This document shows positions 1-64,000 of a stretch of DNA of 64,000 nucleotides, piece after piece. The DNA comes from an uncultured Bacillota bacterium (GTDB taxonomy: Bacteria; Bacillota; Dehalobacteriia; UBA7702), in NCBI GenBank assembly GCA_934702375.1, contig CAKUYE010000001.1, positions 11,275-75,274 of the forward strand. The letters are read 5' to 3'. The position numbers and the translations under genes were made by a program. Position 1 is the first letter of the stretch, and the number at the start of each line of letters is the position of its first letter. The notes under the pieces are model-generated. The model made no database searches. It was given only the letters and a program-made list of their open reading frames with translations, and had not been told where the DNA came from.

Positions 1-300
1 GCTAACAATAGCTTTTCGAATTCCATCGGGAAAGCTGCCGATTTTAACCCTGGGCGGCTTCACTCTCGGAGCGGATCTGCCATAAAGCTCCCGATACAAC
101 CCTCGCAGTATTTTTTCATGGCAGCCTTCCTCATCGGCAATGGCAAAAATCCTTTTGCGGTCACGCTCTTTTATTGCCATCCGCGCCAGCTGACGGTATT
201 TCTCCCGATCCGTCACTTCATCCTCAAGTGCAACTTTAATCATTTCCTCTAATACCCAATCACCTCTCAGGAATTCATGCTCACCATTGGTTTTGCCCAC
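1..300 (-). CDS. hypothetical protein, 5' part only (gene continues beyond the window start); GTG start at 300 preceded by AAAGGAGG RBS
   Basis: Minus-strand ORF reading GKTNGEHEFLRGDWVLEEMIKVALEDE...; RBS AAAGGAGGC 6 nt upstream of GTG; runs off the window edge. Confidence 0.4.
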   Translation of the reverse strand, partial: MGKTNGEHEFLRGDWVLEEMIKVALEDEVTDREKYRQLARMAIKERDRKRIFAIADEEGCHEKILRGLYRELYGRSAPRVKPPRVKIGSFPDGIRKAIVS

Positions 301-495
301 GCAGATGCCTCCTTTAATATAGCTCTTCAAAATCGATGATGATCGTCATCAATAAAAAACAGCCAATAGATCAAAAAGCTCCCCATAAAAAAGAAAAGGA
401 TAACAGGAAAACTCACGCCAATCTCTCCCTTGGGTGAACTCCTATTACCCTATCCTATGAAAGATGATATAAAGTTGCTACTCTTTTTCGCCGCT

Positions 496-987
496 TCAAC
501 GCAAAGCCAATGTTGTCAATTCAATTCGTTCATTGCCATCGTAGTCGGCAAAAAGCTGTCGTACCGTACCACAACCGGGAACTTCCCAGTCCGGGACAAT
601 ATCCATCAACGGCTGCAAAACGAAAAGCCGCTGACCAATCCGGGGATGCGGAATCGTAAGACGTTCGCTTTCCACCACAACATCTTCATAAATCAAAATA
701 TCCACATCAATATTGCGAGGGCCGTTGACAAAAAGCTTTTTTCGACCCATGCCCTGTTCAATGCTTTGGGTCAATTCCAAGAGAGCAGCCGGTTCACGAT
801 CGGTCTCAATGAGAATGGCACCATTCAAAAAATCCTCTTGATCGGCATATCCCCAAGGCTCTGTTTGATACAAACGAGAAACCGCCTTTACCACACACCC
901 GTTTTCCTCCAAAAGAGCCACGGCCTCTTGCAAATTACCCAAAGTATCGCCAATATTGCTGCCCAAAGCCAGTACGACCTTTTTCAT
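496..987 (-). CDS. folK: 2-amino-4-hydroxy-6-hydroxymethyldihydropteridine pyrophosphokinase (HPPK)
   Basis: 163 aa; N-terminal VVLALGSNIGD, TEPWGY and PHPR motifs typical of HPPK; overlaps folB stop by 4 nt. Confidence 0.85.
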   Translation of the reverse strand: MKKVVLALGSNIGDTLGNLQEAVALLEENGCVVKAVSRLYQTEPWGYADQEDFLNGAILIETDREPAALLELTQSIEQGMGRKKLFVNGPRNIDVDILIYEDVVVESERLTIPHPRIGQRLFVLQPLMDIVPDWEVPGCGTVRQLFADYDGNERIELTTLALR

Positions 988-1346
988 TTCCGTTCCCTCC
1001 GCAATTCTACCGCAGCAGGGAAAAGGCAGGTTGTTCCCGGTGCTTTTGGCTTATCCACTCGCACCGTTACCGCCTGTACCGTAGAAAAGGCAGCCAAAAG
1101 ACGTTCAATGATTTCATAGGCCAGCTTTTCAATGAGATCAAATTTATGGTTCAATGTGACGTCAGCAATCATATCGTAAACCTCGCCGTAATTTACCGTT
1201 GCTTCAAGATCATCGGTTTTCCCTGCTTCAGTCAGGTCAAGTTCCAAAGTTGCAGAGACATAAAAGGTCTGCCCATTTTTCTTTTCCTCTTCAAAACAAC
1301 CATGGTAGGCAAAAAATTCCAGATGCTCCAAATATATTTTATCCAT
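984..1346 (-). CDS. folB: dihydroneopterin aldolase
   Basis: 120 aa; IYLEHLEFFAYHGCFEEEK...TVRVDKP pattern of FolB; sits between folP and folK. Confidence 0.8.
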   Translation of the reverse strand: MDKIYLEHLEFFAYHGCFEEEKKNGQTFYVSATLELDLTEAGKTDDLEATVNYGEVYDMIADVTLNHKFDLIEKLAYEIIERLLAAFSTVQAVTVRVDKPKAPGTTCLFPAAVELRRERK

Positions 1347-1349
1347 GGA

Positions 1350-2564
1350 TTAATACTCCTCTCTTACAATAGCATCGGCCATTTTGGCGACTTGTGCCAT
1401 TTCCTTCACATCATGAACACGAATCATATCCGCACCATTGGCAATGGAAATGGCAACGACGGCGGCATCTCCCATCAATCGCTGATCGGCCGGGGCATCC
1501 AAAACAAGACCCACCGTCTTTTTCCGGGAAGCCGCCATCAATACAGGGCATCCCAACGAAGTTAATTCTCTTAATTTATTGGTGAGCAATAGATTGTGTT
1601 CCATATCTTTGCCAAACCCAAAACCCGGATCGACAATAATTTGGCTGCGCTCACAACCGGCGGCCACGGCAATATCAATGCTGCGACGCAAAAATGCCGT
1701 CATTTCCGCCATGAAGTTATCATAAACGGCCTCGGTTTTATTGTGCATCAAAATGGCAGGACAACCGTATTTTCCGGCAACCGCCGCCATTTCTCCTTGG
1801 TCAAACTGGAAGCCCCATACGTCATTGATGATATGAGCACCGGCACTCAAAGCCGCTTCTGCCGTTACCGCTTTGTAGGAATCAATAGAGATCGGCACCT
1901 TTAATTTTCCCTTGAGCTTTTCGATGACCGGCAGCACTCGTTCCATCTCTTCTTCGGCGGAAACCACTTTGGAACCGGGCCGCGTGCTTTCACCGCCAAT
2001 GTCGATAATATCGGCGCCATCGGCTTCCATTTCCAAAGCATGCTCTGCGGCACGGTCTACATCAAACCATTGCCCGCCATCGGAAAAAGAATCCGGTGTG
2101 CAATTCAAAATTCCCATTACCAGGGTCTTTTTTCCGAAAACCAGTTCACCGCCGCGATAAGGCAAAACCCGCTCTTTTCGCAGCCCCACATCATTCAGCA
2201 ATGCGGTCAGCTCCTCGGCAAGCTGAGGCAATCCAAATTGCTGTAATTTCAATCGCTTTATAGCAGATTGAAACTGCGCTTTCGTTGCCATCATTACCAC
2301 GGCAGAGGTACCGGTTTGATGAATCAATACATCCCGATTTGTCACCAGCTCCCCGCCGCAGGAAAGCAGTGTTTCCTTTAAAATCTGCACGGCAGGATCC
2401 CGCAGGTTTTCACCATAAACATTATAATAACCGGCTTTGGCTGCCATATAACTGCTGCCATATTCCGTGGGATGAATATAGCGGCCAAAGAAACGGCAAG
2501 CTTCGGCAAGCTCATCAAGGGAAAGGATACGTAAATTAAAATTCTGCATATCAAAGCACCTCAC
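1350..2564 (-). CDS. folP: dihydropteroate synthase with an N-terminal extension of about 125 aa of unknown function
   Basis: MGILNCTPDSFSDGG pterin-binding signature begins near residue 145; total 404 aa, against about 270-280 aa for a typical DHPS. Confidence 0.8.
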   Translation of the reverse strand: MRCFDMQNFNLRILSLDELAEACRFFGRYIHPTEYGSSYMAAKAGYYNVYGENLRDPAVQILKETLLSCGGELVTNRDVLIHQTGTSAVVMMATKAQFQSAIKRLKLQQFGLPQLAEELTALLNDVGLRKERVLPYRGGELVFGKKTLVMGILNCTPDSFSDGGQWFDVDRAAEHALEMEADGADIIDIGGESTRPGSKVVSAEEEMERVLPVIEKLKGKLKVPISIDSYKAVTAEAALSAGAHIINDVWGFQFDQGEMAAVAGKYGCPAILMHNKTEAVYDNFMAEMTAFLRRSIDIAVAAGCERSQIIVDPGFGFGKDMEHNLLLTNKLRELTSLGCPVLMAASRKKTVGLVLDAPADQRLMGDAAVVAISIANGADMIRVHDVKEMAQVAKMADAIVREEY

Positions 2565-3067
2565 ACTGTAATCACCGGCGGTTTTTCCGGCGAGAATTTT
2601 TTACATTCGCTCAAAACAGGACAATCATAACAGGGACGGCTCTCTTTATCGGCACGATAAATCAGCAAATCAAAACCTTCGGTCCCTTTGGTGCGATGCA
2701 TGGCAATGGCGTGCAAGATCAAAGAGACCTCGGCATCGGAAAAACCCGCCTCGACTAAAAGCGGGCGGGCAAGCACTGCACTTTCTTTGCTGTGATCCTT
2801 CGAGGCGTCCTCATATTCCAGAAAACGGCCGATATCATGCAAAAAGGCGGCAGCATAAATCATTTCCTTTACCGCAGTCGGAGAAAAAGCTTCAAATTCC
2901 GGACAAACAACTTCTCCGGAGAGATAGAGAATATACCCGGTCCTTGCCACTTCCCACATATGGTTGCGATCATGGCGGCAAAAACGGCGCGTTTTTTCCC
3001 ACTGGCGGATATTTTCCATATAAGATTGATAGGAGGTGGAGTTCAAAAGGAACTCCACCCGTTTCAT
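2561..3067 (-). CDS. HD-domain metal-dependent phosphohydrolase
   Basis: HD motif in AAFLHDIGR and downstream H...D residues; start placed at internal ATG (MKRVEFLL...) just below the ftsH stop; the 238-aa track ORF overlaps ftsH. Confidence 0.6.
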   Translation of the reverse strand: MKRVEFLLNSTSYQSYMENIRQWEKTRRFCRHDRNHMWEVARTGYILYLSGEVVCPEFEAFSPTAVKEMIYAAAFLHDIGRFLEYEDASKDHSKESAVLARPLLVEAGFSDAEVSLILHAIAMHRTKGTEGFDLLIYRADKESRPCYDCPVLSECKKFSPEKPPVITV

Positions 3068-3074
3068 TGCATTT

Positions 3075-5069
3075 TTATTTTGTTTCATCGGAATCATCGC
3101 TGCCTGTGGTTTCCACGGTTTCCGCTTTGATTTCTCCGGCAACTCCTTCTTCTTTTGTTTCGGTGACATTTGCACTTTCTTTGGTATCGGCAAGATCCGG
3201 TTCTCCGGCGGCTTCGGCGGGAGCATCGGCATCAACGACGATTTCATTTGCTTCCGGGGCAGAGAGGGTGCGGCCATTCATGATATCAAGGAATTCCTGA
3301 GCTTCCATAGTTTCCTTTTCATAGAGAAGCTTGGCAATGACATGAAGTTTATCGATATGCTCCGTAAGGATTTCCGTGCAGCGTTCGTAAGCGGCATCCA
3401 TCATTTTCCGGGCTTCCCGGTCAATGGCGGCGGCAACTTCTTCGGAATAACCGCGATTCTGGCCCAACTCACGACCAAGGAATACCTGCTCTTCGTTATG
3501 ACCAAAGGTCAAAGCGCCCAATTCCTTGGACATACCATAGCGCATAATCATTTTCCGCACCAGCTCCGAAGCACGTTCCAGGTCATTTTGAGCACCGGTG
3601 CTGACATCCTTCAGAATAATTTCTTCGGCAATGCGTCCGCCGAGGAACACCACAATTTCGTCTTCCATATGGCTTTTGGTCATATAGTTGCGATCTTCTT
3701 CGGGAAGCATCAGCGTATAGCCGCCGGCACGTCCCCGGGGAATGATGGAAATTTTATGAACAGGATCCGAGGTGGGGCTGTAAAAAGCAGCCACAGCGTG
3801 TCCGGCTTCGTGATAGGAAGTCAATTTCTTTTCATTGGGACTTACCACCTTGCTCTTCTTTTCCGGACCGGCAATCACACGTTCGCTGGCATCTTCCATT
3901 TCCTGCATATTGATTACTGTTTTCCGCTGACGGGCAGCAAGAAGTGCGGCTTCATTCACCAGGTTTGCAAGGTCCGCCCCGGAGAAACCGGGAGTACGGC
4001 GAGCAATTACCGCAATATCAACATCGTTGCCAAGGGGTTTTCCTTTGCAATGAACACGCAGGATTTCTTCTCTGCCTTTCACATCGGGCATCCCAACGCT
4101 GATCTGGCGGTCAAAACGACCGGGACGCAGCAATGCAGGGTCAAGAATATCGGGACGGTTCGTTGCTGCAATTACAATAATACCGGAATTTTCGGCAAAA
4201 CCATCCATTTCAACAAGAAGCTGGTTCAAAGTCTGTTCACGTTCATCGTGACCACCGCCGACACCGGCACCGCGCTGACGGCCAACGGCATCGATTTCAT
4301 CGATAAAAACAATGCAGGGAGCATTCTTTTTCGCTTCGCCAAAGAGATCACGCACACGAGAAGCCCCAACACCGACAAACATTTCTACGAAGTCCGAACC
4401 GCTGATACTAAAGAATGGAACACCGGCTTCACCGGCAACGGCTTTGGCAAGAAGGGTTTTCCCTGTACCGGGATAACCGTAAAGCAGCACGCCTTTGGGG
4501 ATTTTAGCCCCTAAAGCATTGTAGCGGGTACCGTCTTTTAAGAAATCGACGATCTCTTCCAGTTCTTCCTTTACTTCGTCCACACCAGCAACATCACGAA
4601 AGGTGACCTTTTTATCGCCGGGGGCCTGCATCCGAGCTTTGCTTTTCCCAAACTGCATCACTTTGCCGCCACCACCCTGGCTTTGGTTCATAATGTAAAG
4701 GAATACCGCAAGAATGATGATGGTAGGCACCAGCATGATCAGGAGACTCTGCCACCAAGGCTCACCGGCCTGCTCCGAAAAGGAAACATTGACGCCTTTT
4801 TCATCCAGCTGGGTAATAAAATCATTATCCGGCGGCAGGGTTGCTTTATAAATATTATCTTTTTTATCCGTACCCGTAGCTTCCCAGGCATTGTCGGCCG
4901 CAACGATCACGACCTCTGTATATTCTCCGTTAAGAGCATTGTTCAAGAACTCCGTCGCGGATAAATCCGAAATATCCTGACGATCCCTGTTCATCATTTG
5001 GAAAACCGCAACGCAGCCCAAAACGATGAGAAGGTAAATCATGATGTTCTTTAAAAAATTCTTCTTCAA
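3075..5069 (-). CDS. ftsH: ATP-dependent zinc metalloprotease FtsH
   Basis: 664 aa; N-terminal TM segments, Walker [17 protein letters not shown] region, HEAGHA zinc motif, acidic C-terminal tail. Confidence 0.97.
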
Positions 5070-5181
5070 GGTATCCTCCTTCGAGCATCTTATCTCAATA
5101 TGTTATAACTATATTCTTCGCTATTATAGCACAAAAAATAAGGAGAGAAAAGGGGTATTTATCAAATGAAAAAAGATTTTT

Positions 5182-6537
5182 TCAACCCATTTTCTCGATT
5201 TCCACAATAACGCCTTTTTCCTCTGCGGAACCAAAAACGCGATACCCCACAACCCAAAGGATTTGGGAACCGATGGACAATAAAGGGATCGAATCACGAA
5301 GATGTTTCGGAATCTTTTCATCGATAAAATAATCACTCAGTTTTTTCCGGTTTCCGTTGGGCAGTACCGCAAAATCACCTTGCCGGCGATATCGAAACTG
5401 CGGCAGTCCATTTTCAAAAAGAGAAGCTCCAAAAACCCCTGATTTTTCAGGGTCTGCCTTTCTTTTTTCAAAACAAACAGAGGTTGTAATCTTCCACCCT
5501 AATGCCGGGATATCCGTTTCTCCGGGAAAATTCAGATCCCAACTTAAATCATTGGAAAAAGCTTTGTGCAGAGGTCTTTTTTCCGTAAACAGCAGGGATT
5601 CCCCGGTATGCATCACAACAAGAGAGGAAGAAAGAGATATTTCCTTGCCGGTCTGTAAAGCCAAAAGCACTCCTATGCGCTCATAAGAAGGCACAATATC
5701 CCACATTCCCGCGGCAATTCGCAACACACGCCGCATCACTGAAATATCCTGCTCCGGTTTTAAAGGCCAGGTCAGAATCAAATCTTTCCCTTTTCGGCAG
5801 CTGTTTGCAGCAAAAACTTTCCCGGCGATTTCGTTTAAAAAACGGTCATCCTCTCCCGCAAGGCTCCCAAAACGACTCAACGCCGCGGAAACCGCCGGAT
5901 TGATCTCCGTCATTTTCGGCAATACCTCCAACCGAATCTTATTTCTGGTGTAGACCGTGTCATAATTGGTGCTGTCCTCATGATAAGAGATCCTTTTTTC
6001 ATGACAATAAGAGATCAGTTCCTCTTTGCTGCAACAAAGCAAAGGACGCCCCAGATCCCTCTCCCGGGGGAGCATACCCCTCGCCCCTTCGGCACCACAC
6101 CCTCGAATCAAATGCAAAAGGATCGTTTCCGCCTGATCATCCATATGATGCGCCGTCAAAATCAGCTCTCCGCCCAAAGAGCGAAAAAAGCGATACCGCT
6201 CCTCCCGACCGGTTTCTTCAATCCCCTGTCCTCGCTCTTGAGCCAAAGTCCCAATATCCAAATGAGTGCAGCGAAAACCCAAGCCATGCTCCGCCGCAAA
6301 CCGTTTCACAAGAGCTTCATCCTTATCGGCATCACTGCGAAGCCCATGATGCACATGAGCCGCAACATACCGATACTGTGGGTAGCACTCCACCATCAAA
6401 TGTCCCAATGCCATGGAATCACTGCCCCCGGAAAGGGCGAGGATCACGGTTTCAGTACCGACCAGAATATGCTGTTTTTCAATAAAATCCATTACCTTTT
6501 GTTCTATCGCCTTCATCACACCTGCACTCTGTTTCAA
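5182..6537 (-). CDS. tilS: tRNA(Ile)-lysidine synthetase
   Basis: PP-loop SGGSDS motif near N-terminus; 451 aa; canonical position upstream of ftsH. Confidence 0.9.
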   Translation of the reverse strand: MKQSAGVMKAIEQKVMDFIEKQHILVGTETVILALSGGSDSMALGHLMVECYPQYRYVAAHVHHGLRSDADKDEALVKRFAAEHGLGFRCTHLDIGTLAQERGQGIEETGREERYRFFRSLGGELILTAHHMDDQAETILLHLIRGCGAEGARGMLPRERDLGRPLLCCSKEELISYCHEKRISYHEDSTNYDTVYTRNKIRLEVLPKMTEINPAVSAALSRFGSLAGEDDRFLNEIAGKVFAANSCRKGKDLILTWPLKPEQDISVMRRVLRIAAGMWDIVPSYERIGVLLALQTGKEISLSSSLVVMHTGESLLFTEKRPLHKAFSNDLSWDLNFPGETDIPALGWKITTSVCFEKRKADPEKSGVFGASLFENGLPQFRYRRQGDFAVLPNGNRKKLSDYFIDEKIPKHLRDSIPLLSIGSQILWVVGYRVFGSAEEKGVIVEIEKMG

Positions 6538-6669
6538 ACAACATGCTTGATACCGTTAATAAGTCGCTTATTCTTTCTATCAGTATATCACATCCACGCC
6601 TTCCCTTAAAGCAAAAAACAGCAAAGAATCTTTTGTCCAAAAAGATTCTTTGCCGAAATTTATCATTTA

Positions 6670-9030
6670 TTATACGACCTTTGCCACAGTTACCGTGATA
6701 TCGTCCTTTACCTTGCCCCCTCCTGCCAATACGGCATGGTTGGCAATGCGTTCTCCAATCGCCTTAGGCGTATCACCGCAACAATCCGCCAATAGAGGGA
6801 TCAACCATTCATCCGGCCCATTTCCGACGGAAACCGCTTCTTCCAAGCCATCGCTGGCCAAAATAAGAATATCACCGGGATTCAAGGGCTCCTTGGAACG
6901 TTTGGCCGGAGCAGAAAAGAAAGTGTTTCCGTCAAAGGCAACACCGCCGATCACTTTTACCCCCTTTCCCGGTGTACACAGGTAGGATGCACCGGCGCCA
7001 AGCTTCACGAACTCCGCTTTTTTTCGAATGCGATCAATCAAACAAAGATCAAGGGTAGCATAAAGTTCCGCCTCTCTTTCCAATAATAATCGGTGTCGAG
7101 CCAAAGCCGCAACAAAATCCTGCTCAAAACCACAATCCAGTATCTTACGAATAAACTCCACTGTATTTTGAGATTCTTTTTTCGCTTTCGCACCGGAACC
7201 CATACCATCGCTGATGATCAAAGCTTCTTTTGCGTCAGGCAACAACAACGCTGCATCGGTATCACCACAAACGGTGCTGCCCTCTTTCGTCAATTGTACG
7301 GAGCTGACTTCCATGGAAATCGCATCGCCGGAGATCAAACGGCAGACACAGGCTTCGCCCCGGCTGCCGCAACAACAATCCGAAACGGTATAATGCAAAC
7401 CGGAAAGATGATTGATTGCTCCGGCGATCTGGCGTCCGCAGGGGCGTTTTCCATCACAATGACGGGTTTTGAGCCGCAACCGGATCTCATTCATATCAAT
7501 GTTATCGAAAAGAATTTTATCAACGCGAAAACCGTTTTTTCGTAATTCACCGCCGAGCTTGGTATAAAGGGTTTCCTTCATCGTTTTCAACCCTTCCATA
7601 TTTTCCGCCAATTCCGTTAAGATTCGGGCGGTATGCTCCATTTGACTTACAGCCAAAGTGCGGCTGGCATCAACTTGCCGCTGCCAATACTCATTTTTCC
7701 GAAAAAGCTCATAAAGACAATTTACGGCAGTCACCATTTCTTTGCTATGACAGCATTTACGCCGAAAGGTTTCGGGAAGATCCTTTGTGGTGATACCGTC
7801 GTTGGCATCGGCTAAGGCAAAAACCCGCATCAGATCTTTATAGGTCACATCAAAATCACTTTTCCAACATAACCCCTTTAACGTACAACCATTACAAATT
7901 TTTGCAGAGATATGCTCTAAAATTCCATTGGCATTTTTTCCGCTTTGAATAGACGATTCCTGATACACACCGTTCATCGCCGTTTTCAGAGCGGAAAGAC
8001 TTTGCCCGGTCTCTTTCAGACGATTCAAAGCATATTCCTCGCTTTTGGAAGAGGTATCGGCCTTTGCCGCCGGAGTTTTCAATCCAAACACTTCAGAGAT
8101 ACGAAAAAGAATGCCATTGGGTATTGCCAGGAAAAGTACTGCCCCGATCAAAGTTTCCAGAGCAGATGATGATAAAAGAGTTGTGTCAAGGAGATATAGA
8201 GATAACAATATCTTTCCCAGCAAATACCCAACAATAATCCCCGGTCGGCGAAAACGGCGGAATAGCCCTGCCGATAAACCGGAGAAAGCATACATTCCGA
8301 TGGCTGCCGGACTGACCAACGCAGAAAGCGATGGCAGAATACCAAGGACCGCCCCGGCGGCGGCACCGCTTCCGGCACCGCCGATAAAGGCAGCAGAAAG
8401 GATCAGGAAACACATCACAACATTTGCAGGAGATACGGAATAGACTGCAAAGCTATCCATGCCCAGTAACAAACCACCGGCAAAAATAAATATGCATAGG
8501 ATATCTCCCCGTCCCGGTTTTTCCATACTGCCTAAAAGATGCCATACCTCAGAAGCTCGATGCAGTACAAGAGAAAATCCGGCAGCTAAGATGCTCTCAG
8601 TCAAGGTGATAACGAGGAGCATATCCGATATGCCTTGAAAAACAAGAAACAGGCCGCGTATGACCAAAACTGCCGTAAAGACAGTGATCACCAAATACGA
8701 TTGACTTTTACTCCCTAAAACAGGATAAAACAAAAAACAAAAGAAGGATGCCACCAAAATCACGGCATAAACGGCAAATTGAGACGGTACAAAATAATAA
8801 TACCCGGCGGCGGCAAAAATCAGCCAGAGAAAACTCCGGCGCCGATCTGCAGCGGAAGCCGAAGCAAACCAGGCAATGCCAAAGGGATAAACAGCACCGA
8901 GAAAACCCGCACCGGCCATAAAAAAGCCGCAGATCCCCAAGAGAAGAGTCGGTAAAGAAAACCAGCATCGTACCATAGATTTTACCGGATGTTCTTTTTT
9001 CATTTTAGGCAAAGCCATTCTTTTTGGCAT
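6670..9030 (-). CDS. spoIIE: stage II sporulation protein E (PP2C phosphatase with polytopic membrane domain)
   Basis: About 10 hydrophobic segments in the N-terminal half; C-terminal PP2C-type domain with DGMGSG and ASDG motifs; about 790-846 aa depending on start (ATG at 9030 chosen; TTG at 9210 possible). Confidence 0.85.
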   Translation of the reverse strand: MPKRMALPKMKKEHPVKSMVRCWFSLPTLLLGICGFFMAGAGFLGAVYPFGIAWFASASAADRRRSFLWLIFAAAGYYYFVPSQFAVYAVILVASFFCFLFYPVLGSKSQSYLVITVFTAVLVIRGLFLVFQGISDMLLVITLTESILAAGFSLVLHRASEVWHLLGSMEKPGRGDILCIFIFAGGLLLGMDSFAVYSVSPANVVMCFLILSAAFIGGAGSGAAAGAVLGILPSLSALVSPAAIGMYAFSGLSAGLFRRFRRPGIIVGYLLGKILLSLYLLDTTLLSSSALETLIGAVLFLAIPNGILFRISEVFGLKTPAAKADTSSKSEEYALNRLKETGQSLSALKTAMNGVYQESSIQSGKNANGILEHISAKICNGCTLKGLCWKSDFDVTYKDLMRVFALADANDGITTKDLPETFRRKCCHSKEMVTAVNCLYELFRKNEYWQRQVDASRTLAVSQMEHTARILTELAENMEGLKTMKETLYTKLGGELRKNGFRVDKILFDNIDMNEIRLRLKTRHCDGKRPCGRQIAGAINHLSGLHYTVSDCCCGSRGEACVCRLISGDAISMEVSSVQLTKEGSTVCGDTDAALLLPDAKEALIISDGMGSGAKAKKESQNTVEFIRKILDCGFEQDFVAALARHRLLLEREAELYATLDLCLIDRIRKKAEFVKLGAGASYLCTPGKGVKVIGGVAFDGNTFFSAPAKRSKEPLNPGDILILASDGLEEAVSVGNGPDEWLIPLLADCCGDTPKAIGERIANHAVLAGGGKVKDDITVTVAKVV

Positions 9031-9316
9031 TGCTTTTTCTTCAAAGGGATAAAACTTTACCGACTCACTCACTGGATCACATCCTTTCCTGGGGCTTTTC
9101 TTTTGTTTTCTATCGCATCTCGCGATTCTGATACAATTATAGCTCTTTGCCGCTGTAAACATTGTCACAATACCGAAGCCAAACAAAGAATTTTCCGACG
9201 GTATCTGCAAGTATCCGGCAAAATACCCATAGCATTTTCGTCACATTTCCATTGACAAACCCATCTTCCCTGTTCAGGGCAGAGTCAAGGAACGACATTA
9301 TTTCAAAATGCGAAAA

Positions 9317-9754
9317 TCAGTGCAATACCAGTTTTGTACCGATAAGCAAAAGGACCACACCGCCAATACGACTCCAGGCAAAGGGAATTTTCTCTGCTCC
9401 AAAAAGGCCAAAACAGTCAATGATCAAAGCCATGGAAATCTGAAACAAAATGATTACTGCCGTGGCATTGCCCACTCCGGCTTTTCCCATTGCAGCGATA
9501 ACGCCAAATACGATTACCGCAGAAAGAACACCTCCCAGATAACCATACCAAGGGATTTCCGAAAAGCGGGAAAAATCTCCTTTGCCAATGCCGCACAAAA
9601 GAAGAATTCCAATGGTAAGGGCACCGATCAAATGAACAACCAGCGTATTTTCTGCCGTACCGATGACCTTGCCCGCAGCAGTATTAAAGGTCCCCTGCAG
9701 CGCCATGGCGGCTCCGGCAACGGCAGCAAAGATATAACAGGAGAATTGCTGCAA
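9317..9754 (-). CDS. DMT-superfamily small membrane protein (DUF606/YdcZ-like)
   Basis: 145 aa, four predicted TM helices, Gly-rich helices typical of DUF606. Confidence 0.55.
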   Translation of the reverse strand: MQQFSCYIFAAVAGAAMALQGTFNTAAGKVIGTAENTLVVHLIGALTIGILLLCGIGKGDFSRFSEIPWYGYLGGVLSAVIVFGVIAAMGKAGVGNATAVIILFQISMALIIDCFGLFGAEKIPFAWSRIGGVVLLLIGTKLVLH

Positions 9755-9878
9755 ATGATCTCACCTCCTCTCCCTGCCGAAACTTTCGGCATTTCTTATA
9801 GATAGACTACCCCAAAGTGCAATAAAAAACCATATTCTTATCCATACTACAACAAAGACGAAAAAGGAGCTTGCACAA

Positions 9879-10547
9879 ATGCCCATATTGTTACTGATGA
9901 CATTAAAAACCGGCGCTCTGTTCTTACTCACTCTGGGATGTTTTCGTCTGATGGGCTATCGCTCCCTGGGAGATATGGAACCTCTGGATTACGTGATCGT
10001 TTTGGGGATCGGCGAAATCATGGGATCACCATTAAGTGCCCCGGAAGATCCCATTTACGGCGCGGCCATTGCCATTGTTACACTCACTCTTCTCCAAATG
10101 ATCCTTTCCGCCCTTTATTCCAAAATTCCCAAACTGGGTAGAATGATGGAAGGCGGACCGATTCCGGTGATTCGTGACGGCAAGATCATCGAAAAGAACC
10201 TGAGCCGCAATCGCATTGACACCGATTCCATTATGGAGGAGCTGCGCATCAAAGGCTGCCGGGATGAAAGAGATGTAGACGCAGCTTATCTGGAGCCAAG
10301 TGGACGTTTTAGCGTGATTTTAAAAAACGAAGCATCCCCCATTACCCCGCGCTATCTGGGAGAAAACGCATCTTTGCTCCTAGTGGAACATGGGGAAATC
10401 CGCACCGCCGATTGGGAACGATGTGATGCTCCCAAAGAAGAGATCCTTCGCTTTTTAGAAGGCGAAAAAATAGAATCCTGGCAAGAAATCAAGACTCTTC
10501 TTTACAAAAACGGCGCTTTTTACATGGAACGAAAAAAAAATTCGTGA
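9879..10547 (+). CDS. DUF421 (YetF-like) membrane protein
   Basis: 222 aa; N-terminal TM segments then soluble domain, YetF-family pattern; RBS AAAGGAGC upstream. Confidence 0.55.
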   Translation: MPILLLMTLKTGALFLLTLGCFRLMGYRSLGDMEPLDYVIVLGIGEIMGSPLSAPEDPIYGAAIAIVTLTLLQMILSALYSKIPKLGRMMEGGPIPVIRDGKIIEKNLSRNRIDTDSIMEELRIKGCRDERDVDAAYLEPSGRFSVILKNEASPITPRYLGENASLLLVEHGEIRTADWERCDAPKEEILRFLEGEKIESWQEIKTLLYKNGAFYMERKKNS

Positions 10548-10576
10548 TTTTCTGATTTTTTTTCGTAAAACCTATT

Positions 10577-10605
10577 GACTTTTCGGCAAATGTATGCGAT
10601 AATTA
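10577..10605 (+). promoter_or_regulatory. sigma-A type promoter for the tRNA genes (TTGACT-17-GATAAT)
   Basis: TTGACT and GATAAT hexamers separated by 17 nt, about 10 nt upstream of the tRNA-Met 5' end. Confidence 0.55.
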
Positions 10606-10615
10606 GTATCACTGT

Positions 10616-10691
10616 GGCGGTGTAGCTCAGTGGTTAGAGCACTCGGTTCATACCCGGGGTGTCAAGGGTTCAAATCCATTCACCGCTACCA
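10616..10691 (+). tRNA. tRNA-Met (anticodon CAT), CCA encoded
   Basis: Cloverleaf by eye: acceptor GGCGGTG/CACCGCT, D-arm GCTC-AGTGGTTA-GAGC, anticodon loop TTCATAC, T-loop TTCAAAT, 3' ACCA; one G-A mismatch in T-stem; Met versus initiator versus lysidine-Ile not resolved. Confidence 0.8.
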
Positions 10692-10694
10692 CAT

Positions 10695-10771
10695 GGCGCG
10701 TTGGAGAAGCGGCTGAACTCACCAGCCTTTCACGCTGGCATTCATGGGTTCGAATCCCATACGCGTCACCA
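10695..10771 (+). tRNA. tRNA-Glu (anticodon TTC), CCA encoded
   Basis: Acceptor GGCGCGT/ACGCGTC, anticodon stem CCAGC/GCTGG with loop CTTTCAC, T-loop GGTTCGAATCC, 3' ACCA. Confidence 0.85.
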
Positions 10772-11040
10772 TATAAAAAAAGCTCATCGTCAGATGGGCT
10801 TTTTTTATATGATACACTTAATCCGGAGGGGATTCGAAGTTTATGCCCTTCAGGGTAAATCCCATACGCGTCACCATATAAAAAACACTCATCTCATGAT
10901 GAGTGCTTTTTTGTTTATGATACACTTGATCCAAAAGGGATTCAAAGTTTATACCCTTTAGGGGAAACCCCACACGCACTGATGATAAAAGGGGCTGTTG
11001 CAAAATAGATGAGAAGTCATCTATAGAGCAACAGCCTCTT
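10750..11040 (+). repeat. tandem array of three about 105-bp units, each a degenerate tRNA-Glu 3' end (T-arm and acceptor) plus hairpin terminator plus ATGATACACTT..GGGATTC.AAGTTTAT.CCCTT.AGGG spacer
   Basis: AATCCCATACGCGTCACCATATAAAAAA from the genuine tRNA-Glu 3' end recurs at about 10857 and, degenerated (AAACCCCACACGCACTGATGATAAAAGG), at about 10961; each copy is followed by its own hairpin and T-run. The third hairpin (10990-11040) is a bidirectional terminator for hisIE. Confidence 0.7.
10773..10808 (+). terminator. rho-independent terminator after tRNA-Glu
   Basis: A-run, 8-bp hairpin AGCTCATC-GTCA-GATGGGCT, then TTTTTTT. Confidence 0.75.
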
Positions 11041-11043
11041 TCG

Positions 11044-11685
11044 TTATCTCTTTTGACGGGAAAGCATTTTTTTTGCCACATCATCCCAATTCATACCCTG
11101 TTCATAGAGGAGAACGGTCATATGATAGATAAGGTCAGCGGCTTCCCATTGAAGTTCATCGTAGGCGTGGTTTTTAGCGGCAATGACACATTCCGTGGCT
11201 TCCTCACCCACCTTTTTACAAATTTTATCGACACCCTCGGTAAGGAGATAGTTAGTATAAGAACCTTCCACCGGATTCTTTGCCCGTTCGGCCACAACGC
11301 TGTATTCCTGAGCCATGGCCGGTCCGATAGTGAGAGAATCTTCCGCCGGCTGCAAAGCACCATCTTTCCACTGCCGATAGAAGCAAGTTTTATTTCCGGT
11401 ATGGCAAGCCGCACCGGTCTGTTCAATCTCCAACAGAATCGTATCTCCATCGCAATCCAACTTCAAGGATATCAATTTTTGTTTATTGCCGCTGGTCTCC
11501 CCTTTTTGCCACAGGCATTGGCGAGAACGGCTAAAGTAGGTGCAGTATCCTGTTTCCAGGGTTTTCGTCAAAGATTCTGCATTCATATAGGCCATCATTA
11601 CCACCTGACCACTGCAAACATCATAGGCAATGGCGGGAACCAGGCCTTTTTCATCCCATTTAATTTCATTTATCAATGCATTCAT
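11044..11685 (-). CDS. hisI: bifunctional phosphoribosyl-AMP cyclohydrolase / phosphoribosyl-ATP pyrophosphatase
   Basis: 213 aa; N-terminal HisI cyclohydrolase region and C-terminal HisE MazG-like region. Confidence 0.85.
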   Translation of the reverse strand: MNALINEIKWDEKGLVPAIAYDVCSGQVVMMAYMNAESLTKTLETGYCTYFSRSRQCLWQKGETSGNKQKLISLKLDCDGDTILLEIEQTGAACHTGNKTCFYRQWKDGALQPAEDSLTIGPAMAQEYSVVAERAKNPVEGSYTNYLLTEGVDKICKKVGEEATECVIAAKNHAYDELQWEAADLIYHMTVLLYEQGMNWDDVAKKMLSRQKR

Positions 11686-12406
11686 CGGTTTCTCCTATCA
11701 CATTTTCCAGCTTTACGGCTCCGGTATAAAGGGCCTTGCCAATGATGGCTCCGGCCACACCGGTTTCCTTTAAAGCGGGAATATCACTTTCCTTTGCCAC
11801 ACCGCCAGAAGCAATTACCGCAGCATCTACCGCCTCGGCCATCGTTGCCATGGCGCTAAGATTGGGGCCGGAAAGCATACCATCCCGGGAAATATCCGTA
11901 TAGATGATTGTTGCCACACCCAGGTCCGCAACGGCCTTGGCAAATTCCACCGCTTCCAAAGTGCTGCTTTCGGTCCAGCCCTCAATGGCAACCATACCAT
12001 CCTTGGCATCGATCCCCACGGCAAGACTTTTACCGTATTTCTTTGCAGCTTCGGCCAAAAGCTTTCGATCCCGCACCGCCGAAGTGCCAAGAATCACTCG
12101 GTCAAGACCGGCTTCTAAATAAGTCTCAATATCGGCCATAGTACGAATACCACCGCCAACTTCGGTAAAAAGGCCGGTTTCCGCTTTTACGGCTTTGATA
12201 ATCTTATCGTTGACAGGACAACCGGCTTTGGCACCGTCCAAATCTACCAAATGAATGGAATCAGCGCCGAGCTGCAAAAATTCCCGGGCTTTGGCCACCG
12301 GATCGGCGGCAAACACAGTCTTTTGAGCATAATCCCCTCGAACCAGGCGCACACACTGGCCATCGATCATATCAATGGCAGGCAAAATCTGAAAAGTTCT
12401 CATCAC
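11666..12406 (-). CDS. hisA: 1-(5-phosphoribosyl)-5-[(5-phosphoribosylamino)methylideneamino]imidazole-4-carboxamide isomerase
   Basis: ILPAIDMIDGQCVRL, HLVDLDGA and VGGGIR motifs typical of HisA, not HisF; overlaps hisIE by 20 nt. Confidence 0.8.
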   Translation of the reverse strand: MMRTFQILPAIDMIDGQCVRLVRGDYAQKTVFAADPVAKAREFLQLGADSIHLVDLDGAKAGCPVNDKIIKAVKAETGLFTEVGGGIRTMADIETYLEAGLDRVILGTSAVRDRKLLAEAAKKYGKSLAVGIDAKDGMVAIEGWTESSTLEAVEFAKAVADLGVATIIYTDISRDGMLSGPNLSAMATMAEAVDAAVIASGGVAKESDIPALKETGVAGAIIGKALYTGAVKLENVIGETDECIDK

Positions 12407-12981
12407 AGCACCCCCTTGGTAGAAAGAATCTCCGTCCCTTCTACGGCAACGGCGGCTTTCAGCCCATGACCAAAGGCTTTAAACAACCCCTCGGCCATAT
12501 GATGATTGTTTTTTCCATAGCGTAAATTAAGATGTAGCGTCATCCCGGCCTGATCCGCCAAAGCCCGGAAAAATTCCTCCGTCATTTCCGTGGGATATTC
12601 CCCGATCCGCTCTACGGTAAAATCAGCATGAAAGACAAGATAACTGCGACCGGAAAGATCGATTACCGCTTCGGCCAGAGTCTCATCCATGGGAATCAAA
12701 GCACTGCCATAGCGGTGAATCCCGGCTTTATCACCGAGAGCCTCTTTCAATGCACAACCCAAAACAATACCGGTATCTTCAATGGAATGGTGAGCATCCA
12801 CATAGAGATCTCCCCGACATTGCAAAGAAAGATCAAAACCGCCGTGACGGGCAAAAAGGGTCAGCATATGATCAAAAAAACCAATGCCGGTATTCACTTC
12901 CGCCTTGCCGCTGCCGTCCAGATTCAAGGTCAGAGCGATATCCGTTTCCTTTGTTTTACGGTTTACCGATGCTGTTCTCAA
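12403..12981 (-). CDS. hisB: imidazoleglycerol-phosphate dehydratase
   Basis: 192 aa; RKTKETDI start and DxHH metal motifs of IGPD. Confidence 0.88.
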   Translation of the reverse strand: MRTASVNRKTKETDIALTLNLDGSGKAEVNTGIGFFDHMLTLFARHGGFDLSLQCRGDLYVDAHHSIEDTGIVLGCALKEALGDKAGIHRYGSALIPMDETLAEAVIDLSGRSYLVFHADFTVERIGEYPTEMTEEFFRALADQAGMTLHLNLRYGKNNHHMAEGLFKAFGHGLKAAVAVEGTEILSTKGVL

Positions 12982-14051
12982 TCAAACCGCCCCTTTCCGT
13001 CCACGTATTCCTCTACCACATCAAGGAAAATACGCATTTCTTCTTTGGTGCCGATGGTCACCCGAAGGTAATCTTCGATCCGGGGTTGATCAAAATGGCG
13101 CACCAGAATATTTTTACTGCGCAAATGGTCAAAAAGATCTTTGGCCTTGCAATTCCAGTAATGAATCATAATAAAATTTGCCGAAGAAGGTAAGACATCA
13201 AAGCCAATCATCCGCAAAGCAACACTGACCCCTTCCCGGGTAGCACGAACGGTATTGATATTTGCCTCCACGGTACGTTTGTTTTGAAGAGAAGCAATAG
13301 CCCCGGCTTGAGCAATACGGTCTACCGGATAAGAATTAAAGGAATCCTTCACCCGATACATGCCTTCGATCAATTCGGGACTGCCGATAGCAAATCCCAC
13401 CCGCAGACCGGCCAAAGAGTGAGATTTCGACATGGTTTGTACCACAAGGATATTGGGATATTTCCGTACCAACGGAATGGCCGTTTCCCCACCAAAGCGC
13501 ACATAGGCTTCATCGACAATAATCACATGATCCGGATTATTCTTTACGATAAACTCAATTTCCCGACGGGTGAGTGCAATGCCGGTAGGCGCATTGGGAT
13601 TGGCAAGAACAATGCCGCCGTTTTTCCGACGGTAATCCCGAAGATTGATGGAAAAATCATCCTTTAACGGCACTGTTTCGTAAGTCAGCCCCAAATGATT
13701 GCAGTATACCGGATAGAAGCTGTAAGTAACATCCGGAAAATAAACAGGCTCTTCCGGCGAAAAAAAGGCATCAAAGGCAAAGGAAAGGACCTCATCGGAA
13801 CCATTCCCAACAAAAACATTTTCCGGGGATACCTTATTATACTTGGCAAAAAGACTTCTTAATTCCAAGGCCTCAGGATCGGGATATTTGCGCAGGTCGC
13901 CATTGGCGGCCTTACGCATAGCCCGAAGGACTTTATCGCTGGGGGGAAAGGGATTTTCATTGGTATTTAATTTTACCATTTCTGTTTTGGGCTGTTCCCC
14001 GGGGGTATAGGGCTTTAAATTACGGGTACGTTCATTCCAAAATCGACTCAT
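12978..14051 (-). CDS. hisC: histidinol-phosphate aminotransferase
   Basis: LKPYTPGEQP...NENPFPP N-terminal pattern and PLP-lysine region (SKSHSLAGLRVG); start placed at internal ATG (MSRFW...); the track ORF start at 14126 overlaps hisD. Confidence 0.85.
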   Translation of the reverse strand: MSRFWNERTRNLKPYTPGEQPKTEMVKLNTNENPFPPSDKVLRAMRKAANGDLRKYPDPEALELRSLFAKYNKVSPENVFVGNGSDEVLSFAFDAFFSPEEPVYFPDVTYSFYPVYCNHLGLTYETVPLKDDFSINLRDYRRKNGGIVLANPNAPTGIALTRREIEFIVKNNPDHVIIVDEAYVRFGGETAIPLVRKYPNILVVQTMSKSHSLAGLRVGFAIGSPELIEGMYRVKDSFNSYPVDRIAQAGAIASLQNKRTVEANINTVRATREGVSVALRMIGFDVLPSSANFIMIHYWNCKAKDLFDHLRSKNILVRHFDQPRIEDYLRVTIGTKEEMRIFLDVVEEYVDGKGRFD

Positions 14052-14070
14052 GGTATTGGGATCCTCCTGA

Positions 14071-15363
14071 TTATTTACGGATTGCTGCGCTTCTGGCATG
14101 GCCGGTAAGGCCTTCGGAATTGGCAAAGCGAATCACATCATCCTGGACTTTCATAAAAGCTTCTTTGTTGTAACAAAGCACTGTGGTTTTTTTCATAAAG
14201 TCAATGGTATTCAAAGGAGAAGAGAATCGTCCGGTACCAATGGTAGGCAAAATGTGGTTGGGACCGGCCATGTAATCCCCAAGAGCTTCGGGGGTGTAGT
14301 GACCAAGGAACAATGCTCCGGCCGTTTTGGGTTTGTGAATGTAATCCAGAGGATTATCCACGGCGATTTCAAGGTGCTCCGGAGCAATGATATTGGCAAC
14401 GTCAAAACACTGGTCAAGATCATCACAAAGGATCACCGCACCGTAATCATCCCAGGATGCTTTGGCAATGTCATAGCGTTCCATGGGCTTCAAAGCTTTT
14501 TCCACTTCAGCTTCGGTAGCTTCGGCCAAAGCAGCATCGGTAGTTACAAAATAAGATGCAGCAAGGCGGTCATGCTCGGCCTGAGAAAGAAGATCCGCCG
14601 CAAGCCATACCGGATCGGAGGAACTATCGGAAACAACGCAAATTTCACTGGGGCCGGCAACCATATCAATACCGCACTCACCGAATACCAGCTGTTTTGC
14701 AGTGGCAACAAAAGCATTGCCGGGGCCGGTGATTTTATCTACCGCAGGAATGGTTTCGGTACCGTAAGCCAACGCAGCAATGGATTGAGCGCCGCCAACC
14801 TTATAAATTTCGGTAACACCGGCAATCTTGGCAGCCACCAAGGTAACGCCGGGAATGGTGCCATCGGCAGCAGGGGGTGTGACCATCACAATTTGTTTTA
14901 CTCCGGCAACCTGAGCCGGAACAGCGTTCATCAAAACCGAGGAGGGCAACGGTGTTTTACCGCCGGCACCACCGGGAACATAGATCCCCACATTGCGCAA
15001 GGGCTGAATCAACATCCCCAGAGTTGTGCCGTCATCTTTCTGTTCAAACCAACTGTTTTCCAGTTGTTTTTTGTGGAAATAGGCAATATTTTCCGCAGCT
15101 TTCTCAATCGAGCCTAAAAGCTCCTTGTCAATCTTGGAAAAAGCATCCTCGATTTCTTCTTCGCTGACCTTAAGGTTTTCCACGGTGCAGCCATCAAATT
15201 TGGCATTGTAAAAGCGCAAGGCATCATCACCTTCGGCACGAACTTTGGCAATGATATCCTTTACGATATCCTCTACATCAGCGCTGTTGTTATCCTTGCG
15301 GACATTGAGATAAGCCTGCAACTCACTGTAATCGGTGCTGTTTCTAAAATCAAATTTTTTCAT
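14071..15363 (-). CDS. hisD: histidinol dehydrogenase
   Basis: 430 aa, HisD family Zn/NAD-binding motifs (QAEHD, GPxHxLPT). Confidence 0.9.
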   Translation of the reverse strand: MKKFDFRNSTDYSELQAYLNVRKDNNSADVEDIVKDIIAKVRAEGDDALRFYNAKFDGCTVENLKVSEEEIEDAFSKIDKELLGSIEKAAENIAYFHKKQLENSWFEQKDDGTTLGMLIQPLRNVGIYVPGGAGGKTPLPSSVLMNAVPAQVAGVKQIVMVTPPAADGTIPGVTLVAAKIAGVTEIYKVGGAQSIAALAYGTETIPAVDKITGPGNAFVATAKQLVFGECGIDMVAGPSEICVVSDSSSDPVWLAADLLSQAEHDRLAASYFVTTDAALAEATEAEVEKALKPMERYDIAKASWDDYGAVILCDDLDQCFDVANIIAPEHLEIAVDNPLDYIHKPKTAGALFLGHYTPEALGDYMAGPNHILPTIGTGRFSSPLNTIDFMKKTTVLCYNKEAFMKVQDDVIRFANSEGLTGHARSAAIRK

Positions 15364-15378
15364 TTTATATCGACTCCT

Positions 15379-16017
15379 TTATTCCAATTCTTTTTTAAAA
15401 TCGCGGATCAATTTCACAATCATTTCATTTTTCGTTTTCATACTGACTTTGTTCACCACCATCCGGGCGGAAATATCCCGGATCACATCCTCATAGATCA
15501 CAAGGCCGTTAGCATCCAAAGTTGCACCGCTCTGAACAATATCAACGATAACATCGGCAAGGCCGGTGATGGGAGCCAATTCCACGGATCCGTTGATCTT
15601 GATGATTTCCACACGCTCCGAGCGCTCCTCACGAAAATATTTCTCAGCAATATGGGGATACTTTGTAGCTACTTTCTTTCGCTGGTTTTTCTCCCAAAGC
15701 TCCTGTTTTCCCACAGGTCCGGCCACACACATACGGCAACGACCAAAACCAAGATCAAGGACCTCAAAGAGATCTCGTTCTTCTTCCAACAAAGTATCCT
15801 TACCTACAATGCCGATATCGGCGGCACCGTATTCTACAAAAGTAGGGATATCCGAAGGCTTTCCCAGGAAAAAGCGGACGCCGCCGCTTTCATCGGTAAG
15901 AATCAGCTTGCGCTTGGGATCATCAAATTCCGGACAGACAATACCGCTTTTACGGAAAAATTCCATGGAGAGATCGGCCAGGCGGCCCTTGGCCAAAGCA
16001 ACATTCAATGTTTTCAT
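15379..16017 (-). CDS. hisG: ATP phosphoribosyltransferase, short form
   Basis: 212 aa, the short HisG form that requires HisZ; overlaps the hisZ stop. Confidence 0.85.
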   Translation of the reverse strand: MKTLNVALAKGRLADLSMEFFRKSGIVCPEFDDPKRKLILTDESGGVRFFLGKPSDIPTFVEYGAADIGIVGKDTLLEEERDLFEVLDLGFGRCRMCVAGPVGKQELWEKNQRKKVATKYPHIAEKYFREERSERVEIIKINGSVELAPITGLADVIVDIVQSGATLDANGLVIYEDVIRDISARMVVNKVSMKTKNEMIVKLIRDFKKELE

Positions 16018-17012
16018 GACGACATTCCCTCCTCTCCGTTACCGGCTAAGATGTCCAATAAAAAGTTGATATTTACCGAAAAGCCCGTAGCCGGCGTGGC
16101 CGGGCCGAATTTTTCTACCAGGTGGTCATAACGCCCCCCAGAGAGTATCGGCGTGCCAAAGCCGGAAACAAAGCCCTGAAAGATAATGCCGGTATAATAA
16201 GATAACGCGCTAACCATGCCGAGATCAATGGCCAGATAGCGGCCGTAGCCTGCTTTTTGCAACCGTTCTACCACATCGGAAAGATTATCAATGGCTTCCC
16301 GAGCCTTGCCCCCAAAACGATAGTCCTTTAATCGGGTCAGGATTTCAATACCACCGTAAAGTGCCGGCAACTCCGTTAATGCAGATTTCAAATCTCCGCC
16401 AATGCCCAAAGCTGCCACCTTCTTTTCCAGTCCAAGAAAATCCTTTTTATCCACAAGATGGCGTAAAGCATCTTTTTCGGCAAAGGGCAGCGATGTTTCG
16501 TTCATCAATCCCTTAAAATATTTCACCTGCCCCAGCTCTACGGTAAATTCATTTAGCCCGGCAGCAATAAGAGCTTCAATGGCGGTAGCTATCATCTCGG
16601 CATCTGCCGCCGAAGAGCCGTCGCCAATGCTTTCGCAGCCGGCCTGGGTGATTTCCTTTAAATCCAGGTACCGATCTTTTTTGCTGCGAAATACATTCTG
16701 ACAATAGCACAATTTTAAAGGCAGTCGCTCCTTAAGCTTCGTTGCAGCCAACCGGGCACAGGGCACGGTAAGATCGGGGCGAAGAACAAGAATACGTCCC
16801 TGCTCATCGACAAACTTAATCATATCCTCTTCGGGGATGATATCCCGCTGGCCGCTGAAGGAATCAAAAAATTCCAATGTCGGCGTAACGATCTCGGAGA
16901 AACCACCGTGTCGAAAGACCTCGATCATAGCATTTTCAATTTTTCGCTTGCGATAGCTTTCGTCTGCAAGAAGATCCTGCTCGCCATCGGGGACATAAAG
17001 CTTCCAGGTCAT
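16014..17012 (-). CDS. hisZ: ATP phosphoribosyltransferase regulatory subunit (HisS paralog)
   Basis: Class II aaRS-like catalytic core without anticodon-binding domain; start taken at internal ATG (MTWKLYV...) with GAAAGGA RBS, because the longer track ORF would overlap the attenuator terminator. Confidence 0.8.
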   Translation of the reverse strand: MTWKLYVPDGEQDLLADESYRKRKIENAMIEVFRHGGFSEIVTPTLEFFDSFSGQRDIIPEEDMIKFVDEQGRILVLRPDLTVPCARLAATKLKERLPLKLCYCQNVFRSKKDRYLDLKEITQAGCESIGDGSSAADAEMIATAIEALIAAGLNEFTVELGQVKYFKGLMNETSLPFAEKDALRHLVDKKDFLGLEKKVAALGIGGDLKSALTELPALYGGIEILTRLKDYRFGGKAREAIDNLSDVVERLQKAGYGRYLAIDLGMVSALSYYTGIIFQGFVSGFGTPILSGGRYDHLVEKFGPATPATGFSVNINFLLDILAGNGEEGMSS

Positions 17013-17051
17013 AGAACGATCATCCTTTCTGAGATATTCCGGGGAACCCGG

Positions 17052-17086
17052 GAAATAAAAACGCAGCCACAATTGCGTGACTGCGG
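17052..17086 (-). terminator. intrinsic terminator of the his attenuator (between leader peptide and hisZ)
   Basis: On minus strand: CCGCAGTCAC-GCAATT-GTGGCTGCG hairpin (9 bp including one G-U) followed by TTTTTATTT; lies 40 nt upstream of the hisZ ATG. Confidence 0.7.
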
Positions 17087-17135
17087 AACTTACTATAAAG
17101 AAATATACCCTACCTACGGGTAATTTTGAATGACA

Positions 17136-17240
17136 TTACCCGCAAATAAAGGAAGGTGCTTTCGGAGAACACGCACACGCCACAAAAATATTTTTTTCTG
17201 CACAATGGTGATGGTGGTGGTGGTGAAGATGCATGCGCAT
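17136..17240 (-). CDS. hisL: his operon leader peptide with 7 consecutive His codons (MRMHLHHHHHHHCAEKNIFVACACSPKAPSFICG)
   Basis: Minus-strand mini-ORF ATG CGC ATG CAT CTT CAC CAC CAC CAC CAT CAC CAT ... TAA, preceded by GAAAGGAGC RBS; absent from the ORF track because it is only 34 codons. Confidence 0.7.
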   Translation of the reverse strand: MRMHLHHHHHHHCAEKNIFVACACSPKAPSFICG

Positions 17241-17292
17241 TTTAAAAGCTCCTTTCTTATGGATAGATCACGATTTCTTGATGTTGTTTGAT

Positions 17293-17321
17293 ATTATACT
17301 ATGATAATCCGGGAAAATCAA
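17293..17321 (-). promoter_or_regulatory. sigma-A type promoter of the his leader transcript (TTGATT-17-TATAAT)
   Basis: Minus strand: -35 TTGATT (17316-17321), 17-nt spacer, -10 TATAAT (17293-17298), about 50 nt upstream of the leader ATG. Confidence 0.6.
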
Positions 17322-17433
17322 GTATAATTTTACATTTTTTCTCAAAAAAATTAGTAAAAATTAGGACAAGACTTTTCACCCATTTTTCATTTTCGCATAG
17401 AATGAAAGAAGAATCAAAGAAAGGAACTTTACT

Positions 17434-18228
17434 ATGACCTGGTTTTTATCACTCCCCACGTTGCTCCAGGGGCTGCTGGCCGGTTTACTGGCGTTGCTCC
17501 CTGCGGCAGGCGGCGCAGCGATGGTATTTCCCCTTCGTGATCTCAACCAGAAATATCTGGACGGTTGCCTTGGCCTGGCCGGCGGAATTATGGTAGCGGC
17601 ATCCTTTTATTCATTGCTGAACCCTGCCTACGATCAGGCGGTAGCGCTGCATTTCACTCCGATCTGGCCCATCGTTTCCGGTTTTATTTGCGGTGTGCTT
17701 TTTCTGCTTTTTGCCGACAAGGTGCTGCCCACCGACGGCAGAGAAACCAAGGCAGGAAAATTCCTTCAACGCTCCTTTGGCAGCAACACACTTCTCTACC
17801 TCGCCATGACGGTACATAATATCCCCGAAGGCCTCGCTATCGGGGTTGCCGTTGGGGCTGCAGCCGATGGCAGCACCATGGCGGCAGCTCTGGCACTGGC
17901 TCTGGGCATCGGCATTCAAAACTTCCCGGAAGGCGCTGCGATTTCCCTTCCTCTGCGCCGAGACGGTCTTTCTCCGGCAAAAGCCTTTGGCTTTAGCCAG
18001 CTTTCGGCCACAGCAGAAACCATCTCCGCCATGATCGGCGCAGCTCTTACCATCTTTGCCGAACCGATCCTTCCCTTTATCCTGGCCTTTGCCGCCGGAG
18101 CAATGATTTTTGTGGTTTTTGCCGAGATCATTCCCGAGGCTCATATCAACGGCAACAAAAAAGCGGTGTCGGTGTTGGCGGCGGTGGGGTTTGTTGTAAT
18201 GATGTTCTTCGACCTCTTCTTCAGCTGA
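17434..18228 (+). CDS. ZIP family divalent metal (zinc) transporter
   Basis: 264 aa; 8 TM pattern; HNIPEGLAIG signature of ZupT/GufA-type ZIP proteins. Confidence 0.75.
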   Translation: MTWFLSLPTLLQGLLAGLLALLPAAGGAAMVFPLRDLNQKYLDGCLGLAGGIMVAASFYSLLNPAYDQAVALHFTPIWPIVSGFICGVLFLLFADKVLPTDGRETKAGKFLQRSFGSNTLLYLAMTVHNIPEGLAIGVAVGAAADGSTMAAALALALGIGIQNFPEGAAISLPLRRDGLSPAKAFGFSQLSATAETISAMIGAALTIFAEPILPFILAFAAGAMIFVVFAEIIPEAHINGNKKAVSVLAAVGFVVMMFFDLFFS

Positions 18229-18235
18229 TTTTGGC

Positions 18236-18347
18236 GCGCTAAATGCACAGAACTCGGCAAACCTGTTCAAAGTCGAGCTTACGGGTACATTAAGTACACC
18301 GCAAACTCAACTCCGAACCTGTTTACCGAGTTCTGCACATTTATTGC
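18236..18347. repeat. REP/MITE-like long imperfect inverted repeat (29-bp arms, 24/29 paired, about 46-nt spacer with nested hairpin) between convergent genes
   Basis: Left arm TAAATGCACAGAACTCGGCAAACCTGTTC versus right arm GAACCTGTTTACCGAGTTCTGCACATTTA; the same CAGAACTCGG(C/T)AAA core recurs at 60.7-60.9 kb. Confidence 0.65.
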
Positions 18348-18370
18348 CGTCTTAGTTATTTTTTTCTCTT

Positions 18371-19549
18371 TTAAAATCTTTTGGCGTACTTTTCCAAATA
18401 GAAGGTGCGCATGATGCTGCAATCCTCTTTTTCCAATGCGTGGAGCTTCCTTTCCGGATCGTTGGCAGTAAAAAATTCGGAAAGCAGCCTTGTCCGAGCA
18501 TTTTTTTCGGTTATATCCGCCAAGGCAGCGGCATCCTCCATGGTTTTGCCGCAACAAAGTGCGCCGCATTTTTCCACCAGAACGCCATGATTTTCTCCCA
18601 AAGCAGCGGCAATGCCATCGGCATAGAAAGCCGACCACTCCATTTTTTCCCCGTTAATCTGAGCAAAATCATCCAGATACGCCGCCAAAGGCTCCCGCAA
18701 TACGGAGCAAGCCAACGTTGCAGGAGAAAAGGACTGGCGGATTGCATGGATATCCGGCCGCTTTTTGTATATCAATAAATGAGTCCGTTGCTCTTCGCTG
18801 ATCACCGGATGATCCAGTTCCATTTCAGATCCATCGGGATAATACATTACCGGCGTGCCATCGGCTTTGCGTTCACTGGTGCATAATTGACGCACTCTTT
18901 CCGGCATGGACTCTCGATAAAAACAGGTAAGCACATCCTGATAGATATTATCCTCCATGGTCATAGCGCGCTGCATAAAGCTTTCATAAGCCATGCGGAT
19001 ATGGTGGCTGCACAACATTTCCAATCCCACAGCAGCACGGAAAGCATCGGCACTGTTCCCTCCAAGACAAACAGCGCCATGATGCGCCATTAATGCTGCA
19101 GCATGAAGGTCATCGTGAAGCACTGCAACAACATGATCCTTGAGGGCATCGCTACCGGGAAGACCATAAGCAGCACAGGGCATGCCGTTCAGCTTAACAT
19201 TTCCAATCTTGAGACCGGGAATATCCGCATCAAAAGCACCCAAAACCGAAGCATCGGTTTGATGCGTATGAATAATAAAATTTGCTTTGGGATTGGAGCA
19301 ATACAATGCCCGGTGCATCTCAACCTCCGAAGAAGGCAAGCCATCCCCCCAGGAGCGTCCGTCCGTAAGATTCACAATCACAAGATCCTCCGGACGTAAA
19401 GAACGATAATCCTTACCGCTGGGGGTAATCACAAAATGACCGCGATCCACACGGCAGCTGAGGTTGCCCCAGGTACGCACAATCAGACCGGCACTCAGCA
19501 ACCGCATACTCATATCCAGAATATCTTCTCTTGCCTTCGCAAGTTCCAT
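18371..19549 (-). CDS. class II aldolase/adducin family protein with two tandem aldolase-II domains
   Basis: ITPSG motif and His-rich metal site in the first half, second aldolase-II-like half; start at internal ATG (MELAKARED), because the longer track ORF overlaps the upstream gene. Confidence 0.55.
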   Translation of the reverse strand: MELAKAREDILDMSMRLLSAGLIVRTWGNLSCRVDRGHFVITPSGKDYRSLRPEDLVIVNLTDGRSWGDGLPSSEVEMHRALYCSNPKANFIIHTHQTDASVLGAFDADIPGLKIGNVKLNGMPCAAYGLPGSDALKDHVVAVLHDDLHAAALMAHHGAVCLGGNSADAFRAAVGLEMLCSHHIRMAYESFMQRAMTMEDNIYQDVLTCFYRESMPERVRQLCTSERKADGTPVMYYPDGSEMELDHPVISEEQRTHLLIYKKRPDIHAIRQSFSPATLACSVLREPLAAYLDDFAQINGEKMEWSAFYADGIAAALGENHGVLVEKCGALCCGKTMEDAAALADITEKNARTRLLSEFFTANDPERKLHALEKEDCSIMRTFYLEKYAKRF

Positions 19550-19562
19550 TTTTTCCACCTCC

Positions 19563-20822
19563 TCAAGCTTTTTGACAGTAAGCAGCCATGGCCTTTCCGG
19601 CCTGATAGCCGGAGCAAAGAGCCGCCTGAATATTAAATCCACCGGTATAACCATCAATATCCATCACTTCACCGGCGAAAAACAGACCCTGTTTTTTCTT
19701 GGACATCATCGTCTTGGGATCAATCTCTTTAACCTTTACACCGCCGCCGGTCACAATGGCTTCCTCTGCTTTGTGGCAGCATTTCACGGTAAAGGGAAAA
19801 TGCTTCAGCAAGGAAAGAACTTTTTTCCGCTCCTCTTTATTGATCATACATCCTTTTTTAAAGGGATCCACCCCGGAAAGCTCCAGAAATACCGGGATCA
19901 TTTTCCTTGGGAGCAAACCTTCAAGGATATGGCGAAAATCCTTTTTGGAGAGGGCTTCAAAGTCCCGTTGCAAACGGTCGTCCAACTGCTTGTCGCTAAG
20001 AGCCGGTTTCAAGTCGATTTCCATAGCCAAAGGTGCGCGGTCTTCAATAAAATGCAGCGAAACACTGCGGCTGGCAGAAAGGATTACCGGACCGGACAAG
20101 CCATCGGCAGTGAAAACCATTTCTCCAAAGCGATGCTCCAGTACCTTCCCTCGGTGATAAATGGTAACGCCCACATTCCGCAGGCTCAGCCCTTCCATTT
20201 TACCGGCATAGTCTTCAACCACCGTCAACGGTACTAAAGAGGGAAACAGCGGCGTTACGGTGTGGCCGGCATCCTCAGCAAAGGTATAACCATCTCCAGT
20301 GGAGCCGGTCAAAGGATAAGAAATCCCACCGGTAGCCACCAACACGGCTGAAGCCGCCAAAGTGCGCCCCTTTACCTCCACAGCACAAACGGCATCCCCG
20401 TTAAAAAGGATGGCATCGGCCTCAGCTAAAAATTCCACCTTGGTTCCGGCACGACGAAGCTGGCGTTCCATACAGCCTACGATGTCCCGAGATTGATCGG
20501 AAACCGGAAAAACCCGGTTTCCCCGCTCGGTTTTTAAAGGAACCTCCCGTTCCTCAAACCAGTTTTGCACCGCAGAAGAAGGGAAATTTTTGTAAGCACT
20601 GTACAAAAACTTGCCGTTGCCGGGCATATGCTCCATAAAGGCTGCAATATCACTGTCATTCGTCACATTGCACCGCCCTTTCCCGGCAATCAACATTTTC
20701 TTTCCTAATTTTGCATTTTTTTCCAGCAGCGTAACCGGTACACCGCTTTGGGCCAGGATATAAGAGGCCATCATCCCGGCGGGCCCTCCGCCGATGACGA
20801 TGGCATTTTTTACTTGATTCAA
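19563..20822 (-). CDS. NAD(P)/FAD-dependent oxidoreductase, HI0933/BaiN-like flavoprotein
   Basis: N-terminal Rossmann VIGGGPAGMMA motif; 419 aa; family-typical C-terminal GG..D region. Confidence 0.7.
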   Translation of the reverse strand: MNQVKNAIVIGGGPAGMMASYILAQSGVPVTLLEKNAKLGKKMLIAGKGRCNVTNDSDIAAFMEHMPGNGKFLYSAYKNFPSSAVQNWFEEREVPLKTERGNRVFPVSDQSRDIVGCMERQLRRAGTKVEFLAEADAILFNGDAVCAVEVKGRTLAASAVLVATGGISYPLTGSTGDGYTFAEDAGHTVTPLFPSLVPLTVVEDYAGKMEGLSLRNVGVTIYHRGKVLEHRFGEMVFTADGLSGPVILSASRSVSLHFIEDRAPLAMEIDLKPALSDKQLDDRLQRDFEALSKKDFRHILEGLLPRKMIPVFLELSGVDPFKKGCMINKEERKKVLSLLKHFPFTVKCCHKAEEAIVTGGGVKVKEIDPKTMMSKKKQGLFFAGEVMDIDGYTGGFNIQAALCSGYQAGKAMAAYCQKA

Positions 20823-21589
20823 TTGGAAACCTCTCTGATAACTTTATTCTTTAATGTGCCGATCCCCTCTATCGTTACCGCCACCTCATCGCCAATGTGA
20901 AGTTCTCCCACACCGCTGGGAGTCCCCATAAGAATGAGATCTCCGGGGTTCAAGGTCATCACCTTGCTCAAGTAGCTTACCACCTGGGGTACGGAAAAAA
21001 TCATATCCTCCGTATTGGCTTGCTGACGTACTTCTCCGTTGACACAAAGGGTTATTTCCAGATGCTCCGGATCCAGATTCGTTTCGATCCAGGGACCAAC
21101 AGGCAAAAACGTATCAAAAGACTTGGAAATCGTCCACTGACCGTGGATGGGCTGAAGATTTCGAGCGGTAATATCATTGGCAATGGTATAGCCAAGAATG
21201 TAGTGAGCCGCTTCTGCCTCCCCGATGTACCGGGCACGACGACCAATCACCACCGCCAATTCCCCTTCGTAATCCATTTGTGTTACCAGCTCATGAGGGT
21301 AAACAATATTTTCACCGTCTCCGATCAATGCCGAAGAAGGCTTCATGAAAAAACTGGGTTTTTCCGGAGTCGGAATGCCCATTTCTTCCGCATGGTTTTT
21401 ATAATTTAATCCCAGACAAATCGCTTTTGAAGCATCCACCGGACAAAGAAGCCGCACCTCAGATAAGGGGAAACCGATCCCCTCGCGGATCGGCTTTTGA
21501 AAGATCGTCCCTGCAAGGGGATATGCCTTTTTGTGATCAATCATGCCATATTTTGGCAGGCTGTTATGAACAAAACGCGTCAATTTCAT
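20819..21589 (-). CDS. fumarylacetoacetate hydrolase (FAH) family protein
   Basis: 256 aa; KIICLGLNY-like motif (ICLGLNYKNH) and FAH-fold metal-binding Glu/Asp pattern. Confidence 0.7.
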   Translation of the reverse strand: MKLTRFVHNSLPKYGMIDHKKAYPLAGTIFQKPIREGIGFPLSEVRLLCPVDASKAICLGLNYKNHAEEMGIPTPEKPSFFMKPSSALIGDGENIVYPHELVTQMDYEGELAVVIGRRARYIGEAEAAHYILGYTIANDITARNLQPIHGQWTISKSFDTFLPVGPWIETNLDPEHLEITLCVNGEVRQQANTEDMIFSVPQVVSYLSKVMTLNPGDLILMGTPSGVGELHIGDEVAVTIEGIGTLKNKVIREVSN

Positions 21590-21605
21590 CGTTCACGCCT
21601 TCTTT

Positions 21606-22409
21606 TCATTTTTTATAAAAGGGATATTTATCCTTACGGCCGGGGCGTTTTTCCATCACCACCGGGCGGGATTTGGGGCGCACCGGTTTTTCCTTTACAT
21701 CACCGAGAAGCCGGCGTACCTCTTCTTTTTTCAAAAACCGCCACTCACCGACTTTCAAACCTTTCAGACTTAAAAAATCAAAGTTAGTGCGAGTAAGTTC
21801 CTCCACCGGGCAGCCGATAGCCTGAAACATTCGGCGGATCTGACGTTTTTTTCCTTCGTGGATTACCACTTCCCACTGGGTAATTTTCCCTTTTTTTGCC
21901 AAAAAACGAATTTTTGCCGGAGCAAAGGTTTCTTCCTCCAGCTCTAAGCCGTTTCGCAGCAGTGTCAATTTTTCTTCACTGGGAGAACCCTTTACCGAGA
22001 CACGATAAACCTTGTTGATTTCCCGGGAAGGATGAATCATTTTATTGGTAAAGCTGCCATCGTTGGTCAAAAGAAGCAAACCGGTGGTATCCATATCCAA
22101 ACGTCCCACCGGATACATACGCACATGCCAATCCGGAAGCAAATCCAAAACCGTAGGGCGATCGTGAGTATCGGTAACGGTGCAAAGATACCCCTTGGGC
22201 TTATACATCAGAACGTATATCTTCCGTTCCTTGCGTTCGACGGGTTTTCCGTCAACGGCAATTTTATCTTTACCAAAATCGGCTTTAGAGCCAAGAGTCG
22301 TTACCACTTTCCCGTTGACCGTTACATGACCTCCGGTAATCAATTCTTCGGCTTTTCTTCTTGAGGCCACACCGGCGGCAGCCAATAATTTCTGTAATCT
22401 TTCTTCCAT
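21606..22409 (-). CDS. rluB: rRNA pseudouridine synthase, RsuA/RluB family
   Basis: N-terminal S4 domain (RLQKLLAAAGVASRR); catalytic GRLDMDTTGLLLLTNDG motif; basic C-terminal tail. Confidence 0.75.
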   Translation of the reverse strand: MEERLQKLLAAAGVASRRKAEELITGGHVTVNGKVVTTLGSKADFGKDKIAVDGKPVERKERKIYVLMYKPKGYLCTVTDTHDRPTVLDLLPDWHVRMYPVGRLDMDTTGLLLLTNDGSFTNKMIHPSREINKVYRVSVKGSPSEEKLTLLRNGLELEEETFAPAKIRFLAKKGKITQWEVVIHEGKKRQIRRMFQAIGCPVEELTRTNFDFLSLKGLKVGEWRFLKKEEVRRLLGDVKEKPVRPKSRPVVMEKRPGRKDKYPFYKK

Positions 22410-22463
22410 AATTTCCTCCAATTTAATTATAAGAGGAAAGGAACCAATATACAAGACCTTTCT

Positions 22464-22994
22464 TTAAAAAAAGAGCTTCGTCACATAAAAAGCCGTAAAA
22501 AAAGCAACGAAATCTCCGATAAGCCCTACCCAAAGAGCATAGCGAAAGCGTTTGATGGCCACAGCACCAAAATAAACGGTGAGAACATAAAAGGTCGTTT
22601 CAGTGCTGCCCTGCATGATCGAAGCCATACGGCCAATAAAGGAATCCGGACCGTAATGCTGGATCAGCCCGGCAGTAAGCCCCAGTGAGCCGCTGCCGGA
22701 AAGAGGCCGCATCAGCGCCAGAGGAATCACCTCTGAGGGAATCCCCAGTCGAGTACAGAGCGGAGCGCAAGCCTTTTGGAGCAGGGACATCCCGCCGCCA
22801 TTGATGAAAATGGATACCGCCGTCAGCATAGCGATGAGAAACGGCAGAAGATTCCAGGTGAGAAGAAGCCCCTCCTTGGCTCCGTCGATAAACTCATCAT
22901 ACACCGAAACACCTCGATAATAGGCATAAAGAGGAACCGCCAAAAGAATCAGAGGAATGATCCAATCGGAAAGAGAAGCCAAAGCTGCTACCAT
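22464..22994 (-). CDS. spmB: spore maturation protein B
   Basis: 176 aa membrane protein with nucleoside-transporter/FeoB-associated Gate fold; paired with spmA immediately upstream. Confidence 0.7.
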   Translation of the reverse strand: MVAALASLSDWIIPLILLAVPLYAYYRGVSVYDEFIDGAKEGLLLTWNLLPFLIAMLTAVSIFINGGGMSLLQKACAPLCTRLGIPSEVIPLALMRPLSGSGSLGLTAGLIQHYGPDSFIGRMASIMQGSTETTFYVLTVYFGAVAIKRFRYALWVGLIGDFVAFFTAFYVTKLFF

Positions 22995-23590
22995 TTTTTA
23001 CGCCTCCCCTTTGCAAAGAGATGGGAGGCAATGAGAGCCGCTGCCAACCCGGCACAGGAAGCCAGTAACGAGGGAATGATGATCTCCGCCGCATTGGCAC
23101 TGCCGGCTTCGGCACGAATCCCCAGAATCATGCCGGGCATCAAACTCACCGCCGAGGTATTCAACGCCAAAAAGGTAATCATTTCCTTTGTTGCCGTCCC
23201 TTTATTCTTATTGGTAGCCTCCAGCTCTTTCATGGCCTGAATGCCAAAGGGAGTGGCAGCATTGCCCAAACCGAGAAAATTCGCGGAGAAATTCATTACC
23301 ATCGGCGCCCAGGCTTTGTGCTCTCGTGGGAGATCTCGGAAAAGAGGACGCACCAAAGGATAGACCAACCGGGAAAAACGATCCAACAGCCCCGAGCCTT
23401 CTGCCAACCGCATGATGCCGGACCAGAGAGAAAGAAAAGCCGCAAGACCAATGATCATTTCAATGGCATTGGTGGCCCCCTCTAAAACCGAAGGAAATAC
23501 CACTGCCGTTTTACCCGTTACAATCGCAGCCAAAATACCGCCGCAAAGCAAAAACAGCCAAATCGGATTCATCATAGGAAAACACCTCAT
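22988..23590 (-). CDS. spmA: spore maturation protein A
   Basis: 200 aa membrane protein, SpmA family; canonical spmA-spmB order. Confidence 0.7.
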   Translation of the reverse strand: MRCFPMMNPIWLFLLCGGILAAIVTGKTAVVFPSVLEGATNAIEMIIGLAAFLSLWSGIMRLAEGSGLLDRFSRLVYPLVRPLFRDLPREHKAWAPMVMNFSANFLGLGNAATPFGIQAMKELEATNKNKGTATKEMITFLALNTSAVSLMPGMILGIRAEAGSANAAEIIIPSLLASCAGLAAALIASHLFAKGRRKKW

Positions 23591-23708
23591 CCCATCTTAC
23601 GGCAAAATATTTCAGAATATGTCCGAAAAGTTGCACCGATCCAATGAGACAAACATAGGATAAAGTATAGACAGGTACTTGCCGTACCAAAACAAAGGAG
23701 GTGTGCTT

Positions 23709-23849
23709 ATGTTCCCGTTCCTTTTCTGGCCCTTCTGGGGTCCCTGGGGCTGGGGTGGCTGGGGCTGCCGCGGCTGGGGATGGGGCAGCTGCGGCGGTTG
23801 CAACTGCGGCTGTAACTGCTGTAACAACCAATGCGGCTGCTGCCGTTAA
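23709..23849 (+). CDS. small Trp/Gly/Cys-rich peptide (46 aa: MFPFLFWPFWGPWGWGGWGCRGWGWGSCGGCNCGCNCCNNQCGCCR)
   Basis: ATG 7 nt after a strong AAAGGAGGTG RBS; ORF is in a different frame from the 174-aa GTG track ORF; followed by its own rho-independent terminator; candidate sigma-K-like -10 CATAGGATA upstream. Confidence 0.55.
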   Translation: MFPFLFWPFWGPWGWGGWGCRGWGWGSCGGCNCGCNCCNNQCGCCR

Positions 23850-23862
23850 CATAAAATATTCG

Positions 23863-23899
23863 GAGGCAGAGAAATTCTCTGCTTCCGTTTTCTGTTGTA
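23863..23899 (+). terminator. rho-independent terminator after the small Cys-rich peptide gene
   Basis: GGAGGCAGAGA-AAT-TCTCTGCTTCC (11 bp, one G-U) then GTTTTCTGTTGT. Confidence 0.7.
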
Positions 23900-23967
23900 T
23901 AAAAGCCAATGTATCACCGTTATCGGTAATGAGATTATTAAAGATAGAAAAACCTTTGATTTCCTCT

Positions 23968-24395
23968 TTAAAACACGTAAGGGGGTTCACCGGAAAAATC
24001 GGCAATCAAACCGTGGGCATCTTCCAGATAAAAGACTTCCAAAAGAGGATTGGTCGCTTCTCCATATTGCCCTTTTACAATCGGGTTTTGGATACACATT
24101 TCTTTGGCTGCCATATTATTTTCAAACACAGCCTTACCATGCAGACGGATCCATGCATATTCCGGACTGGAAACAGAGATTTCTATTTCCGGATTTTCCT
24201 GCATATCCCGAAAACCTCTTTCTGATTATTTGTACAAAACCACAATTTCCCCTCAAGTTCACCGGCAAACATAAAAGGACGGCATTTGGCCTTACCGTCA
24301 CGCCCAACAGTCGCTAAATACTGCACAGGATTTGCATTGAGAAATTCTATAACCTTTTTCATGAATGGCACCTCCAAAATACTTTTCAACAACAA
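23968..24395 (-). pseudogene. pyridoxamine 5'-phosphate oxidase-like FMN-binding protein (general stress protein 26 family), split by a -1 frameshift
   Basis: Track ORFs 24183-24395 and 23968-24204 together reconstruct one about 135-aa PNPOx-like protein; the break is at TTTTCGGG where TTTTCCGGG is expected. Confidence 0.6.
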
Positions 24396-24547
24396 GGATT
24401 GATTTTTCCTCTCGTTGATAGTATAATATCACCGTAAGCCCCATTCGTAAAGTAAGCACAATATTGTGCCGTAGTTACCCAAAAGATACCATTGCACCAT
24501 TTCATAGCTTTTATGTCCTTATACTCCAAAATATCGAGGTGATATAT

Positions 24548-24926
24548 ATGAATCAGACAGAGGTTAATAACGATCTCCCGGCTTGTCCCGTAGAAACAAC
24601 GCTGACTTTGATCGGAGACAAATGGAAGGTTCTTGATCCTGCGCGACTTAATACCCGGGAAAAAACGATTTGGAGAACTGAAAAAGTCCATAGGTAAAGT
24701 CTCTCAAAAGGTGCTGACGGCACAACTTCGATCTATGGAGAAAAGCGGCCTTGTCCACCGTAAGGTTTACGCCGAGGTTCCGCCAAGGGTGGAATACTCT
24801 CTCACCGATCTGGGTGAAAGTCTCAAACCCATTCTGGATTCCATGTGGACATGGGGTGAAGAATACAAAAAACAACACGGTTTACCCAACAGGCAAACCG
24901 AGGAAACTTCTCCTCAAAATATATAA
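24548..24926 (+). pseudogene. HxlR-family transcriptional regulator, split by a +1 frameshift
   Basis: MNQTEV...CPVETTLTLIGDKWKV in one frame continues as ILRDLIPGKKRFGELKK... in the next; junction GGTTCTTGATCCTG where GGTTCTGATCCTG would be in frame; divergent from the PNPOx-like gene, a common pairing. Confidence 0.6.
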
Positions 24927-24949
24927 AGCAAAACACAAAGAACGGTTCT

Positions 24950-25030
24950 ATAAAAAACACCGTGCAGGATTCCTGCACGGTATCAAACAACAGGCGGATA
25001 AAGAGATTCTTTATCCGCCTGATTCATTTC
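24950..25030. terminator. two tandem perfect hairpins forming a bidirectional terminator between the HxlR gene (+) and purA (-)
   Basis: CCGTGCAGG-ATT-CCTGCACGG and CAGGCGGATAAAGA-GATT-CTTTATCCGCCTG, flanked by A-run and T-rich sequence. Confidence 0.65.
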
Positions 25031-25050
25031 ATAAAAACTCTGTGGGCAAA

Positions 25051-26340
25051 TTATTTACATTGGGAACAATCGCGAATAATCGTCTGATGCCGTTCCGGCC
25101 CAACCGCAACAATACCTACCGGAGCACCGGTCAACTCTTCCACACGGCGAATATAGGCTTTGGCATTTTCAGGCAATTCATCGTAAGAGCGACAGCCGGT
25201 AATATCCTCGTTCCAACCGGGTAACGTTTCGTAGATCGGTTCACATTTTTCCATGCGAATCAACGATGCAGGGAATTCCGAAAGGTTTTCTTCCCCATAG
25301 CGATAACCGACACAAACCTTAATTTCATTCAGATCATCCAGAACATCCAGTTTTGTCAAAGCAAGTTCCGTTACACCGCTTACCCGCACGCTGTAACGAA
25401 GCATCACAGCATCAAGCCATCCACAGCGGCGAGGACGTCCTGTCGTTACGCCATACTCTCCACCGGTCTTGCGAAGCTGCTCACCCATTTCATCGAAAAG
25501 CTCTGTGGGGAAGGGGCCGGCTCCTACTCTCGTAGTATAAGCCTTTGCTACACCGACAACGCTGTCGATCTTTGTAGGCCCTACACCGGTGCCGGTCAAA
25601 GCACCGCCGGCACAAGGCGAGGAGGACGTTACAAAAGGATACGTTCCGTGGTCAATATCAAGATGCACAGCCTGCGCTCCTTCAAAAAGAATATTCTTTC
25701 CGGCTTTGATGGCTTCATCAAGAAGCAACGAAGTATCCGCAACATAAGGACGAATCCGATCCGCCAAAGCTTCGAATTCCACAAGAATATCTTCTTCCTT
25801 GAAAGGTTCTTTTTCGTATACTTTTTCTAAAATGATATTTTTTTGAGGAAGCACATTTTTCAGCTTTCTTTTGAATTCGGAAAAATCCATAAGATCGCAA
25901 ATGCGAATCCCCACACGATTTACTTTATCGGAGTAAGCAGGACCGATCCCACGTTTGGTCGTACCGATCTTGGCATCTCCTTTTGCCTCTTCTTCCAGTC
26001 CGTCAAAAAGCTTGTGATAAGGCATGATCAAGTGTGCACGATCAGAAATACGGAAGTGATCGAAAGAAACACCGCGTGCCTTTAACTGACCCATTTCGTC
26101 AAGAAGCACCGCTAAATCAACGACAACACCATTACCAACGACATTCAGGCTGTCTTTATTAAGGATTCCTGACGGTATCAGATGAAGCTTATACTCCTCC
26201 CCCTCACTGATCACGGTGTGACCGGCGTTGTTACCGCCTTGAGAGCGAACGACCACATCAGAGCGTTCTGCCAGGAAATCTGTGACTTTACCTTTGCCTT
26301 CGTCCCCCCACTGGGAACCGATCAAAATAATAGCAGGCAT
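25051..26340 (-). CDS. purA: adenylosuccinate synthetase
   Basis: 429 aa; N-terminal GSQWGDEGKGK P-loop and GNNAGHTV motif. Confidence 0.95.
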   Translation of the reverse strand: MPAIILIGSQWGDEGKGKVTDFLAERSDVVVRSQGGNNAGHTVISEGEEYKLHLIPSGILNKDSLNVVGNGVVVDLAVLLDEMGQLKARGVSFDHFRISDRAHLIMPYHKLFDGLEEEAKGDAKIGTTKRGIGPAYSDKVNRVGIRICDLMDFSEFKRKLKNVLPQKNIILEKVYEKEPFKEEDILVEFEALADRIRPYVADTSLLLDEAIKAGKNILFEGAQAVHLDIDHGTYPFVTSSSPCAGGALTGTGVGPTKIDSVVGVAKAYTTRVGAGPFPTELFDEMGEQLRKTGGEYGVTTGRPRRCGWLDAVMLRYSVRVSGVTELALTKLDVLDDLNEIKVCVGYRYGEENLSEFPASLIRMEKCEPIYETLPGWNEDITGCRSYDELPENAKAYIRRVEELTGAPVGIVAVGPERHQTIIRDCSQCK

Positions 26341-26443
26341 GAAATAAGACCGCCTTTCTTCTTAAACCTGTGCGTACGCGCACAGATTAATTATATCGAA
26401 TATATGTAATGATGTCAACGACTATATCGCATTTTTATCATTA

Positions 26444-27523
26444 TTATTCATCACCGAAACTGATACCCACAGCCCGTGCCGCCGCGACGATATCACCATC
26501 GGGATCAACCTTTTTCAACACCCGGATAGAATCTTCAATGGGCACACGTTCAATCCGATCATTACGAAGGCAAACAAGAACATCATTTTCCCCGGCCAAA
26601 GCCGCTTGGGCTGCGGCAACTCCATATCGAGTCGATAAAATCCGATCAAAAGGCGCCGGACTCCCGCCACGCTGCAAATGTCCCAAAACGGTACAACGAG
26701 TTTCGCACCCGCCGCTTTCGGCAAGAAGCTTTGCCACAGCATTACCGATACCACCCAATTTTTCCGGATTATAAAGGTTGCCTTCATTTTCCCCTTCGGT
26801 AACGATTTTTCCGTTTAATTTCGCTCCCTCAGCAACAACCACAATGCTAAACGCAGTTCCCCGGGCTTTACGTTCTTCTATTTTTTTCAGGATACCATCT
26901 ATGGTAAAAGGGATCTCCGGAATCAGGATCACATCGGCACCGCCGGCCAAACCGGCATAAAGGGCAATAAAACCGGCATCACGTCCCATCAACTCTAAAA
27001 CCATTACCCTGTGGTGGCTTTCCGCCGTGGTATGAAGCTTATCAATGGCATCGGTTGCTGTATTTACCGCTGTTTCAAAGCCAAAGGTACGGTCAGTTGC
27101 CGAAAGATCATTGTCAATGGTTTTGGGAACGCCGATCACCCGCAGCCCCTTTGCCGCCAATTCATGGGTGATGGCCATGGTTCCGTCACCGCCAATCACG
27201 ATAAGACAATCAATGCCTAAAGATCGGGTGTTGGCAATGATTTCATCACTTACATCTTCATAAGTAACATGACCATCCTTTTCCACGCGATAATGGAAAG
27301 GATTATCACGATTTGTCGTTTTTAAAATCGTACCGCCCTTGGGCAGAATTCCCCGAACGCTTTCCGGCGTCAAAATGCCGTAATCCAATTCCTTCAACCC
27401 TTTATAACCGCTGAAGAAACCATATACCTCCGCACCTTCCCGACATAGGGTTTTCACCGCACCGCGTATCACCGGGTTCAAACCGGGGCAATCTCCGCCG
27501 CCGCACAGAATACCTATCTTCAT
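26444..27523 (-). CDS. pfkA: 6-phosphofructokinase
   Basis: MKIGILCGGGDCPGLN N-terminus and PFK family GGDGS/MGR motifs; start at internal ATG with GGAAAGGTGG RBS. Confidence 0.85.
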   Translation of the reverse strand: MKIGILCGGGDCPGLNPVIRGAVKTLCREGAEVYGFFSGYKGLKELDYGILTPESVRGILPKGGTILKTTNRDNPFHYRVEKDGHVTYEDVSDEIIANTRSLGIDCLIVIGGDGTMAITHELAAKGLRVIGVPKTIDNDLSATDRTFGFETAVNTATDAIDKLHTTAESHHRVMVLELMGRDAGFIALYAGLAGGADVILIPEIPFTIDGILKKIEERKARGTAFSIVVVAEGAKLNGKIVTEGENEGNLYNPEKLGGIGNAVAKLLAESGGCETRCTVLGHLQRGGSPAPFDRILSTRYGVAAAQAALAGENDVLVCLRNDRIERVPIEDSIRVLKKVDPDGDIVAAARAVGISFGDE

Positions 27524-27761
27524 CCGGAACACCACCTTTCCTTATTATCATATTTTATCATAAATCAACAAAAAAGAGTTGCGATTTTATGTCTATTTCC
27601 CAAAAATCATTTCTTGCAAAAATAATTTTTGAGATATTTTCCAAGCATTTCTTTTTGTCATTGCCCCTGCTTGAGTTGAAATTTTAACATTTCCTCAGCT
27701 TTTATGCCATCAAAATTACTTCAATACCGATAAGATTTTCTTATTTATGCTGTTGAAAGCA

Positions 27762-27790
27762 TTGACAACAAGAGCTTTTTTCTATATAAT
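27762..27790 (+). promoter_or_regulatory. consensus sigma-A promoter of nhaA (TTGACA-17-TATAAT)
   Basis: Perfect hexamers with 17-nt spacer, about 80 nt upstream of the nhaA ATG; the 5' UTR carries a 12-bp direct repeat TTCTTAACAAAG (27815 and 27839). Confidence 0.6.
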
Positions 27791-27872
27791 ATTCAGCAAA
27801 CATCTTTTGTTAAATTTTCTTAACAAAGCCATCATATTTCTTAACAAAGAAATAAAAGGAGGAAGCTTACAT

Positions 27873-29102
27873 ATGCGTCAACACACAAAGAAAATACTGA
27901 GTATCGTAAAAACATATTCGCTGCCTCTGTTTTTAGGGATCCTCATGGCTCTTATTTGGGCAAATACAGCTCCCGAAAGCTACCGCCATTTTGTTGAACT
28001 GGAGGTATTTCATGGAATTACCATCCACTTCATAGTAAAAGAAATCTTTATGCCTCTTTTCTTTGGCATTGCAATGGCAGAGATCGTTGTCGCGATACGC
28101 CCCGGAGGCGCCATGTATCCCCTGCAAAAAGCAATCAATCCCTTAATGGCTACCGCAGGCGGAGTGATTGGCCCTATCGTAATCTACTTTATACTGGCAG
28201 TACTTTGCAATGGTCTTGCCTATCGCCACGGTTGGGGGATCGTTACCGCAACAGATATCGCCATTGCCTGGCTTGGGGCAAAACTGATTTTTGGAGAAGA
28301 TCATCCCGCCGTTAAATACTTGTTGCTTTTGGCGGTAGCGGACGATGCCATAGGTCTTGTGATCATCGGCGTATTTTATCCTTCCGCTCCGGTAGAACTC
28401 CCTTATTTGACACTTTGTCTATTGGGTATGGTCATTGCCTATCTGCTTCGCCGTTTCCACATTTTAAATCATCTTGCTTACCTTTTGCTGGCAGGAATCC
28501 CATGTTGGTTCGGTCTTCACCTTGCCAATATTGAACCGGCATTGGCTCTCGTTTTTGTTGTACCGTTTATGCCCTCCCACCATCAAAAAAAGGCATGGGA
28601 AAAAGAAAACAAATGCCCCGCAAATGCAGAAATTTTCACATTGGAAAGCTTCTATCAAAACTGGAAACCCGTCGTCGATTACGGACTATTCTTTTTTGGT
28701 CTGGTCAGCGCCGGAGTACATTTTTCTCAAATCAATATCGTAACGATTCTCATTATCCTTTCACTGTTGCTGGGAAAAGCATTGGGAATCACAACTTGCG
28801 GCATTCTTGGCGTCAAATTAGGATTTGCACTTCCCCAGGGGATGACAAAAAAAGATCTTTGCCTGGTAGGGATCGTAGCCGGGGCAGGACTTACCGTTGC
28901 ATTGTTCATCTGCGACGCCGCTTTTGAAAGTTTATTTATCATTAATGCAGCAAAAATGGGTGCACTGTTCAGTTTGGCAGCCATTCCTCTCGGTTACGCT
29001 GCATCTCGAATACTGAGACGGAAAGAAAATAGAAAAATGGCTTCCTTGAAGGAAAAAGAAACAATCCGCAAAATCCCGGCAAAAGAAATATACGAAAACT
29101 AA
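27873..29102 (+). CDS. nhaA: Na+/H+ antiporter NhaA
   Basis: 409 aa; NhaA family TM topology and conserved DD pair (LLLAVADDAIG); GGAGGAAG RBS before the ATG at 27873. Confidence 0.85.
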   Translation: MRQHTKKILSIVKTYSLPLFLGILMALIWANTAPESYRHFVELEVFHGITIHFIVKEIFMPLFFGIAMAEIVVAIRPGGAMYPLQKAINPLMATAGGVIGPIVIYFILAVLCNGLAYRHGWGIVTATDIAIAWLGAKLIFGEDHPAVKYLLLLAVADDAIGLVIIGVFYPSAPVELPYLTLCLLGMVIAYLLRRFHILNHLAYLLLAGIPCWFGLHLANIEPALALVFVVPFMPSHHQKKAWEKENKCPANAEIFTLESFYQNWKPVVDYGLFFFGLVSAGVHFSQINIVTILIILSLLLGKALGITTCGILGVKLGFALPQGMTKKDLCLVGIVAGAGLTVALFICDAAFESLFIINAAKMGALFSLAAIPLGYAASRILRRKENRKMASLKEKETIRKIPAKEIYEN

Positions 29103-29247
29103 ACTAATTGAAATAAAAAAGAAAGAAGCAAATCATGCAATAGCGCATCTTCATGCAGCATGATTTGCCTTTTTATTAAGAAAATGTTAAGATACAAAGA
29201 AATAAAATAAAATTGAGAATGTCAATTGACATTGATATTCCCATTAT

Positions 29248-29285
29248 ACTATAATTATAGTAATTTTTATCTCAATACAAAAGAG
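29248..29285 (+). promoter_or_regulatory. perfect 16-bp palindrome AATGTCAATTGACATT overlapping the -35 (TTGACA) of the promoter for the downstream permease; -10 TATAAT at 29280-29285
   Basis: Self-complementary 16-mer at 29248-29263 containing TTGACA; 18-nt spacer to TATAAT; operator-like geometry. Confidence 0.5.
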
Positions 29286-29298
29286 GCGTGAAAACAAT

Positions 29299-30570
29299 AT
29301 GAGTACACTACAAATTTTTTCAATTATCGTTTTCGTCCTCGTCATGGCAGTGATTATCAGTGAAAAGCTGCACAGAGCAACCGTTGCTCTGACCGGCGGC
29401 ATCATTCTGATCCTCACCGGAGTATTAACCTTTGACGAGGGCATCGAGGCCGTGGACTTCAATACCCTTGGCGTGCTTTTGGGCATGATGCTCTTTGTTG
29501 GCGTAGTAAAAGAATCCGGGTTATTTGAATACCTTGCCATCCGGTCAGCAAAAGCGGTAAAGGGTAATCCATGGAAAATCATGGTTGCGTTTACGATCAT
29601 TACGGCAGTTTGTTCCGCATTTCTTGATAACGTAACGACCGTTTTGCTTGTAGGCCCTATGACAATCACCATCTGCGAAATGATGAAGACCAACCCGGTC
29701 CCCTTCCTTCTGGCAGAGATCCTTTCTTCCAATATCGGCGGTACAGCAACGCTTATCGGTGACCCGCCCAACATTATGATCGGCAGCGCCGCCAACCTCA
29801 GTTTTGTAGATTTTGTGATGGTAGATGCCCCTGTAATCATTGTCATTATGGTGGTATTGATTCTGTTCTTCCGTTTCAAATTCAAAAAAAATCTTATCGT
29901 ATCCGAACAGGATCGGGCAGAAGTGCTGCAAATGAATGAAAAAGAAGCCATCAAAAACCCGGCACTTTTCAAAAAAAGCGTCGTAATGATCTTCCTTGTG
30001 GTTTTAGCTTTTATGCTCCACGGTGTTTTGGGCTTGGAATCCTGTGAAATTGCCCTGACCGCCGGCTTGGTCATGGTCATCCTGGGCCATGCCGATTTCG
30101 AAAAAGTGGTTCATCATGTAGAATGGCCGACCCTGCTCTTTTTTATCGGTCTTTTCATCGTTGTCGGCGGTATGGAGGCTACCGGCGTCATTTCCATGTT
30201 GGCCGATTTTATTATGGAAGCTACCGCAGGCAATATGGTCTTGACCATGCTGGTGATTCTCTGGGTATCGGCTCTGCTCTCTGCAATTCTCGATAACATT
30301 CCCTTTGTCGCCACCATGATTCCGCTGGTCATTGCCATGGGAGCCGACGGCATGGATGTAACCCCCCTCTGGTGGGCAATTTCCCTCGGGGCTTGTCTCG
30401 GCGGCAACGGAACCTTAATCGGCGCTTCCGCCAACGTTGTCCTTTCCGGTATCAGCAACAAACACGGCTACCCCATCACCTTTGTGGAATTCCTGAAAAT
30501 CGGGATGCCGGTGATGCTCATAAGCGTAGCCATTGCCACAGTCTATCTGGTGTTACGCTTTGCCCTGTAA
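29299..30570 (+). CDS. ArsB/NhaD-superfamily ion permease (YbiR/citrate-transporter-like)
   Basis: 423 aa, about 11-12 TM, duplicated-half architecture typical of the ArsB/NhaD superfamily; followed by a hairpin terminator (30576-30625). Confidence 0.6.
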   Translation: MSTLQIFSIIVFVLVMAVIISEKLHRATVALTGGIILILTGVLTFDEGIEAVDFNTLGVLLGMMLFVGVVKESGLFEYLAIRSAKAVKGNPWKIMVAFTIITAVCSAFLDNVTTVLLVGPMTITICEMMKTNPVPFLLAEILSSNIGGTATLIGDPPNIMIGSAANLSFVDFVMVDAPVIIVIMVVLILFFRFKFKKNLIVSEQDRAEVLQMNEKEAIKNPALFKKSVVMIFLVVLAFMLHGVLGLESCEIALTAGLVMVILGHADFEKVVHHVEWPTLLFFIGLFIVVGGMEATGVISMLADFIMEATAGNMVLTMLVILWVSALLSAILDNIPFVATMIPLVIAMGADGMDVTPLWWAISLGACLGGNGTLIGASANVVLSGISNKHGYPITFVEFLKIGMPVMLISVAIATVYLVLRFAL

Positions 30571-30644
30571 AACTTAACAAAAAGATAAAATGCAGAGTAT
30601 GCTCAAACAAGCTACTCTGCATTTTTTTCAGATTCATTTAGCTG

Positions 30645-31121
30645 TTATTCTTCCGAAGGAGCCTCTTCCTCCGGTTTTTCTTCCGCAGGAGCATCCTCTG
30701 TTTCTTCACAACCGCAACCGCAGGTTTCTACCGTAGGTTCGTCTTCGTCATCATAACGAATGGTGTACTCGACAACAACTTCCTCTTCTCCGTCACCGTA
30801 AAATTTGTCTTTGATTTTATCAACGACATCATCGGCGGTTTCCTTGATCTTATCCGCAACACGACAGGAAGTTTCCTTTACACCGTTCACCGCAGTATCT
30901 TTCTTATCGCAGATGTTCTGCCGTGCTTCCGCACCGGAACGGGGTGTTGTAAAAGCGGTAATGCCGGCACCGACAACCACACCGGCAGTAAAGCCGATCA
31001 AAAGACCGCCAAGCATCATCAGATTCTCACGAACCTCGGCCTCTTTTTTGGAGATAACGGGGATCTGTTCTTTCACATATTTTTTTGCGGCAGGACTGAA
31101 GGAGCATTTACAAAAACTCAC
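30645..31121 (-). CDS. YtxH-like (DUF948) membrane-anchored protein with acidic Cys-containing C-terminal tail
   Basis: GTG start with AAGGAGGTG RBS at 7 nt; single TM helix with G..G...G..P.SG.E.R pattern of YtxH proteins; C-terminus TCGCGCEETEDAPAEEKPEEE. Confidence 0.45.
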   Translation of the reverse strand: MSFCKCSFSPAAKKYVKEQIPVISKKEAEVRENLMMLGGLLIGFTAGVVVGAGITAFTTPRSGAEARQNICDKKDTAVNGVKETSCRVADKIKETADDVVDKIKDKFYGDGEEEVVVEYTIRYDDEDEPTVETCGCGCEETEDAPAEEKPEEEAPSEE

Positions 31122-31193
31122 TTACAGCACCTCCTTTCTTAAATTGGCTATATTATATTCCATTAAAACCAGTTTGTCAAATCAATGAAAACT

Positions 31194-32567
31194 TTATTCC
31201 TCTTCATCCTCCTGAGGAGGATTTTCTTCTTCATGATCAAAATCCATATCGCAAAACAGCGTAAATTCATGGAGAAAACCGAGGTAGGCCGTACCCACCG
31301 CACCGCTTCTGTTTTTAGCAACGATGGCTTTTGCAAGATACTGATTTTCCGTTGGGTCATAGTAATGGGGACGATGAATAAAGATAACAATATCCGCATC
31401 CTGTTCCAAAGCCCCGGATTCACGCAAGTGGGAAAGATCCGGTTCTTTTACCTTTCCCTCACTTTTTACCGAAGCACGGTTCAACTGAGAAATCACGATG
31501 ATGGGGACATCCAGCTCCTTTGCTAACCCTTTCAACTGCCGGGAAATTTCCGAGATCTGCTGCTGACGGCTTTGGTTCATCTGCAATGCCGAGGACTGCA
31601 TCAAACCGATATAGTCCACAACCACCAGATCCAATCCTTTTTCCCGTTTCAAACGCTTACATTTCCCGCGAATTTCAGCCACGGTAATCATAGAAGTTTC
31701 GTCAATGTAAAGATTGGAGCGACTGATCTCCTCCATGGCTTCGGCCAATTTCGCAAAATCCGCATCGGTCAATTCATTGGTCTTTTTAGCCCGCTCCTGA
31801 CTAACCTTAGCCTTGGAGAAAAGCATGCGGGATGCCACCTGAACCGAGGTCATTTCCAAAGTAAAAAAAGCAACGGTGAGATCGTATAACGTCGCGGCAC
31901 GCTCGGCAATATTCAAACAGATCGTTGTTTTTCCCATCCCGGGGCGGGCTGCAACAATAATCATTTCCCCCCGTTTGAAGCCGCCGATATATTTATCCAG
32001 TTCAATAAAGGTGGGAACCCCCTTTTCTTCCTTGCCGATATGGTCATAGGCTTCGGCAACAAACTCTCCGACTTGCTGCAAGGAGGTAGGCTGGGTAGCC
32101 TGATTCAACTGGTAAATTTCGGCTTCAGCCTCATCCAGCAAAAGGGAGGATGCTTTTTCCTCGGCCTGGGCTTCCCGGGAAATCCGGTCGGAGATGGCAA
32201 TCAGCTTCCGCTTCACCGACTTATCCTTTACGATTTGGGCATAGCTCACCGCGTTTGCCGCCGAAGGCACAGCATCGTAAAGCTCCGTTAAATAAGCTGT
32301 ACCGCCAATCACATCAAGGATTCCTTCGGTTTTCAACACATTGGCAACAGTCACAAGATCCACGTCTTTCCCTGCCTCATGGAGAGAAAACATTGCCGTA
32401 TAGATTTTTTTATGGCTGTCTTTATAGAAATCCGCAACGCCGATCACCTGAGATATCTCATAAAGCAGACCCGGCTCCAAAAGAATCGAGCCCAGCACTG
32501 CCATTTCGGCAAAATCACTGTGCGGCATGCCCATATCTGTCGGCAATCCCATCTGTTCCATCGCCAT
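31194..32567 (-). CDS. dnaB: replicative DNA helicase
   Basis: 457 aa; Walker A GARPGMGKT, RecA-like core, N-terminal DnaB helical domain. Confidence 0.95.
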   Translation of the reverse strand: MAMEQMGLPTDMGMPHSDFAEMAVLGSILLEPGLLYEISQVIGVADFYKDSHKKIYTAMFSLHEAGKDVDLVTVANVLKTEGILDVIGGTAYLTELYDAVPSAANAVSYAQIVKDKSVKRKLIAISDRISREAQAEEKASSLLLDEAEAEIYQLNQATQPTSLQQVGEFVAEAYDHIGKEEKGVPTFIELDKYIGGFKRGEMIIVAARPGMGKTTICLNIAERAATLYDLTVAFFTLEMTSVQVASRMLFSKAKVSQERAKKTNELTDADFAKLAEAMEEISRSNLYIDETSMITVAEIRGKCKRLKREKGLDLVVVDYIGLMQSSALQMNQSRQQQISEISRQLKGLAKELDVPIIVISQLNRASVKSEGKVKEPDLSHLRESGALEQDADIVIFIHRPHYYDPTENQYLAKAIVAKNRSGAVGTAYLGFLHEFTLFCDMDFDHEEENPPQEDEEE

Positions 32568-32708
32568 GCACCACTTTCCGTCATAATAGAGTCAAAATAA
32601 ATTACTTTACTCTGAACTTAAATTATACCAATTTAAGGCCTGGATGGCAAGAAGTTTACGCCGAAAAATAAGAGAATTCACCATCCGTCAATGGAACCAC
32701 CAAAAATG

Positions 32709-34333
32709 CTAATCCAAGCAAATCTCCTTCGTAAAGCCCATTGCCGAAGGATCTTCATGGGAAACGACCATTAAGATACCGCTATAATGCCAACGTTCCA
32801 GAATTTTTGTCAACAAATCCCGGGTCGATTCGTCCAAGTTCGAGAAAGGCTCGTCCATAATAACCACTTCCTTACCGGATAAAATCGCCCGAACGATGGC
32901 AATCATTTGCATTTGCCCGCCGGAGACACCGGAAAGGTGCTGCTGAATATCGGTATCCAGCCCTTGGGGAAAGGTTTCAAAATAGGCCGTTAAGTCCAGC
33001 TCTGCCAAAAGCTTTTGAACATCGGCACGGGTTTTTCCGTGCAGTCCGATGAAAAGATTATCAAGTACAGAGCCTTTGAATAAAAAGATGTGTTGAGATA
33101 CCACGGCAATATGCTCTCGGATGCTTTTCACCGCCAGCTCCGTTGCATCCACCTCATTATAGAGGATTTGCCCGGACACAGGAGCATATAACCCCAGCAT
33201 CAATTTTACCACCGTAGATTTTCCGGAACCGTTCTTCCCGCGGAGCAAAACCCGGTCACCGGAATGAAGCGCAAAGCTGCACCCTGTCAAAACCTCATGT
33301 TCATCGTAGGAAAAGGAAACATTCTCAAAAGAAATATTGGAGATTTTTTCGGAAACCTCCCTGCCCTTTTCATTTTCACTGTCCCTGGAGAACAAGGCAT
33401 TGATCCGCTCCATACTGCGAAAAGGCTGTTCCAAAGCAATCCGCAAATTGCCCAGACAGAGGATTCCGCTGGTAACATAGGAGAGATACATAGCAAAAGC
33501 CGTATACAAACCAATAGTAACCTGTCCTTGAAGGATCAAGGCACCGCATAGGAGCAGCACAAAAACAGATTCCAGATTGCAAAGAAGGTTGATAAATTCA
33601 TCGTAACAAACAAAGCGGCGCTTCATTTTAATTCGGCTTAAAGCAAGATCAGCGGATTTATCGACGAAAGAGGAAAATCCCTCTTCACGACGGTTTAAAA
33701 CCTTAAAATCCTCTACTCCGTTAAGAATCTCATAGCCCTCACCGCTCAAGATACCATTCTTCTCCAAGGTTGCTTCAATGTCTCGTGCAATATGCTTTTC
33801 GTTATTTTTGGTAATAAAGAAAACCACGGGCAGAAAAACCAAGGAGATCAACGCCAACTTCCAGTGCAGCAAAAACATAACAATCAAGGCAAACATGGCA
33901 ATGACGATCTGACAAACGGTACTGATGGAATCCGAGGAAAACAGCGATTCCAATTCCGAACACTCTTCCATGCGGCTCAATAAATACCCCTTTTCATTTT
34001 TACGCAAATAATCCATAGGCAGGGAAACGATCTTTTCCATCAGCTTACAGCGCAGCTCATGGGCAAAATTCACGTTGATTGAGATAAGCAGACGATTCAT
34101 AGCTAAGGAAACAACGCATTTTAACAAATAGGCTCCCACCGTAACACCAATCAACAGCAAAAAGGTATGATAATCCCCGCCGCTATTTAAAACATCAATG
34201 GCTTGACCGATCAAATACGGCGTAACCGCCACCAAAGAGGAAAACAGAAAAAACACCAACAACCCAACGAGAATACTCCCTTTTTCACCGCCACAATACG
34301 ATCAAGCTTCTTTAATTCTTCCCATACCTTCAT
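32709..34333 (-). CDS. ABC exporter, fused permease/ATPase (type I half-transporter); N-terminus disrupted by an apparent -1 frameshift near 34265
   Basis: Six-TM domain plus NBD with Walker A GKNGSGKST, signature LSGVSGGQ, Walker B VVIMDEP; the track ORF starts at TTG (34262), but an upstream mini-ORF MKVWEELKKLDRIVAVKKGVFSLG in the -1 frame is a typical ABC exporter N-terminus. Confidence 0.75.
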
Positions 34334-34496
34334 GTCAATATCTCCCATACTCTCAATAAAAATACAATTGTTAAGCTATATCTATATTTTACAAAATTTG
34401 GCGGAAGTTGTAAAGCCAAACCTTGGCAATATCCCTTCAAATGCACTCCCTTATTTTTATAAAAATCCAAAAGATTGCGAAACTTTGAGAAAAAAC

Positions 34497-34524
34497 TTGA
34501 CAACAAGGGAAAAAAGCGTATAAT
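34497..34524 (+). promoter_or_regulatory. consensus sigma-A promoter (TTGACA-16-TATAAT) of the aromatic amino acid supraoperon
   Basis: Perfect -35 and -10 hexamers; about 200-nt leader follows before the first CDS. Confidence 0.6.
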
Positions 34525-34553
34525 GTAGAAAAAATGAAAGGGGGAGAAAAGAA

Positions 34554-34628
34554 GTGTTATTGAATTTACATCGATTTTATTATTTCAGCACGGACTTTCT
34601 GACTACCCTTTCAAATAGCCATCGCTAA
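34554..34628 (+). CDS. candidate aromatic leader peptide (GTG start; MLLNLHRFYYFSTDFLTTLSNSHR)
   Basis: GGGGGAG RBS 7 nt upstream of GTG; four consecutive aromatic codons TTT TAT TAT TTC plus another TTT; sits between promoter and leader terminator. Confidence 0.35.
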   Translation: MLLNLHRFYYFSTDFLTTLSNSHR

Positions 34629-34653
34629 GGTCGTATTTTAAAGAGTACGGAAA

Positions 34654-34710
34654 GCCCGCAATTCTACGTGCCCGAAAAAGGCAGTATTTGGATTGCGGAC
34701 TTTTTTATTT
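34654..34710 (+). terminator. intrinsic terminator in the leader of the aromatic operon (candidate attenuator)
   Basis: Interrupted hairpin CCGCAAT..TAC.TGCC-CGAAAAAG-GGCA.GTA..ATTGCGG followed by ACTTTTTTATTT, 12 nt before the RBS of the aminotransferase. Confidence 0.55.
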
Positions 34711-34721
34711 GGAGGACTGAA

Positions 34722-35924
34722 ATGAAAATGAATTTATCGGAAGAAATGATGATGTTAGGTAAAAAAAGCTCTGTGATTCGGGAAATCTTTGAATACAGCA
34801 AGAAAAGAAAAGCAGAGATTGGCGCAGACAAGGTATTTGATTTTAGTATTGGGAACCCCAGCGTACCGGCACCGGAAGAAATTGGAGAAACCATTGCCAA
34901 GCTGGCCCGGGAGATGGACCCTGTTTTACTTCATGGCTACACTGCAGCAGTGGGAGATCCCGGCGCAAGGGCGAAAATCGCCGAGGGAATCCACCGGGAT
35001 TTTCACACACCCAACCGTCCGGATCTCGTTTACATGACCTGCGGAGCCGCTGCATCTCTTACCATTTCCCTCAATGCCATTTTACAACCGGGTGAAGAAG
35101 TTCTCGTTCCCACGCCCTATTTCCCGGAATATAAAGTATTTACCGAACATGCCGGCGGCGTTCTGGTAGAGATCCCCTGTGATAAAGATTTTCAGCTGGA
35201 TCTTAATGCCATTGAAAATGCCATCACAGCCAAAACCAGAGCCATTATCATCAATTCCCCCAATAACCCCACCGGAGCAATTTTCCGCACCGAGGATCTG
35301 AAAAAGCTCTCGGCTCTTTTACAACAAAAGGAAAAGGAATATGACCGCACCATCTACATCATTGCCGATGAACCCTACCGCAAGCTGGTGTGGAACGGAG
35401 AAGAGGTTCCCTTTTTGCCGGAGCTTTACCCCGATACCCTGGTATGCTACTCCTACAGTAAAGCCCTCTCCCTCCCCGGAGAACGTATCGGCTACATTTT
35501 CGTAAGCCCTTATATGGAAGCATGCGGCGATGTTTTTGCCGCTGTTTGCGGCGCCGGCCGCGCCCTTGGATTTGTCTGCGCTCCGAGCTTAATGCAATTT
35601 ATGATTGCAGAATGTGCCGACTGCACCGCAGATTTCCGTATTTACCGTAAAAACAGAGAACGACTCATGGAAATGCTCACGGACATCGGCTACGAAGTGA
35701 TTCCCCCCGACGGTGCCTTCTACCTGTTTGTGAAAGCTCTGGAACCCGATGCCCATGCCTTCTATGAAAAAGGGAAAAAACATGAGCTGCTACTGGTTCC
35801 CAGTGATTCCTTTGGCTGCACCGGCTATGTACGTATTGCATACTGCGTAACACCGGAACAGATTGAAGCTGCCAAACCGGCATTTGAAGCCCTGTACCGG
35901 GATTATCAGGAAGGGAATGATTAA
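34722..35924 (+). CDS. class I/II PLP-dependent aminotransferase (probable aromatic/aspartate aminotransferase)
   Basis: 401 aa; fold-type I aminotransferase motifs (NPSVPAP, INSPNNPTG, SYSKALSLPGERIGY with the Lys); first gene of the aro/phe/tyr cluster. Confidence 0.75.
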   Translation: MKMNLSEEMMMLGKKSSVIREIFEYSKKRKAEIGADKVFDFSIGNPSVPAPEEIGETIAKLAREMDPVLLHGYTAAVGDPGARAKIAEGIHRDFHTPNRPDLVYMTCGAAASLTISLNAILQPGEEVLVPTPYFPEYKVFTEHAGGVLVEIPCDKDFQLDLNAIENAITAKTRAIIINSPNNPTGAIFRTEDLKKLSALLQQKEKEYDRTIYIIADEPYRKLVWNGEEVPFLPELYPDTLVCYSYSKALSLPGERIGYIFVSPYMEACGDVFAAVCGAGRALGFVCAPSLMQFMIAECADCTADFRIYRKNRERLMEMLTDIGYEVIPPDGAFYLFVKALEPDAHAFYEKGKKHELLLVPSDSFGCTGYVRIAYCVTPEQIEAAKPAFEALYRDYQEGND

Positions 35925-35925
35925 A

Positions 35926-37020
35926 ATGAGTTCATTGGAGGATGCCCGCAAAAAGATCAATGAGATCGACCGCAAAATGGCCGATCTCTTTACCCAACGA
36001 ATGCACGCCGCAGAACAGGTTGCAAACTATAAAATGCAGGCAGGCTTACCCATTTACGATCAGGCAAGAGAAGATGAAGTGATCGAAAAAAACAGAGCCT
36101 TTGTTCCCGAGGAAGAGCTGCAATCCTATTACGTGAATTTTCTGAAAAGCAACATGATTATTTCCCGCCGTTATCAGCGCCGCCTTTTAGACGGTATGCG
36201 CGTTGCCTACAGCGGCGTTCCCGGAGCTTTTGCCGCTACGGCAGCCCAGCGGATCTTCCCCGACGGCACACCGGTCCCCCACAAAGACTTCGCCGCCGCC
36301 TACGAAGCCGTAACCAAGGGTGAATGTGATTGCGCCGTTTTACCCTTGGAAAACAGCTTTGCCGGCGATGTTTCTCAAGTAATGGATCTGGCATTTTTCG
36401 GCGATTTATACATCAACGGCATCTATGACCTGGAAATCACGCAGAACCTCATCGGCCTCCCCGGTACATCGTTAAAGGAGATCAAAAAGGTCATCAGCCA
36501 CCCCCAGGCATTGGCTCAAAGCGCTGCTTTTTTAAGAGAACATGGCTTTGAAACCGAGGAAGCCACCAATACCGCCGTAGCCGCCCAAAGCGTAGCGGAA
36601 AAAAAAGATCCTGCCTTTGCCGCAGTAGCCGGCGCCGAAACCGCTGCCCTTTACGGTTTACAGGTGCTGGAAAAGCGCATCAACGACCGCTCCGGAAATA
36701 CCACCCGGTTCGCCGTATTTTCCCGGCTGAATCATCAGGATCCTGCTCATGATAATTATTTCGTCATGAACTTCACCGTAAAAAACGAAGCCGGCTGCCT
36801 GGGGAAAGCGGTATCCGCCATTGGGGAATTGGGTTTTAATCTTCGCGCTTTAAAGAGTCGTCCCACCAAAGAACTGATTTGGGAATACTACTTCTATGCC
36901 GAAGGAGAAGGCAACATCAACAGCAAGGACGGCATCTGTTTGCAAAAACGATTACAGGAGCTTTGCAGCGATGTGCGCATTTTAGGCAGCTTCGACCGGG
37001 AACGCGTGCTGGATCGATAA
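35926..37020 (+). CDS. pheA: bifunctional chorismate mutase / prephenate dehydratase (P-protein)
   Basis: N-terminal AroQ-type chorismate mutase helix (LEDARKKINEIDRKMADLFTQRM); PDT domain with ESRP-like motif (ALKSRPTK) and C-terminal ACT domain. Confidence 0.85.
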   Translation: MSSLEDARKKINEIDRKMADLFTQRMHAAEQVANYKMQAGLPIYDQAREDEVIEKNRAFVPEEELQSYYVNFLKSNMIISRRYQRRLLDGMRVAYSGVPGAFAATAAQRIFPDGTPVPHKDFAAAYEAVTKGECDCAVLPLENSFAGDVSQVMDLAFFGDLYINGIYDLEITQNLIGLPGTSLKEIKKVISHPQALAQSAAFLREHGFETEEATNTAVAAQSVAEKKDPAFAAVAGAETAALYGLQVLEKRINDRSGNTTRFAVFSRLNHQDPAHDNYFVMNFTVKNEAGCLGKAVSAIGELGFNLRALKSRPTKELIWEYYFYAEGEGNINSKDGICLQKRLQELCSDVRILGSFDRERVLDR

Positions 37021-37037
37021 CACAAAGGAGAAAACCT

Positions 37038-38033
37038 ATGGAAATACAGGTAAAAGCTGGGAGTCCCTACCCTATTTATATCGAAGAAGGCGCTCTTTCT
37101 CAGGCCGGCGAGTTATTCGAGCTAAACCGCAAAGCCCTCATCGTTACCGACAACGGCGTACCCAAAAGCTACGCGGAAACCGTTGCCGCAGCCTGCAAAG
37201 AGCCTTACATCGAAATTTTTCCGGCCGGTGAAGCCTCTAAGAATCTTTCCACCTGGCAAACCCTTTTAGAACGGCTCAGCAAGGAAAAATTCAGTCGCTC
37301 CGACTGTGTAATTGCCGTTGGCGGCGGCGTAACCGGCGACATGGCCGGCTTTGCCGCGGCCTGCTATTTAAGGGGGATCGACTTTTACAACATCCCCACA
37401 ACGTTACTGGCCCAGGTGGATTCCTCCGTCGGCGGAAAGGTAGCCGTAGATTTTATGGGCTATAAAAACACGGTAGGCGCCTTCTACAACCCCAAAGGAG
37501 TGCTGATCGACCCAAAGGTTCTGGACACACTGGAATATCGGCAAATCGCCTGTGGCTTGGCGGAAGCAACAAAAATGGCAGCAACCTGCGACGCTAATTT
37601 CTTCCAATGGCTGGAAGGAAATGACCCCTTAAAGAACCGCACCGAAATGATTCTGCGGGCAATTACGATCAAAAAAGAAATCGTCGAAGCCGATGAAAAG
37701 GAATTGGGATTGCGGCGAGTATTAAACTTTGGCCATACCTTAGGCCATGCCGTAGAATCGGCAACAGGCCTTTTCCACGGCGAATGTGTAGCCATCGGCA
37801 TGCTGCCCTTTACCGCAGAAGCAGACCGGGAACGACTAAAATCCCTGCTGCAACGGTTTCAATTACCAACGGAAGCCGGCGGTCAAAAAGAAAAAATTCT
37901 GGAAAATATCAAAATGGATAAAAAGATCACCGGCAACGACATTACCGTGGTTCGCGTACCGCAAATCGGTCAATACACTCTGGAAAAACTCTCTCTGGAA
38001 GAGTTGATCGCGCAGGTAAAAGAAGCGATCTGA
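37038..38033 (+). CDS. aroB: 3-dehydroquinate synthase
   Basis: 332 aa; GGGVTGDMAGF NAD-binding motif and metal ligands of DHQS. Confidence 0.9.
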   Translation: MEIQVKAGSPYPIYIEEGALSQAGELFELNRKALIVTDNGVPKSYAETVAAACKEPYIEIFPAGEASKNLSTWQTLLERLSKEKFSRSDCVIAVGGGVTGDMAGFAAACYLRGIDFYNIPTTLLAQVDSSVGGKVAVDFMGYKNTVGAFYNPKGVLIDPKVLDTLEYRQIACGLAEATKMAATCDANFFQWLEGNDPLKNRTEMILRAITIKKEIVEADEKELGLRRVLNFGHTLGHAVESATGLFHGECVAIGMLPFTAEADRERLKSLLQRFQLPTEAGGQKEKILENIKMDKKITGNDITVVRVPQIGQYTLEKLSLEELIAQVKEAI

Positions 38034-38063
38034 ATATAAAACAGATTGGTCGGGTGAAATGAA

Positions 38064-39302
38064 ATGAAATACGGATGTATCGGAGAAAAGCTGGGACACA
38101 GCTTTTCCAAAGAGATCCACCACTGCTTTGCAGCATATCCTTATGAATTAAAGGAAATCCCTCCAAATAACCTTGAGGCCTTTATAAAAAACCATGATTT
38201 TTCCGGTATTAACGTAACGATCCCCTATAAACAGGCCGTGATGCAATACCTGGATAAAATCAGCCCCCAGGCCTTGGATATCGGTGCAGTAAACACCATC
38301 GTACAACGGGATGGACAGCTATGGGGTTACAACACAGATTTTGATGGCATGAAAGCACTGCTTGCCCATATCGGTATAATACCAAAGAACAAAAAAGTAC
38401 TGATTCTGGGCAGCGGCGGTACATCTCACACCGCCCGAACTTTAATGAAGGATATGGGAGCAAAAGAAATCCTTATCGTCTCCCGTTCAGGGGAAAACGG
38501 CATCACCTATAAAGAAGCTACGAAACAACACCGTGATGCTCAACTCATCATCAACACCACCCCCTGCGGCATGAGCCCCAATATTTGGGATTGTCCCATT
38601 GACCTTACCAATTTTCATGCCCTGGAGGGTGTTGCCGATGCCATCTATAACCCCCTACGTCCTCGGTTGATACAACAAGCTCTGTCTTTAGGGATCCCGA
38701 CATCCGGTGGCCTCTATATGCTGGTAGCCCAGGCGGTACGCGCTGGCGAGCATTTTACCGGCACCACATTTTCGCCGGAGACCATTGATACCGTTTATAC
38801 GAAAATCAAAACCGCCAAGGAAAATATCGTGCTGACAGGAATGCCCGGAGCAGGAAAAACCACCATAGGCAAAGCCCTTGCAACAGCCCTGCACCGTCCC
38901 TTCTTCGATACCGACGAAGAAATTCAAAAACATTTTGCCAAATCACCAGCGGAAATCATTTCCGAGGAAGGCGACGAAGCTTTTCGTCAAAAGGAAACAC
39001 AGGTGATTCAAAACAGCTTGGCAGGAAAAAACGGGTGTATTATCGCCACCGGCGGCGGTTGTATATTAAAACAGGAAAATGTAGATGCACTAAAGATGAA
39101 CGGAAAAATTCTGTTTTTGGATCGTCCGCCGGAATTGCTGACCCCAACAAAAGACCGTCCCCTTTCCAGCAATCGCAAGGATCTGTTTCAACGCTATAAG
39201 GAGCGCTACCAAACCTATATAGAAACAGCAGATAAGATGATAAAAAATCAGGGGGACATGGAAAAAGCTTGTAAAGAAATCCTGGGAGAATATAAACTAT
39301 GA
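38064..39302 (+). CDS. aroE: fused shikimate dehydrogenase (N-terminal) and shikimate kinase (C-terminal)
   Basis: N-terminal half with AroE motifs (INVTIPYK, GYNTD, LGSGG); C-terminal about 160 aa with Walker A GMPGAGKTTIGKALA typical of AroK; single 412-aa ORF. Confidence 0.85.
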   Translation: MKYGCIGEKLGHSFSKEIHHCFAAYPYELKEIPPNNLEAFIKNHDFSGINVTIPYKQAVMQYLDKISPQALDIGAVNTIVQRDGQLWGYNTDFDGMKALLAHIGIIPKNKKVLILGSGGTSHTARTLMKDMGAKEILIVSRSGENGITYKEATKQHRDAQLIINTTPCGMSPNIWDCPIDLTNFHALEGVADAIYNPLRPRLIQQALSLGIPTSGGLYMLVAQAVRAGEHFTGTTFSPETIDTVYTKIKTAKENIVLTGMPGAGKTTIGKALATALHRPFFDTDEEIQKHFAKSPAEIISEEGDEAFRQKETQVIQNSLAGKNGCIIATGGGCILKQENVDALKMNGKILFLDRPPELLTPTKDRPLSSNRKDLFQRYKERYQTYIETADKMIKNQGDMEKACKEILGEYKL

Positions 39303-39733
39303 AAATTTTAGTCATTAACGGACCAAACTTAAATATGCTGGGAATTCGGGAGCCGGGCATTTATGGAAAGGAAACCTACGAGGATCTCCTCACAATGATC
39401 CGCAGCCACGGTGAAAAAAACGGCACGGAAGTTTCTTTTTACCAATCCAATCACGAAGGTGATTTGGTCGATGCCATTCAGGAGGCAAGAAACACGGCAG
39501 ATGGAATCATCATCAATCCCGGCGCTTATACCCATACCAGCATCGCTCTGCTTGACGCCGTAAAAGCAATTTCCCTGCCGGTAGTCGAAGTTCATATTTC
39601 CGACCCCGACACTAGGGAACCTTTCCGTAAAACCAGCTACATTCGTCTGGGCTGCGTTCATACCATCAAAGGAAAAGGTTTTGCCGGATACACCGAAGCC
39701 ATGGATTGGCTGGAGGCCCACTATGGAAATTAA
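39299..39733 (+). CDS. aroQ: 3-dehydroquinate dehydratase, type II
   Basis: 144 aa; MKILVINGPNLNMLGIREPGIYG start typical of type II DHQase. Confidence 0.92.
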   Translation: MKILVINGPNLNMLGIREPGIYGKETYEDLLTMIRSHGEKNGTEVSFYQSNHEGDLVDAIQEARNTADGIIINPGAYTHTSIALLDAVKAISLPVVEVHISDPDTREPFRKTSYIRLGCVHTIKGKGFAGYTEAMDWLEAHYGN

Positions 39734-40922
39734 AATCAAACCGGGGATTGCCCGAGGAAAAATTACAGCGCCGCCCTCTAAAAGTATGTCCCATCGATTG
39801 CTGATTGCCGCAGCACTGGCCCAAGGCACCAGCACCCTTCACCATATCGGCGCATCTGAGGATATCACAGCAACCATTGACTGCCTAAAGGCTTTGGGCT
39901 ATGAACCGAAGCAAAAGGGCTCTACGATACAGATTTCCGGCGGAATGCCAAAGTATACCGGCGAAACGCTTTTTTGCCGGGAAAGCGGCAGCACCCTGCG
40001 ATTCATGATTCCCCTTTGTCTGCTCACCGGTGAGAAAATCACCCTCCGAGGCAGCAAACGACTGATGGAACGCCCCCAAACCGTCTATGAGAGCCTCTGC
40101 CGCGAAAGACATTTTACCTTTTCCCAAACAGAGAATACCATTACGGTACAAGGTCGGCTCACCCCCGGAGAATACCAGTTGGATGCCGGCATAAGCAGCC
40201 AGTTCATCACCGGCATGATGTTTGCCCTTTCCACCTTTGAAACACAAAGCAAAATCTGCCTGACCGGAAATGTCGAAAGCCGCTCCTACATTGACCTTAC
40301 GATAAAAACCCTCAATGCCTTCGACATGAAAACAAGCTGGATCAGTGAAAATGAGATCCTCCTCACCGGTGAAAAAGGAACCGGCAAAGAGCTGACCGTC
40401 GAGGGAGATTACTCCAATGCCACCTTCTTTGCCGCCTTAAATTACCTGGGCGGCAGCATTGAAATCACAGGACTTGCTCCGGATTCTCTCCAAGGGGACC
40501 GAATCTATCAGGATTATTTCAAACAAATCGAAAACGGCTGTCCCACTCTTTCTCTAAAGGACTGCCCCGATCTGGGGCCGATTTTAATGACCCTGGCAGC
40601 AATGAAAAACGGCGCCGTTTTTACAGACACCGCCAGGTTGAAAATCAAAGAAAGCGACCGCGGTGCCGTTATGGCCCAAGAGCTGAAAAAAGCCGGCGTA
40701 ACCTGCCAATTAGAAGAAAACCGCATCATCGTTCCTGCAGGAGTATCGGTACCCAAAGAAGCCTTTTGCGGTCATAATGACCACCGCATCGTCATGGCTC
40801 TGGCCGTTTTGGCCACACAGCTCGGCGGAAAAATCATCGGCGCTGAAGCCGTAGCCAAAAGCTTTCCGGACTTTTTCCGGGAGCTGCAAAACTTAAACAT
40901 TGAGGTAACAAAATGCAGTTAA
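39723..40922 (+). CDS. aroA: 3-phosphoshikimate 1-carboxyvinyltransferase (EPSP synthase)
   Basis: 399 aa; PPSKSMSHRLLIAAALA N-terminal signature; overlaps aroQ and tyrA ends. Confidence 0.92.
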   Translation: MEIKIKPGIARGKITAPPSKSMSHRLLIAAALAQGTSTLHHIGASEDITATIDCLKALGYEPKQKGSTIQISGGMPKYTGETLFCRESGSTLRFMIPLCLLTGEKITLRGSKRLMERPQTVYESLCRERHFTFSQTENTITVQGRLTPGEYQLDAGISSQFITGMMFALSTFETQSKICLTGNVESRSYIDLTIKTLNAFDMKTSWISENEILLTGEKGTGKELTVEGDYSNATFFAALNYLGGSIEITGLAPDSLQGDRIYQDYFKQIENGCPTLSLKDCPDLGPILMTLAAMKNGAVFTDTARLKIKESDRGAVMAQELKKAGVTCQLEENRIIVPAGVSVPKEAFCGHNDHRIVMALAVLATQLGGKIIGAEAVAKSFPDFFRELQNLNIEVTKCS

Positions 40923-41779
40923 AAGAAACAACCCATATCTTAATCGTTGGCCTTGGCCTGTTAGGGGGCAGCTATGCAATGGCCCTCAGCAAAAAGGGTT
41001 ATCATGTGGAGGCCATCACCTTAGAGCCTCGAGACATCGAATACGGAATCACTCACAATCTCATTGAATCCGGCACCACCGAGGTTGAACCGGAAAGGAT
41101 CGCCAGAGCAAATCTGATTATCTTTGCTCTGTATCCCCACGTTTTTGAAGAATGGATCGACCGTTACGGAAATCTGATACAACCGGGTACCCTCATCACC
41201 GATGTTACCGGGGTAAAAGGGGCATTGTTGAATCGCATCCAAAGCAAGCTTCCGGATCAGGTTGAATTTATTGCCGCTCATCCCATGGCCGGTCGAGAAG
41301 TCAGCGGTGTAGAAAACAGTGACGATCGTATTTTCAAAGAAGCAAACTATATTGTGGTGCCTACGGAAAAAAACACGCCGGAAGGAATTGAAGCCTGCAA
41401 AGAGCTGGGCGCTCTTATCGGCTGCCGTCATATTTCCGTTTTAGAACCGGACAAACACGATGAAATGATCGCATTCCTATCCCAGTTGGCTCACTGTATT
41501 GCCGTATCCCTGATGTGCTGTCACGATGAACATAAATTGGTGGATTACACCGGAGACTCCTTCCGTGACCTTACCCGCATTGCGAATATCAATGACGAAA
41601 TGTGGAGCGAGCTATTTTTGGTCAACAAGGAACATTTACTGAAAGAAATGGATCTCTTTGCCGAAAACTTTTCTGCCCTCCGCAATGCGCTGGCCGGAGA
41701 AGACCAAGAAGAAATGCGCCGCATGATGCGACTTTCCACGGAACGCCGCTCATGGTTTGATAAAAAAGGAGATAATTAA
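40913..41779 (+). CDS. tyrA: prephenate dehydrogenase
   Basis: 288 aa; N-terminal Rossmann IVGLGLLGGS and TyrA dimerization domain. Confidence 0.85.
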   Translation: MQLKETTHILIVGLGLLGGSYAMALSKKGYHVEAITLEPRDIEYGITHNLIESGTTEVEPERIARANLIIFALYPHVFEEWIDRYGNLIQPGTLITDVTGVKGALLNRIQSKLPDQVEFIAAHPMAGREVSGVENSDDRIFKEANYIVVPTEKNTPEGIEACKELGALIGCRHISVLEPDKHDEMIAFLSQLAHCIAVSLMCCHDEHKLVDYTGDSFRDLTRIANINDEMWSELFLVNKEHLLKEMDLFAENFSALRNALAGEDQEEMRRMMRLSTERRSWFDKKGDN

Positions 41780-41780
41780 C

Positions 41781-42812
41781 ATGAATATGAAATTTATCAG
41801 AAAGCTGCCAATCCCCATGGACATCAAAGCCCAATATCCCGTCACAAAGGAAATGATGGCCGTAAAAAAAGAGCAGGATCAGGAATTGAAAAGGATCTTC
41901 ACCGGAGAAAGCAACCGATTTCTCTTAATCATAGGCCCTTGCTCTGCAGATAATCAGGAATCTGTCTTGGAATATGTGGGCAAGCTTCGGCGTTTACAGG
42001 AGCAGGTAGCCGATAAAATTATGATGGTCCCCCGGCTCTATACCAATAAGCCCCGTACCACCGGTATCGGCTACAAAGGGATGCTGCATCAACCGGATCC
42101 GGTAGAAAATCCAGATCTTTTAAAAGGCATTGTGGCCATTCGGGAGCTTCATATGAGAGCCTTGGCCGATTACCACTTCAGCTGTGCCGATGAGATGCTT
42201 TATCCGGACAACCATCGCTACCTTTCCGACCTTCTTTCCTATGTTGCCGTTGGCGCTCGTTCTGTGGAAAACCAACAACACCGCCTTACCGCCAGCGGTC
42301 TGGATATTCCCGTAGGAATGAAAAATCCCACCTGCGGAGATCCCTCGGTAATGATGAATTCCATCATTGCGGCTCAACATACCCAAAGCTTCATTTACCG
42401 CGGTTGGGAAGTCGTAAGTGAAGGAAATCCTCTTACGCATGGAATTCTTCGCGGCTACACCGATGAAACCGGCCGTTCCGTTCCCAATTATCACTATGAA
42501 AATATTATGGGCATTGCCGATCTTTACGAAGAATCCGGCCTTGCAAACCCGGCACTCATCATTGATACGAACCATGCAAATTCCGGGAAAAAATATATGG
42601 AACAAATCCGTATTGCAAAAGACGTTTTACATAGCCGCAAACAAAACGAAACCATTCGTCATCTGGTAAAGGGTTTGATGATCGAAAGCTATCTTATCGA
42701 CGGCTGCCAAAAGCCGGAAGAATGCGTATACGGAAAATCCATTACCGATCCCTGCCTCGGCTGGGAAAAAACCGAAAAGCTCGTTTTGGACATTGCAGAT
42801 GCTCTGGATTGA
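41781..42812 (+). CDS. 3-deoxy-7-phosphoheptulonate (DAHP) synthase, class I alpha (AroG/F/H type)
   Basis: 343 aa; family pattern including KPRT, GARS and IDTNHANS motifs; AAGGAG RBS; start at internal ATG 41781. Confidence 0.85.
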   Translation: MNMKFIRKLPIPMDIKAQYPVTKEMMAVKKEQDQELKRIFTGESNRFLLIIGPCSADNQESVLEYVGKLRRLQEQVADKIMMVPRLYTNKPRTTGIGYKGMLHQPDPVENPDLLKGIVAIRELHMRALADYHFSCADEMLYPDNHRYLSDLLSYVAVGARSVENQQHRLTASGLDIPVGMKNPTCGDPSVMMNSIIAAQHTQSFIYRGWEVVSEGNPLTHGILRGYTDETGRSVPNYHYENIMGIADLYEESGLANPALIIDTNHANSGKKYMEQIRIAKDVLHSRKQNETIRHLVKGLMIESYLIDGCQKPEECVYGKSITDPCLGWEKTEKLVLDIADALD

Positions 42813-42946
42813 CATGATCACCGCTGCATTCAAACTATTTCATACCTTCAATAAAAAAAGGCCGCTGACAAATCTTTTTGATTTGCAGCAGCCTTTTTTA
42901 CGAAGAGAAATCCACCGGATTCATGGAAAATATGGGAAATACCATT

Positions 42947-43390
42947 TTATTCTCCCTGAACGTCTACGATAATTTCTGTTTTCACCTGAGGATGCATTTT
43001 GATCTTAACTTTGTACTGACCGGCAGTTTTAATATGATCTTCCAATTCGACATTGCGTTTATCAACTTTAATGCCATTTTCAGCCAATACGGCGGCAATA
43101 TCCATATTGGTAACGGAGCCAAAAAGACGATCGCCCTCGCCGGCTTTTGCCTTTAAAACATAGGTTTTTCCTTTAATAGTCTTTGCTGCAGCCTGAGCTT
43201 CTGCCAGCTTTTCAGCAGCAGCGGCTTCCTCTTTTGCCTTATTCCGTTTCCATGCTTTCATGTTAGTATCGTTAGCTTCCAAAGCCAATTTTTTAGGGAA
43301 AAGGAAATTACGTGCATAACCGTCAGAAGCATTAACCACTTCACCTTTTTTCCCGTGGCCTTTTACATCCTGTAATAAAATTACTTTCAT
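42947..43390 (-). CDS. rplI: 50S ribosomal protein L9
   Basis: 147 aa; [32 protein letters not shown] start. Confidence 0.95.
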
Positions 43391-44400
43391 ATTTCATGAC
43401 CTCCGTCTTTATTATTTTTTCTTTTATTTGCCATTGCCCGATAATTTACCGCGGTATCGGCTGCACCAAGGAGAATAAAGAAGATGACCGATATCGAAAG
43501 GAACAGCATTGTCGTGATCCACAACAAAATCTGTACACCGCTGCCCAGCCCCACACGAAGAAAGAAATAACGAACAAGGGATATGCCGGAAACAAGTAAT
43601 ATCGGGAAATAACAATACAATATATTTTTCGCAGCAGTAATAAAAAGTTCCGAATTAAGAAAATTACCGCCAACATAAAGCATCAGAGCAACCACAAGAC
43701 CCCACAGCAACCACCAGGGCAAATGCCACTGGGAAAAAGGCGGCAAAGCGGAAATCTTATAGCCTCTTTTTTTCAAAAAGCTCTGGGCAATGATATAGTT
43801 CAATGCAGTGATTGCCATGGCGGTAATAAAGAAAAAGGAAGGTAAAATTGCTTTCATAGCTGCGATCACTTCGTTTTTCAGCATTGCCACAGACATGCCC
43901 TCAGCCACTGCCGTTTCAAGTAAACCGGCATCATCATAAGCTCGAAAAACTTCATTAAGATAGTTTTCAAAGGAGCTTAAAAGCTGATCCAAAGTAACAC
44001 CGCCAATGTTTTTTGCCAGGATAAAATAACCACCGACAATAACAAAGGCAAATAAAACTCCGGCCAAAAGCGTATAGCCGGGATTTTTGTTGTTACGCAG
44101 GGAGATACCGTAAAAAAGCCCCAGTACCGCCATAACGCAGACGGTAACAAAGCCATCGAACACGCCCATAAAACAAACGGCAAGGGCTGTAAGCACTGCA
44201 GCAGCAACAACTCCGGGAACAATGCCATCCCTTACAACGATCAGAATCACCGGCAAAGCCCAGACAAACATCACAACGGTGCCCAGAACCGGAACAAATC
44301 GGCTGCAAAACAAAAAGACAATGCCCAACAACAAATAAAGCAGGCTATCCAATATTTTATTTCGTGAAGAAGGTGATTTTTCCATTCGTACACCTCGCAC
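43387..44400 (-). CDS. YybS-family (DUF2232) polytopic membrane protein
   Basis: 337 aa, multiple TM helices; conserved position next to rplI as in Bacillus; no gdpP between. Confidence 0.6.
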
Positions 44401-44499
44401 AGGAAAGGCCTCCGGGTTAAAGAAGCCTTTCTCAGGACAAAAAAAGCCCCGAAACTCGGGGCTTTTTGCAGACAGATACCGTAAAAGTATCCGTTTTCA

Positions 44500-44745
44500 T
44501 TACTCGGTAGTATAAGGCAGCAAAGCAACCTGTCTTGCTCTTTTAATAGCAGTAGTCAGGGCTCTCTGATGCTTTGCGCAGTTACCGGAAATTCTTCTGG
44601 GTAAAATTTTACCCCGTTCGCTGACATATTTTCTTAAGCGTTTTTCATCTTTATAGTCAATATGATCAATTTTGTCTACGCAGAAAGCACAAACTTTTCT
44701 TCTGACTCTGCGGCCGCCGCGAGGACGGGAAGTTCTTTCAGCCAT
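44500..44745 (-). CDS. rpsR: 30S ribosomal protein S18
   Basis: 81 aa; CAFCVDK...DYKD motif. Confidence 0.95.
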
Positions 44746-44762
44746 GATATGAGACTCCTTTC

Positions 44763-45167
44763 TTAAAATGGAATTTCATCCAGGGGAGTCATTTCCTCTC
44801 CCGGAAAATCGGGGGTATATCCACTGCCCCCACCGGAACTGCTGCCGTCTTTCGGAGAAAGAAATTGGACATTATCGGCAACGATTTCCGCTACCGTGCG
44901 TTTTGCACCGTCATTCCCTTCGTAGCTGCGAATCTGCAAACGACCTTCTACGCCAACCAGCTTTCCTTTGGAAAGATAGCGACCACAGGTCTCTGCCAAA
45001 CCACGCCAAACTACAACAGGAATAAAGTCCGTTTCTTTTTCACCGCGGCTATTGGGAAATCTTCTGTCTACCGCAACGGTAAAAGTTGCAACAGCAACAC
45101 CACTGCCGGTAGAACGGAGCTCCGGATCCCTGGTCAAACGACCAATTACAACGATTCTGTTCAGCAT
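44763..45167 (-). CDS. ssb: single-stranded DNA-binding protein
   Basis: OB-fold N-terminus ([15 protein letters not shown]), Gly-rich linker, acidic C-terminal DEIPF tail. Confidence 0.95.
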
Positions 45168-45191
45168 AATCTCACCTGAATTCTTTATTGA

Positions 45192-45479
45192 TTATTCGCC
45201 TTCGCGAATAACAAGAAAACGAATTACGTTGTCGGAAATTTTGAAGTTTCTTTCCAACTCTTTGGGAAGTTCTGTATCGCCATTGAAATAGCAAAGTACA
45301 TAGTAACCTTCCCGCAATTTCTGAACTTCATAAGCAAGACGGCGTTTGCCCCACTGTTCCACCTTGGTGACTTCACCACCGTTGGTAGCGATGATAGCGG
45401 AGAATCTTTCAATCGCTGCATTGACCTGTTCTTCATCTAATTCAGGACGGAGAACATACATAGCTTCATAATTGCGCAT
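45192..45479 (-). CDS. rpsF: 30S ribosomal protein S6
   Basis: MRNYEAMYVLRPELDEE start; 95 aa. Confidence 0.93.
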   Translation of the reverse strand: MRNYEAMYVLRPELDEEQVNAAIERFSAIIATNGGEVTKVEQWGKRRLAYEVQKLREGYYVLCYFNGDTELPKELERNFKISDNVIRFLVIREGE

Positions 45480-45620
45480 CGTACACGACACCTCCTTTCG
45501 GACTTTGGCCTCCCGATATCAGGAAGCAAGGAGCTAAGCGGAACACTATCGTTCCACAATAAGCCTAATTAGTATACCATAAAACAACGATAATTGCAAG
45601 GGAAACTTACCTCAAAATAA
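45480..45620 (-). promoter_or_regulatory. rpsF promoter (TTGCAA-17-TATACT) and structured 5' leader (candidate S6:S18-binding rpsF leader element)
   Basis: Minus strand -35 TTGCAA and -10 TATACT; leader has hairpin GGAACGATAGTGTTCC and CGGGAGGCCAAAGTCCGAAAGGAGG adjacent to the RBS. Confidence 0.4.
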
Positions 45621-46577
45621 GAAAATTCTCAAAGCAAAAGCAACCATGTGCCTAAGCTTTGAGAATATAACTTCAATATAACTTCATAAGAAAAATGCGT
45701 GAACCCCCTCGCCTCTTGATCTTATCATTTGTGTTTCTAAGTTTTTTTCATCAAAGGGATCTCTTTGCCAAACAGAACCAACCTGTCCGGCAGTGTTCCC
45801 TCCCGGCAATTTTTTTTGCCTAAGGAAACCGAGACCAAAGCGATCCAGAATACTATCGCCTCTGTGCATGGCACGATTCTGTTATCGCCAGCCGCAAAAA
45901 GCGAACGTTTCCTTTTTATGCCATCCGCCGTAGACAAAAGAAAACGAGCTATTTTGCAAAATACAGAGGGGATTCACCCATTTTTCCTATAAAGTTCTCC
46001 CGAAAAGAGAGATATACAGCAGCTCAAAACAATATACCTCTCCCCGGGGCCTTACATCTAATGCACGGCAATTCCGTACAAACTGCAAACAAAAGTATTA
46101 GCGTTCCGCTTAAAAATCGCATAAAGGAAAACGTATGAGCCTCCCTAATGCCGAAAGTTATAATAAAAAAATATCAGATCCTTCAGACTCCATTGAAAGA
46201 TCGGCATATTGTCTTTGTGAGTTGCCGCGGGGATATCCCATCACAAAGAAGCATTTTTTCATTACAACTTCCAGTGTGCGTGTCCTTGGCCCGGAGAGAC
46301 TCATACCTTTTCCCTTTGTTCTGCAAAACCCTTACGGGCGGCTTTCGGCAGGAGAGAATGCCGAAAGCCATTTGATACCATAGCAATATAAAGAGAAAGG
46401 AGGTAAAGTTACAAAAGCATTATGTTGTATGCGCGGTAAAAGAGTTCCGCAGCATCTGTTTTAGAAAGAGGTGCGGCACAAGGCCGCAAAATCCAAATAG
46501 TAAAAGAGATTAAAAAGAGATAAGTAAGGTTGAAAGGAGATGCAAAAAAAGATAACAGCATCTTATTTGGCAACTTG

Positions 46578-46863
46578 TAAATAAAAGAGCCCTGCTTCTA
46601 GAAAGCAGGGCATTTTCACAACGTAATTACCATGCTTCTTGCGCGGAAGCTAAGACAATAAAAGCACAAAACTCGAAATATCCTGACTTCACATCAACGC
46701 ACAGCTTCGTCTTCCCACCAATGGCAGTGACTGACAACGTCTGAAGCATGCTCCGTTTCACAGTGGCGCGACCGTTCGGGATTCTAACCCGATTTCTTCG
46801 CAGTTCCGTGATTCATTATTTATTTACTATATTATTTATACCACAATTCCAACAAAATTTCAA
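46578..46863 (-). ncRNA. candidate unclassified small RNA of about 250 nt bounded by an extended -10 promoter and an intrinsic terminator; contains a tRNA 3'-half-like segment
   Basis: Minus strand: -35 TTGAAA (46858-46863), 17-nt spacer, TGgTATAAA -10 (46835-46840); terminator GCCCTGCTTTCTAGAAGCAGGGC then TCTTTTATTT (46578-46611); no ORF; internal GGGTTAGAATCCCGAACGGTCGCGCCA resembles a T-arm plus acceptor plus CCA. Confidence 0.4.
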
Positions 46864-46953
46864 GAGAAAGTTTGCAAAAACTCATCAAATTTTTTTCGCC
46901 AAAACTACAATAATTTGTTTTACCCATAGGCAAACGAAAAATCATTCTCTGAT

Positions 46954-47139
46954 TTATGCTTTTTCTACGGCTTTTACCCGGCGCATCACTTCGTTACGAG
47001 GCAGCATTACCACATGGCCGCAGCAGCAGCATTTTAAACGGAAATCAGCGCCGATCCGCAATACCTCCCAGGTATAGCCGCCACAGGGATGAGGTTTTTT
47101 CAAACGTAAAACGTCACCTACATTCACTTCTGTTGTCAT
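46954..47139 (-). CDS. DUF951 family small protein
   Basis: 61 aa; VGDVLRLKKPHPCGGYTWEVLRIGADFRLKCCCCGHVVMLPR matches the DUF951 Cys-rich pattern; conserved partner of mscS. Confidence 0.7.
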   Translation of the reverse strand: MTTEVNVGDVLRLKKPHPCGGYTWEVLRIGADFRLKCCCCGHVVMLPRNEVMRRVKAVEKA

Positions 47140-47140
47140 G

Positions 47141-47977
47141 TTACTTCTCCTTTGTGATCACTTCTCTTACAGGGAACGGTATTTCGATACCTTCTTTCTG
47201 TAAAGCCTGTAAAATATTGGTTTTCAAATCTCGACTGATCTGCCATTTTTCCATTGGCAGCACATAGGCAAACAAACAAAGGGTCACACCGCTCTCACCG
47301 ATGGCATCCACCCCGTTTACTGTAGGTGCAGCAGAAAAAAGATCCTTGTGTTCGTTGTAATATGCCTTTGCCGTTCGACGGATCACCGCTTCGGCTTTGG
47401 AAATATCGCTGTCAAAGGAAACTTCAAAAACCTCCTTGATCCGGAAGTATCCCCGGCAGAAATTCACCACATCGGTGATGGTACCGTTGGGAACGATGAT
47501 CAATTCTCCATTATCGCCCCGAAGCCGCGTGGCACGTAAGCCAACCAACTCTACAACGCCGGTAAAACACTGATTGATGGTCACATACTCCCCAACGCCG
47601 TATTGATCTTCAAATATAATAAAAAAGCCGGCAAAAACATCTTTGATCAGGGATTGGGCACCAAAGCTCACTGCCAGACCAATAACCCCCGCGGCGGCCA
47701 TGATGGAAACAACGTTAATGCCGAGTCGGGAAAGGATCATCACCAAGGCCAAAAACGCAATCACATAGCGCACAACACTTTTCAGTACACGTTTCAGTGT
47801 GACCTGACGGTTGTTTTCTCCAATCTCCACCGTTGTTTTAAGAGCCTTATCAACGATATGAACGAAGATTTTATTTATAAGAAAGGCTAAGATCAGAATG
47901 ACCAAAACCCCTATCAACTTCACCAAAAGTCCATTGCCTTCGTACCACTGAATAAGGATATCCTGAATTTCAGTCAC
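47141..47977 (-). CDS. mscS: small-conductance mechanosensitive channel
   Basis: 278 aa; three N-terminal TM helices, then the MscS beta domain. Confidence 0.85.
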   Translation of the reverse strand: MTEIQDILIQWYEGNGLLVKLIGVLVILILAFLINKIFVHIVDKALKTTVEIGENNRQVTLKRVLKSVVRYVIAFLALVMILSRLGINVVSIMAAAGVIGLAVSFGAQSLIKDVFAGFFIIFEDQYGVGEYVTINQCFTGVVELVGLRATRLRGDNGELIIVPNGTITDVVNFCRGYFRIKEVFEVSFDSDISKAEAVIRRTAKAYYNEHKDLFSAAPTVNGVDAIGESGVTLCLFAYVLPMEKWQISRDLKTNILQALQKEGIEIPFPVREVITKEK

Positions 47978-48656
47978 CGTCTTTCACCTCCATTTTGGCA
48001 GCCAGAGTTAAAAGCCCCGCCTTTACCGTATCGTCACAGGTTTCGGCAGCAGCGCGAATAGCCGGTGCATAATCGTAGGCTTTGGCTTTTACCAGAGCAT
48101 GGGCTGCCTTCATCTTCCAGCGCCAATCCTCATTATCCAGATACTCTGCGATCAATGCACACCCCATGGGACAAGGCACAGAGGCCAGCACATCAAAGGC
48201 AGCCGTCCGTTCCTCATCATCCAAGGTTGGCAACATTTTCCCAACCTCGGCAGCGGTTTTTTCCGGGGCATCTTCACCGCAGACACTAAGATAGATAAGA
48301 CGCTGCGTAGGAGGCATATCATGAAAACATAACTTTAATAAGGCCGAAGTTTCCTCCGGATACTTTTGAAAGATTCGTTTCATATACGGTTGAATGCAGG
48401 GCTTATGCCCCATGGCAAAGGCATAAACTTCATTCTTGATCCGTTCCCAACCGTAGTCCAGGAACTCTTCTATCGCTGCTTCCGCCGTTAAGGGATCTGC
48501 TTTTCCGGCCAATGTATTCAATATTTTTTTATCAATCGGTGCGATATCTTCCGGAACACTCAGCTCCAGCCAAAGCAGCTCTTCCTTATCTTTTTTTTGC
48601 TCTTTGCGTTTAAAGAGGTTCCGAAACAACGATGTCATACCCATAAGCTTCCTCAC
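47970..48656 (-). CDS. hypothetical protein (alpha-helical repeat, HEAT-like)
   Basis: 228-aa ORF in operon-like tandem with the flanking minus-strand genes; no recognisable motif. Confidence 0.4.
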   Translation of the reverse strand: MRKLMGMTSLFRNLFKRKEQKKDKEELLWLELSVPEDIAPIDKKILNTLAGKADPLTAEAAIEEFLDYGWERIKNEVYAFAMGHKPCIQPYMKRIFQKYPEETSALLKLCFHDMPPTQRLIYLSVCGEDAPEKTAAEVGKMLPTLDDEERTAAFDVLASVPCPMGCALIAEYLDNEDWRWKMKAAHALVKAKAYDYAPAIRAAAETCDDTVKAGLLTLAAKMEVKDGD

Positions 48657-49072
48657 AATGTAATCACTTTATCAACAGAGTTCAATAATTCTATGATTTT
48701 ACCGGTAGATGCTGCGAAAAGCGGTGCAATCTCCTTTTCCCAACCATAAAGCCGCAAACTTTCTTCTGAGGCAAAAACCGTACTTCCATTTTTTTCCAGC
48801 TCTTGAAAAATCGGATTCAACACATGGCCGCGGCATAGAAAACCGGCAGCCCGATCCATCAAAATCACATACTTTGGATAACAGCGTTGATTCACCATGG
48901 AGGTAAAGAAATCAATCATCAGCTCCTTGCCTTTTTCGCCGCTGCCAATAGCATCTCCGGTAACGAAATAGCAAATACTGGGCGGAGCAGGTAAATCATC
49001 AATGGGCAAAAGATCAAAATCCTCTGCCGTTTCTTCCTGCCACTGCCGCAGCATGGGATCTTTAAAGGTCAT
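48653..49072 (-). CDS. DsrE/DsrF-like family protein (putative)
   Basis: 139 aa; CYFVTGDAIGSGE and conserved Cys pattern loosely resembling the DsrE/YchN fold; low certainty. Confidence 0.35.
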   Translation of the reverse strand: MTFKDPMLRQWQEETAEDFDLLPIDDLPAPPSICYFVTGDAIGSGEKGKELMIDFFTSMVNQRCYPKYVILMDRAAGFLCRGHVLNPIFQELEKNGSTVFASEESLRLYGWEKEIAPLFAASTGKIIELLNSVDKVITL

Positions 49073-49779
49073 GCGTTCTCATCTCCTTCAGTTTTCCCAC
49101 CTTTGCCATAACGGCATACGGCAATGCACCGACCACAGGTACGTTTACCAAAGGTCTGGCGTGTTTCCGTCAAAAAGGCATCGCAGCGTTTAAAATCAAA
49201 TCGTTGCGAAAGGTCATCCTTGGGGTTAAAGTTTTTCCCTAAAATGGCATGGGCCGGGCAGATATCCGTGCACAGGCGGCAGCTGCCGCATTGCTCCTCC
49301 ATGGGAGAATTGGCCTTCAACGGGGCATTGGTCAACACTGTACCCAATCGAAGCCGAGGGCCGGCCTCTTTCGTCACGAGAGCGCAGCTCTTGCCGATCC
49401 ATCCCAATCCACCGAGCTGAGCAGCCATGCGATGAGAGAAAGCACCGTTGTCCTTTGCTCCGGTACGCTGGGAAGCAGGGATAGGATAAGTATCGTACCC
49501 CATTTTCATCAACAGATTATTCAGCCGCAAACCGATCTCATTGATCAGAGCATTGGCAATATCGTAGTAAGCGAGGTAGGTATGTGTAGGATGCTCGATA
49601 ACCTCATCCACAACACGCTTGGGAAGATAAACACCAAAAGCAACGGCTCGCGTCAAACCATCAAAATGGTGTCCGTAAGCAGCCACAATATCATCATGCA
49701 CCGCTTCAAGATCTGCAACACCGCATAGATCTGCCCCCCATTTTTGCACATTTTCTTTTACAAGATCTGTAATATCCAT
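49069..49779 (-). CDS. 4Fe-4S cluster-binding protein, QueG/reductive-dehalogenase-related
   Basis: 236 aa; CGSCRLCTDICP and CGRCIAVC ferredoxin-type motifs in the C-terminal half. Confidence 0.45.
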   Translation of the reverse strand: MDITDLVKENVQKWGADLCGVADLEAVHDDIVAAYGHHFDGLTRAVAFGVYLPKRVVDEVIEHPTHTYLAYYDIANALINEIGLRLNNLLMKMGYDTYPIPASQRTGAKDNGAFSHRMAAQLGGLGWIGKSCALVTKEAGPRLRLGTVLTNAPLKANSPMEEQCGSCRLCTDICPAHAILGKNFNPKDDLSQRFDFKRCDAFLTETRQTFGKRTCGRCIAVCRYGKGGKTEGDENA

Positions 49780-51020
49780 CTTCTACACCTTCTCTTTTCT
49801 TCTTTTATCTTTTTTGTTTTTACGATTGACCGGGAAATCAAATATCCCAAAGGAACAGCGGAGATACTGAGCAAAGCACCCATTTTTGCGGCACCCAAAG
49901 CATCCTCCCCGGCAAAAGCAGCGTCACACATAAACAGAGAAACCGTCAACCCAACCCCGGCCACAATAGAGACAAGGAAAAGATCCCGGCCGGTCATGCC
50001 CTGAGGAAGAGGAAAACCCAATTTTCCGCCAAGAAGTCCGAAAAGAGAGATCCCAACGGTTTTTCCAACAAGAAGAGCGGCAACAATATACCAGGTCACC
50101 GGTGCCACGGAAGAAAGCAGCACACCGGCATTGACCAGCCCAAAGAAAAACAAACCGTAATCCACCACCGGCTTCCAGCTGCGATAAAAGGATTCCAAGG
50201 CAAAATAAGCCGTATCGGCAGGAACCGCCCCGGCAGAGACCATCAGCTCCTTGCGATGAACCGACGGCAAGAAAGGCACCACCAATACCAGAGCCAAAGC
50301 CGGCTCCAAATGGGCAAGATAAAGCCCCAGCCAGCAGGGAATACCGGCAAGAAGCAAATAAAATCCGTGATGAACCGTGTGCATGGATCGGAGCACATAA
50401 GCGATGATCATCCCCAAAACACACAGCGCCAGATAAGAAAGCTCCACCGTGGCGGCAGGATAGAAAATCCCGATAATCACCAGGCCCACAGCATCATCGG
50501 CTACGGCAAGAAGCAAAAGATACTTTACCCCGGGATGGTCGGCACCGAAAATCAGTTTTGCGCCAAGCCAGGCAATGGCAATATCCGTTGCCGTAACGAT
50601 GCCCCAACCATTGGCATAATCAAAGCCGTTAAAGACCCATAATAGCAGGAAAAAGACGAGAACCGGCCCTAAAACACCCCCGGCAGTAGCAAGGAGAGGA
50701 TTTACAGCCTTTGGTAAAGGATGCAGCGCCCCTCCGGGCCGCAAAGCCTCTACAATCTCGGCCATGGCAACGCCGAAAAACAGGGCCATAAAGACCTCTT
50801 TCACAAGGAAATGAATGGTAACATTGCCAAACAAAGAAAATTCAACAAAGTGATGGTAGCTGTCCGGGGCAAGATTTGCCCAAAACAGCGCAATTCCAAT
50901 GCCCAAAAGCAAAGGCAGGGAGTAAGCTTCCGCAAAAGCAAATATTTTTTTCACAGGCAGGTTCCTTTCGGTAAAATCAGTCCAATTGATTGATACGGCT
51001 GGCGGCACAAGCCGCGCCAA
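49758..51020 (-). CDS. nhaA: Na+/H+ antiporter NhaA (second paralog)
   Basis: 420 aa; recognisably homologous to the 27873-29102 product (YSLPLLLG, LLLAVADDAVGL). Confidence 0.8.
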   Translation of the reverse strand: MARLVPPAVSINWTDFTERNLPVKKIFAFAEAYSLPLLLGIGIALFWANLAPDSYHHFVEFSLFGNVTIHFLVKEVFMALFFGVAMAEIVEALRPGGALHPLPKAVNPLLATAGGVLGPVLVFFLLLWVFNGFDYANGWGIVTATDIAIAWLGAKLIFGADHPGVKYLLLLAVADDAVGLVIIGIFYPAATVELSYLALCVLGMIIAYVLRSMHTVHHGFYLLLAGIPCWLGLYLAHLEPALALVLVVPFLPSVHRKELMVSAGAVPADTAYFALESFYRSWKPVVDYGLFFFGLVNAGVLLSSVAPVTWYIVAALLVGKTVGISLFGLLGGKLGFPLPQGMTGRDLFLVSIVAGVGLTVSLFMCDAAFAGEDALGAAKMGALLSISAVPLGYLISRSIVKTKKIKEEKRRCRRWILQIL

Positions 51021-51732
51021 AGCCGTTATTGATATTTACTACCGTAACACCGGCAGCACAGGAATTGAGCATGGCAAGTAAGGCCGAGAGACCATGGAAG
51101 CTGGCGCCATAGCCCACATCGGTAGGCACGGCGATCAGGGGTTTTTTAACCAAGCCCCCCACAACGCTGGGCAAAGCACCATCCATACCGGCCACAACAA
51201 TCAGCACCCGGGCTTTTTCCAACTCTTCCTTATGGTGCAAAAGCCGATGAATACCGGCAACACCGGCATCGTAAATCCGCGTCACGGCATTTCCCATAAT
51301 TTCCGCTGTGAGGGCGGCTTCTTCCGCCACAAACAAATCCGAAGTGCCGGCGGATATCACAACAATATTACCTTTCCCTTCTTTCGGTTTTTTATAAATC
51401 ATCAGCAAACGGGAAAGAGCATGATACTCCGCTTCGGGAATCTGTGCGCAGATGCTGTCGGCAATTTCCCGGGAACAGCGGGTAGCCAAAACGTTTCCTT
51501 CAGAACGCTGCCAAAGCAATTTTATAATTTCCACCGCCTGCTCTGTGGTTTTGCCTTCGCAATACACCACCTCGGGGAAGCCGCCGCGGCGCTCCCGGTC
51601 GATATCCACCTTGGCAAAGCCCATATCCACAAAAGATGCTTTTTGCAAGTGCGATAGGATGATATCTTCTCCAATCTCACCGTTCTTAAACTTTGCCAAA
51701 AGAGCTTTCAATTCCTGATTTTCCATAACCAT
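50977..51732 (-). CDS. larB: nickel-pincer cofactor biosynthesis protein LarB (PurE-like carboxylase/hydrolase)
   Basis: 251 aa; C-terminal PurE/AIR-carboxylase-like fold (VVISAGTSD...VAGMDGALP), length and layout of LarB. Confidence 0.5.
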   Translation of the reverse strand: MVMENQELKALLAKFKNGEIGEDIILSHLQKASFVDMGFAKVDIDRERRGGFPEVVYCEGKTTEQAVEIIKLLWQRSEGNVLATRCSREIADSICAQIPEAEYHALSRLLMIYKKPKEGKGNIVVISAGTSDLFVAEEAALTAEIMGNAVTRIYDAGVAGIHRLLHHKEELEKARVLIVVAGMDGALPSVVGGLVKKPLIAVPTDVGYGASFHGLSALLAMLNSCAAGVTVVNINNGFGAACAASRINQLD

Positions 51733-51871
51733 ACCTCGAAAAAAATTTTCTACCTTATATTTTACATAAAATCCAAAGAATGTAAAGGCAAATCATTGTC
51801 AAAGCCGAAAAACTCCGCTATAATGAATAGAATATACCAAGTCAACATGACCATTTGCGAAAGGATACGCG

Positions 51872-52309
51872 ATGAAAGAAGTAACGATCTATACCGACGG
51901 CGCCTGCTCCGGGAATCCCGGCCCCGGGGGCTGGGGAGCCATATTGGAATTTAAAGGCATTGAAAAGGAGATTTCCGGTTTTGAGGCAAACACCACCAAC
52001 AACCGCATGGAGCTGACGGCGGCGGTAAAAGCCCTTTCCTTACTGAAGGAGGACTGCATCGTAAAGCTTTACAGCGACAGCGCCTACCTTGTAAACGGAT
52101 TCCAGCAAAAATGGATTCTGGGCTGGCAAAAAAACGGCTGGAAAAACAGTAAAAAAGAGCCGGTGCTCAACAGCGACCTTTGGAAGGAGCTGGTGGCACT
52201 GGATAAACGCCACCGCATCACCTGGATCAAGGTAAAAGGCCACAGCGACAATGTAAAAAACAACCGCTGCGACGAGCTGGCCACGGGAGAAATCAAAAAA
52301 CACCGCTAA
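51872..52309 (+). CDS. rnhA: ribonuclease HI
   Basis: 145 aa; IYTDGACSGNPGPGGWG start; DEDD catalytic residues pattern (TNNRMEL, DS.Y, D at C-term). Confidence 0.9.
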   Translation: MKEVTIYTDGACSGNPGPGGWGAILEFKGIEKEISGFEANTTNNRMELTAAVKALSLLKEDCIVKLYSDSAYLVNGFQQKWILGWQKNGWKNSKKEPVLNSDLWKELVALDKRHRITWIKVKGHSDNVKNNRCDELATGEIKKHR

Positions 52310-52419
52310 CGACAACCTCTGCCGATGAGGGAAATACCCAATACAACCGCAAAAAACCGGCCTCCGCAACATAACGGAAGCCGGTTCTTTTTATGCAACT
52401 GTAGGAAGCCCGGAGGCGA

Positions 52420-52869
52420 TTATTGAGAAAGGGAATGATCGATACCCTCCTGGTACACTCCAAGATCGTCAAAATAGGACCACCGACCATTGGTTCGCAG
52501 CATGGCCCAATGATTGACACATTCCTTTTCCGGCAGCAGATCCGATCCGCTGGCAACCTCACCACGATCGTACACGGCGGTGAGAATAAGGATATCTTCA
52601 TTGCCGGAGTCCTTTACGAAATCGGCATAGCGTTCCGGAGCCTCAAGGGTAAGCTCCTCTTCATAAATGATCTCCTTTAAGGTGCAATTTTCGGAGTGAT
52701 CGTAGAAATACTTCGTCAGAGCATCCATGGCTGCGGTAATTTCTTCTTCGGAATATACTTCCGAGGATGCGATGGTGTAAACCGGCTTTTCTTCCCCGGT
52801 TTTTTCTCCGCAGCCGCTGAGATAAACTACAGAAAGCAACAACAAAAGCAAGCAAATTCGTTTTCTCAT
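52420..52869 (-). CDS. lipoprotein, function unknown
   Basis: Signal peptide with lipobox LSGC; 149 aa. Confidence 0.55.
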   Translation of the reverse strand: MRKRICLLLLLLSVVYLSGCGEKTGEEKPVYTIASSEVYSEEEITAAMDALTKYFYDHSENCTLKEIIYEEELTLEAPERYADFVKDSGNEDILILTAVYDRGEVASGSDLLPEKECVNHWAMLRTNGRWSYFDDLGVYQEGIDHSLSQ

Positions 52870-53151
52870 CCTTCCACCTCCGGTTTCATTTCACCCATGG
52901 CTCATTCAAATTGTGTCAGTTCATCGGGGTCTGTAATGATTTTACTTGACGCCGCTACTTCCGACAGCACTTTTTCAACATCGTCTTTCAAGCTTCCTTC
53001 TGCAACAAACTGGAGAACATGAGAAGAGTTGTAATCTTTCATGTTGTTGCAATATACCTACAACGAAATCACAGTAATGTTCTATGCCGAATCGATAACT
53101 TTCATATAGCAAGAAAATTGTTTAACGATGCGAGAAAGGAACTTCAATCCA

Positions 53152-53796
53152 TCATAGGCCGGTATAAAAACCGCTAATCAAATAGTTTTCATCAACTTTA
53201 TCCACAACGACAATACAGCTAAAGGTCGTTTCATCCGGAGAAAGTGTACCATCCGGGGAGGGTTTCATATCAAATTGGCACGTATAGGCCAAAATTCCTT
53301 TTCCACTGTCAAAGGCAGATTCATCTAAAGTGCAGTCCGTAAGCTTTGCTTCGGCCATGCCAAAGACGCCATCCCGGAAATCCCATGCAGAGGTTTCGCC
53401 GGTGGAAAGGAGCTTCATTTCGTAAAAATCGCCGGCATTAAAATCGTCAAAAAAGGTTTCAATCACCTTTTTTCCGGCTTCGGCATCTTCCTTGGTGAGG
53501 CTGCCGTTATTCACCTTTAAGGTGCTGTTTTCGGCATCCCAATAGGCTTCCTTGCCCAGCTGCTCTGCAAAGGCACTTGCGGGGACATATACCACATCCT
53601 GATAAAGCACAGGATAAACCTCGTTGCCATCGGCATCGGTAAGCACTCTTTCTCCACCATCTACGATGATCTTCAGAGAAGATGCTTCGGTCACACCAGC
53701 ATCACTCTTTGCTGTTTCCGAAGAAGAGCAACCGGTAAAGGCCACCACCGCAATCAGAGATAAGGCAAGAGGAAACACACATTTTCGTAGCTTCAT
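53152..53796 (-). CDS. lipoprotein, function unknown
   Basis: Signal peptide with lipobox FTGC; 214 aa. Confidence 0.55.
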   Translation of the reverse strand: MKLRKCVFPLALSLIAVVAFTGCSSSETAKSDAGVTEASSLKIIVDGGERVLTDADGNEVYPVLYQDVVYVPASAFAEQLGKEAYWDAENSTLKVNNGSLTKEDAEAGKKVIETFFDDFNAGDFYEMKLLSTGETSAWDFRDGVFGMAEAKLTDCTLDESAFDSGKGILAYTCQFDMKPSPDGTLSPDETTFSCIVVVDKVDENYLISGFYTGL

Positions 53797-53951
53797 TTTC
53801 GAACCTCCTTTATTTCAAATATCTATAGGCATAATCCCTAGCCGCAATTCGATTATAAATACTCCAATTACAAATTGACAGTCAAATTAGATGAGAGCTT
53901 GTTTTTTATTTGAAGAGGTCCTTTTCGTTATTTAATCTCTTTGGAAAAAGA

Positions 53952-54455
53952 TTATTCTAACATAAGCAATTTTCTTATCCCAAATTTTTTTATCAAATAA
54001 CCAAAGCTAAAAGCGAAGAGAAAACAAAAAGAGTTTGCGATGATGCTAGTTGTTTCAGAATTCACCTCCAGCACTCCCATGATGTTAAACTTATCAATGT
54101 GAGAACCAATAAAATATTCAATAATCGGATAACTATTTTGATGCATTCCAAGTATACCAAAATAAATAATTTCGCCAATTGCATTGAAAAAAATAGGTAG
54201 ATTTCCCAGAAAAAAACTTTTTCTGAAATCATTTAATTCGCAGGCAAAACGATATCCAACAAAAGACCAATACGGAAGTATGGTAATAAAATACACAGCC
54301 AGGAAAAACACTATCAACTCAGTATTTCCTGCTGAAGATCCAGTATCAAAAGGAATCAGATAATCATCCCTATATCCAAAAGGAAAAAATGCAGGAATAA
54401 GCACAAGTACAGACAATCGCAAAATTTTAAAATTTTCACTAATATTGAAGATCAC
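53952..54455 (-). CDS. 4-TM membrane protein of unknown function (last gene of the agrDB transcript; candidate immunity or accessory protein)
   Basis: 167 aa; four hydrophobic helices; 18-nt gap to the upstream SLH-peptidase gene. Confidence 0.45.
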   Translation of the reverse strand: MIFNISENFKILRLSVLVLIPAFFPFGYRDDYLIPFDTGSSAGNTELIVFFLAVYFITILPYWSFVGYRFACELNDFRKSFFLGNLPIFFNAIGEIIYFGILGMHQNSYPIIEYFIGSHIDKFNIMGVLEVNSETTSIIANSFCFLFAFSFGYLIKKFGIRKLLMLE

Positions 54456-54473
54456 ATTATTGATCCTCCTTTG

Positions 54474-55772
54474 CTAAAACTTATATATTGCCGAAAATCC
54501 ATTATATACCCTATCATTCATTATATTTAGAGGCGTAATTATCGTCGGGTTTATATATCTAACAACACCTGTATTAGGATCTTTATAATATATTTTATAA
54601 TAAAATCCAGCTCCGTCGCGATAGCATTTGTATGCGAGTCCAGAACAATTTATTTTTTGCGTATTTGATAAGGGAGCCGTTGCACTCCAAGAATAGTTTC
54701 TACCTGCACCATTTACAAAATAAGTTTGACCATACCAAGCTGCGCTAACAGATACCTGACGGCAATTTGTATCGCCGTTGCAATATTCAGGAATTCTTCT
54801 TAAAACATACGTGTATCGATCACTATATCGATTAGCCCATGTTTGATATGAAACCTTTTGAACTCCCGAATCAACAATCTCAAGAATTCGGTCACCACAT
54901 GCCATCCCGATATGACCAAAATAGAATGTTCCATTAGTATACAGAATATCTCCATCAAGAAATTGGAATCCACCTCCAACAAAACCACTAGGAGAAATAA
55001 TGTTATTGAAAATTGGAGCATTCTTAAAATAATTGACAGAACTGGGATCATTTGCCAAATGCTCCATTTCATCCTGAGCAGCTTTAATTTCTGCATCTAA
55101 TTCTTCCTGATGTATTTCTATATATTGCTGCATTTCAAATCCTGATAAATAGAGGTAATAAATTGCGATCATTTTACATGCTTCGCTACGTTTTATGTTA
55201 CTTTTAGGATTGTAGTTTTGATTTTTGTCTCCACAAAGTATATCTGCAAGTTGTAGTTTTTCTATATCAATCTTCGCCCATTCCGAAATATTTGATTCAT
55301 CTTTAAAATGCATTTTTTCTTTAGGGTTGGGAAGTTGAAATTCATCAATCGTATTAACATGGCGTCCTAAAATAACCGCGGCTTCTTCGCGGGTTATTTT
55401 TTTGTTTGGCGCAAAAAAATTATTTCCCATACCTTGTACGATTTGACTATCATATGCCCATTGAACCGGTTTTGCATACCAGCTTTCATAGTTTACATCG
55501 TAAAAATCCGTTATGCCTGTGTACTGCGAGAAATCTATTTGCGAAACATTTGCCAAAATTTTTACAAATTCTGCCCGAGTAATATCATCATTAGGCATAA
55601 ATTCATTATTATTTACCCCAGATACAAAAAACCTTTCGGATAAAAGCGTAACATAATCGTAGAACCAATCTTGTTCTGTTACATCTTGAAAGGACGTAGT
55701 TTGAGCGAAAGTTGCAGATGAAAAGAAAGCGCAAAAGATAATTGCTAAAATAGAAATTGAAACTTTTTTCAT
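54474..55772 (-). CDS. secreted SLH-domain protein with C-terminal circularly permuted papain-fold (NlpC/P60-superfamily, YiiX/DUF830-like) peptidase domain
   Basis: Signal peptide; two SLH repeats (FQDV...W..YV and FPNDDITRAEFVKIL type); C-terminal region with His before Cys (GHIGMA ... NCSGLAYKCY), the order seen in permuted NlpC/P60 enzymes. Confidence 0.6.
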   Translation of the reverse strand: MKKVSISILAIIFCAFFSSATFAQTTSFQDVTEQDWFYDYVTLLSERFFVSGVNNNEFMPNDDITRAEFVKILANVSQIDFSQYTGITDFYDVNYESWYAKPVQWAYDSQIVQGMGNNFFAPNKKITREEAAVILGRHVNTIDEFQLPNPKEKMHFKDESNISEWAKIDIEKLQLADILCGDKNQNYNPKSNIKRSEACKMIAIYYLYLSGFEMQQYIEIHQEELDAEIKAAQDEMEHLANDPSSVNYFKNAPIFNNIISPSGFVGGGFQFLDGDILYTNGTFYFGHIGMACGDRILEIVDSGVQKVSYQTWANRYSDRYTYVLRRIPEYCNGDTNCRQVSVSAAWYGQTYFVNGAGRNYSWSATAPLSNTQKINCSGLAYKCYRDGAGFYYKIYYKDPNTGVVRYINPTIITPLNIMNDRVYNGFSAIYKF

Positions 55773-55822
55773 ATCTGTTCCTCCTAATTATAATATATTT
55801 TCTAAATTATATCAAGTTGATT

Positions 55823-56395
55823 TTACCAATATTTATTTTTGATATATCCCAAAATCAGCATTAAAACCATTGTAATAAACGCTGCAAAGATACATGTGCT
55901 GAGCGTGGTATAATTTATAAAGCATGCTATTATAAAAATGAATGTTTCGATGAATAAAAGATAACGTATTTGTTTTTTGAAAAAAAATTGTTCTTTTGTC
56001 GTAAAAGGTTTGTTTTTATCTTCCATTGGTGCTATGATAAAGATAACAGCAAAAGCAAGTATCATTCCGATACAGCAGACCACATCGCTTATCGCGAAAA
56101 AACGGATCGCCAACAGTATTGCTGTGATCAGAATTACAGAAAAAATGTAACATCTCCCGGGTGTTTCAGCATGGTATCCCCCTGCGTATATCCGAAGAGG
56201 AATATATGCCGCCAGATACAGTATCACCTCCATAACGGAATCAAGGAACAACCCGATCAACAGGGCGGTCAACAAATTGAAAAAAAGCACGACTCCCTGA
56301 TACATCCCATAACAATACAGATCCTTCATTTCCGATGTAATAATGCCGGTATCTATGAAACAATCACATAACTTAAGACACACTCTTTGAATCAT
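55823..56395 (-). CDS. agrB: accessory gene regulator protein B (AgrD-processing membrane peptidase)
   Basis: About 190 aa polytopic membrane protein; conserved PLRIYAGGYHAETPGRCYIFS block with the catalytic His and Cys of AgrB; ATGA start/stop overlap with agrD. Confidence 0.8.
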   Translation of the reverse strand: MIQRVCLKLCDCFIDTGIITSEMKDLYCYGMYQGVVLFFNLLTALLIGLFLDSVMEVILYLAAYIPLRIYAGGYHAETPGRCYIFSVILITAILLAIRFFAISDVVCCIGMILAFAVIFIIAPMEDKNKPFTTKEQFFFKKQIRYLLFIETFIFIIACFINYTTLSTCIFAAFITMVLMLILGYIKNKYW

Positions 56396-56544
56396 TTGCA
56401 ATTAATTTTGCTTAGCTTTTCTGCACCGGCAGGCAATTTGGGCTGATGCATAACAAATAAACATGCCGTGCTTGCATTAACGGCGGTTACAAAAAGTGCC
56501 AGACTTGCCATGATGCTACCGATTCGGTACATAAATTTTTTCAT
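56392..56544 (-). CDS. agrD: AgrD-like autoinducing peptide precursor (50 aa: MKKFMYRIGSIMASLALFVTAVNASTACLFVMHQPKLPAGAEKLSKINCK)
   Basis: Amphipathic N-terminal leader; central STACLFVM with Cys 5 residues before the HQP processing motif, the Clostridium perfringens-type AgrD pattern (SACLWFTHQPEEP); AGGAGG RBS upstream. Confidence 0.7.
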   Translation of the reverse strand: MKKFMYRIGSIMASLALFVTAVNASTACLFVMHQPKLPAGAEKLSKINCK

Positions 56545-56587
56545 TGTACAAATGCCTCCTGAACTTAGTTTTTCTGTTGGCATGTTC

Positions 56588-56654
56588 ATTATAAAGCATT
56601 TCTTTTCAGAAATGTCGGGAAATGTTGTGAATTGCAAATTTTTTGTTGAAATTT
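56588..56654 (-). promoter_or_regulatory. candidate autoregulated agr promoter: two LytTR-type direct repeats (TGTTGTGAATT / TGTTGAAATTT, 10-nt gap) upstream of a -10 TATAAT on the minus strand
   Basis: Imperfect 11-bp direct repeats at 56624-56634 and 56644-56654; -10 at 56588-56593 on the minus strand; geometry resembles the AgrA boxes of the staphylococcal P2/P3 promoters. Confidence 0.45.
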
Positions 56655-56675
56655 GTATGTTAGGAGGTAAAGCCT

Positions 56676-57380
56676 TTGTTTCATATTGCAGTTTGTGATG
56701 ACGAAAAAAATATTTGCGAGGAAATTCGCACTTTTGCTCAACGCTATGCTGAAGAAAAAACCTGTTCTGTAGATTGCAGCATATTCCTTTCCGGGGAGGC
56801 TCTTTATGAATCTCTGGCTAGAGGAAATTATTATGACGTAATCTTTCTGGACATTGAACTTTTTCACATCAGCGGTATTGAAATCGGGGAATATATCCGC
56901 CGGCAATTGAAGGATATGCTTTCCCAGATCGTATACATTTCCTCCCGTCCGGAATATGCCATGGAGCTTTTTGCAACGCATCCCTTGGATTTTTTAACAA
57001 AGCCGATTTCCTTTGAGAAATTTTCAGTCTGTTTAAATCAAACCGCAGAGCTAAAAAGTAAAAGAGGCGCATTTTTTTCTTATAACTGCCGGGGAGAATA
57101 TCGAAGAATCCCGTTATCCAATATCCTCTATTTTGAAAGCCAAAACCGCAAAATCTATGTAACAAGAATCAACGGAAAAGAAGAATATTACGGCAAACTC
57201 AACGATGTGGAAATGCAGGTAGATGATTATGGTTTTTTACGAATCCATAAATCTTTTATTGTAAACCCACAGTATGTAGATATTTACGGGAAAACAACCG
57301 TTACGATGAACAACGGAGATATCCTGCCTGTCAGCCGAGATAAACAAAAAGAAATTGCAGCTAAAATAATAGAAGTATAA
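56676..57380 (+). CDS. agrA: LytTR-family response regulator (AgrA-like)
   Basis: TTG start after AGGAGGT RBS; N-terminal receiver (CDDE, D at about 59) and C-terminal LytTR DNA-binding domain. Confidence 0.8.
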   Translation: MFHIAVCDDEKNICEEIRTFAQRYAEEKTCSVDCSIFLSGEALYESLARGNYYDVIFLDIELFHISGIEIGEYIRRQLKDMLSQIVYISSRPEYAMELFATHPLDFLTKPISFEKFSVCLNQTAELKSKRGAFFSYNCRGEYRRIPLSNILYFESQNRKIYVTRINGKEEYYGKLNDVEMQVDDYGFLRIHKSFIVNPQYVDIYGKTTVTMNNGDILPVSRDKQKEIAAKIIEV

Positions 57381-57395
57381 GTTTGGTGGTTTACG

Positions 57396-58691
57396 ATGGA
57401 CATCCTTTATTCTTGCTCTCTTACGGTGTATTCTTTTTTTAATGTGTATATTCTGCATCGATTTAATCGCTCTTTTTTTGGAACATGCATCACACCACGG
57501 TATATCGAATTAGGGTCTTATTTTTTCATATTCCTTTCAAATACAATCATTTCTTTATGGATCAATATACCGATAGTGATATTGCTATGCAATGTAATAG
57601 GGTATTATTTACTAACCTATAACTATCAATGCGATCAAAAGCATCGAGTTTTCTTACCTTTAATCTACATATGCATTACCACCTTGGCAGAATTGATTAT
57701 ATTCTTCTTGTCTACCTATACCCCAATTCAAATTTCGGAAATAAACTCGTACAATTTCGCTTTTGGACCGGTCTTTTCAGCAATTTTGTCTTATGCAATC
57801 GTAAAAATTCTTATTGCATTAAAATCATCAAGCGCCCAAATCAAGCTGCCGCTTACCCATTGGCTTCTTCTTTTAGTGATTCCTCTGGTTTCGTTTTACC
57901 TCATTCTGCTCATCATGAGCTTTGAAGATGCAGATCCGAAAACAGTGGCACTCTGCTGCATATTGGCATTGATAATCAATTTTGTGGCCTTCTATTTTTA
58001 CGAAGTGGTTACAGCTTATGCCATAAGCAAAATGGAAAAGCAGCGGGAGGAAGAAAAAAACCGTTACTATCTGCGCCAGCTGGAAACGATGGAGGCATTT
58101 TCCGAATCTATGCGCAGCTTCCGGCACGACTTAAAAAACCACACCATTGCCATGCAGGCATATCTAAAAAACAAACAGTACGACGCCCTGGAAACCTATC
58201 TGTCCGATACCTTTATTGAAAAGGCCTTGTCCGAAGAAAGCATCCATTGCGGCAACACCGTGATTGACAGTATTTTAAATTTCAAAATACACGAAGCGGG
58301 AAATAAGGGGATTACCCTTGAAGCAAAGGTTTCCATCCCGCCCCAACTGCACATTTCCGATTCTGATCTGACGGTGATTTTGGGAAATCTCCTCGACAAT
58401 GCCATAGAAGCAGTGGAACCTTTAACCGAAGAACGTGTAATCCAACTGACGATTTCCTATCAAAAAGGAAACTTGATTCTTTCGGTGAAAAATCCCTATA
58501 AAGGAGAATTGCTGAAAAAAGGAGACCGATGGATTACCTCCAAAAAAGATAAGGATTTACACGGCTACGGCTTGGGCAATGTGAAACATATTGTCGATAA
58601 AAACGGCGGCACCATGCGGATTCAAACGGAACAGCAAATCTTCTCCGTGACGATGATGCTATACGACACGAATACAGACGAAAGCCACTAA
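57396..58691 (+). CDS. agrC: AgrC-like sensor histidine kinase (HPK10 family)
   Basis: Six N-terminal TM helices; H-box FRHDLKNH; N-box LGNLLDNAIEA; G-box GYGLGNV. Confidence 0.8.
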   Translation: MDILYSCSLTVYSFFNVYILHRFNRSFFGTCITPRYIELGSYFFIFLSNTIISLWINIPIVILLCNVIGYYLLTYNYQCDQKHRVFLPLIYICITTLAELIIFFLSTYTPIQISEINSYNFAFGPVFSAILSYAIVKILIALKSSSAQIKLPLTHWLLLLVIPLVSFYLILLIMSFEDADPKTVALCCILALIINFVAFYFYEVVTAYAISKMEKQREEEKNRYYLRQLETMEAFSESMRSFRHDLKNHTIAMQAYLKNKQYDALETYLSDTFIEKALSEESIHCGNTVIDSILNFKIHEAGNKGITLEAKVSIPPQLHISDSDLTVILGNLLDNAIEAVEPLTEERVIQLTISYQKGNLILSVKNPYKGELLKKGDRWITSKKDKDLHGYGLGNVKHIVDKNGGTMRIQTEQQIFSVTMMLYDTNTDESH

Positions 58692-58929
58692 ACTGAGCCT
58701 ACTTCCATTTCCTGCCAAAAGTTCCACAAAACGTCCACAAAGAGATACAGAAAGAACACGTTTTTTCGGTAAGATAAATACTGTGAAAGCGATTTGGTGA
58801 TACAGGAATAAGCCAAAGAGCAAAAGATGGCGTATATTTTAAACGAGATGAAAGGTATCCCACCCTAAAAAAGATCCTCATGCAATGCATGGGGATCTTT
58901 TGATTTTCAAGAATTCCGTTGGAAGCAGG

Positions 58930-59769
58930 TTATTCCATATCATCAATGATTTCCACAGACAAAGCCCCTTCCTCCTGATAGCCATAGTCCATGATATGAA
59001 CGCAATCATCATAGCGAGCGGAACTGTTCAATGCCACGGCAAGATACCGCTTACCGTTTTTTTCAGCAGTAGCCATCAGACATTTTCCCGCCATACTGGT
59101 GGTGCCGGTCTTTAAACCCGTTGCACCGTCGTAAGAGTAGAGAAACTTGTTGATATTGGTGATATCCATGGATTTTTCCGGCTTCAGCCACATCAATTTA
59201 TGAGACGGAGCCGCAGGAAAAGAGGAAAGCCGGTCATTGTTCATATAAGCCGTGCCCAGCACTGCCAGGTCGTAGGCAGTGGTTTTTTGTGCTTCCTCGG
59301 AATAACCGTTCACATTGACCGAGGTCGTGTGCACCGCTCCCAAGGCCCAGGCCTTGGTATCCATAAGAATGGCATAAAAGGAGATATCCCCGGCAACGGC
59401 ATCGGCCATAGCAACGGCGGCATCGTTGGCGGAAAAAAGCATCATCGCGTAGATCAAATCTTCATTGCGGATCACATCCCCCTCGGCCAAGCCGATCAAC
59501 TGGCCGTTATAAACGGTTTGCGCCAAGGGACCGATGGTCACTTCATCGCGAAGTGCAATATACGGCTCTGCGGTAAGAAGGTTTAAAACCTTAATCAAGC
59601 TGGCAGGAGCCAAAGGACGGTCACAATCCTTTTCCCACACCACCTCATTGCGATCCATATCATAAAGGATGGCACCATCGGCCTTTACCTCCGGCGGCTC
59701 CTTTGCCGCATCCACACCGGCAGGGAAACAAAAAAGTAAAAATACGCATAGGCAAAAAATCTTTTTCAT
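58930..59769 (-). CDS. dacA: D-alanyl-D-alanine carboxypeptidase (S11, PBP5-type)
   Basis: Signal peptide; SLIK (SxxK), SAN (SxN) and KTG motifs in canonical order. Confidence 0.8.
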   Translation of the reverse strand: MKKIFCLCVFLLFCFPAGVDAAKEPPEVKADGAILYDMDRNEVVWEKDCDRPLAPASLIKVLNLLTAEPYIALRDEVTIGPLAQTVYNGQLIGLAEGDVIRNEDLIYAMMLFSANDAAVAMADAVAGDISFYAILMDTKAWALGAVHTTSVNVNGYSEEAQKTTAYDLAVLGTAYMNNDRLSSFPAAPSHKLMWLKPEKSMDITNINKFLYSYDGATGLKTGTTSMAGKCLMATAEKNGKRYLAVALNSSARYDDCVHIMDYGYQEEGALSVEIIDDME

Positions 59770-59906
59770 ATCACACCTCCCTTTACTATATCTTGAGAGG
59801 CTTAAAAAAATGTGCTAAAATAAAAAAAATTCGTTGAACGGACAATCTGATATTGCTCATGACCCAAGGTCATAGGATACCATGATACGATAAGGAGGTG
59901 AAGGCT

Positions 59907-60632
59907 GTGTCCAAATATTCCACCGGAGAACTGGCAAAGCTTTGCAATGTATCGGTGCGCACCGTGCAATACTACGACAAAAAAGGTTTGCTAAAGCCCT
60001 CAGAGCTCAGCGAAGGCGGAAGAAGGCTCTACACGGAAACCGACCGCCAAAAGCTACAGTTGATCTGTGTGTTAAAAACGATGGGCTTATCTCTTGATGC
60101 CATTGGCGGAGTCCTAACCAGTAAAAAGCCAAATAAAGTATTAAAGCTTCTGCTTCAGGAACAAAAAAAACAGATTGATGCAGCAATAAAAGCCCAACAG
60201 CAACAGCTTGACACTATCAAACTCGTAGAAAGCTATTTGCAGGAAAACGCACCGCTGCCGGAAACCCTTACCCACGGTGTGGACGCTATCATGGAAAGCG
60301 ACCGCAAATTAAAGCATACCCGAGGGATTTTGCTGGGTGTAGGTCTTGTTATGGATGCAATTGAGATCGGTACCCTAATCTACGGAATCATTACCGGCAC
60401 ATGGCTCCCCTTTCTGCTGGGAATGTTCATAGTGATCCTTTGCGGTATCGGGGTCTTTCGACTGTATTACCACTCCACCGCATACATCTGCCCCAACTGC
60501 GGCAGCATCTTCCAAACCGGAGCCAAAGAATACTTCTTCTCATATCACAAACCCAACACCAGAAAGCTAACTTGTCCGGAATGTCACGAAAAAGACTGGT
60601 GCGTAGAGATCTACAACGACAAAAAAGAATAA
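59907..60632 (+). CDS. MerR-family regulator with C-terminal TM segment and zinc-ribbon
   Basis: GTG start after GGAGGTG; N-terminal MerR HTH (YSTGELAKLCNVSVRTVQYYD), coiled coil, about 40-aa hydrophobic stretch, then CPNC...CPEC ribbon. Confidence 0.65.
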   Translation: MSKYSTGELAKLCNVSVRTVQYYDKKGLLKPSELSEGGRRLYTETDRQKLQLICVLKTMGLSLDAIGGVLTSKKPNKVLKLLLQEQKKQIDAAIKAQQQQLDTIKLVESYLQENAPLPETLTHGVDAIMESDRKLKHTRGILLGVGLVMDAIEIGTLIYGIITGTWLPFLLGMFIVILCGIGVFRLYYHSTAYICPNCGSIFQTGAKEYFFSYHKPNTRKLTCPECHEKDWCVEIYNDKKE

Positions 60633-60639
60633 AACAAAA

Positions 60640-60940
60640 AAACTCGACAAACTCGCCAAGCAACGGCAATAGGCTATACATAACGGTATGCCCATTGTCG
60701 GCGATTGGCGATTTTGCCGAGTATCAGCCATTCAGCGCCCGGAAAGGGTGCGATAAACGTTCAGAACTCGGTAAAACTCACCGGGCGGCGGCAATAAGTA
60801 TCAGCCAGCGCCCGGAAAGGGTGCGATAAACGTTCAGAACTCGGTAAAACTCCTTTGGCAGCGGCGAAGCACTATACTAAGACGTATGTGTTTCGTCGGT
60901 GGCAAAGGATTTTGCCGAGTTCTGTGCGTTTAGCGTGCCC
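60640..60940. repeat. cluster of REP-like repeats: two tandem about 70-bp direct copies and one inverted copy of the CGCTAAA.GCACAGAACTCGG.AAA family motif also found at 18.24-18.35 kb
   Basis: Direct repeat TATCAGCCA..CAGCGCCCGGAAAGGGTGCGATAAACGTTCAGAACTCGGTAAAACTC at about 60721 and about 60799; inverted copy TTTGCCGAGTTCTGTGCGTTTAGCG at 60912. Confidence 0.65.
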
Positions 60941-60942
60941 GC

Positions 60943-62721
60943 TTAGAAAAGTTTCTTAAATTTACTTTGCGACATATCCTGCGTAATCGTCTTCCGCTCC
61001 AGATGGAAGAGGTCGGTATCCAGTTTCAGATAACCATCGCCTTTTACAAAGGCTGCGGAGAAGCCGGCATTCTTTACGGCATCCACAAGGACATCCGAGG
61101 TTGCGCCAAAGGGATAGATAAAGAACGGCGTATTTTCTTCGCCAAGGTTATCACAGAGAACAGTAATCGCGGCGGTAACATCCTTTTTCACCCGGGCGGC
61201 ATATTCTTCATCGGTTTCAAGGCGATCTTCCCCTTCAACGGTGGTGGGAGCCGCAAGGAGAGGTTCTTCGCTGCCATAGCGATTGGAATCATAGCTTACG
61301 CAGCCAACTTCAAAGGTGCCGTCGGCAACCATTTCCTTGAGAGCCGCAAAGGTCACCGAGGGAAACCGGCAATCATCGTCAAAGGCATCCAATGCCTTTT
61401 CTGCACCGTCTTCACCGGCATTTACCGCATCCATTAGGGGGGAGCGATCCTCCACGGTTTTGACTACCGGCGCAATATTGGCTTTTAAACCGAGGTCTTT
61501 TAAGACCGGATAGGCCAAATCATAGGTGGATTCGTAGCCGTTCACAAAGAGAATCAGTACACTGTTTTTCGGCGGCATCACACCAGACTGCACATAGCTC
61601 TTGTACTCCGAAACCGTAAGGGTCTTAAAATCATTATCAGCAAGGTATTTCATTTCCTCTTTAAACTGATCCAAGGAAATAACCATATCGTCACCGTAGA
61701 AGGGACCTTTCACCAATTTATCCACTTTTTCCGTTGTCACGATTTCTTTGGTAGGATCTACCGGATCCGGAGTGCGTTTTTCTTTTTCCTCCGTCACAGT
61801 TTTCGAGATATTATCTTTATTTTTTGTAATGTAGAAATAGGCCAGTACCGGAACGCTTTCTGCCGCGTGGTACTCCCCTTCAATATGAATGGTTTTGGAA
61901 ATCGTTTCCGACCAATTGCCTTTGTAGTCCTTCACGGCATAGGAAATCGTCACATCGCCGGATTCAAAATACCAGTCAGCGCGGTTTTCCCATTTTTCTT
62001 CCACAATCTCATAGCCCTGGGGAGAGCTGCTTTCGACGGTATACTGGATCTTTTCGCCTACATTGTAGGTATCTTTATCCGTGGAAAAGGTTGCCGTAGG
62101 CGCTTTGTCATCTTTTGTAGGTACAAAGATATCAATACGCTTGCTGGAAGCCGTATATGTCACACCATAACCCAAGGCATCAAAAAAGCTGCGCACCGGA
62201 ACATACACGGTTCCATTGTCATCATAAACTTTCTGATCCAACTGGGAGCTGCCAAAGAGCCCCTGTTTCATGGCATCGCTATTAACGGTAAGCTTCACCC
62301 GTTTTCCGATGCCGTCAAATTTCACGGTACCTTTGTCTTTATCGTAATTTATCGTTCCGCCCATAACCTCGGCAATGCCGTCGGCAGGAAGATAGGCGAC
62401 ACCGTCTTTGGTAATATAAGCGCCGCTCATTTCATAGGTGGTACTTTCATCGGCAGATTCGGTGCTGCCTTCGATAAACCAGGCGTGAAGATCACCTTTT
62501 GCCGGAGCATTATTGGAATTGGAAGCGGTGGCGTTATCTGCAGAAAAGCCAACCACACCGATAATAACGACCATACAAAGGACGACCACGCTAATTACGA
62601 TCGCCGCCAAAGAAGCCGCCAATACTTTCGGATTTTTTGTTTTACCGTTTTGCGGTAATCGTCTTCTTTTTTCATAGGATCTGCGATTGGAATGTAATTT
62701 CATTTGAAACCTCTTTTGCAA
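60943..62721 (-). CDS. membrane-anchored polysaccharide deacetylase (NodB-type) with copper-amine-oxidase-N-terminal-like domain
   Basis: 592 aa; N-terminal TM; CuAO-N-like VPVRSFFDALGY segment; C-terminal NodB-type deacetylase region. Confidence 0.6.
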   Translation of the reverse strand: MQKRFQMKLHSNRRSYEKRRRLPQNGKTKNPKVLAASLAAIVISVVVLCMVVIIGVVGFSADNATASNSNNAPAKGDLHAWFIEGSTESADESTTYEMSGAYITKDGVAYLPADGIAEVMGGTINYDKDKGTVKFDGIGKRVKLTVNSDAMKQGLFGSSQLDQKVYDDNGTVYVPVRSFFDALGYGVTYTASSKRIDIFVPTKDDKAPTATFSTDKDTYNVGEKIQYTVESSSPQGYEIVEEKWENRADWYFESGDVTISYAVKDYKGNWSETISKTIHIEGEYHAAESVPVLAYFYITKNKDNISKTVTEEKEKRTPDPVDPTKEIVTTEKVDKLVKGPFYGDDMVISLDQFKEEMKYLADNDFKTLTVSEYKSYVQSGVMPPKNSVLILFVNGYESTYDLAYPVLKDLGLKANIAPVVKTVEDRSPLMDAVNAGEDGAEKALDAFDDDCRFPSVTFAALKEMVADGTFEVGCVSYDSNRYGSEEPLLAAPTTVEGEDRLETDEEYAARVKKDVTAAITVLCDNLGEENTPFFIYPFGATSDVLVDAVKNAGFSAAFVKGDGYLKLDTDLFHLERKTITQDMSQSKFKKLF

Positions 62722-62989
62722 TTAAAAATTTACCAAAACAGTCTTTTTTTCTGTTGTTTCGTAAAAACTACCAGCTTACGCCGATATAGTTATCCTTTTA
62801 TATTCTACCATATCCAACCGGAAAATCCAAGGGCGTTTTAAAATTTTCACTAAAAATTAAGATTTTGGCTACAAAAGACATAGAGAACCGCAGTTTTAAA
62901 AAAAGTGAAAACATGGTATAATAGAAGTAATGCGATGCTGCCGAATTCCAGGTCCATGCAGGCGCATAATTTATTTACGGAGGCATAAA

Positions 62990-64000
62990 ATGAAAGATCC
63001 CAGATCAAAAAAATTAGCAGAATTACTGATCCGATATTCCACAAATTTACAGCCGGGGGAAAAGGTTCTCATCGACTGCATCGGCAATTGCAGCGACCTT
63101 TGCATCGACATTGTAGAAGAAGCTTACAAAGCAGGCGGCATCCCCTTTGTAAATGTGGAGAACCCGGAGCTGGAAGCAGCATTGCTCAAAGATGCAACGG
63201 AAGAATCCTTCCTGCTGCGGAGAAAATGGGAAGAGTTGCGTATGAAAGAGATGGATGCCTATATCGGTGTTCGGGCCACCAACAACAGCTATACCTTTAA
63301 AAACATTCCGGCAAAGCAGCACGAACTCCAAAGCACCCTCCTCTGGGAGCCGGTACACGGCAAAATTCGCGTACCTCAAACCAAATGGGTCATTCTGCGC
63401 TACCCCAATGACTCCATGGCACAAATGGCAGAAATGCCCACCGCCGATTTTGAAGACTATTTCTTTGATGTTTGCACCGTAGACTACCGCAAAATGTCGG
63501 CAGCCATGGATCCTCTGGTCACACTGATGGAAAAAACCGATAAGGTGCGGCTGGTGGCTCCCGGAACAGACCTCACCTTTTCCATTCAAGGCATCCCGGC
63601 CATCAAGTGCGACGGCAAGTGCAATATCCCCGATGGCGAAGTATACACCGCTCCGGTGAAGGACAGTGTAAACGGCGTGATCCGCTACAATACCCCCTCT
63701 CCTTACGATGGCTTTGTATTCAAAGATATGGAGCTGACCTTTGAAAACGGAAAGATTGTAAAAGCTACCTCCAATAATACCGAGCGCTGCAATAAGATTT
63801 TCGATACCGACGAAGGCAGCCGCTATGTGGGAGAATTTGCCATCGGCGTAAATCCCCAGATTCACGATGCCATGGGCGATATCCTCTTTGACGAAAAAAT
63901 TGCCGGCTCCATCCACTTTACCCCTGGAGCCTCCTACGACGATGCCCCCAACGGCAACGACAGTGCCGTACATTGGGATCTGGTACTAATCCAAACACCG
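62990..64000 (+). CDS. pepS: aminopeptidase, M29 family (PepS/AmpS-like), 3' end beyond the window
   Basis: GGAGG RBS and ATG at 62990; ORF open to the window end; M29-family pattern (E..D metal ligands, HFTPGAS...HWDLV). Confidence 0.75.
   Translation, partial: MKDPRSKKLAELLIRYSTNLQPGEKVLIDCIGNCSDLCIDIVEEAYKAGGIPFVNVENPELEAALLKDATEESFLLRRKWEELRMKEMDAYIGVRATNNSYTFKNIPAKQHELQSTLLWEPVHGKIRVPQTKWVILRYPNDSMAQMAEMPTADFEDYFFDVCTVDYRKMSAAMDPLVTLMEKTDKVRLVAPGTDLTFSIQGIPAIKCDGKCNIPDGEVYTAPVKDSVNGVIRYNTPSPYDGFVFKDMELTFENGKIVKATSNNTERCNKIFDTDEGSRYVGEFAIGVNPQIHDAMGDILFDEKIAGSIHFTPGASYDDAPNGNDSAVHWDLVLIQTP

Follow-up and report, generated by a model that had tools for sequence, protein, structure and literature searches.

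Leaders with Phe codons, or with both Phe and Tyr codons, control pheA in Escherichia coli and aroF in Corynebacterium glutamicum (PMC11802643). Among the Firmicutes, ribosome-mediated attenuation has been experimentally implicated for leaders rich in branched-chain amino acids in Staphylococcus aureus and Listeria monocytogenes (PMC6123439), and leaders with His codons have been predicted in the Bacillus cereus group, the Peptostreptococcaceae, and the Erysipelotrichales (PMC9413887).

The leader described here precedes eight aromatic biosynthesis genes in a stretch of 64,000 nucleotides, the whole of which was analyzed and is referred to below as the window. Judged from its sequence, it is very probably a ribosome-mediated (leader-peptide) transcription attenuator that couples the operon to the availability of charged Phe-tRNA and Tyr-tRNA. 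An earlier note on this DNA had proposed an aromatic-codon attenuator; the conservation of the ORF, the covariation of the helices, the link to aromatic operons, and the lack of an Rfam match support that proposal. The mechanism would be a textbook one, and the RNA appears to belong to no curated RNA family. Specifically, an Rfam cmscan of positions 33800-35300 at E ≤ 10 returned only a chance match to BLV_package, outside the leader, and a scan of 18 related loci at gathering scores returned no match. Neither Phe_leader (RF01859) nor the other Rfam leader families gave a covariance-model match to the window leader. The T-box, which the earlier note had reported as absent, was likewise unmatched (RF00230) in the window at E ≤ 10 and in the 18 related loci, and the riboswitch or T-box fold named there as the competing explanation is not supported. 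No description of the leader family was found in the literature searched, which lay mostly outside subscription journals.

Promoter and operon

The promoter that had been read as TTGACA-16-TATAAT is present, matches at 12 of 12 positions, and is conserved in relatives. Its elements are as follows:

34497..34502, + strand: -35 hexamer TTGACA (12/12 promoter match)
34519..34524, + strand: -10 hexamer TATAAT (12/12 promoter match), separated from the -35 by a 16-nt spacer

This pair was the sole perfect promoter match within 33500-36000. In the promoter scan overall, promoter-like sites were not in excess over shuffled sequences; the promoter is credited mainly because its -35 and -10 are kept at the same place in relatives. 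TTGACAAAT at the -35 occupies the same alignment columns, and the -10 is retained as GTAAAAT/TATAAT (alignment A2). Transcription probably starts at approximately 34531, some 7 nt after the -10.

The genes that follow the leader were assigned from their ORFs and NCBIfam:

34722-35924, + strand: PLP aminotransferase PRK06836
35926-37020, + strand: chorismate mutase/prephenate dehydratase (pheA)
37038-38033, + strand: aroB
38064-39302, + strand: aroE-aroK fusion
39299-39733, + strand: aroQ
about 39723-40922, + strand: aroA
40913-41779, + strand: tyrA
41781-42812, + strand: class-I DAHP synthase

NCBIfam bore out the aminotransferase-pheA-aroB-aroEK-aroQ-aroA-tyrA-DAHPS order given in the earlier note, with the aminotransferase ATG corrected to 34722. 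Based on their tight spacing and overlaps, the genes at 34722..42812 probably form a single operon. It covers Phe (pheA), Tyr (tyrA), and the common pathway, and none of its eight genes is a trp gene.

Distribution of the leader

A homologous leader stands ahead of the orthologous operon in 34 of 80 related genome loci, whose records are labelled Acutalibacteraceae, Oscillospiraceae, Ruminococcaceae, or Eubacteriales. The closest relatives (72-73% aminotransferase identity) carry it in four loci and provide three further distinct leaders. The leader also occurs on 32 metagenome contigs: the pattern scan of metagenomes gave 49 matches, of which 17 lacked the leader, were due to chance, and were dropped. 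As the pattern demanded part of the codon run, the metagenome sequences are not independent evidence for that run.

The leader occurs only where aromatic biosynthesis genes follow. Where pheA comes after the aminotransferase, it was found in 33 of 43 loci, as compared to 0 of 36 otherwise (Fisher p = 1.2e-13), and it also stands ahead of DAHPS-pheA-tyrA and pheA-aroB-aroEK operons. A search of the 64-kb window with the family profile (nhmmer) found no further copies; with a single copy, there is no sign of a wider regulon within these 64 kb. In five related operons without the leader, the promoter is followed by a perfect palindrome, GTTAACACTGTTAAC.

The leader ORF and its Phe/Tyr codons

The GGGGGAG ribosome-binding site and the 24-codon GTG mini-ORF with TTT TAT TAT TTC, as first described from the sequence, are all present:

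34540-34546, + strand: Shine-Dalgarno sequence (SD) GGGGGAG, 7 nt ahead of the GTG
34554..34628, + strand: leader ORF, MLLNLHRFYYFSTDFLTTLSNSHR, with a GTG start, 24 codons, and a TAA stop at 34626-34628; homologous ORFs in 59 distinct leaders
34572..34586, + strand: regulatory codons, Arg CGA (34572-34574) followed by TTT TAT TAT TTC (Phe Tyr Tyr Phe, 34575-34586)

Loss of this mini-ORF in relatives had been named as evidence against an attenuator. Instead, it is kept in 34 of 34 aligned leaders, in the 3 additional ones from the closest relatives, and in 31 from metagenomes. Every complete leader of these three sets has an SD, and its start codon shares the frame of the Phe/Tyr run. The N-terminus varies in length, and the run ends between codons 9 and 15.

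The composition of the aligned leaders supports translation. Over the 34 leaders, Phe and Tyr account for 58% of the codons in frame, whereas the two remaining frames give 20% and 12% and shuffles 28 ± 2%. Similarly, the leader frame contains no stops whereas the other two contain 6 and 26. Positions within the run are T, then T or A, then T or C, a periodicity that is the signature of Phe/Tyr coding. The codons of the run are TTT, TTC, TAT, or TAC, plus CGA, and any exchange within it either swaps Phe and Tyr or is synonymous. The Arg codon ahead of the run was CGA in 41 of 43 cases, as compared to 14% of the Arg codons in the operon genes, and leaders without an Arg codon have more Phe/Tyr codons in its place. 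The 59 distinct peptides are 17-30 residues long and contain 4-10 Phe/Tyr each, with at least three of these consecutive in 58 of the 59. A Trp codon is absent from all 59.

An attenuator of this kind could answer to one amino acid only, such as Phe alone, with the other codon type being tolerated as filler. We consider this unlikely, although there is a precedent: according to a review (PMC11802643), aroR of C. glutamicum (Phe-Tyr-Phe) is induced under Phe limitation and is unaffected by the availability of Tyr. Dual sensing in the window leader is thus not guaranteed. Moreover, the run of some close relatives (L081 and L084) is RFYF, with just one Tyr codon. Across the family, however, the two codon types are equally abundant, with 117 Tyr and 112 Phe codons in the 34 aligned leaders, and both occur in every one of the 59 distinct peptides. 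The operon itself makes Phe, Tyr, and the intermediates of the common pathway.

RNA helices and terminator

The leader, only about 170 nt long, contains four regions that can pair in alternative ways:

34535..34555, + strand: region 1, which supplies the 5' strand of the anti-antiterminator helix 1:2 in the minimum-free-energy fold; holds the leader SD and reaches into the GTG
34591..34613, + strand: region 2; its core, 34591-34604, pairs with region 3, and 34596-34600 and 34606-34613 pair with region 1
34616..34649, + strand: spacer between regions 2 and 3, with the leader stop codon and small hairpins at 34616-34627 and 34632-34649
34644..34658, + strand: region 3, antiterminator 3' strand; overlaps the terminator 5' arm at its base
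34656..34698, + strand: interrupted terminator hairpin (3:4); 34650-34704 when pairs between the A-tract and U-tract are counted
34701..34706, + strand: TTTTTT, the U-run of the intrinsic terminator; 34/34 aligned leaders have a T-run after the hairpin

The last two features confirm the interrupted long hairpin with a U-run that had been noticed earlier. The hairpin has an energy of -17.9 kcal/mol, or -24.5 kcal/mol with the A-tract/U-tract extension (z = -4.1). In all 34 aligned leaders, the T-run is abutted by a hairpin with an energy between -14 and -29 kcal/mol. A simple terminator scanner allowing loops of 3-8 nt did not report the hairpin at 34656-34698 because its loop is long and its stem interrupted.

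Folding for alternative structures, which the earlier note had suggested as a check, revealed that alternatives exist and that they covary. The duplexes in the window have energies of -15.8 kcal/mol for 1:2 and -15.5 kcal/mol for 2:3, and in the fold of the 34588-34660 segment, 2:3 forms at -20.2 kcal/mol (z = -2.8). The antiterminator and the helix between the SD and region 2 were not part of the earlier note.

From the raw MAFFT alignment, RNAalifold retrieved nothing but the 7 bp at the base of the terminator; the inner stems and helix 1:2 are out of register in a sequence-based alignment. The helices were therefore evaluated using named columns (2:3 and 3:4) and an alignment-free permutation of partners between sequences. 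The basal stem of the terminator was 95% paired over the 34 sequences versus 29-49% in slid controls, and 77% of the antiterminator cells were paired on alignment A2 versus 25-42%. Both helices covary: the terminator stem had 18 double-change cells versus 4.1 ± 1.6 in shuffles, and the antiterminator had changes on both sides (compensatory) in 11 of 14 pairs, a covariation reached by 0 of 500 shuffles, although these shuffle-based counts overstate independence as the sequences are mutually related. In the permutations, each helix favored its own partner, with z = -9.2 for 1:2 (-16.4 with its own partner versus -11.7 with permuted partners), -6.7 for 2:3, and -10.2 for 3:4. Three negative-control segment pairs yielded z values of about 0 to +1.

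The helices compete for the same nucleotides. Family-wide, 1:2 and 2:3 have 6 nt (median) of region 2 in common, and 2:3 overlaps the 5' arm of the terminator by 3-10 nt, with alignment columns 244-249 common to antiterminator and terminator. In the window, the antiterminator overlaps the core stem of the terminator by only 3 nt, or 9 nt including the A/U extension.

Counted from its final codon, the run ends 4-13 nt (median 6) before region 2 starts to pair, and its first codon is 16-29 nt from that region. The stop codon comes after region 2; in 33 of 34 leaders it precedes region 3, which it abuts in the remaining one (L031). Most relatives have a clear spacer hairpin of variable sequence, with the stop codon inside it or adjoining it (family mean z = -2.3; z < -1.5 in 25 of 34). 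The spacer hairpins of the window are weak (z = -0.6).

Two other explanations of the structured leader appear very improbable. The first is that it is a riboswitch, a T-box, or a protein-binding RNA whose U/A-rich recognition motif happens to read as a mini-ORF. The nucleotides of CGATTTTATTAC are strikingly conserved, and the bias toward CGA hints at a constraint beyond the amino acid. Nevertheless, Rfam yields no match, the T-box included; the SD and start codon stay in frame with the run despite variable spacing; the run varies only by Phe/Tyr codons and with codon periodicity; and leaders lacking the Arg codon compensate with additional Phe/Tyr codons. The conserved nucleotides outside the run are all explained by the three helices, and the stop codon is always between regions 2 and 3.

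The second, to which we give equally little credence, is a constitutive or leaky terminator, or an mRNA-stabilizing structure, with control of the operon exerted elsewhere, such as by a DNA-binding repressor. The palindrome in the five leaderless operons suggests repressor control in those lineages, but the window has no palindrome of this type. Moreover, with a consensus promoter on one side and eight biosynthetic genes on the other, a constitutive terminator would be senseless without a bypass, and a covarying antiterminator that overlaps the terminator is exactly such a bypass.

Finally, it is highly improbable that the mini-ORF serves to make a small peptide whose role lies outside attenuation: the ORF is conserved and has an SD, but residue conservation beyond the run is limited to D-C-L/D-F-L, whose codons are the antiterminator strand GGACUGUCUG that covaries with region 3, the termini and length of the peptide are free to vary, and the ORF is always joined to the terminator switch and to aromatic operons.

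Proposed switch mechanism

From the parts of the leader, their conservation and mutual overlap, the covariation of the helices, and the link to aromatic operons, we infer an order of events in which stalling of the ribosome would respond to both amino acids. Region 1 is the SD and start of the leader, region 2 begins 4-8 nt past the run and inside the ORF, region 3 comes past the stop codon, and region 4 before the U-run. Pairing of 3:4 would produce the terminator, 2:3 would act as an antiterminator by taking the basal nucleotides of the terminator 5' arm, and 1:2 would rival 2:3 for the core of region 2. When Phe or Tyr is scarce, the leading ribosome would stall on codons 8-11, upstream of region 2 and in the 1:2 loop. 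Region 2 would then be kept off region 1 and pair with region 3 as the latter emerges, such that no terminator forms and the operon is transcribed. When Phe and Tyr are plentiful, the ribosome would cross region 2 to the stop, 2:3 would be blocked, 3:4 would form, and transcription would end at 34701-34706. If the leader is not translated, 1:2 would form and hide the leader SD, and 3:4 would form and lead to termination.

Equilibrium folding of the window leader with a 30-nt ribosome footprint at codons 8-11 always yielded 1:2 together with 3:4. Antitermination must thus be kinetic or steric, and the thermodynamic minimum is uninformative on the decision. Because region 1 is upstream of the regulatory codons, a stalled ribosome leaves it uncovered; what keeps region 1 off region 2 would be a steric effect. 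The distances measured agree with such a switch; however, a ribosome stalled on the last codon of the run would cover the first few nucleotides of region 2, and one exactly on the stop codon would leave the core of region 2 uncovered in many members of the family.

Tentatively, the ribosome may act as a positional wedge and not as a mask, which would be a distinct attenuator architecture. Parked in the 1:2 loop, it would sterically bar 1:2 and license 2:3; parked at the stop, within the loop that separates regions 2 and 3, it would bar 2:3 and allow 1:2. In addition, 1:2 would close the ribosome-binding site of the leader, which would then be translated by the first ribosome only. If the wedge reading is true, the family would be evidence that a large clade of gut Clostridia depends on RNA polymerase and the leading ribosome being tightly coupled. 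Such coupling has been questioned for Firmicutes based on work in Bacillus subtilis.

Significance

If the proposed attenuator operates as outlined, one RNA switch that reads tRNA charging would control the synthesis of Phe, Tyr, and their common precursors in a mostly uncultured clade of gut Clostridia. The textbook picture of attenuation is unchanged. What the locus adds is a well-supported family of 59 distinct members outside Rfam, in which the same leader accompanies different orders of pathway genes. The palindromic operator that related operons have instead of the leader would be a clear regulatory replacement. What is unusual is that the leader's own ribosome-binding site serves as region 1, and an SD-containing region 1 makes for a directly testable model in which the position of the ribosome picks the RNA fold.

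Comparison with known systems

E. coli pheL-pheA and the classical enterobacterial attenuators (trp, his, leu, thr, and ilv) likewise have a promoter-proximal short ORF with tandem codons for the end product. The enterobacterial attenuators also share mutually exclusive terminator and antiterminator helices, with a third helix favoring termination when the leader is untranslated, and the genes controlled by pheL likewise include the chorismate mutase/prephenate dehydratase. However, the window leader has no sequence or covariance-model similarity to pheL-pheA (RF01859), its codons are mixed Phe and Tyr in place of a pure Phe run, and its operon is an eight-gene supraoperon. In enterobacterial leaders, the regulatory codons are inside region 1. 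Here, in contrast, the SD and start of the leader make up region 1, and the 1:2 loop contains the regulatory codons.

The aroR leader ahead of the aroF (DAHP synthase) operon of C. glutamicum (Neshat et al. 2014, as relayed in PMC11802643) similarly combines Phe and Tyr codons with ribosome stalling. It is actinobacterial and its run is shorter, and in that secondary account Tyr is reported to be without effect (PMC11802643). The likeness is functional only. The predicted uORFC-13-1 of Acholeplasma aroF, compared here by its description only, likewise carries Phe codons and is accompanied by a promoter, a ribosome-binding site, and a terminator stem next to it, but it belongs to the Acholeplasma lineage and has a U run coding for at least one Phe (PMC8632094).

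The described leader-peptide attenuators of Firmicutes (PMC6123439, PMC9413887) have the phylum and the class of mechanism in common with the window leader, whereas their amino acids and operons are different and their sequences unrelated. The T-box (RF00230) is also found upstream of amino acid operons in Firmicutes and also senses tRNA charging through competition between a terminator and an antiterminator. Unlike a T-box, the window leader has no T-box sequence, specifier loop, or model match, and it would sense charging through the translating ribosome rather than by direct binding of tRNA.

Organization of the leader and its operon

The promoter, ribosome-binding site, mini-ORF, aromatic codon run and interrupted hairpin with U-run described in the earlier note were all located where it had placed them, and the downstream cluster of aromatic biosynthesis genes was verified using NCBIfam.

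Features of the leader (the RNA stretch between promoter and aminotransferase gene) and neighbouring genes, window positions
32709-34262, minus strand: ABC transporter gene, upstream and divergent
34497-34524: promoter, TTGACA, 16-nt spacer, TATAAT
34540-34546: SD GGGGGAG, 7 nt 5' of the GTG at 34554
34554 to 34626-34628: leader ORF (mini-ORF), GTG to TAA, 24 codons, peptide MLLNLHRFYYFSTDFLTTLSNSHR
34575-34586: run of Phe/Tyr codons, TTT TAT TAT TTC
34656-34698: terminator hairpin, long and interrupted, −17.9 kcal/mol
34701-34706: U-run TTTTTT, 3' of the terminator hairpin
34722: ATG start of the aminotransferase gene
Predicted operon (genes by NCBIfam): PLP aminotransferase, chorismate mutase/prephenate dehydratase, aroB, aroE-aroK fusion, aroQ, aroA, tyrA, class-I DAHP synthase

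A promoter scan of 33500-36000 returned the site at 34497-34524 as the sole 12/12 match. Including flanking A/U pairs, the terminator hairpin of the window had a folding energy of −24.5 kcal/mol (z = −4.1). Because the upstream ABC transporter gene is divergent, the terminator is not that of an adjacent gene. A promoter-like site, TTTACA-17-TAAAAT (34386-34414, minus strand), lies in the common intergenic region, oriented to the divergent gene. The window operon (34722-42812) has no chorismate synthase gene; aroC is directly 3' of aroB in the closest relatives (loci L081, L082 and L084), and supraoperon gene order differs among lineages sharing the leader.

Distribution and gene context

Homologues of the aminotransferase were at most 73% identical, except for one 99% match on a short metagenome contig. 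One genome per species was scanned using an aminotransferase protein alignment, yielding 80 loci, mostly from MAGs labelled Acutalibacteraceae, Oscillospiraceae, Ruminococcaceae or Eubacteriales. Inspection of upstream regions revealed a clearly homologous leader in many of these; a profile search detected it in 34 and matched the window once, at 34539-34709. Three of the closest relatives (72-73% identity; exact protein look-up) also carry the leader, with the peptides MLKVFNRFYFSNTDFLPASFVR, MADMIHRFYYCNTDFLSTADCER and MLKNFNRFYFSNTDFLPASCEK. Scanning metagenome contigs with a sequence pattern gave 49 matches: the profile confirmed 32 as leaders, and the remaining 17 are due to chance.

The leader occurred in 33 of 43 loci in which pheA and aroB follow the aminotransferase and in 0 of 36 with a stand-alone aminotransferase (Fisher p = 1.2e-13); one leader-bearing contig was too short for a gene-context call. 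On metagenome contigs, it also precedes operons starting with DAHP synthase (L093, L104, L119, L121 and L123) or pheA (L106). Given this varied first gene, the leader goes with Phe/Tyr and common-pathway biosynthesis rather than with any single gene.

The leader is missing from five orthologous aminotransferase-pheA-aroB operons (L028, L047, L048, L054 and L064). Between consensus promoter and SD, in the 60-120 nt 5' of the aminotransferase start (~1180-1240 in L054), these have a perfect palindrome, (G)GTTAACACTGTTAAC(C), of which a second copy lies near the divergent upstream gene in L028 and L064. The palindrome resembles an operator for a DNA-binding repressor; a transcription factor thus seems to have replaced the attenuator in those operons. 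At locus L002, a 278-nt element (2707-2984) is inserted between leader terminator and aminotransferase gene; it has 27-nt terminal inverted repeats (TTTAGGGTGAAAAGAGTCATCCGAACC / GGTTCGGATAATTCCTTTCACCCTAAA, 89% complementary) and looks like a MITE-type insertion.

The mini-ORF as coding sequence

Conservation of the mini-ORF in relatives, which the earlier note had proposed to check, was borne out: frame and run are kept in the closest relatives and in all 34 aligned leaders, each of which has an SD and an ATG, GTG or TTG in frame with the run. The aligned peptides are 17-30 aa long. Since the run ends anywhere from codon 9 to 15 and the start stays in frame, the frame survives indels. Between codon 2 and the run end, Phe and Tyr account for 207 of 357 in-frame codons (58%), with zero stops, versus 20% and 12% in the other two frames (6 and 26 stops) and 28 ± 2% in shuffled sequences. 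The codons of the run (TAT 77, TTT 67, TAC 23, TTC 5, CGA 13 and four others) indicate that variation stays within Phe/Tyr coding options. Pooling all sources gave 59 distinct peptides, each with 4-10 Phe/Tyr residues and 58 with at least three in succession; the metagenome leaders among them were chosen by a pattern containing part of the run and are thus independent evidence only for start codon, SD and gene context.

The aligned leaders use Tyr (117) and Phe (112) equally often and contain no Trp codons. Less probably, a single amino acid may be sensed: Tyr reportedly had no effect on aroR of C. glutamicum (PMC11802643).

Directly 5' of the run (34572-34574 in the window), an Arg codon is CGA in 41 of the 43 leaders that have it and CGG in L084; leaders without this Arg have additional Phe/Tyr codons. 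Among Arg codons of the window operon genes, 17 of 125 are CGA. Slow decoding of the CGA may position the ribosome, or the codon may simply reflect shared ancestry.

Three mutually overlapping helices

Four regions of the leader pair alternatively: region 1 (SD/start segment), region 2 (inside the ORF, after the run), region 3 (after the stop) and region 4 (before the U-run). The terminator, 3:4, is a hairpin in two parts (−14 to −29 kcal/mol) that adjoins a T-run in 34 of 34 leaders. Its inner sequence is wholly different among members, with pairing retained. The basal seven pairs were 95% paired, versus 29-49% with a slid partner, and had 18 double-change cells versus 4.1 ± 1.6 in shuffles.

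In the antiterminator, 2:3, the segment GGACUGUCUGUAC immediately 3' of the run (window version CGGACUUUCUGACU, 34591-34604) pairs with UAUAGACAGUCC, located just 5' of and into the terminator 5' arm (34644-34658 in the window). On the MAFFT alignment of the 34 leaders (A2), 77% of cells were paired versus 25-42% in slid controls. Two-sided changes occurred in 11 of 14 pairs, with 36 double-change cells versus 15.8 ± 3.4 in shuffles; 0 of 500 shuffles matched the observed covariation. This helix and the terminator arm have 3-10 nt in common; both 2:3 and 3:4 take in alignment columns 244-249. Folded alone, window positions 34588-34660 formed 2:3 (−20.2 kcal/mol, z = −2.8).

The anti-antiterminator, 1:2, had gone unnoticed in the earlier note. 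It joins the SD/start segment to region 2 and nucleotides 3' of that region, overlaps 2:3 in region 2 by a median of 6 nt and encloses the regulatory codons in a loop of 38-58 nt.

Pairings in the window and related loci
2:3, window: region 2 ACGGACUUUCUGACUA, region 3 GAGUACGGAAAGCCCGC
2:3, L001: region 2 UUGGAUUGUCUGUACU, region 3 CGUAUAGACAGUCCGC
2:3, L043: region 2 GCGGACGUUUUAUGC, region 3 AUAUAAAACGGUCCGCA
2:3, L018: region 2 AGGGCUGUCCGCUUUC, region 3 CGAAGUGGACAGUCCG
1:2, window: GAAAGGGG (34536-34542 and onward) with CCCUUUC; GAGAA with UUUCU
1:2, L015: GGAGUUUCG with CGGAACUCU
1:2, L051: AGAGGAGACAG with CUGUCU-UA-CCUCU
1:2, L043: GAGGUGCGUAAAGUG with ACGUUUUAUGCAACUC

As the pairing register differs among members, the helices were evaluated without alignment by comparing each sequence's own segments with segments permuted between sequences. 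Control pairs (1 with 4, the 5' part of the ORF with 2, and 2 with 4) had no partner preference (z 0.1 to 1.0). The alternative structures that the note had suggested looking for are present, as three overlapping, partner-specific helices.

Alignment-free test (kcal/mol)
1:2: own −16.4, permuted −11.7, z −9.2
2:3: own −17.5, permuted −14.3, z −6.7
3:4: own −16.9, permuted −11.6, z −10.2

In most leaders, the interval separating regions 2 and 3 (A2 columns 186-236; window 34616-34649) holds a further hairpin, whose sequence varies and whose loop contains or adjoins the stop codon, as in GCAAG-UAA-UUGC of L001 and L012. Its mean z was −2.3, and it is weak in the window. Pausing, spacing and ribosome positioning are conceivable roles.

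Proposed mechanism

Frame conservation, covarying helices and operon association support the earlier reading of an aromatic-codon leader as a regulatory device: the leader is very probably a Phe/Tyr-responsive leader-peptide transcription attenuator. A riboswitch, T-box or protein-binding RNA is unlikely. Consistent with the T-box absence noted earlier, the window leader had zero Rfam matches, even at E ≤ 10, and no Rfam family reached the gathering score in 18 related loci; moreover, the sole conserved unpaired stretch shows codon periodicity, with an in-frame start everywhere. A constitutive terminator is highly improbable and a peptide with a function of its own barely credible, as each leaves the covarying switch unexplained.

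Both the elements and the way they overlap are consistent with classical attenuation, the first run codon being 16-29 nt upstream of region 2. We infer three states. A ribosome stalled at the run would free region 2 to pair with region 3, and the terminator base would be lost. An unstalled ribosome would read through region 2 to the stop between regions 2 and 3, allowing the terminator to form. In an untranslated leader, 1:2 would form and 3:4 follow. Equilibrium folding cannot show these steps because its minimum is always 1:2 plus 3:4.

The architecture is peculiar: the ribosome-binding site of the leader itself serves as region 1, and the regulatory codons fall within the 1:2 loop. Tentatively, a stalled ribosome might preclude 1:2 by filling this loop, without covering region 1, and 1:2 might close the leader SD once the first ribosome has gone by.

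Relation to known systems

Leader-peptide attenuation is a textbook mechanism. The present leader family is solid and unannotated, in Oscillospirales-type Clostridia, and its mechanism class is already known; no description of it was found in the literature searched or in Rfam 15. Phe or Phe/Tyr codons occur in the leaders of pheL-pheA in E. coli and aroR-aroF in C. glutamicum (PMC11802643), and in Acholeplasma the region before aroF carries an upstream-ORF motif that contains Phe codons (PMC8632094). Within Firmicutes, ribosome-mediated attenuation has experimental support for branched-chain amino acids (PMC6123439) and is predicted for histidine (PMC9413887).

Follow-up and report, generated by a model that had tools for sequence, protein, structure and literature searches.

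A conserved cobalamin riboswitch without an evident target gene, and a candidate riboswitch-gated non-coding RNA, upstream of rpsF in an uncultured gut Clostridia species

A non-coding insertion separates DUF951 from rpsF

The scanned open reading frames (ORFs) of the window, by which we mean the whole 64-kb stretch of DNA that was analysed, are housekeeping genes (ftsH, tilS, spoIIE, the his and aro operons, dnaB, rplI, rps genes and others), and no eut or pdu genes (eutV/eutW) were found among them. Between the start of rpsF at 45479 and the DUF951 stop at 46954 lies the ORF-free gap that had been noticed upstream of rpsF from the sequence alone, and Pfam searches of it, with start-codon ORFs as well as six-frame stop-to-stop translations, were empty. 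The next coding gene on the minus strand, which also carries the riboswitch described below, is rpsF. The gap contains the following features, all on the minus strand:

46835..46863, minus strand: sigma-70-type promoter of the riboswitch transcript (read directly from the sequence)
46658..46825, minus strand: cobalamin riboswitch aptamer, RF00174 (Rfam covariance model, conservation, compensatory change)
46579..46657, minus strand: expression platform (terminator scan, compensatory change, folding)
46453..46578, minus strand: D1, pyrimidine-rich first domain of the predicted read-through RNA (conservation, compensatory change)
45680..46452, minus strand: distal body D2-D5, nested long inverted repeats (repeat detection, folding)
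45614..45666, minus strand: distal intrinsic terminator T2 (folding, conservation)
45480..45599, minus strand: rpsF's own promoter and structured leader (promoter scan; hairpins with consistent and compensatory changes)

The closest syntenic relatives (L011, L014-L016 and L092-L094) have rpsF immediately after DUF951, with a spacer of 80–340 bp, and among the surveyed loci ychF lies between the two genes only at L018. The original prediction had viewed the gap as the slot that ychF fills in Bacillus-like arrangements, an idea that does not fit this clade: the comparison of rpsF-upstream regions shows that ychF was not the ancestral occupant. Because of the short spacers in relatives and the single YchF at L018, the gap is to be read as an insertion, and the scar of a lost ychF is ruled out for this clade. 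The insertion of ~1.3 kb comprises a promoter, the riboswitch and a body of ~1 kb, and occurs only in this uncultured species of gut Clostridia and in a single sister lineage (L091). Outside it, judging from sequence homology to the short spacer of the relatives, lie the rpsF promoter (TTGCAA 45599-45594, 17 nt, TGgTATACT) and leader, the latter with compensatory changes such as G-C to C-G at 45520/45515.

In other lineages, the DUF951-rpsF slot is repeatedly occupied by unrelated cargo genes (BioY, ParA/Mrp, an SLH protein, an acyltransferase and a C39-like peptidase). Searches for the origin of the gap gave no phage match, and the plasmid matches span only ~40 nt of the riboswitch core and come from other cobalamin riboswitches. 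Searching the 64-kb window and the sequences flanking the fetched loci gave no further copy of any part of the insert. For the distal-body repeats, JGI metagenomes and IMG/VR returned nothing, the species itself being absent from the JGI set.

A full-length cobalamin riboswitch with its own promoter and terminator

A minus-strand non-coding unit of ~250 nt, bounded by a TTGAAA-17-TGgTATAAA promoter and a perfect terminator with a U-run, had been described from the sequence, and all of these features are present. The promoter consists of a -35 element TTGAAA at 46863-46858, a 17-nt spacer with an extended -10 TG at 46843-46842, and a -10 element TATAAA at 46840-46835, from which transcription is predicted to start at ~46828; it is missing from the consensus-scanner list because the scanner accepts only T as the sixth base of the -10 element. 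In L091, the -35 element and the TG are unchanged and the -10 element reads TATAAC. Conservation continues upstream as far as 46913, with 0.069 differences per site between the lineages versus 0.46 per site for our neutral reference, the 4-fold sites of non-ribosomal neighbouring genes on both sides.

The unit had been taken for an unrecognised RNA, to be considered not novel should Rfam assign it to a known family, and the Rfam scan of the gap did so. A match to RF00174 at 46825-46658 on the minus strand scores 59.6 bits versus a gathering score of 31.5, covers model positions 1-189 of 189 and has E = 3e-12 for the whole window; the unit is a full-length cobalamin riboswitch and, with a known family assigned, it is not novel. 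Other Rfam families gave only sub-threshold noise across the gap at E <= 10. The aptamer includes P4/L4 (46792-46776, containing GGGUUAGAAUCCC at 46790-46778), P5/L5 (GG-UCGCG-CC, 46773-46765), the B12 box GCCACUG (46767-46761) and a peripheral P6 extension, and its predicted ligand is probably adenosylcobalamin. The core sequence GGGTTAGAATCCCGAACGGTCGCGCCA (46790-46764, minus strand), which had suggested the T arm, acceptor and CCA of a tRNA relic, corresponds to the P4/L4 hairpin, P5/L5 and the start of the B12 box. A tRNA or tRNA-derived relic is ruled out: ARAGORN found no tRNA gene in 45400-47200, the Rfam tRNA model RF00005 gave no match across the gap even at E <= 10, and RF00174 fully explains the sequence.

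The aptamer is strongly conserved. Ten conspecific copies show one variable site in 169 nt versus 7.6 expected from the remaining gap (P = 0.004), and the B12 box, P4/L4 and P5/L5 are unchanged in 11 distinct copies, except for one L4 loop base in L091. Between the lineages we found 0.059 differences per site, together with a compensatory C-G to U-A change in L091 at 46723/46719 and consistent changes at pairs 46808/46761 and 46747/46704, few events seen in a single diverged lineage. Folding of the 261-nt unit gave z = -3.4.

Downstream of the aptamer, the P13 hairpin (GCUUC 46650-46646, loop CGCGCAA 46645-46639, GAAGC 46638-46634) carries a loop whose CGCG, as read from the sequence, is complementary to the CGCG of the L5 loop UCGCG. 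The 3' strand of P13 belongs to a predicted antiterminator strand, GAAGCAUGGU, at 46638-46629. The perfect terminator noticed earlier was also listed by the terminator scan and is the terminator of the riboswitch expression platform: T1 consists of GCCCTGCTTTCTAGAAGCAGGGC at 46611-46589 followed by the U-tract TCTTTTATTT at 46588-46579, and L091 shows a compensatory C-G to U-A change at 46608/46592. When an intermediate without the 3' arm of T1 was folded, GAAGCAUGG paired with the 5' arm of T1 in the window and L091 alike. In silico, these elements make up a predicted aptamer-coupled expression platform with an L5-L13 kissing loop and alternative terminator and antiterminator.

A conserved pyrimidine-rich domain precedes a plastic distal body

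The first ~125 nt past T1, the D1 domain, are CU-rich, with anti-Shine-Dalgarno-like tracts (CAUCUCCUUUCA, CACCUCUUUCU), and strongly conserved: we counted 0.047 differences per site between lineages versus the neutral 0.46, and within the species one SNP column in 127 nt (P = 0.02 versus the rest of the gap). A run of 83 nt (46591-46509) is identical between the lineages (permutation p = 0.0014), and a hairpin at 46488-46472 carries a compensatory C-G to U-A change at 46483/46477. D1 is the candidate effector part of the predicted read-through RNA. Against the translation-initiation regions of the window, target prediction with D1 performed no better than with shuffled D1.

The remainder of the gap had been described as non-coding and rich in hairpins, and inverted repeats of 19-31 bp without coding signature agree with this. 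Four long helices were detected, H_A (45996-45966/45710-45680, 30 bp), H_B (46316-46294/46145-46123, 22 bp), H_C (46272-46252/46173-46153, 21 bp) and H_D (46048-46029/46020-45999, 19 bp), and the module 46316-46123 is almost wholly palindromic. The strong hairpin placed by the original prediction at 46341-46369 exists, with the position off by one base: its 11-bp stem (GGCTTTCGGCA / TGCCGAAAGCC) lies at 46340-46369 and is unchanged in all copies. The body folds with z = -9.3 on the minus strand versus z = -5.6 on the plus strand. In the DNA-defined repeats, G.U outnumber A.C mismatches 10:1 in the window, a bias absent from L091 (5:3).

The distal body is less conserved than D1 and plastic. 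Within the species it contains 29-57 SNP columns per kb, variation climbing with distance from the riboswitch to the upper value, and constraint is weak, at about 0.2-0.6 of the 4-fold rate; we also observed indels and an 11-bp duplication polymorphism, and in L095, a scaffold from a strain fragment, the body is partly inverted and helix H_A broken. This inversion may be a fixed strain variant, a phase-variable switch or a chimera. No target-site duplication is visible around the inverted-repeat modules.

The non-coding unit would end at T2, 15 nt before the -35 element of rpsF. T2 pairs AUUCUCAAAGC (45666-45656) with GCUUUGAGAAU (45635-45625) around an inner stem, followed by the U-tract UUUCUUAUUUU (45624-45614), and was missed by the terminator scanner because its loop exceeds 8 nt. 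Its predicted folding energy is -22.5 kcal/mol for the window copy and -21.2 kcal/mol for that of L091, in which the stem is retained but the loop differs and carries an indel.

The gap is probably under constraint and lacks coding capacity

Substitutions in predicted stems kept pairing in 37/69 cases on the minus strand versus 13/54 on the plus strand. The comparison comprised two diverged lineages and one fragment, so the covariation signal consists of a few events. The weakly diverged gap adjoins rpsF-ssb-rpsR, where synonymous divergence is also low (0.14), so that a shared recombination tract is conceivable. However, a recent tract is less likely to be the whole cause, because 4-fold sites of the rps genes are ~3-fold or more slower than those of neighbours also in independent within-species pairs, the gap includes pockets of neutral divergence (0.46 at the left edge, 0.42 in the spacer from T2 to the promoter), and inter-lineage divergence is over-dispersed (variance/mean 2.56, reached by 0/2000 permutations).

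The gap has no coding capacity. No codon-position bias or other coding signature appears in any frame for ~1-1.1 kb past the riboswitch, and with no Pfam match among start-codon ORFs or in six frames no protein-coding remnant is recognisable. A composite six-frame query against 5.8 billion proteins returned nothing, a search that also missed the ORF82 cluster present in that set and thus failed its control. ORF82 itself (plus strand, 46135-46383) is called in most conspecific contigs and corresponds to an 83-aa ORF in L091. Between the window and L091, however, it shows 1 synonymous versus 16 non-synonymous codon changes, of its 8 SNPs within the species 7 hit the first or second codon position, L001 has a frameshifting 1-nt deletion, and among 1.84 billion representatives no homologue was found outside the species, bar spurious tandem-repeat matches (the two weak matches, P0160 and P0161, are tandem-repeat translations). 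ORF82 is thereby ruled out as a gene. D1 also contains a short ORF starting at ATG 46561, which encodes 34 aa in most strains and L091.

A candidate riboswitch-gated RNA and its alternatives

Cobalamin riboswitches normally precede genes for B12 transport or biosynthesis or for B12-independent isozymes. The riboswitch itself is routine; what stands out here is a conserved, apparently functional cobalamin riboswitch without a gene to regulate. Our preferred reading, tentative and a little short of even probability, is that it may be a transcriptional OFF-type switch that has its own promoter and gates a non-coding RNA instead of an mRNA. We infer the switching logic, the occurrence of read-through and any function in trans as follows. 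With B12 bound, the L5 loop (UCGCG) would kiss the L13 loop (CGCGCAA), and P13 would hold the strand GAAGC(AUGGU), allowing T1 to form and an RNA of ~250 nt to be released. Without B12, the antiterminator strand would instead pair with the 5' arm of T1, and polymerase would continue into the CU-rich D1 and at most to T2 at ~45614, yielding a read-through RNA whose length of up to ~1.2 kb leaves it short of the rpsF promoter. This longer transcript would regulate B12-related genes at other genomic sites in trans, with its anti-Shine-Dalgarno-like CU tracts pairing to targets or with the RNA serving as a sponge. A further-reaching version, rather unlikely, is that a gut Clostridia lineage has turned a B12 riboswitch into the on/off gate for a new trans-acting RNA with no link to ethanolamine utilisation; low B12 would then yield a long structured RNA whose invariant D1 represses or titrates targets elsewhere.

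Unlikely too, yet to be taken seriously, is a marooned relic: a cassette of riboswitch plus cargo would have entered the DUF951-rpsF slot, the cargo decayed past recognition, and the riboswitch would now control nothing useful, leaving a body of junk or MITE-like remains. The recurrent unrelated cargo in this slot, the lack of an ORF, the 31-nt terminal-inverted-repeat-like arms, the indels, duplication polymorphism and inversion variant of the body, and within-species variation that increases with distance from the aptamer side, reaching 57 SNP columns per kb, all favour such decay. A functionless aptamer, however, should diverge at the neutral 0.46, whereas 0.059 and compensatory changes are observed, and likewise for T1 and D1; nor did six-frame Pfam searches find a protein remnant, the 64-kb window and fetched-locus flanks a second copy of any part, or any frame even residual codon-position bias. 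A direct role for the neighbouring operon is improbable. Since riboswitch and rpsF share a strand and rpsF is the next coding gene, low-B12 read-through might add to or interfere with the rpsF promoter 1.2 kb downstream, tuning rpsF-ssb-rpsR, or the element might insulate the operon from upstream transcription: T1 and T2 may also terminate the mscS-DUF951 transcript, because no terminator is evident, by terminator scan and sequence inspection, between the DUF951 stop and the riboswitch. Yet T2 is conserved immediately upstream of the rpsF -35 element, rpsF retains a strong promoter and leader of its own, homologous to those of insert-free relatives, and no reason is known why B12 should control S6, SSB and S18.

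Two remaining explanations assign the riboswitch a protein-coding target. It is quite improbable that the target is the short ORF right after T1, a small hydrophobic peptide that might be a small membrane protein or type-I-toxin-like. Its frame and stop are common to L091 and 6/10 distinct conspecific copies, and its first 18 codons are unchanged; but these 54 nt are unchanged at synonymous sites as well, which indicates constraint at the nucleotide level, and the ATG lacks a Shine-Dalgarno sequence. Moreover, a 4-nt deletion in a common haplotype, including the window, shifts the frame and replaces the C-terminal half, L091 differs from the L002 type by ~1 synonymous and 6 non-synonymous changes, and U/C-rich sequence automatically translates as hydrophobic. 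Least credible, and barely so, is repression of ORF82 by AspocR-type antisense read-through, for which the frequent calling of ORF82 by gene callers, its 83-aa counterpart in L091 and a positive plus-strand GC skew over 46150-46600 might speak; the failed coding tests (substitutions, SNP positions, the L001 deletion) and the lack of a real homologue outside the species speak against it.

Relation to known riboswitch-controlled RNAs and repeat elements

The element resembles RF00174 OFF switches of Firmicutes (peripheral-P6 class) in its full-length model match, B12 box, P4/L4 and P5/L5, in an L13 complementary to L5, and in an intrinsic terminator as expression platform, but here no coding sequence follows, rpsF lying 1.1 kb off, behind T2 and with its own promoter. 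To our knowledge, the list of riboswitch-gated non-coding RNAs is short (EutX/Rli55, AspocR and SreA-type trans-acting riboswitches), and all of them come from well-studied pathogens. Mellin et al. are said to have described AspocR of Listeria in 2013 as a B12-riboswitch-controlled antisense RNA to pocR. As in AspocR, the B12 riboswitch is here proposed to set the length of a non-coding transcript, but no real gene lies on the opposite strand, given that ORF82 fails every coding test.

The architecture of EutX/Rli55 is closer. EutX of Enterococcus faecalis and Rli55 of Listeria monocytogenes are sRNAs containing an AdoCbl riboswitch (PMC5821096; PMC8934654), which is constitutively transcribed and whose ligand cuts off an effector site further downstream by inducing termination (PMC5821096); the extension carries a binding site for the ANTAR protein EutV, made of hexaloop hairpins that have A at position 1 and G at position 4 of the loop and typically occur as a tandem pair (PMC8934654). 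The predicted architecture here likewise combines its own promoter, a riboswitch, a ligand-dependent terminator, a conserved ORF-free extension and a second terminator, and we propose the same logic, whereby the long form is made only without B12. Unlike EutX/Rli55, it has no ANTAR dual-hexaloop (A1/G4) sites and no eut or pdu genes among the scanned window ORFs, and its extension of up to ~1 kb is CU-rich and inverted-repeat-rich, with no sequence similarity. ANTAR-type hairpins in the extension number 6 (3-4 bp stems) versus 5.7 expected in shuffles, the single tandem at 45868-45835 having 3-4-bp stems and one pair lost in L091; EutX-like ANTAR sites do not exceed chance.

MITE-like and palindromic repeats such as Correia and ERIC elements are co-transcribed into long hairpins. 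The distal-body modules, closed by 19-31-bp inverted repeats, resemble them, but differ in having no second copy in the searched sequence, no visible target-site duplication and arms whose divergence between lineages is well below neutral.

If the trans-acting RNA exists, riboswitch-gated sRNAs would extend past the EutX/Rli55 and AspocR paradigms, and a case from an uncultured gut commensal, in a housekeeping context and without ANTAR sites, would suggest that the design is more widespread and varied, with the ~125-nt conserved D1 as a defined effector candidate. If the locus is instead a marooned relic, it would provide a dated example of the persistence of an orphaned riboswitch. In the literature, the term "orphan riboswitch" is used in a different sense, denoting a riboswitch whose ligand is unknown and not one without a gene.

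A cobalamin riboswitch without a downstream gene

The minus-strand unit of about 250 nt upstream of rpsF matches RF00174 and thus belongs to a known RNA family. An Rfam scan of the whole window at the gathering threshold gave three matches, namely, two tRNAs near 10.6 kb and the cobalamin riboswitch RF00174 (minus strand, 46825-46658; 59.6 bits, gathering score 31.5, model positions 1-189); between 45450 and 47000, no other Rfam family with E <= 10 approached its gathering score.

Features of the locus (window positions, strand, description)
10616-10768, plus, two adjoining tRNA genes (Rfam RF00005, 61.5 and 59.7 bits)
44500-44745, minus, rpsR
44763-45167, minus, ssb
45192-45479/91, minus, rpsF
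45599-45594, minus, -35 of rpsF's own promoter
45666-45656 / 45635-45625, U-tract 45624-45614, minus, intrinsic terminator T2, closing the region
46135-46383, plus, ORF82, annotated by gene callers
46611-46589, minus, riboswitch terminator T1 with U-tract, downstream of the aptamer
46638-46629, minus, strand GAAGCAUGGU, which mimics the T1 3' arm (GAAGCAGGGC)
46650-46646 / 46645-46639 / 46638-46634, minus, platform hairpin GCUUC / loop CGCGCAA / GAAGC
46767-46761, minus, B12 box GCCACUG (RF00174 alignment)
46773-46765, minus, P5/L5 GG-UCGCG-CC (RF00174 alignment)
46792-46776, minus, P4/L4 UCGGG-UUAGAAU-CCCGA (RF00174 alignment)
46954-47139, minus, DUF951
47141-47977, minus, mscS
Between rpsF and DUF951, gap of 1.47 kb

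The original prediction described this sequence accurately: we recovered the promoter (-35 TTGAAA at 46863-46858, -10 TATAAA at 46840-46835, and between them 17 nt that end in TGg), the perfect terminator hairpin (GCCCTGCTTTCTAGAAGCAGGGC, 46611-46589, then TCTTTTATTT), the core string GGGTTAGAATCCCGAACGGTCGCGCCA at 46790-46764, an 11-bp hairpin at 46340-46369, and a gap free of Pfam-matching ORFs among both start-codon ORFs and stop-to-stop six-frame translations. Its interpretation as an unassigned RNA containing a tRNA 3'-half relic is wrong. Assignment to an Rfam family had been named beforehand as refuting novelty; the presumed T-arm is P4/L4 of the aptamer, the "acceptor plus CCA" is P5/L5 running into the B12 box, and ARAGORN identified neither tRNA nor tmRNA in 45400-47200.

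Downstream of the aptamer, two alternative folds are predicted. When the T1 3' arm is withheld, GAAGCAUGG pairs with the T1 5' arm, in the window as well as in L091, the sister lineage; in the full-sequence fold, T1 prevails (-18.0 vs -10.1 kcal/mol for the two duplexes). The L5 loop UCGCG is complementary to the platform loop CGCGCAA, and an L5-L13 kissing loop is the arrangement seen in cobalamin riboswitch structures. The most economical reading of the platform is an OFF switch: ligand binding would stabilise P13 together with the kissing loop and keep the antiterminator strand occupied, and T1 would form.

The 1.1 kb of minus strand between T1 and the start codon of rpsF contain no ORF beyond 67 aa. 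We compared the region with 16 conspecific metagenome contigs (L001-L010 and L096-L101), 97-100% identical over the DUF951-rpsF interval, and with L091, the single sister-lineage locus (MscS 94% identical). The plus-strand ORF82 carries a 1-nt deletion in contig L001, 7 of the 8 SNPs seen in it within the species hit codon position 1 or 2, and its codon differences from L091 comprise 16 non-synonymous and 1 synonymous. It had no homologue among 1.84 billion representative proteins apart from the cluster of its own species; two weak matches were translated tandem repeats. No coding pattern was detected in the remaining frames of either strand. A hydrophobic ORF begins at ATG 46561 with no Shine-Dalgarno sequence ahead of it. 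It encodes 34 aa in most strains and in L091, but a frameshifting 4-nt deletion lengthens it to 50 aa in a common haplotype to which the window belongs. It shows about 1 synonymous change and 6 non-synonymous ones and was judged a by-product of U/C-rich sequence. A composite query joining all six frames, with stops masked as X, gave zero matches and missed even the identical 82-aa ORF in the collection; negatives from such queries are unreliable.

A lineage-specific insertion

We scanned DUF951 loci in one genome per species (80 loci). In 57 of these, rpsF lies downstream of DUF951, mostly behind a spacer of 100-300 bp. This spacer measures 137-339 bp in the nearest syntenic relatives (mscS-DUF951-rpsF; L011, L014-L016) and 80-120 bp next to the next-nearest MscS homologues past L091 (66% and 62% identity; L092-L094), and none of the relatives' spacers contains a B12 box. 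The window's promoter, riboswitch and body of about 1 kb are thus an insertion of about 1.3 kb, common only to this species and L091. The idea of a lost ychF does not hold for this clade: among the loci surveyed, YchF separates DUF951 from rpsF only in L018, and the nearest relatives have short spacers. Other long spacers hold unrelated genes (SLH protein, acyltransferase, C39-like peptidase, ParA/Mrp, BioY), indicating a slot that takes cargo repeatedly; in Clostridia, it is a recurrent insertion site, with each long cargo confined to single lineages. The insert had no matches to phages, and its only plasmid matches, about 40 nt of the riboswitch core, come from other cobalamin riboswitches.

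Purifying selection on the riboswitch and the first domain past its terminator

Divergence was measured between the window and L091, with 4-fold sites of nine non-ribosomal genes on both sides as the neutral reference. D1 denotes the first domain past T1 in the predicted read-through RNA, and D2-D5 the distal body.

Differences per site, window versus L091
4-fold sites, nine non-ribosomal genes: 0.46 (range 0.41-0.57)
4-fold sites, rpsF-ssb-rpsR: 0.14
40 nt adjoining DUF951: 0.46
Promoter block: 0.069
Aptamer: 0.059
Platform: 0.077
D1 (46579-46453): 0.047
D2 to D5: 0.08-0.12
T2: 0.22
12-nt spacer before the rpsF -35: 0.42

An 83-nt run (46591-46509) is identical in both lineages (p = 0.0014). 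Among conspecific copies, the density of SNP columns is 5.9 per kb for the aptamer and 7.9 for D1, both significantly less variable than the rest (P = 0.004 and 0.02), and it rises through D2 to D5 (29, 36, 48, 57). Conceivably, the low divergence reflects a recombination tract shared with the rps genes, as the low-divergence stretch is continuous with these slowly evolving genes. Against such a tract as the sole cause, the rps 4-fold sites also evolve more slowly than neighbouring ones, by a factor of about 3 or more, in independent within-species pairs, pockets of neutral divergence lie inside the tract, and the insert's divergence is over-dispersed, with a variance/mean of 2.56 (reached by 0 of 2000 permutations). 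The comparisons point clearly to purifying selection on about 46913-46453, which spans promoter, aptamer, platform and D1, and to weak constraint, at most, on the distal body. T2, 15 nt upstream of the rpsF -35, is kept in L091 despite a diverged loop.

A structured but plastic distal body

The 977-nt body folds strongly on both strands because of nested long inverted repeats: -340 vs -252 +/- 9 kcal/mol for shuffled sequences on the minus strand (z = -9.3), and z = -5.6 on the plus strand.

Long inverted-repeat helices of the distal body
45996-45966 / 45710-45680, H_A, 30 bp
46316-46294 / 46145-46123, H_B, 22 bp
46272-46252 / 46173-46153, H_C, 21 bp
46048-46029 / 46020-45999, H_D, 19 bp

Substitutions in predicted stems preserve pairing in 37 of 69 cases on the minus strand vs 13 of 54 on the plus strand, with double compensatory changes at 46483/46477, 46199/46180, 46172/46165 and 45956/45895. 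Transition-type mismatches in the window's DNA-complementarity repeats, read on the minus strand, are G.U in 10 cases and A.C in 1 (p = 0.012), a split of only 5:3 in L091. The preserved pairing and the G.U excess in the window are evidence for the minus-strand RNA as the selected form.

Indels, a polymorphic 11-bp tandem duplication and an apparent inversion argue for a distal body that is dispensable or plastic. The duplicated 11-mer, GAAGTTATATT (45665-45686), lies at the outer edge of the H_A 3' arm; it occurs twice in the window type but singly in L001, L007 and L091. The evidence for the inversion is L095, a scaffold of 738 bp from a different gut sample (ERZ28596139) that matches 45551-46328 at 93-97% identity and joins plus-sense 45982-46328 to minus-sense 45970-45551. 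This arrangement implies inversion of about 45959-46323 (~365 bp), flanked by short imperfect inverted repeats (45955-45973 and 46311-46328), and would break H_A. The scaffold could be chimeric, or the inversion could mark a strain variant or a phase-variable segment; none of the long contigs has this arrangement. The body modules look like MITEs, but the window and locus flanks contain no second copy.

Comparison with riboswitch-gated RNAs

In EutX/Rli55, B12 yields a short form without the effector site (PMC5821096), the family's defining effector being an ANTAR hexaloop motif with A1 and G4 (PMC8934654). The locus described here shares with these RNAs a promoter, an AdoCbl-type riboswitch, a predicted ligand-dependent terminator, an ORF-free extension and a second terminator, but its A1/G4 hexaloop hairpins occur at chance (6 vs 5.7 expected), and the lone weak tandem is not conserved in L091. 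The window ORFs scanned include no eut or pdu genes. An AspocR-type antisense role fails because a real opposite-strand gene is absent. D1 carries two CU-rich tracts similar to the 16S rRNA 3' end, and a third, ACCUCCUUUCU (46402-46392), lies just past D1 in D2. These would suit ribosome-binding-site pairing; this remains speculation, given that a duplex scan of D1 against the window's translation-initiation regions performed no better than shuffled D1.

What remains of interest is the conservation of a riboswitch that precedes no gene and sits within a lineage-specific insertion. Our favoured but tentative reading, to which we give slightly less than an even chance, is that the riboswitch controls synthesis of a non-coding RNA, of which the first ~125 nt past the terminator are the conserved part. 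The main rival, a riboswitch cassette marooned after its cargo gene decayed, we consider rather unlikely.

Neighbouring genes

In rpsF-ssb-rpsR (44500-45479), 4-fold sites diverge more slowly than in the neighbouring genes, by a factor of about 3 or more, within the species and versus L091; rplI, just downstream (42954-43390), has a normal 4-fold divergence of 0.49. The rpsF leader (45492-45570, minus) forms hairpins with consistent and compensatory substitutions, such as G-C to C-G at 45520/45515, matches no Rfam family at E <= 10, and may be a divergent S6:S18 autoregulatory leader.

Upstream of mscS (47970-49779, minus) lie three overlapping genes encoding a 236-aa double-[4Fe-4S] protein, a 139-aa protein similar to the YedF C-terminus, and a HEAT-repeat protein. 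The first gives partial matches to two families of corrinoid enzymes, QueG (80 bits against a cut-off of 200) and reductive dehalogenase (55 bits against 160), and the three genes may jointly constitute a split corrinoid-dependent reductase. The same three-gene set occurs also in relatives without the riboswitch insert.

Follow-up and report, generated by a model that had tools for sequence, protein, structure and literature searches.

The two genes described here lie in a low-GC island that carries a complete agr-type peptide quorum-sensing system, within a window (the whole stretch of DNA that was analyzed) of 64,000 nucleotides from an uncultured, spore-forming member of the Clostridia. They encode a secreted, SLH-anchored enzyme and a small membrane protein with four hydrophobic segments (the 4-TM protein), and between near-identical strains the tail of the enzyme and the 4-TM protein are exchanged jointly, as one cassette. 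Drawing on sequence comparison, a structure model, and analogy with known systems, we favor, with a confidence that falls just short of even, the view that the pair may be a quorum-sensing-driven lipid-targeting toxin and its membrane immunity protein.

The region from 53952 to 55772 holds exactly two ORFs, both on the minus strand, and they sit among the following genes:

52420 to 53796, minus strand: a pair of lipoprotein genes moving with the island (p214, 53152-53796; p149, 52420-52869)
53952 to 54455, minus strand: gene for the 4-TM membrane protein (167 aa; GTG start, with AGGAGG 8 nt upstream)
54474 to 55772, minus strand: gene for the enzyme (432 aa; ATG start), a secreted, SLH-anchored permuted NlpC/P60 protein (YiiX/LnsA-like)
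55823 to 56395, minus strand: agrB (190 aa; PF04647, 9.4e-35)
56392 to 56544, minus strand: agrD (50 aa, predicted ring CLFVM; TIGR04223, 6.5e-11), its stop overlapping the agrB start
56676 to 57380, plus strand: LytTR-type response regulator (234 aa; PF04397 LytTR, 3.2e-19; PF00072, 8.3e-11), divergent from agrD
57396 to 58691, plus strand: AgrC-like sensor histidine kinase (431 aa; PF14501 HATPase_c_5, 1.3e-25) with a polytopic N-terminal half

All four agr parts are present (AgrB, AgrD, an HPK10-type kinase, and a LytTR regulator); the kinase matches NF046015 AgrC at 2.9e-15, under the cut-off, and gene calls on public contigs likewise give a 50-aa agrD. The parts are not arranged as a single agrBDCA operon: agrD, agrB, and the cargo genes occupy the minus strand and the regulator and kinase genes the plus strand, in divergent orientation. 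The minus-strand order is agrD-agrB-enzyme-4-TM, with gaps in the window of 50 bp between agrB and the enzyme gene and 18 bp between the enzyme and 4-TM genes. A sequence-only reading of this DNA had placed the enzyme directly downstream of agrDB and a small polytopic membrane protein after it; both placements hold, and the order is kept across lineages. It recurs in L040, a lineage whose proteins are only 72% identical, where the agrB stop codon overlaps the enzyme start codon and a p149-like gene lies directly 3′ of the 4-TM gene. In L006 and L040 the enzyme and 4-TM genes are on the same strand and 9 to 14 bp apart. A protein identical to that of the window is carried by at least eight public contigs, with contigs of 290 to 310 kb among those bearing the locus, and this, together with the order kept in L040, excludes a chance pair of ORFs. 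The GC content of the island is 0.33 to 0.37, compared with about 0.46, and a related MAG (L009) has the same flanking genes with the island missing between them.

Three candidate regulatory sites lie upstream of the pair:

56623 to 56650, minus strand: candidate LytTR binding site upstream of agrD, a CAACA-N16-CAACA direct repeat (21-bp period)
56588 to 56593, minus strand: TATAAT, putative -10 box of the agrD promoter, 29 nt downstream of the second repeat
55787 to 55815, minus strand: promoter-like TTGATA-17-TATAAT in the agrB/enzyme spacer (11/12 match, the best in the region)

The 21-bp-period repeat is unique in the island, found only upstream of agrD, and is followed by ACATTTC-N3-ACATTTC. 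The repeat blocks upstream of agrD are conserved in the 70%-diverged intergenic region of L040, and the CAACA repeat may function as a LytTR site. Between agrB and the enzyme gene we saw no terminator-like site. The promoter-like site in that spacer is recorded in passing, since such sites are no more frequent in the scanned region than in shuffled sequence (22 versus 21); L040 does not have it, agrB overlapping the enzyme start there. From the operon structure we infer that the enzyme and 4-TM genes are probably an output of the quorum-sensing system.

The enzyme is built from the following parts:

55704 to 55772, minus strand: predicted Sec signal peptide, residues 1-23, MKKVSISILAIIFCAFFSSATFA/QT, with predicted cleavage after TFA
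55158 to 55694, minus strand: three SLH repeats, residues about 27-70, 88-133, and 155-205 (PF00395, 6.4e-29, in three stretches)
55038 to 55130, minus strand: helical linker, residues 215-245, QQYIEIHQEELDAEIKAAQDEMEHL (alignment A1)
54477 to 54995, minus strand: permuted NlpC/P60 catalytic domain, residues 260-432
54912 to 54914, 54879 to 54881, and 54645 to 54647, minus strand: predicted active site, His287, Glu298, and Cys376, respectively

The signal peptide, already recognized in the sequence-only reading, is of the Sec type as read from the sequence, and all enzyme homologues begin with similar ones (alignment A1). Where that reading counted two SLH repeats, PF00395 matches three stretches, and the internal repeat alignment by which we placed the repeat borders agrees. 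Three tandem SLH repeats thus follow the signal peptide, as in an SLH-anchored surface protein, and the architecture as a whole (signal peptide, three-repeat SLH module, C-terminal enzymatic domain) is that of SLH-anchored surface enzymes in S-layer Firmicutes. The small secreted homologues have the same helical element between signal peptide and domain (alignment A1). In a representative search, the combination of SLH with a YiiX/LnsA-type domain formed only one 50%-identity cluster, and no such protein was found outside the small clade of the window protein. Other SLH proteins are present at the related MAG loci L009 and L010; among the 38 Pfam-scanned ORFs of the 64-kb window, none matched PS_pyruv_trans (CsaB family). 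SLH anchoring would retain the enzyme on its producer, which would be unusual for a diffusible toxin and speaks against a toxin reading.

The catalytic domain carries GHIGMA (residues 286-291) and NCSGLAYKCY (residues 375-384), from which a permuted NlpC/P60-like (YiiX) domain with His-then-Cys order had been proposed. His287 indeed precedes Cys376, and profile comparison with hhalign bears out the assignment: the two regions align with the YiiX motifs SHTGM and YCSEVVW, Glu298 (ILEIV) pairs with the Glu of YiiX VFEAV, and permuted members account for every one of the best matches, structural or profile. An alignment-based AF2 model reached pLDDT 88.6 and pTM 0.85, compared with an unusable pLDDT of 32.6 for single-sequence AlphaFold of the full protein, and the fold of the domain is closer to solved PF05708-type structures than to canonical NlpC/P60. 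Across 104 relatives the Cys and Ser are invariant and the His nearly so; the Glu298 column is E or H (alignment A1). A signature Tyr 14 residues before the Cys, found in at least 90% of these relatives, gives way to Trp362 in the SLH-type alleles, that of the window included, with Tyr360 two positions N-terminal of it, and in the SLH subfamily a second near-invariant Tyr is replaced by Asn375. With these two replacements, catalytic competence is an assumption; His, Glu, and Cys are kept in all full-length alleles. The signature Tyr and Cys of LnsA are Tyr129 and Cys143 (PMC13559823).

The window protein has no PF05708 match at E values up to 1 (full protein) or 10 (domain), and its catalytic domain reaches no Pfam threshold. 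PF05708 is matched by 16 of 20 relatives (best, 6.9e-9), and membership of the window protein would be transitive, through them. The YaeF/YiiX-like permuted NlpC/P60 proteins (PF05708 Peptidase_C92; structures 2if6 and 3kw0) also differ from the window enzyme in lacking its SLH triplet and helical linker, in having two near-invariant Tyr where it has Trp and Asn, and in gene context, the window gene lying in an agr operon beside a 4-TM gene. To our knowledge, YiiX has no assigned function. Relatives at 22 to 33% identity carry PF28265 Acyl_LnsA; a fragment 99% identical to the window protein (P0001) has no precomputed Pfam domain and so neither PF28265 nor PF05708. PF00877 NlpC_P60 scores 11.9 to 15.7 bits against a cut-off of 23 (E, 0.015 to 0.24), over the Cys helix only, and the canonical order, Cys N-terminal to His, is reversed. 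Searched with the domain, PDB sequences gave no match, a word-indexed search of proteins returned two near-identical fragments and nothing else, and a scan of representative genomes found no relative. Scanned with the flanking S11 peptidase, the representative genomes gave Clostridia MAGs as best matches, at only 70 to 72% identity, which places the species outside the GTDB representatives. Pentatricopeptide matches of profile A3 in PDB were discarded, as they stem from an N-terminal repeat of Listeria-type relatives.

Comparison of alleles revealed two events within the pair:

53812 to 54592, minus strand: dimorphic 780-bp cassette comprising the last ~40 enzyme codons and the complete 4-TM gene with the spacer downstream of it
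54942 to 55740, minus strand: 799-bp frameshifting deletion in L001/L002, with the 4-TM gene intact

The 12 cluster members fall into two discrete allele classes, between which the cassette is unalignable by blastn and its flanks are about 94 to 99% identical. Identity between A and B alleles is 99.5% in the SLH part, 97.4% in AgrB, and 91.5% in the catalytic core, compared with 55.8% in the tail and 43.1% in the 4-TM protein; between B and C alleles it is 67.8% in the SLH part, 81.4% in the tail, and 58.7% in the 4-TM protein. In distant lineages the core is 85 to 86% identical versus 67 to 69% for SLH and AgrB, and its being the best-conserved part argues for selection on catalysis. The deletion in L001/L002 represents one lineage in two samples, and a further variant (P0159) has a C-terminal frameshift in the enzyme. 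The pair thus combines an adjacent, same-strand downstream gene, joint replacement of the enzyme end and its partner, and loss of the enzyme with the partner kept, as toxin/immunity genes do, and its co-variation, seen in three independent enzyme/partner pairs, appears to resemble that of toxin/immunity pairs.

The 4-TM protein, which the sequence-only reading had called an orphan, belongs to a small, previously undescribed family of its own and co-varies with the enzyme tail. The 167-aa protein (P0140 in public data) had no match in Pfam, NCBIfam, or PDB, and the 12 members of the family gave no CPBP/Abi or other Pfam match at E values up to 10 and no PDB sequence match. Invariant in the family are N85, N91, and E95 in TM3 and G117-S-H-I-D-K122 in a predicted outside loop. 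The in-helix residues and the GSHIDK loop resemble a functional site no less than a binding surface, an observation that runs against an immunity role. Homologues occur in tandem or solo, without the enzyme, in L038, L039, L043, and L044 (less certainly in L038, where the contig ends). LnsB-type proteins also occur solo, in LnsA-less genomes (PMC13559823), and solo 4-TM homologues alone are therefore no proof of immunity. The closest small enzyme homologues have a small polytopic membrane ORF 10 to 22 bp downstream; a single conserved partner family was rejected, however, since the ORFs downstream of P0006 and P0010 are not homologous to the 4-TM family, and our reading changed to different small membrane partners.

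Functions have been tied to permuted NlpC/P60 enzymes only recently, namely, staphylococcal lipoprotein N-acylation and type VI secretion phospholipase toxins. In the toxin/immunity reading that we favor, the pheromone would, at high cell density, render the LytTR regulator active at the repeat upstream of agrD, and transcription would read through from agrDB into the enzyme and 4-TM genes. The exported enzyme would be held through its SLH repeats on pyruvylated wall polymer, in the wall of the producer itself or of related neighbors, and its Cys-His center may remove or transfer fatty acyl chains of membrane lipids, in the manner of Tox-Act1 and TseH. The producer would be protected by its 4-TM protein, which at the outer membrane face would bind the cognate enzyme through the latter's variable C-terminal hairpin, at residues 390-410. 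Lipid substrates are expected for permuted NlpC/P60 enzymes (PMC3142127, PMC12994826, PMC13559823); both Tox-Act1 and TseH act as phospholipases, and the next gene downstream codes for the membrane protein Imm-Act1 (PMC12994826). In its fullest form, which we advance tentatively, the proposal is that the window enzyme could be a new type of Gram-positive, quorum-sensing-triggered toxin, an SLH-targeted permuted NlpC/P60 acyl-hydrolase directed against the membrane lipids of neighbors and neutralized by a new four-helix immunity family; with at least two specificity types of this toxin/immunity module within one pheromone group, it would provide kin discrimination one level below pherotype.

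Tox-Act1/Imm-Act1 and TseH/TsiH (PMC12994826; 6v98) are permuted NlpC/P60 effector systems of Gram-negative type VI secretion, whereas delivery here would be by Sec export and SLH wall binding in a Gram-positive spore-former. The window membrane protein has four helices, not the two of the Imm-Act1 type, and is unrelated to it in sequence, and the operon structure suggests that the pair is regulated by the agr system. The agr parts are those of known agr loci and LytTR bacteriocin loci, but the cargo is a 432-aa enzyme, not a peptide bacteriocin or RNAIII. Class II bacteriocin operons pair a secreted effector with a protective membrane protein under pheromone control, an arrangement that the proposed pair mirrors. 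A literature search for an agr-linked SLH/YiiX protein found no prior description. The locus would extend permuted NlpC/P60 enzymes to anaerobic spore-formers in a distinctive package of Sec export with SLH wall binding, placement in an agr operon, and a new, allele-paired family of membrane partners. Its two genes, with two alleles and one knock-out supplied by nature, form a small and testable system for asking whether such an enzyme is a weapon or an envelope-remodeling tool and whether a ~40-residue hairpin holds a partner specificity code.

The strongest alternative, although we consider it unlikely, is an LnsAB-like two-component acyltransferase, in which the enzyme would use the 4-TM protein as its docking site on the outside of the membrane and, with it, move an acyl chain from phospholipid to an envelope acceptor (a lipoprotein N terminus or another lipid), remodeling the cell's own envelope at high density. 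In Staphylococcus aureus, LnsA, which has a signal peptide and depends on a polytopic membrane partner (PMC13559823), physically contacts LnsB in lipoprotein N-acylation (PMC7387801, PMC13559823), and the window pair likewise has a signal-peptide YiiX-like enzyme with a Cys/His center and a polytopic membrane partner. Partner recognition by LnsA hinges on one loop, where few changes alter cross-recognition (PMC13559823), so co-variation of tail and partner is expected under this model too; PF28265 in relatives of the enzyme, invariant polar residues that suit a functional partner, and the two lipoprotein genes that move with the island point the same way. However, the window partner, with four TM segments in about 160 aa, shows no CPBP or LnsB similarity, P0001 carries no precomputed PF28265 or PF05708, and the window genes adjoin each other and vary jointly as one cassette, whereas staphylococcal lnsA and lnsB are non-adjacent (PMC7387801). 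The SLH module, moreover, puts the enzyme in the wall, not at the membrane, and the enzyme is quorum-sensing-linked and dispensable in some strains. Neither a within-species 4-TM identity of 43% against 97 to 99% in the flanks nor recurrent enzyme loss that spares the partner is expected of a housekeeping modification.

Wall-modifying enzymes are commonly borne by SLH modules, and this, with the weak NlpC_P60 similarity near the Cys motif, would suit an autolysin, a peptidoglycan amidase or endopeptidase that is anchored by SLH repeats and switched on by quorum sensing, the 4-TM protein being an unrelated or regulatory neighbor. We regard this as improbable, and the peptidoglycan amidase label of the sequence-only reading is a weak one: the top hits by structure and by profile are without exception permuted members, those characterized are phospholipases or acyltransferases, and cleavage of peptidoglycan has been shown for none. 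Cells intoxicated by Tox-Act1 keep their sacculus, and TseH has phospholipase activity (PMC12994826). A cassette swap that includes a membrane protein would also be left unexplained, and caution is warranted in annotating the YiiX/LnsA-like branch as cell wall hydrolases. A surface-variation locus, in which the enzyme tail and the 4-TM outer loops diversify as exposed targets (phage or predator receptors) and the enzyme has an unrelated extracellular role or is losing its function, would fit the discrete alleles inside one species, the several degraded enzyme genes, and the two replaced Tyr, but is likewise improbable given an equally exposed SLH part that is nearly invariant between alleles, a core that is best conserved between distant lineages, and an intact His, Glu, and Cys in every full-length allele.

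As to the source of the island, no repeats flanking it were found. A lysin or prophage origin was rejected, there being no phage match and, for the 4-TM family, no viral contig match; the check for phage or plasmid origin returned one distant plasmid homologue, in Halobacillus.

Two minus-strand ORFs occupy positions 53952 to 55772 of the window, in a segment of low GC (0.33 to 0.37 at the locus versus ~0.46 in the surroundings), and adjoin an agr system and two lipoprotein genes:

52420-52869, minus strand: p149, lipoprotein of 149 aa without a family match (3315-3767 in L040, a locus from a diverged lineage)
53152-53796, minus strand: p214, lipoprotein of 214 aa, Cu_amine_oxidN1-like, downstream of the 4-TM gene
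53952-54455, minus strand: 4-TM gene, ORF of 167 aa
54474-55772, minus strand: enzyme gene, ORF of 432 aa
55823-56395, minus strand: agrB (Pfam PF04647, 9.4e-35)
56392-56544, minus strand: agrD (NCBIfam TIGR04223, 6.5e-11)
56676-57380, plus strand, divergent from agrDB: LytTR response regulator (Pfam/NCBIfam)
57396-58691, plus strand, divergent: GHKL/HATPase_c_5 histidine kinase (Pfam/NCBIfam)

The enzyme begins with a Sec-type signal peptide. A sequence-only reading of the locus gave it two SLH repeats; the SLH module is confirmed, but its match (6.4e-29) comprises three stretches (residues ~27 to 70, 88 to 133, and 155 to 205). The coordinates and features in that reading were otherwise correct, including the His-then-Cys motifs GHIGMA (residues 286 to 291) and NCSGLAYKCY (375 to 384).

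Direct searches with the catalytic domain recovered little. A PDB sequence search returned zero matches, a word-indexed protein search found two near-identical fragments and nothing else, and a search of 1.84 billion cluster representatives yielded just 23 matches at E ≤ 1e-3. Leaving aside near-identical entries, whether full-length or fragments, these matches are proteins of 197 to 283 aa with signal peptides that share the motifs GDIL.T...GH.GI...(L/I)(E/H)I, W..YP..V.R, AAWY..Y..G.G..Y, YCS.LVW.CY..GA.F, and P.I.PYD...NGF. PF05708 (Peptidase_C92, the permuted YaeF/YiiX family) is matched by 16 of 20 of these small relatives (best, 6.9e-9); the window enzyme matches NlpC_P60 alone here, below the threshold and over the Cys helix. 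A profile search added 126 relatives, nearly all carrying PF28265 (Acyl_LnsA) and/or PF05708 and frequently named "YiiX/YebB-like NlpC/P60 family cysteine hydrolase" or "YycO." An AlphaFold model of residues 260 to 432, built from a 104-sequence alignment (pLDDT 88.6, pTM 0.85), has YiiX (2if6) as its top Foldseek match in the PDB (E 9e-4, probability 1.00), and hhalign aligned the family profile with Escherichia coli YiiX at 91% probability (E 9.6e-7). Because the latter pairs GDIL with GDII, GHIGM with SHTGM, ILEIV with VFEAV, and CS with CS, His287, Glu298, and Cys376 fall at catalytic positions. Both results support the permuted papain-like fold proposed from sequence; neither the lack of a papain-like dyad nor a match to a non-enzymatic fold is seen. 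The overall architecture is secure, as is the domain's place in the permuted YiiX/LnsA branch with its catalytic His, Glu, and Cys present. The enzyme departs from its relatives in two columns: the residue 14 positions before the Cys, which is Tyr in 90% or more of the relatives and belongs to the catalytic center of LnsA (PMC13559823), is Trp362, and the Tyr adjoining the Cys is replaced by Asn375.

The product of the 4-TM gene (167 aa) contains four hydrophobic segments, and its positive-inside pattern suggests an N-in/C-in topology with loops 28 to 40 and 105 to 136 outside. It has zero relatives in Pfam, NCBIfam, or the PDB. Its family comprises twelve 90%-identity clusters (151 to 172 aa), in which N85, N91, and E95 in helix 3 and GSHIDK in the long outside loop are invariant.

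An amidase or peptidoglycan hydrolase had been expected from the motifs, and the literature on YiiX, LnsA, Tox-Act1, and TseH argues against it. The YiiX and 3kw0 structures contain a lipid-binding pocket (PMC3142127). Two type VI effectors of the permuted NlpC/P60 kind, Tox-Act1 and TseH, act as phospholipases; the sacculus is retained in intoxicated cells, and immunity to Tox-Act1 comes from a membrane protein whose gene lies just downstream (PMC12994826). LnsA is a secreted YiiX-like protein that, with its polytopic membrane partner LnsB, N-acylates lipoproteins with the sn-1 chain taken from phosphatidylglycerol; partner recognition is set by one LnsA loop, and LnsA expression in E. coli is extremely toxic (PMC7387801, PMC13559823). 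Since this literature points to lipids, a fatty-acyl ester or amide would, on family knowledge, be the better prior for the substrate, and peptidoglycan hydrolysis is very unlikely.

The enzyme's end and the 4-TM gene form a dimorphic cassette. Contig L006 (allele B) encodes a 432-aa enzyme variant 85% identical to that of the window (allele A); the two DNAs are 96% identical from agr to 54592, unalignable from there to 53812, and 94 to 97% identical beyond. The unalignable 780 bp cover the last ~40 enzyme codons, the complete 4-TM gene, and the spacer. According to the AlphaFold model, the variable tail comes after the Cys helix and consists of a beta-hairpin, a short helix, and the final strand. 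The enzyme's 90% cluster has 12 members that fall into classes A and B only, with zero intermediates.

Regional identities among alleles A (window), B (L006), and C (L040)
SLH part: A versus B, 99.5%; B versus C, 67.8%
AgrB: A versus B, 97.4%; B versus C, 68.8%
Catalytic core: A versus B, 91.5%; B versus C, 86.2%
Enzyme tail: A versus B, 55.8%; B versus C, 81.4%
4-TM protein: A versus B, 43.1%; B versus C, 58.7%

Tail type and 4-TM type therefore move as one, whatever the genomic background. The AgrD core is identical in alleles A and B (predicted ring, CLFVM), whereas the predicted ring in L040 (755-907) is CHFIV, and L040 therefore represents a different pherotype from the window. That the locus serves purely for surface variation is most unlikely.

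Two strains from different samples (L001, L002) carry a 799-bp deletion (window 54942 to 55740) that takes out the SLH module and the His-bearing half of the enzyme and shifts the frame; both retain agr and an intact B-type 4-TM gene. A further B-type variant (P0159) has a frameshifted C terminus. In the public protein P0005 a signal-peptide start looks to be joined directly to mid-domain catalytic sequence; it may represent another enzyme deletion of independent origin, adjacent to a 4-TM gene. P0005 and P0148 both lie on 1,707-bp contigs. Homologues of the 4-TM protein also form tandem pairs that no enzyme gene precedes (L038, L039) or stand alone in unrelated surroundings (L043, L044). In three out of four cases, the enzyme's closest small secreted relatives are followed, 10 to 22 bp past the stop, by an ORF for a small polytopic membrane protein without homology to the 4-TM family. 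Distant LnsA-like (PF28265) genes adjoin DUF3139 genes in Listeria (L036, 5001-6227; 28 bp downstream) and on a Bacillus-type contig (L034, 956-2485), which suggests that another small partner recurs there.

The enzyme gene starts 50 bp after agrB, with no terminator-like site between them, and the 4-TM gene follows after 18 bp; in L040 the agrB stop and enzyme start overlap. Upstream of agrD lie a CAACA-N16-CAACA repeat (21-bp period), unique within the island, and ACATTTC-N3-ACATTTC, followed 29 nt on by TATAAT; the window and L040 share these blocks though their surroundings are ~70% identical. This arrangement would fit a LytTR-activated promoter reading through into the cargo. The agrB/enzyme spacer also contains a near-consensus TTGATA-17-TATAAT, and promoter-like sites in the region are no commoner than in shuffled sequence.

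We favor, at a little under an even chance, a quorum-sensing-controlled, lipid-targeting toxin (the enzyme) with a membrane immunity protein (the 4-TM protein), because of the cassette dimorphism, the co-variation of tail and 4-TM type, the repeated loss of the enzyme from loci that keep the 4-TM gene, and the solo and tandem 4-TM genes; together these four findings match Tox-Act1/Imm-Act1 and known toxin/immunity loci. Its weak points are that the co-variation comes from just three enzyme/partner pairs and that Trp replaces the signature Tyr; the SLH anchor, moreover, might hold the enzyme on the producer. The main rival, an LnsAB-like two-part acyltransferase, is unlikely but would explain why the two proteins are physically paired, why polar residues of the 4-TM protein are conserved, and why lipoprotein genes lie nearby; it fits less well with so deep a dimorphism inside one species and with an enzyme that strains can dispense with. 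The agr, SLH, permuted NlpC/P60, and membrane-partner components are each known; new are their joint presence in one operon, the family of 4-TM proteins, and a cassette with paired alleles.

The rest of the window is an ordinary spore-forming Firmicute chromosome (FtsH, TilS, SpoIIE, his, aro, DnaB, rpsF-ssb-rpsR), and the nearest representative genomes are Clostridia MAGs with 70 to 72% identity in the flanking S11 peptidase. In one MAG (L009), RNase H, AIRC, and NhaA genes directly follow the S11 peptidase gene, so the ~6.6-kb block from kinase to p149 (window ~52310 to 58929: kinase, regulator, agrDB, enzyme, 4-TM, p214, p149) is an insertion. Searches found no integrase or flanking repeats of the island and no relatives in phages or viruses. 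Plasmid relatives amount to one distant homologue: a 4.6-kb Halobacillus MobV plasmid (NZ_CP128167.1) with only four genes encodes a YiiX/YebB-like hydrolase (3327-4028), so enzymes of this family can travel as mobile cargo. No csaB occurs among the 38 ORFs scanned in the 64-kb window, which is too small to say much; related MAG loci carry other SLH proteins. The p149 gene, which in L040 has a counterpart 4 nt after the 4-TM gene, may be a third operon cargo gene. The p214 position is a second variable slot adjoining the cassette, occupied in L001/L002 by an unrelated 194-aa protein (L001 10976-11560). A perfect-type palindrome at 58869 to 58901 (16 nt, 94% complementary, 1-nt loop), between the convergent kinase and S11 peptidase genes, is probably a bidirectional terminator at the island edge. 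Elsewhere, a cobalamin riboswitch (RF00174, 46658 to 46825, minus strand, 59.6 bits) is followed by no credible ORF for ~1.1 kb, until rpsF (45192 to 45491), and may control a noncoding RNA or an unrecognized small gene.
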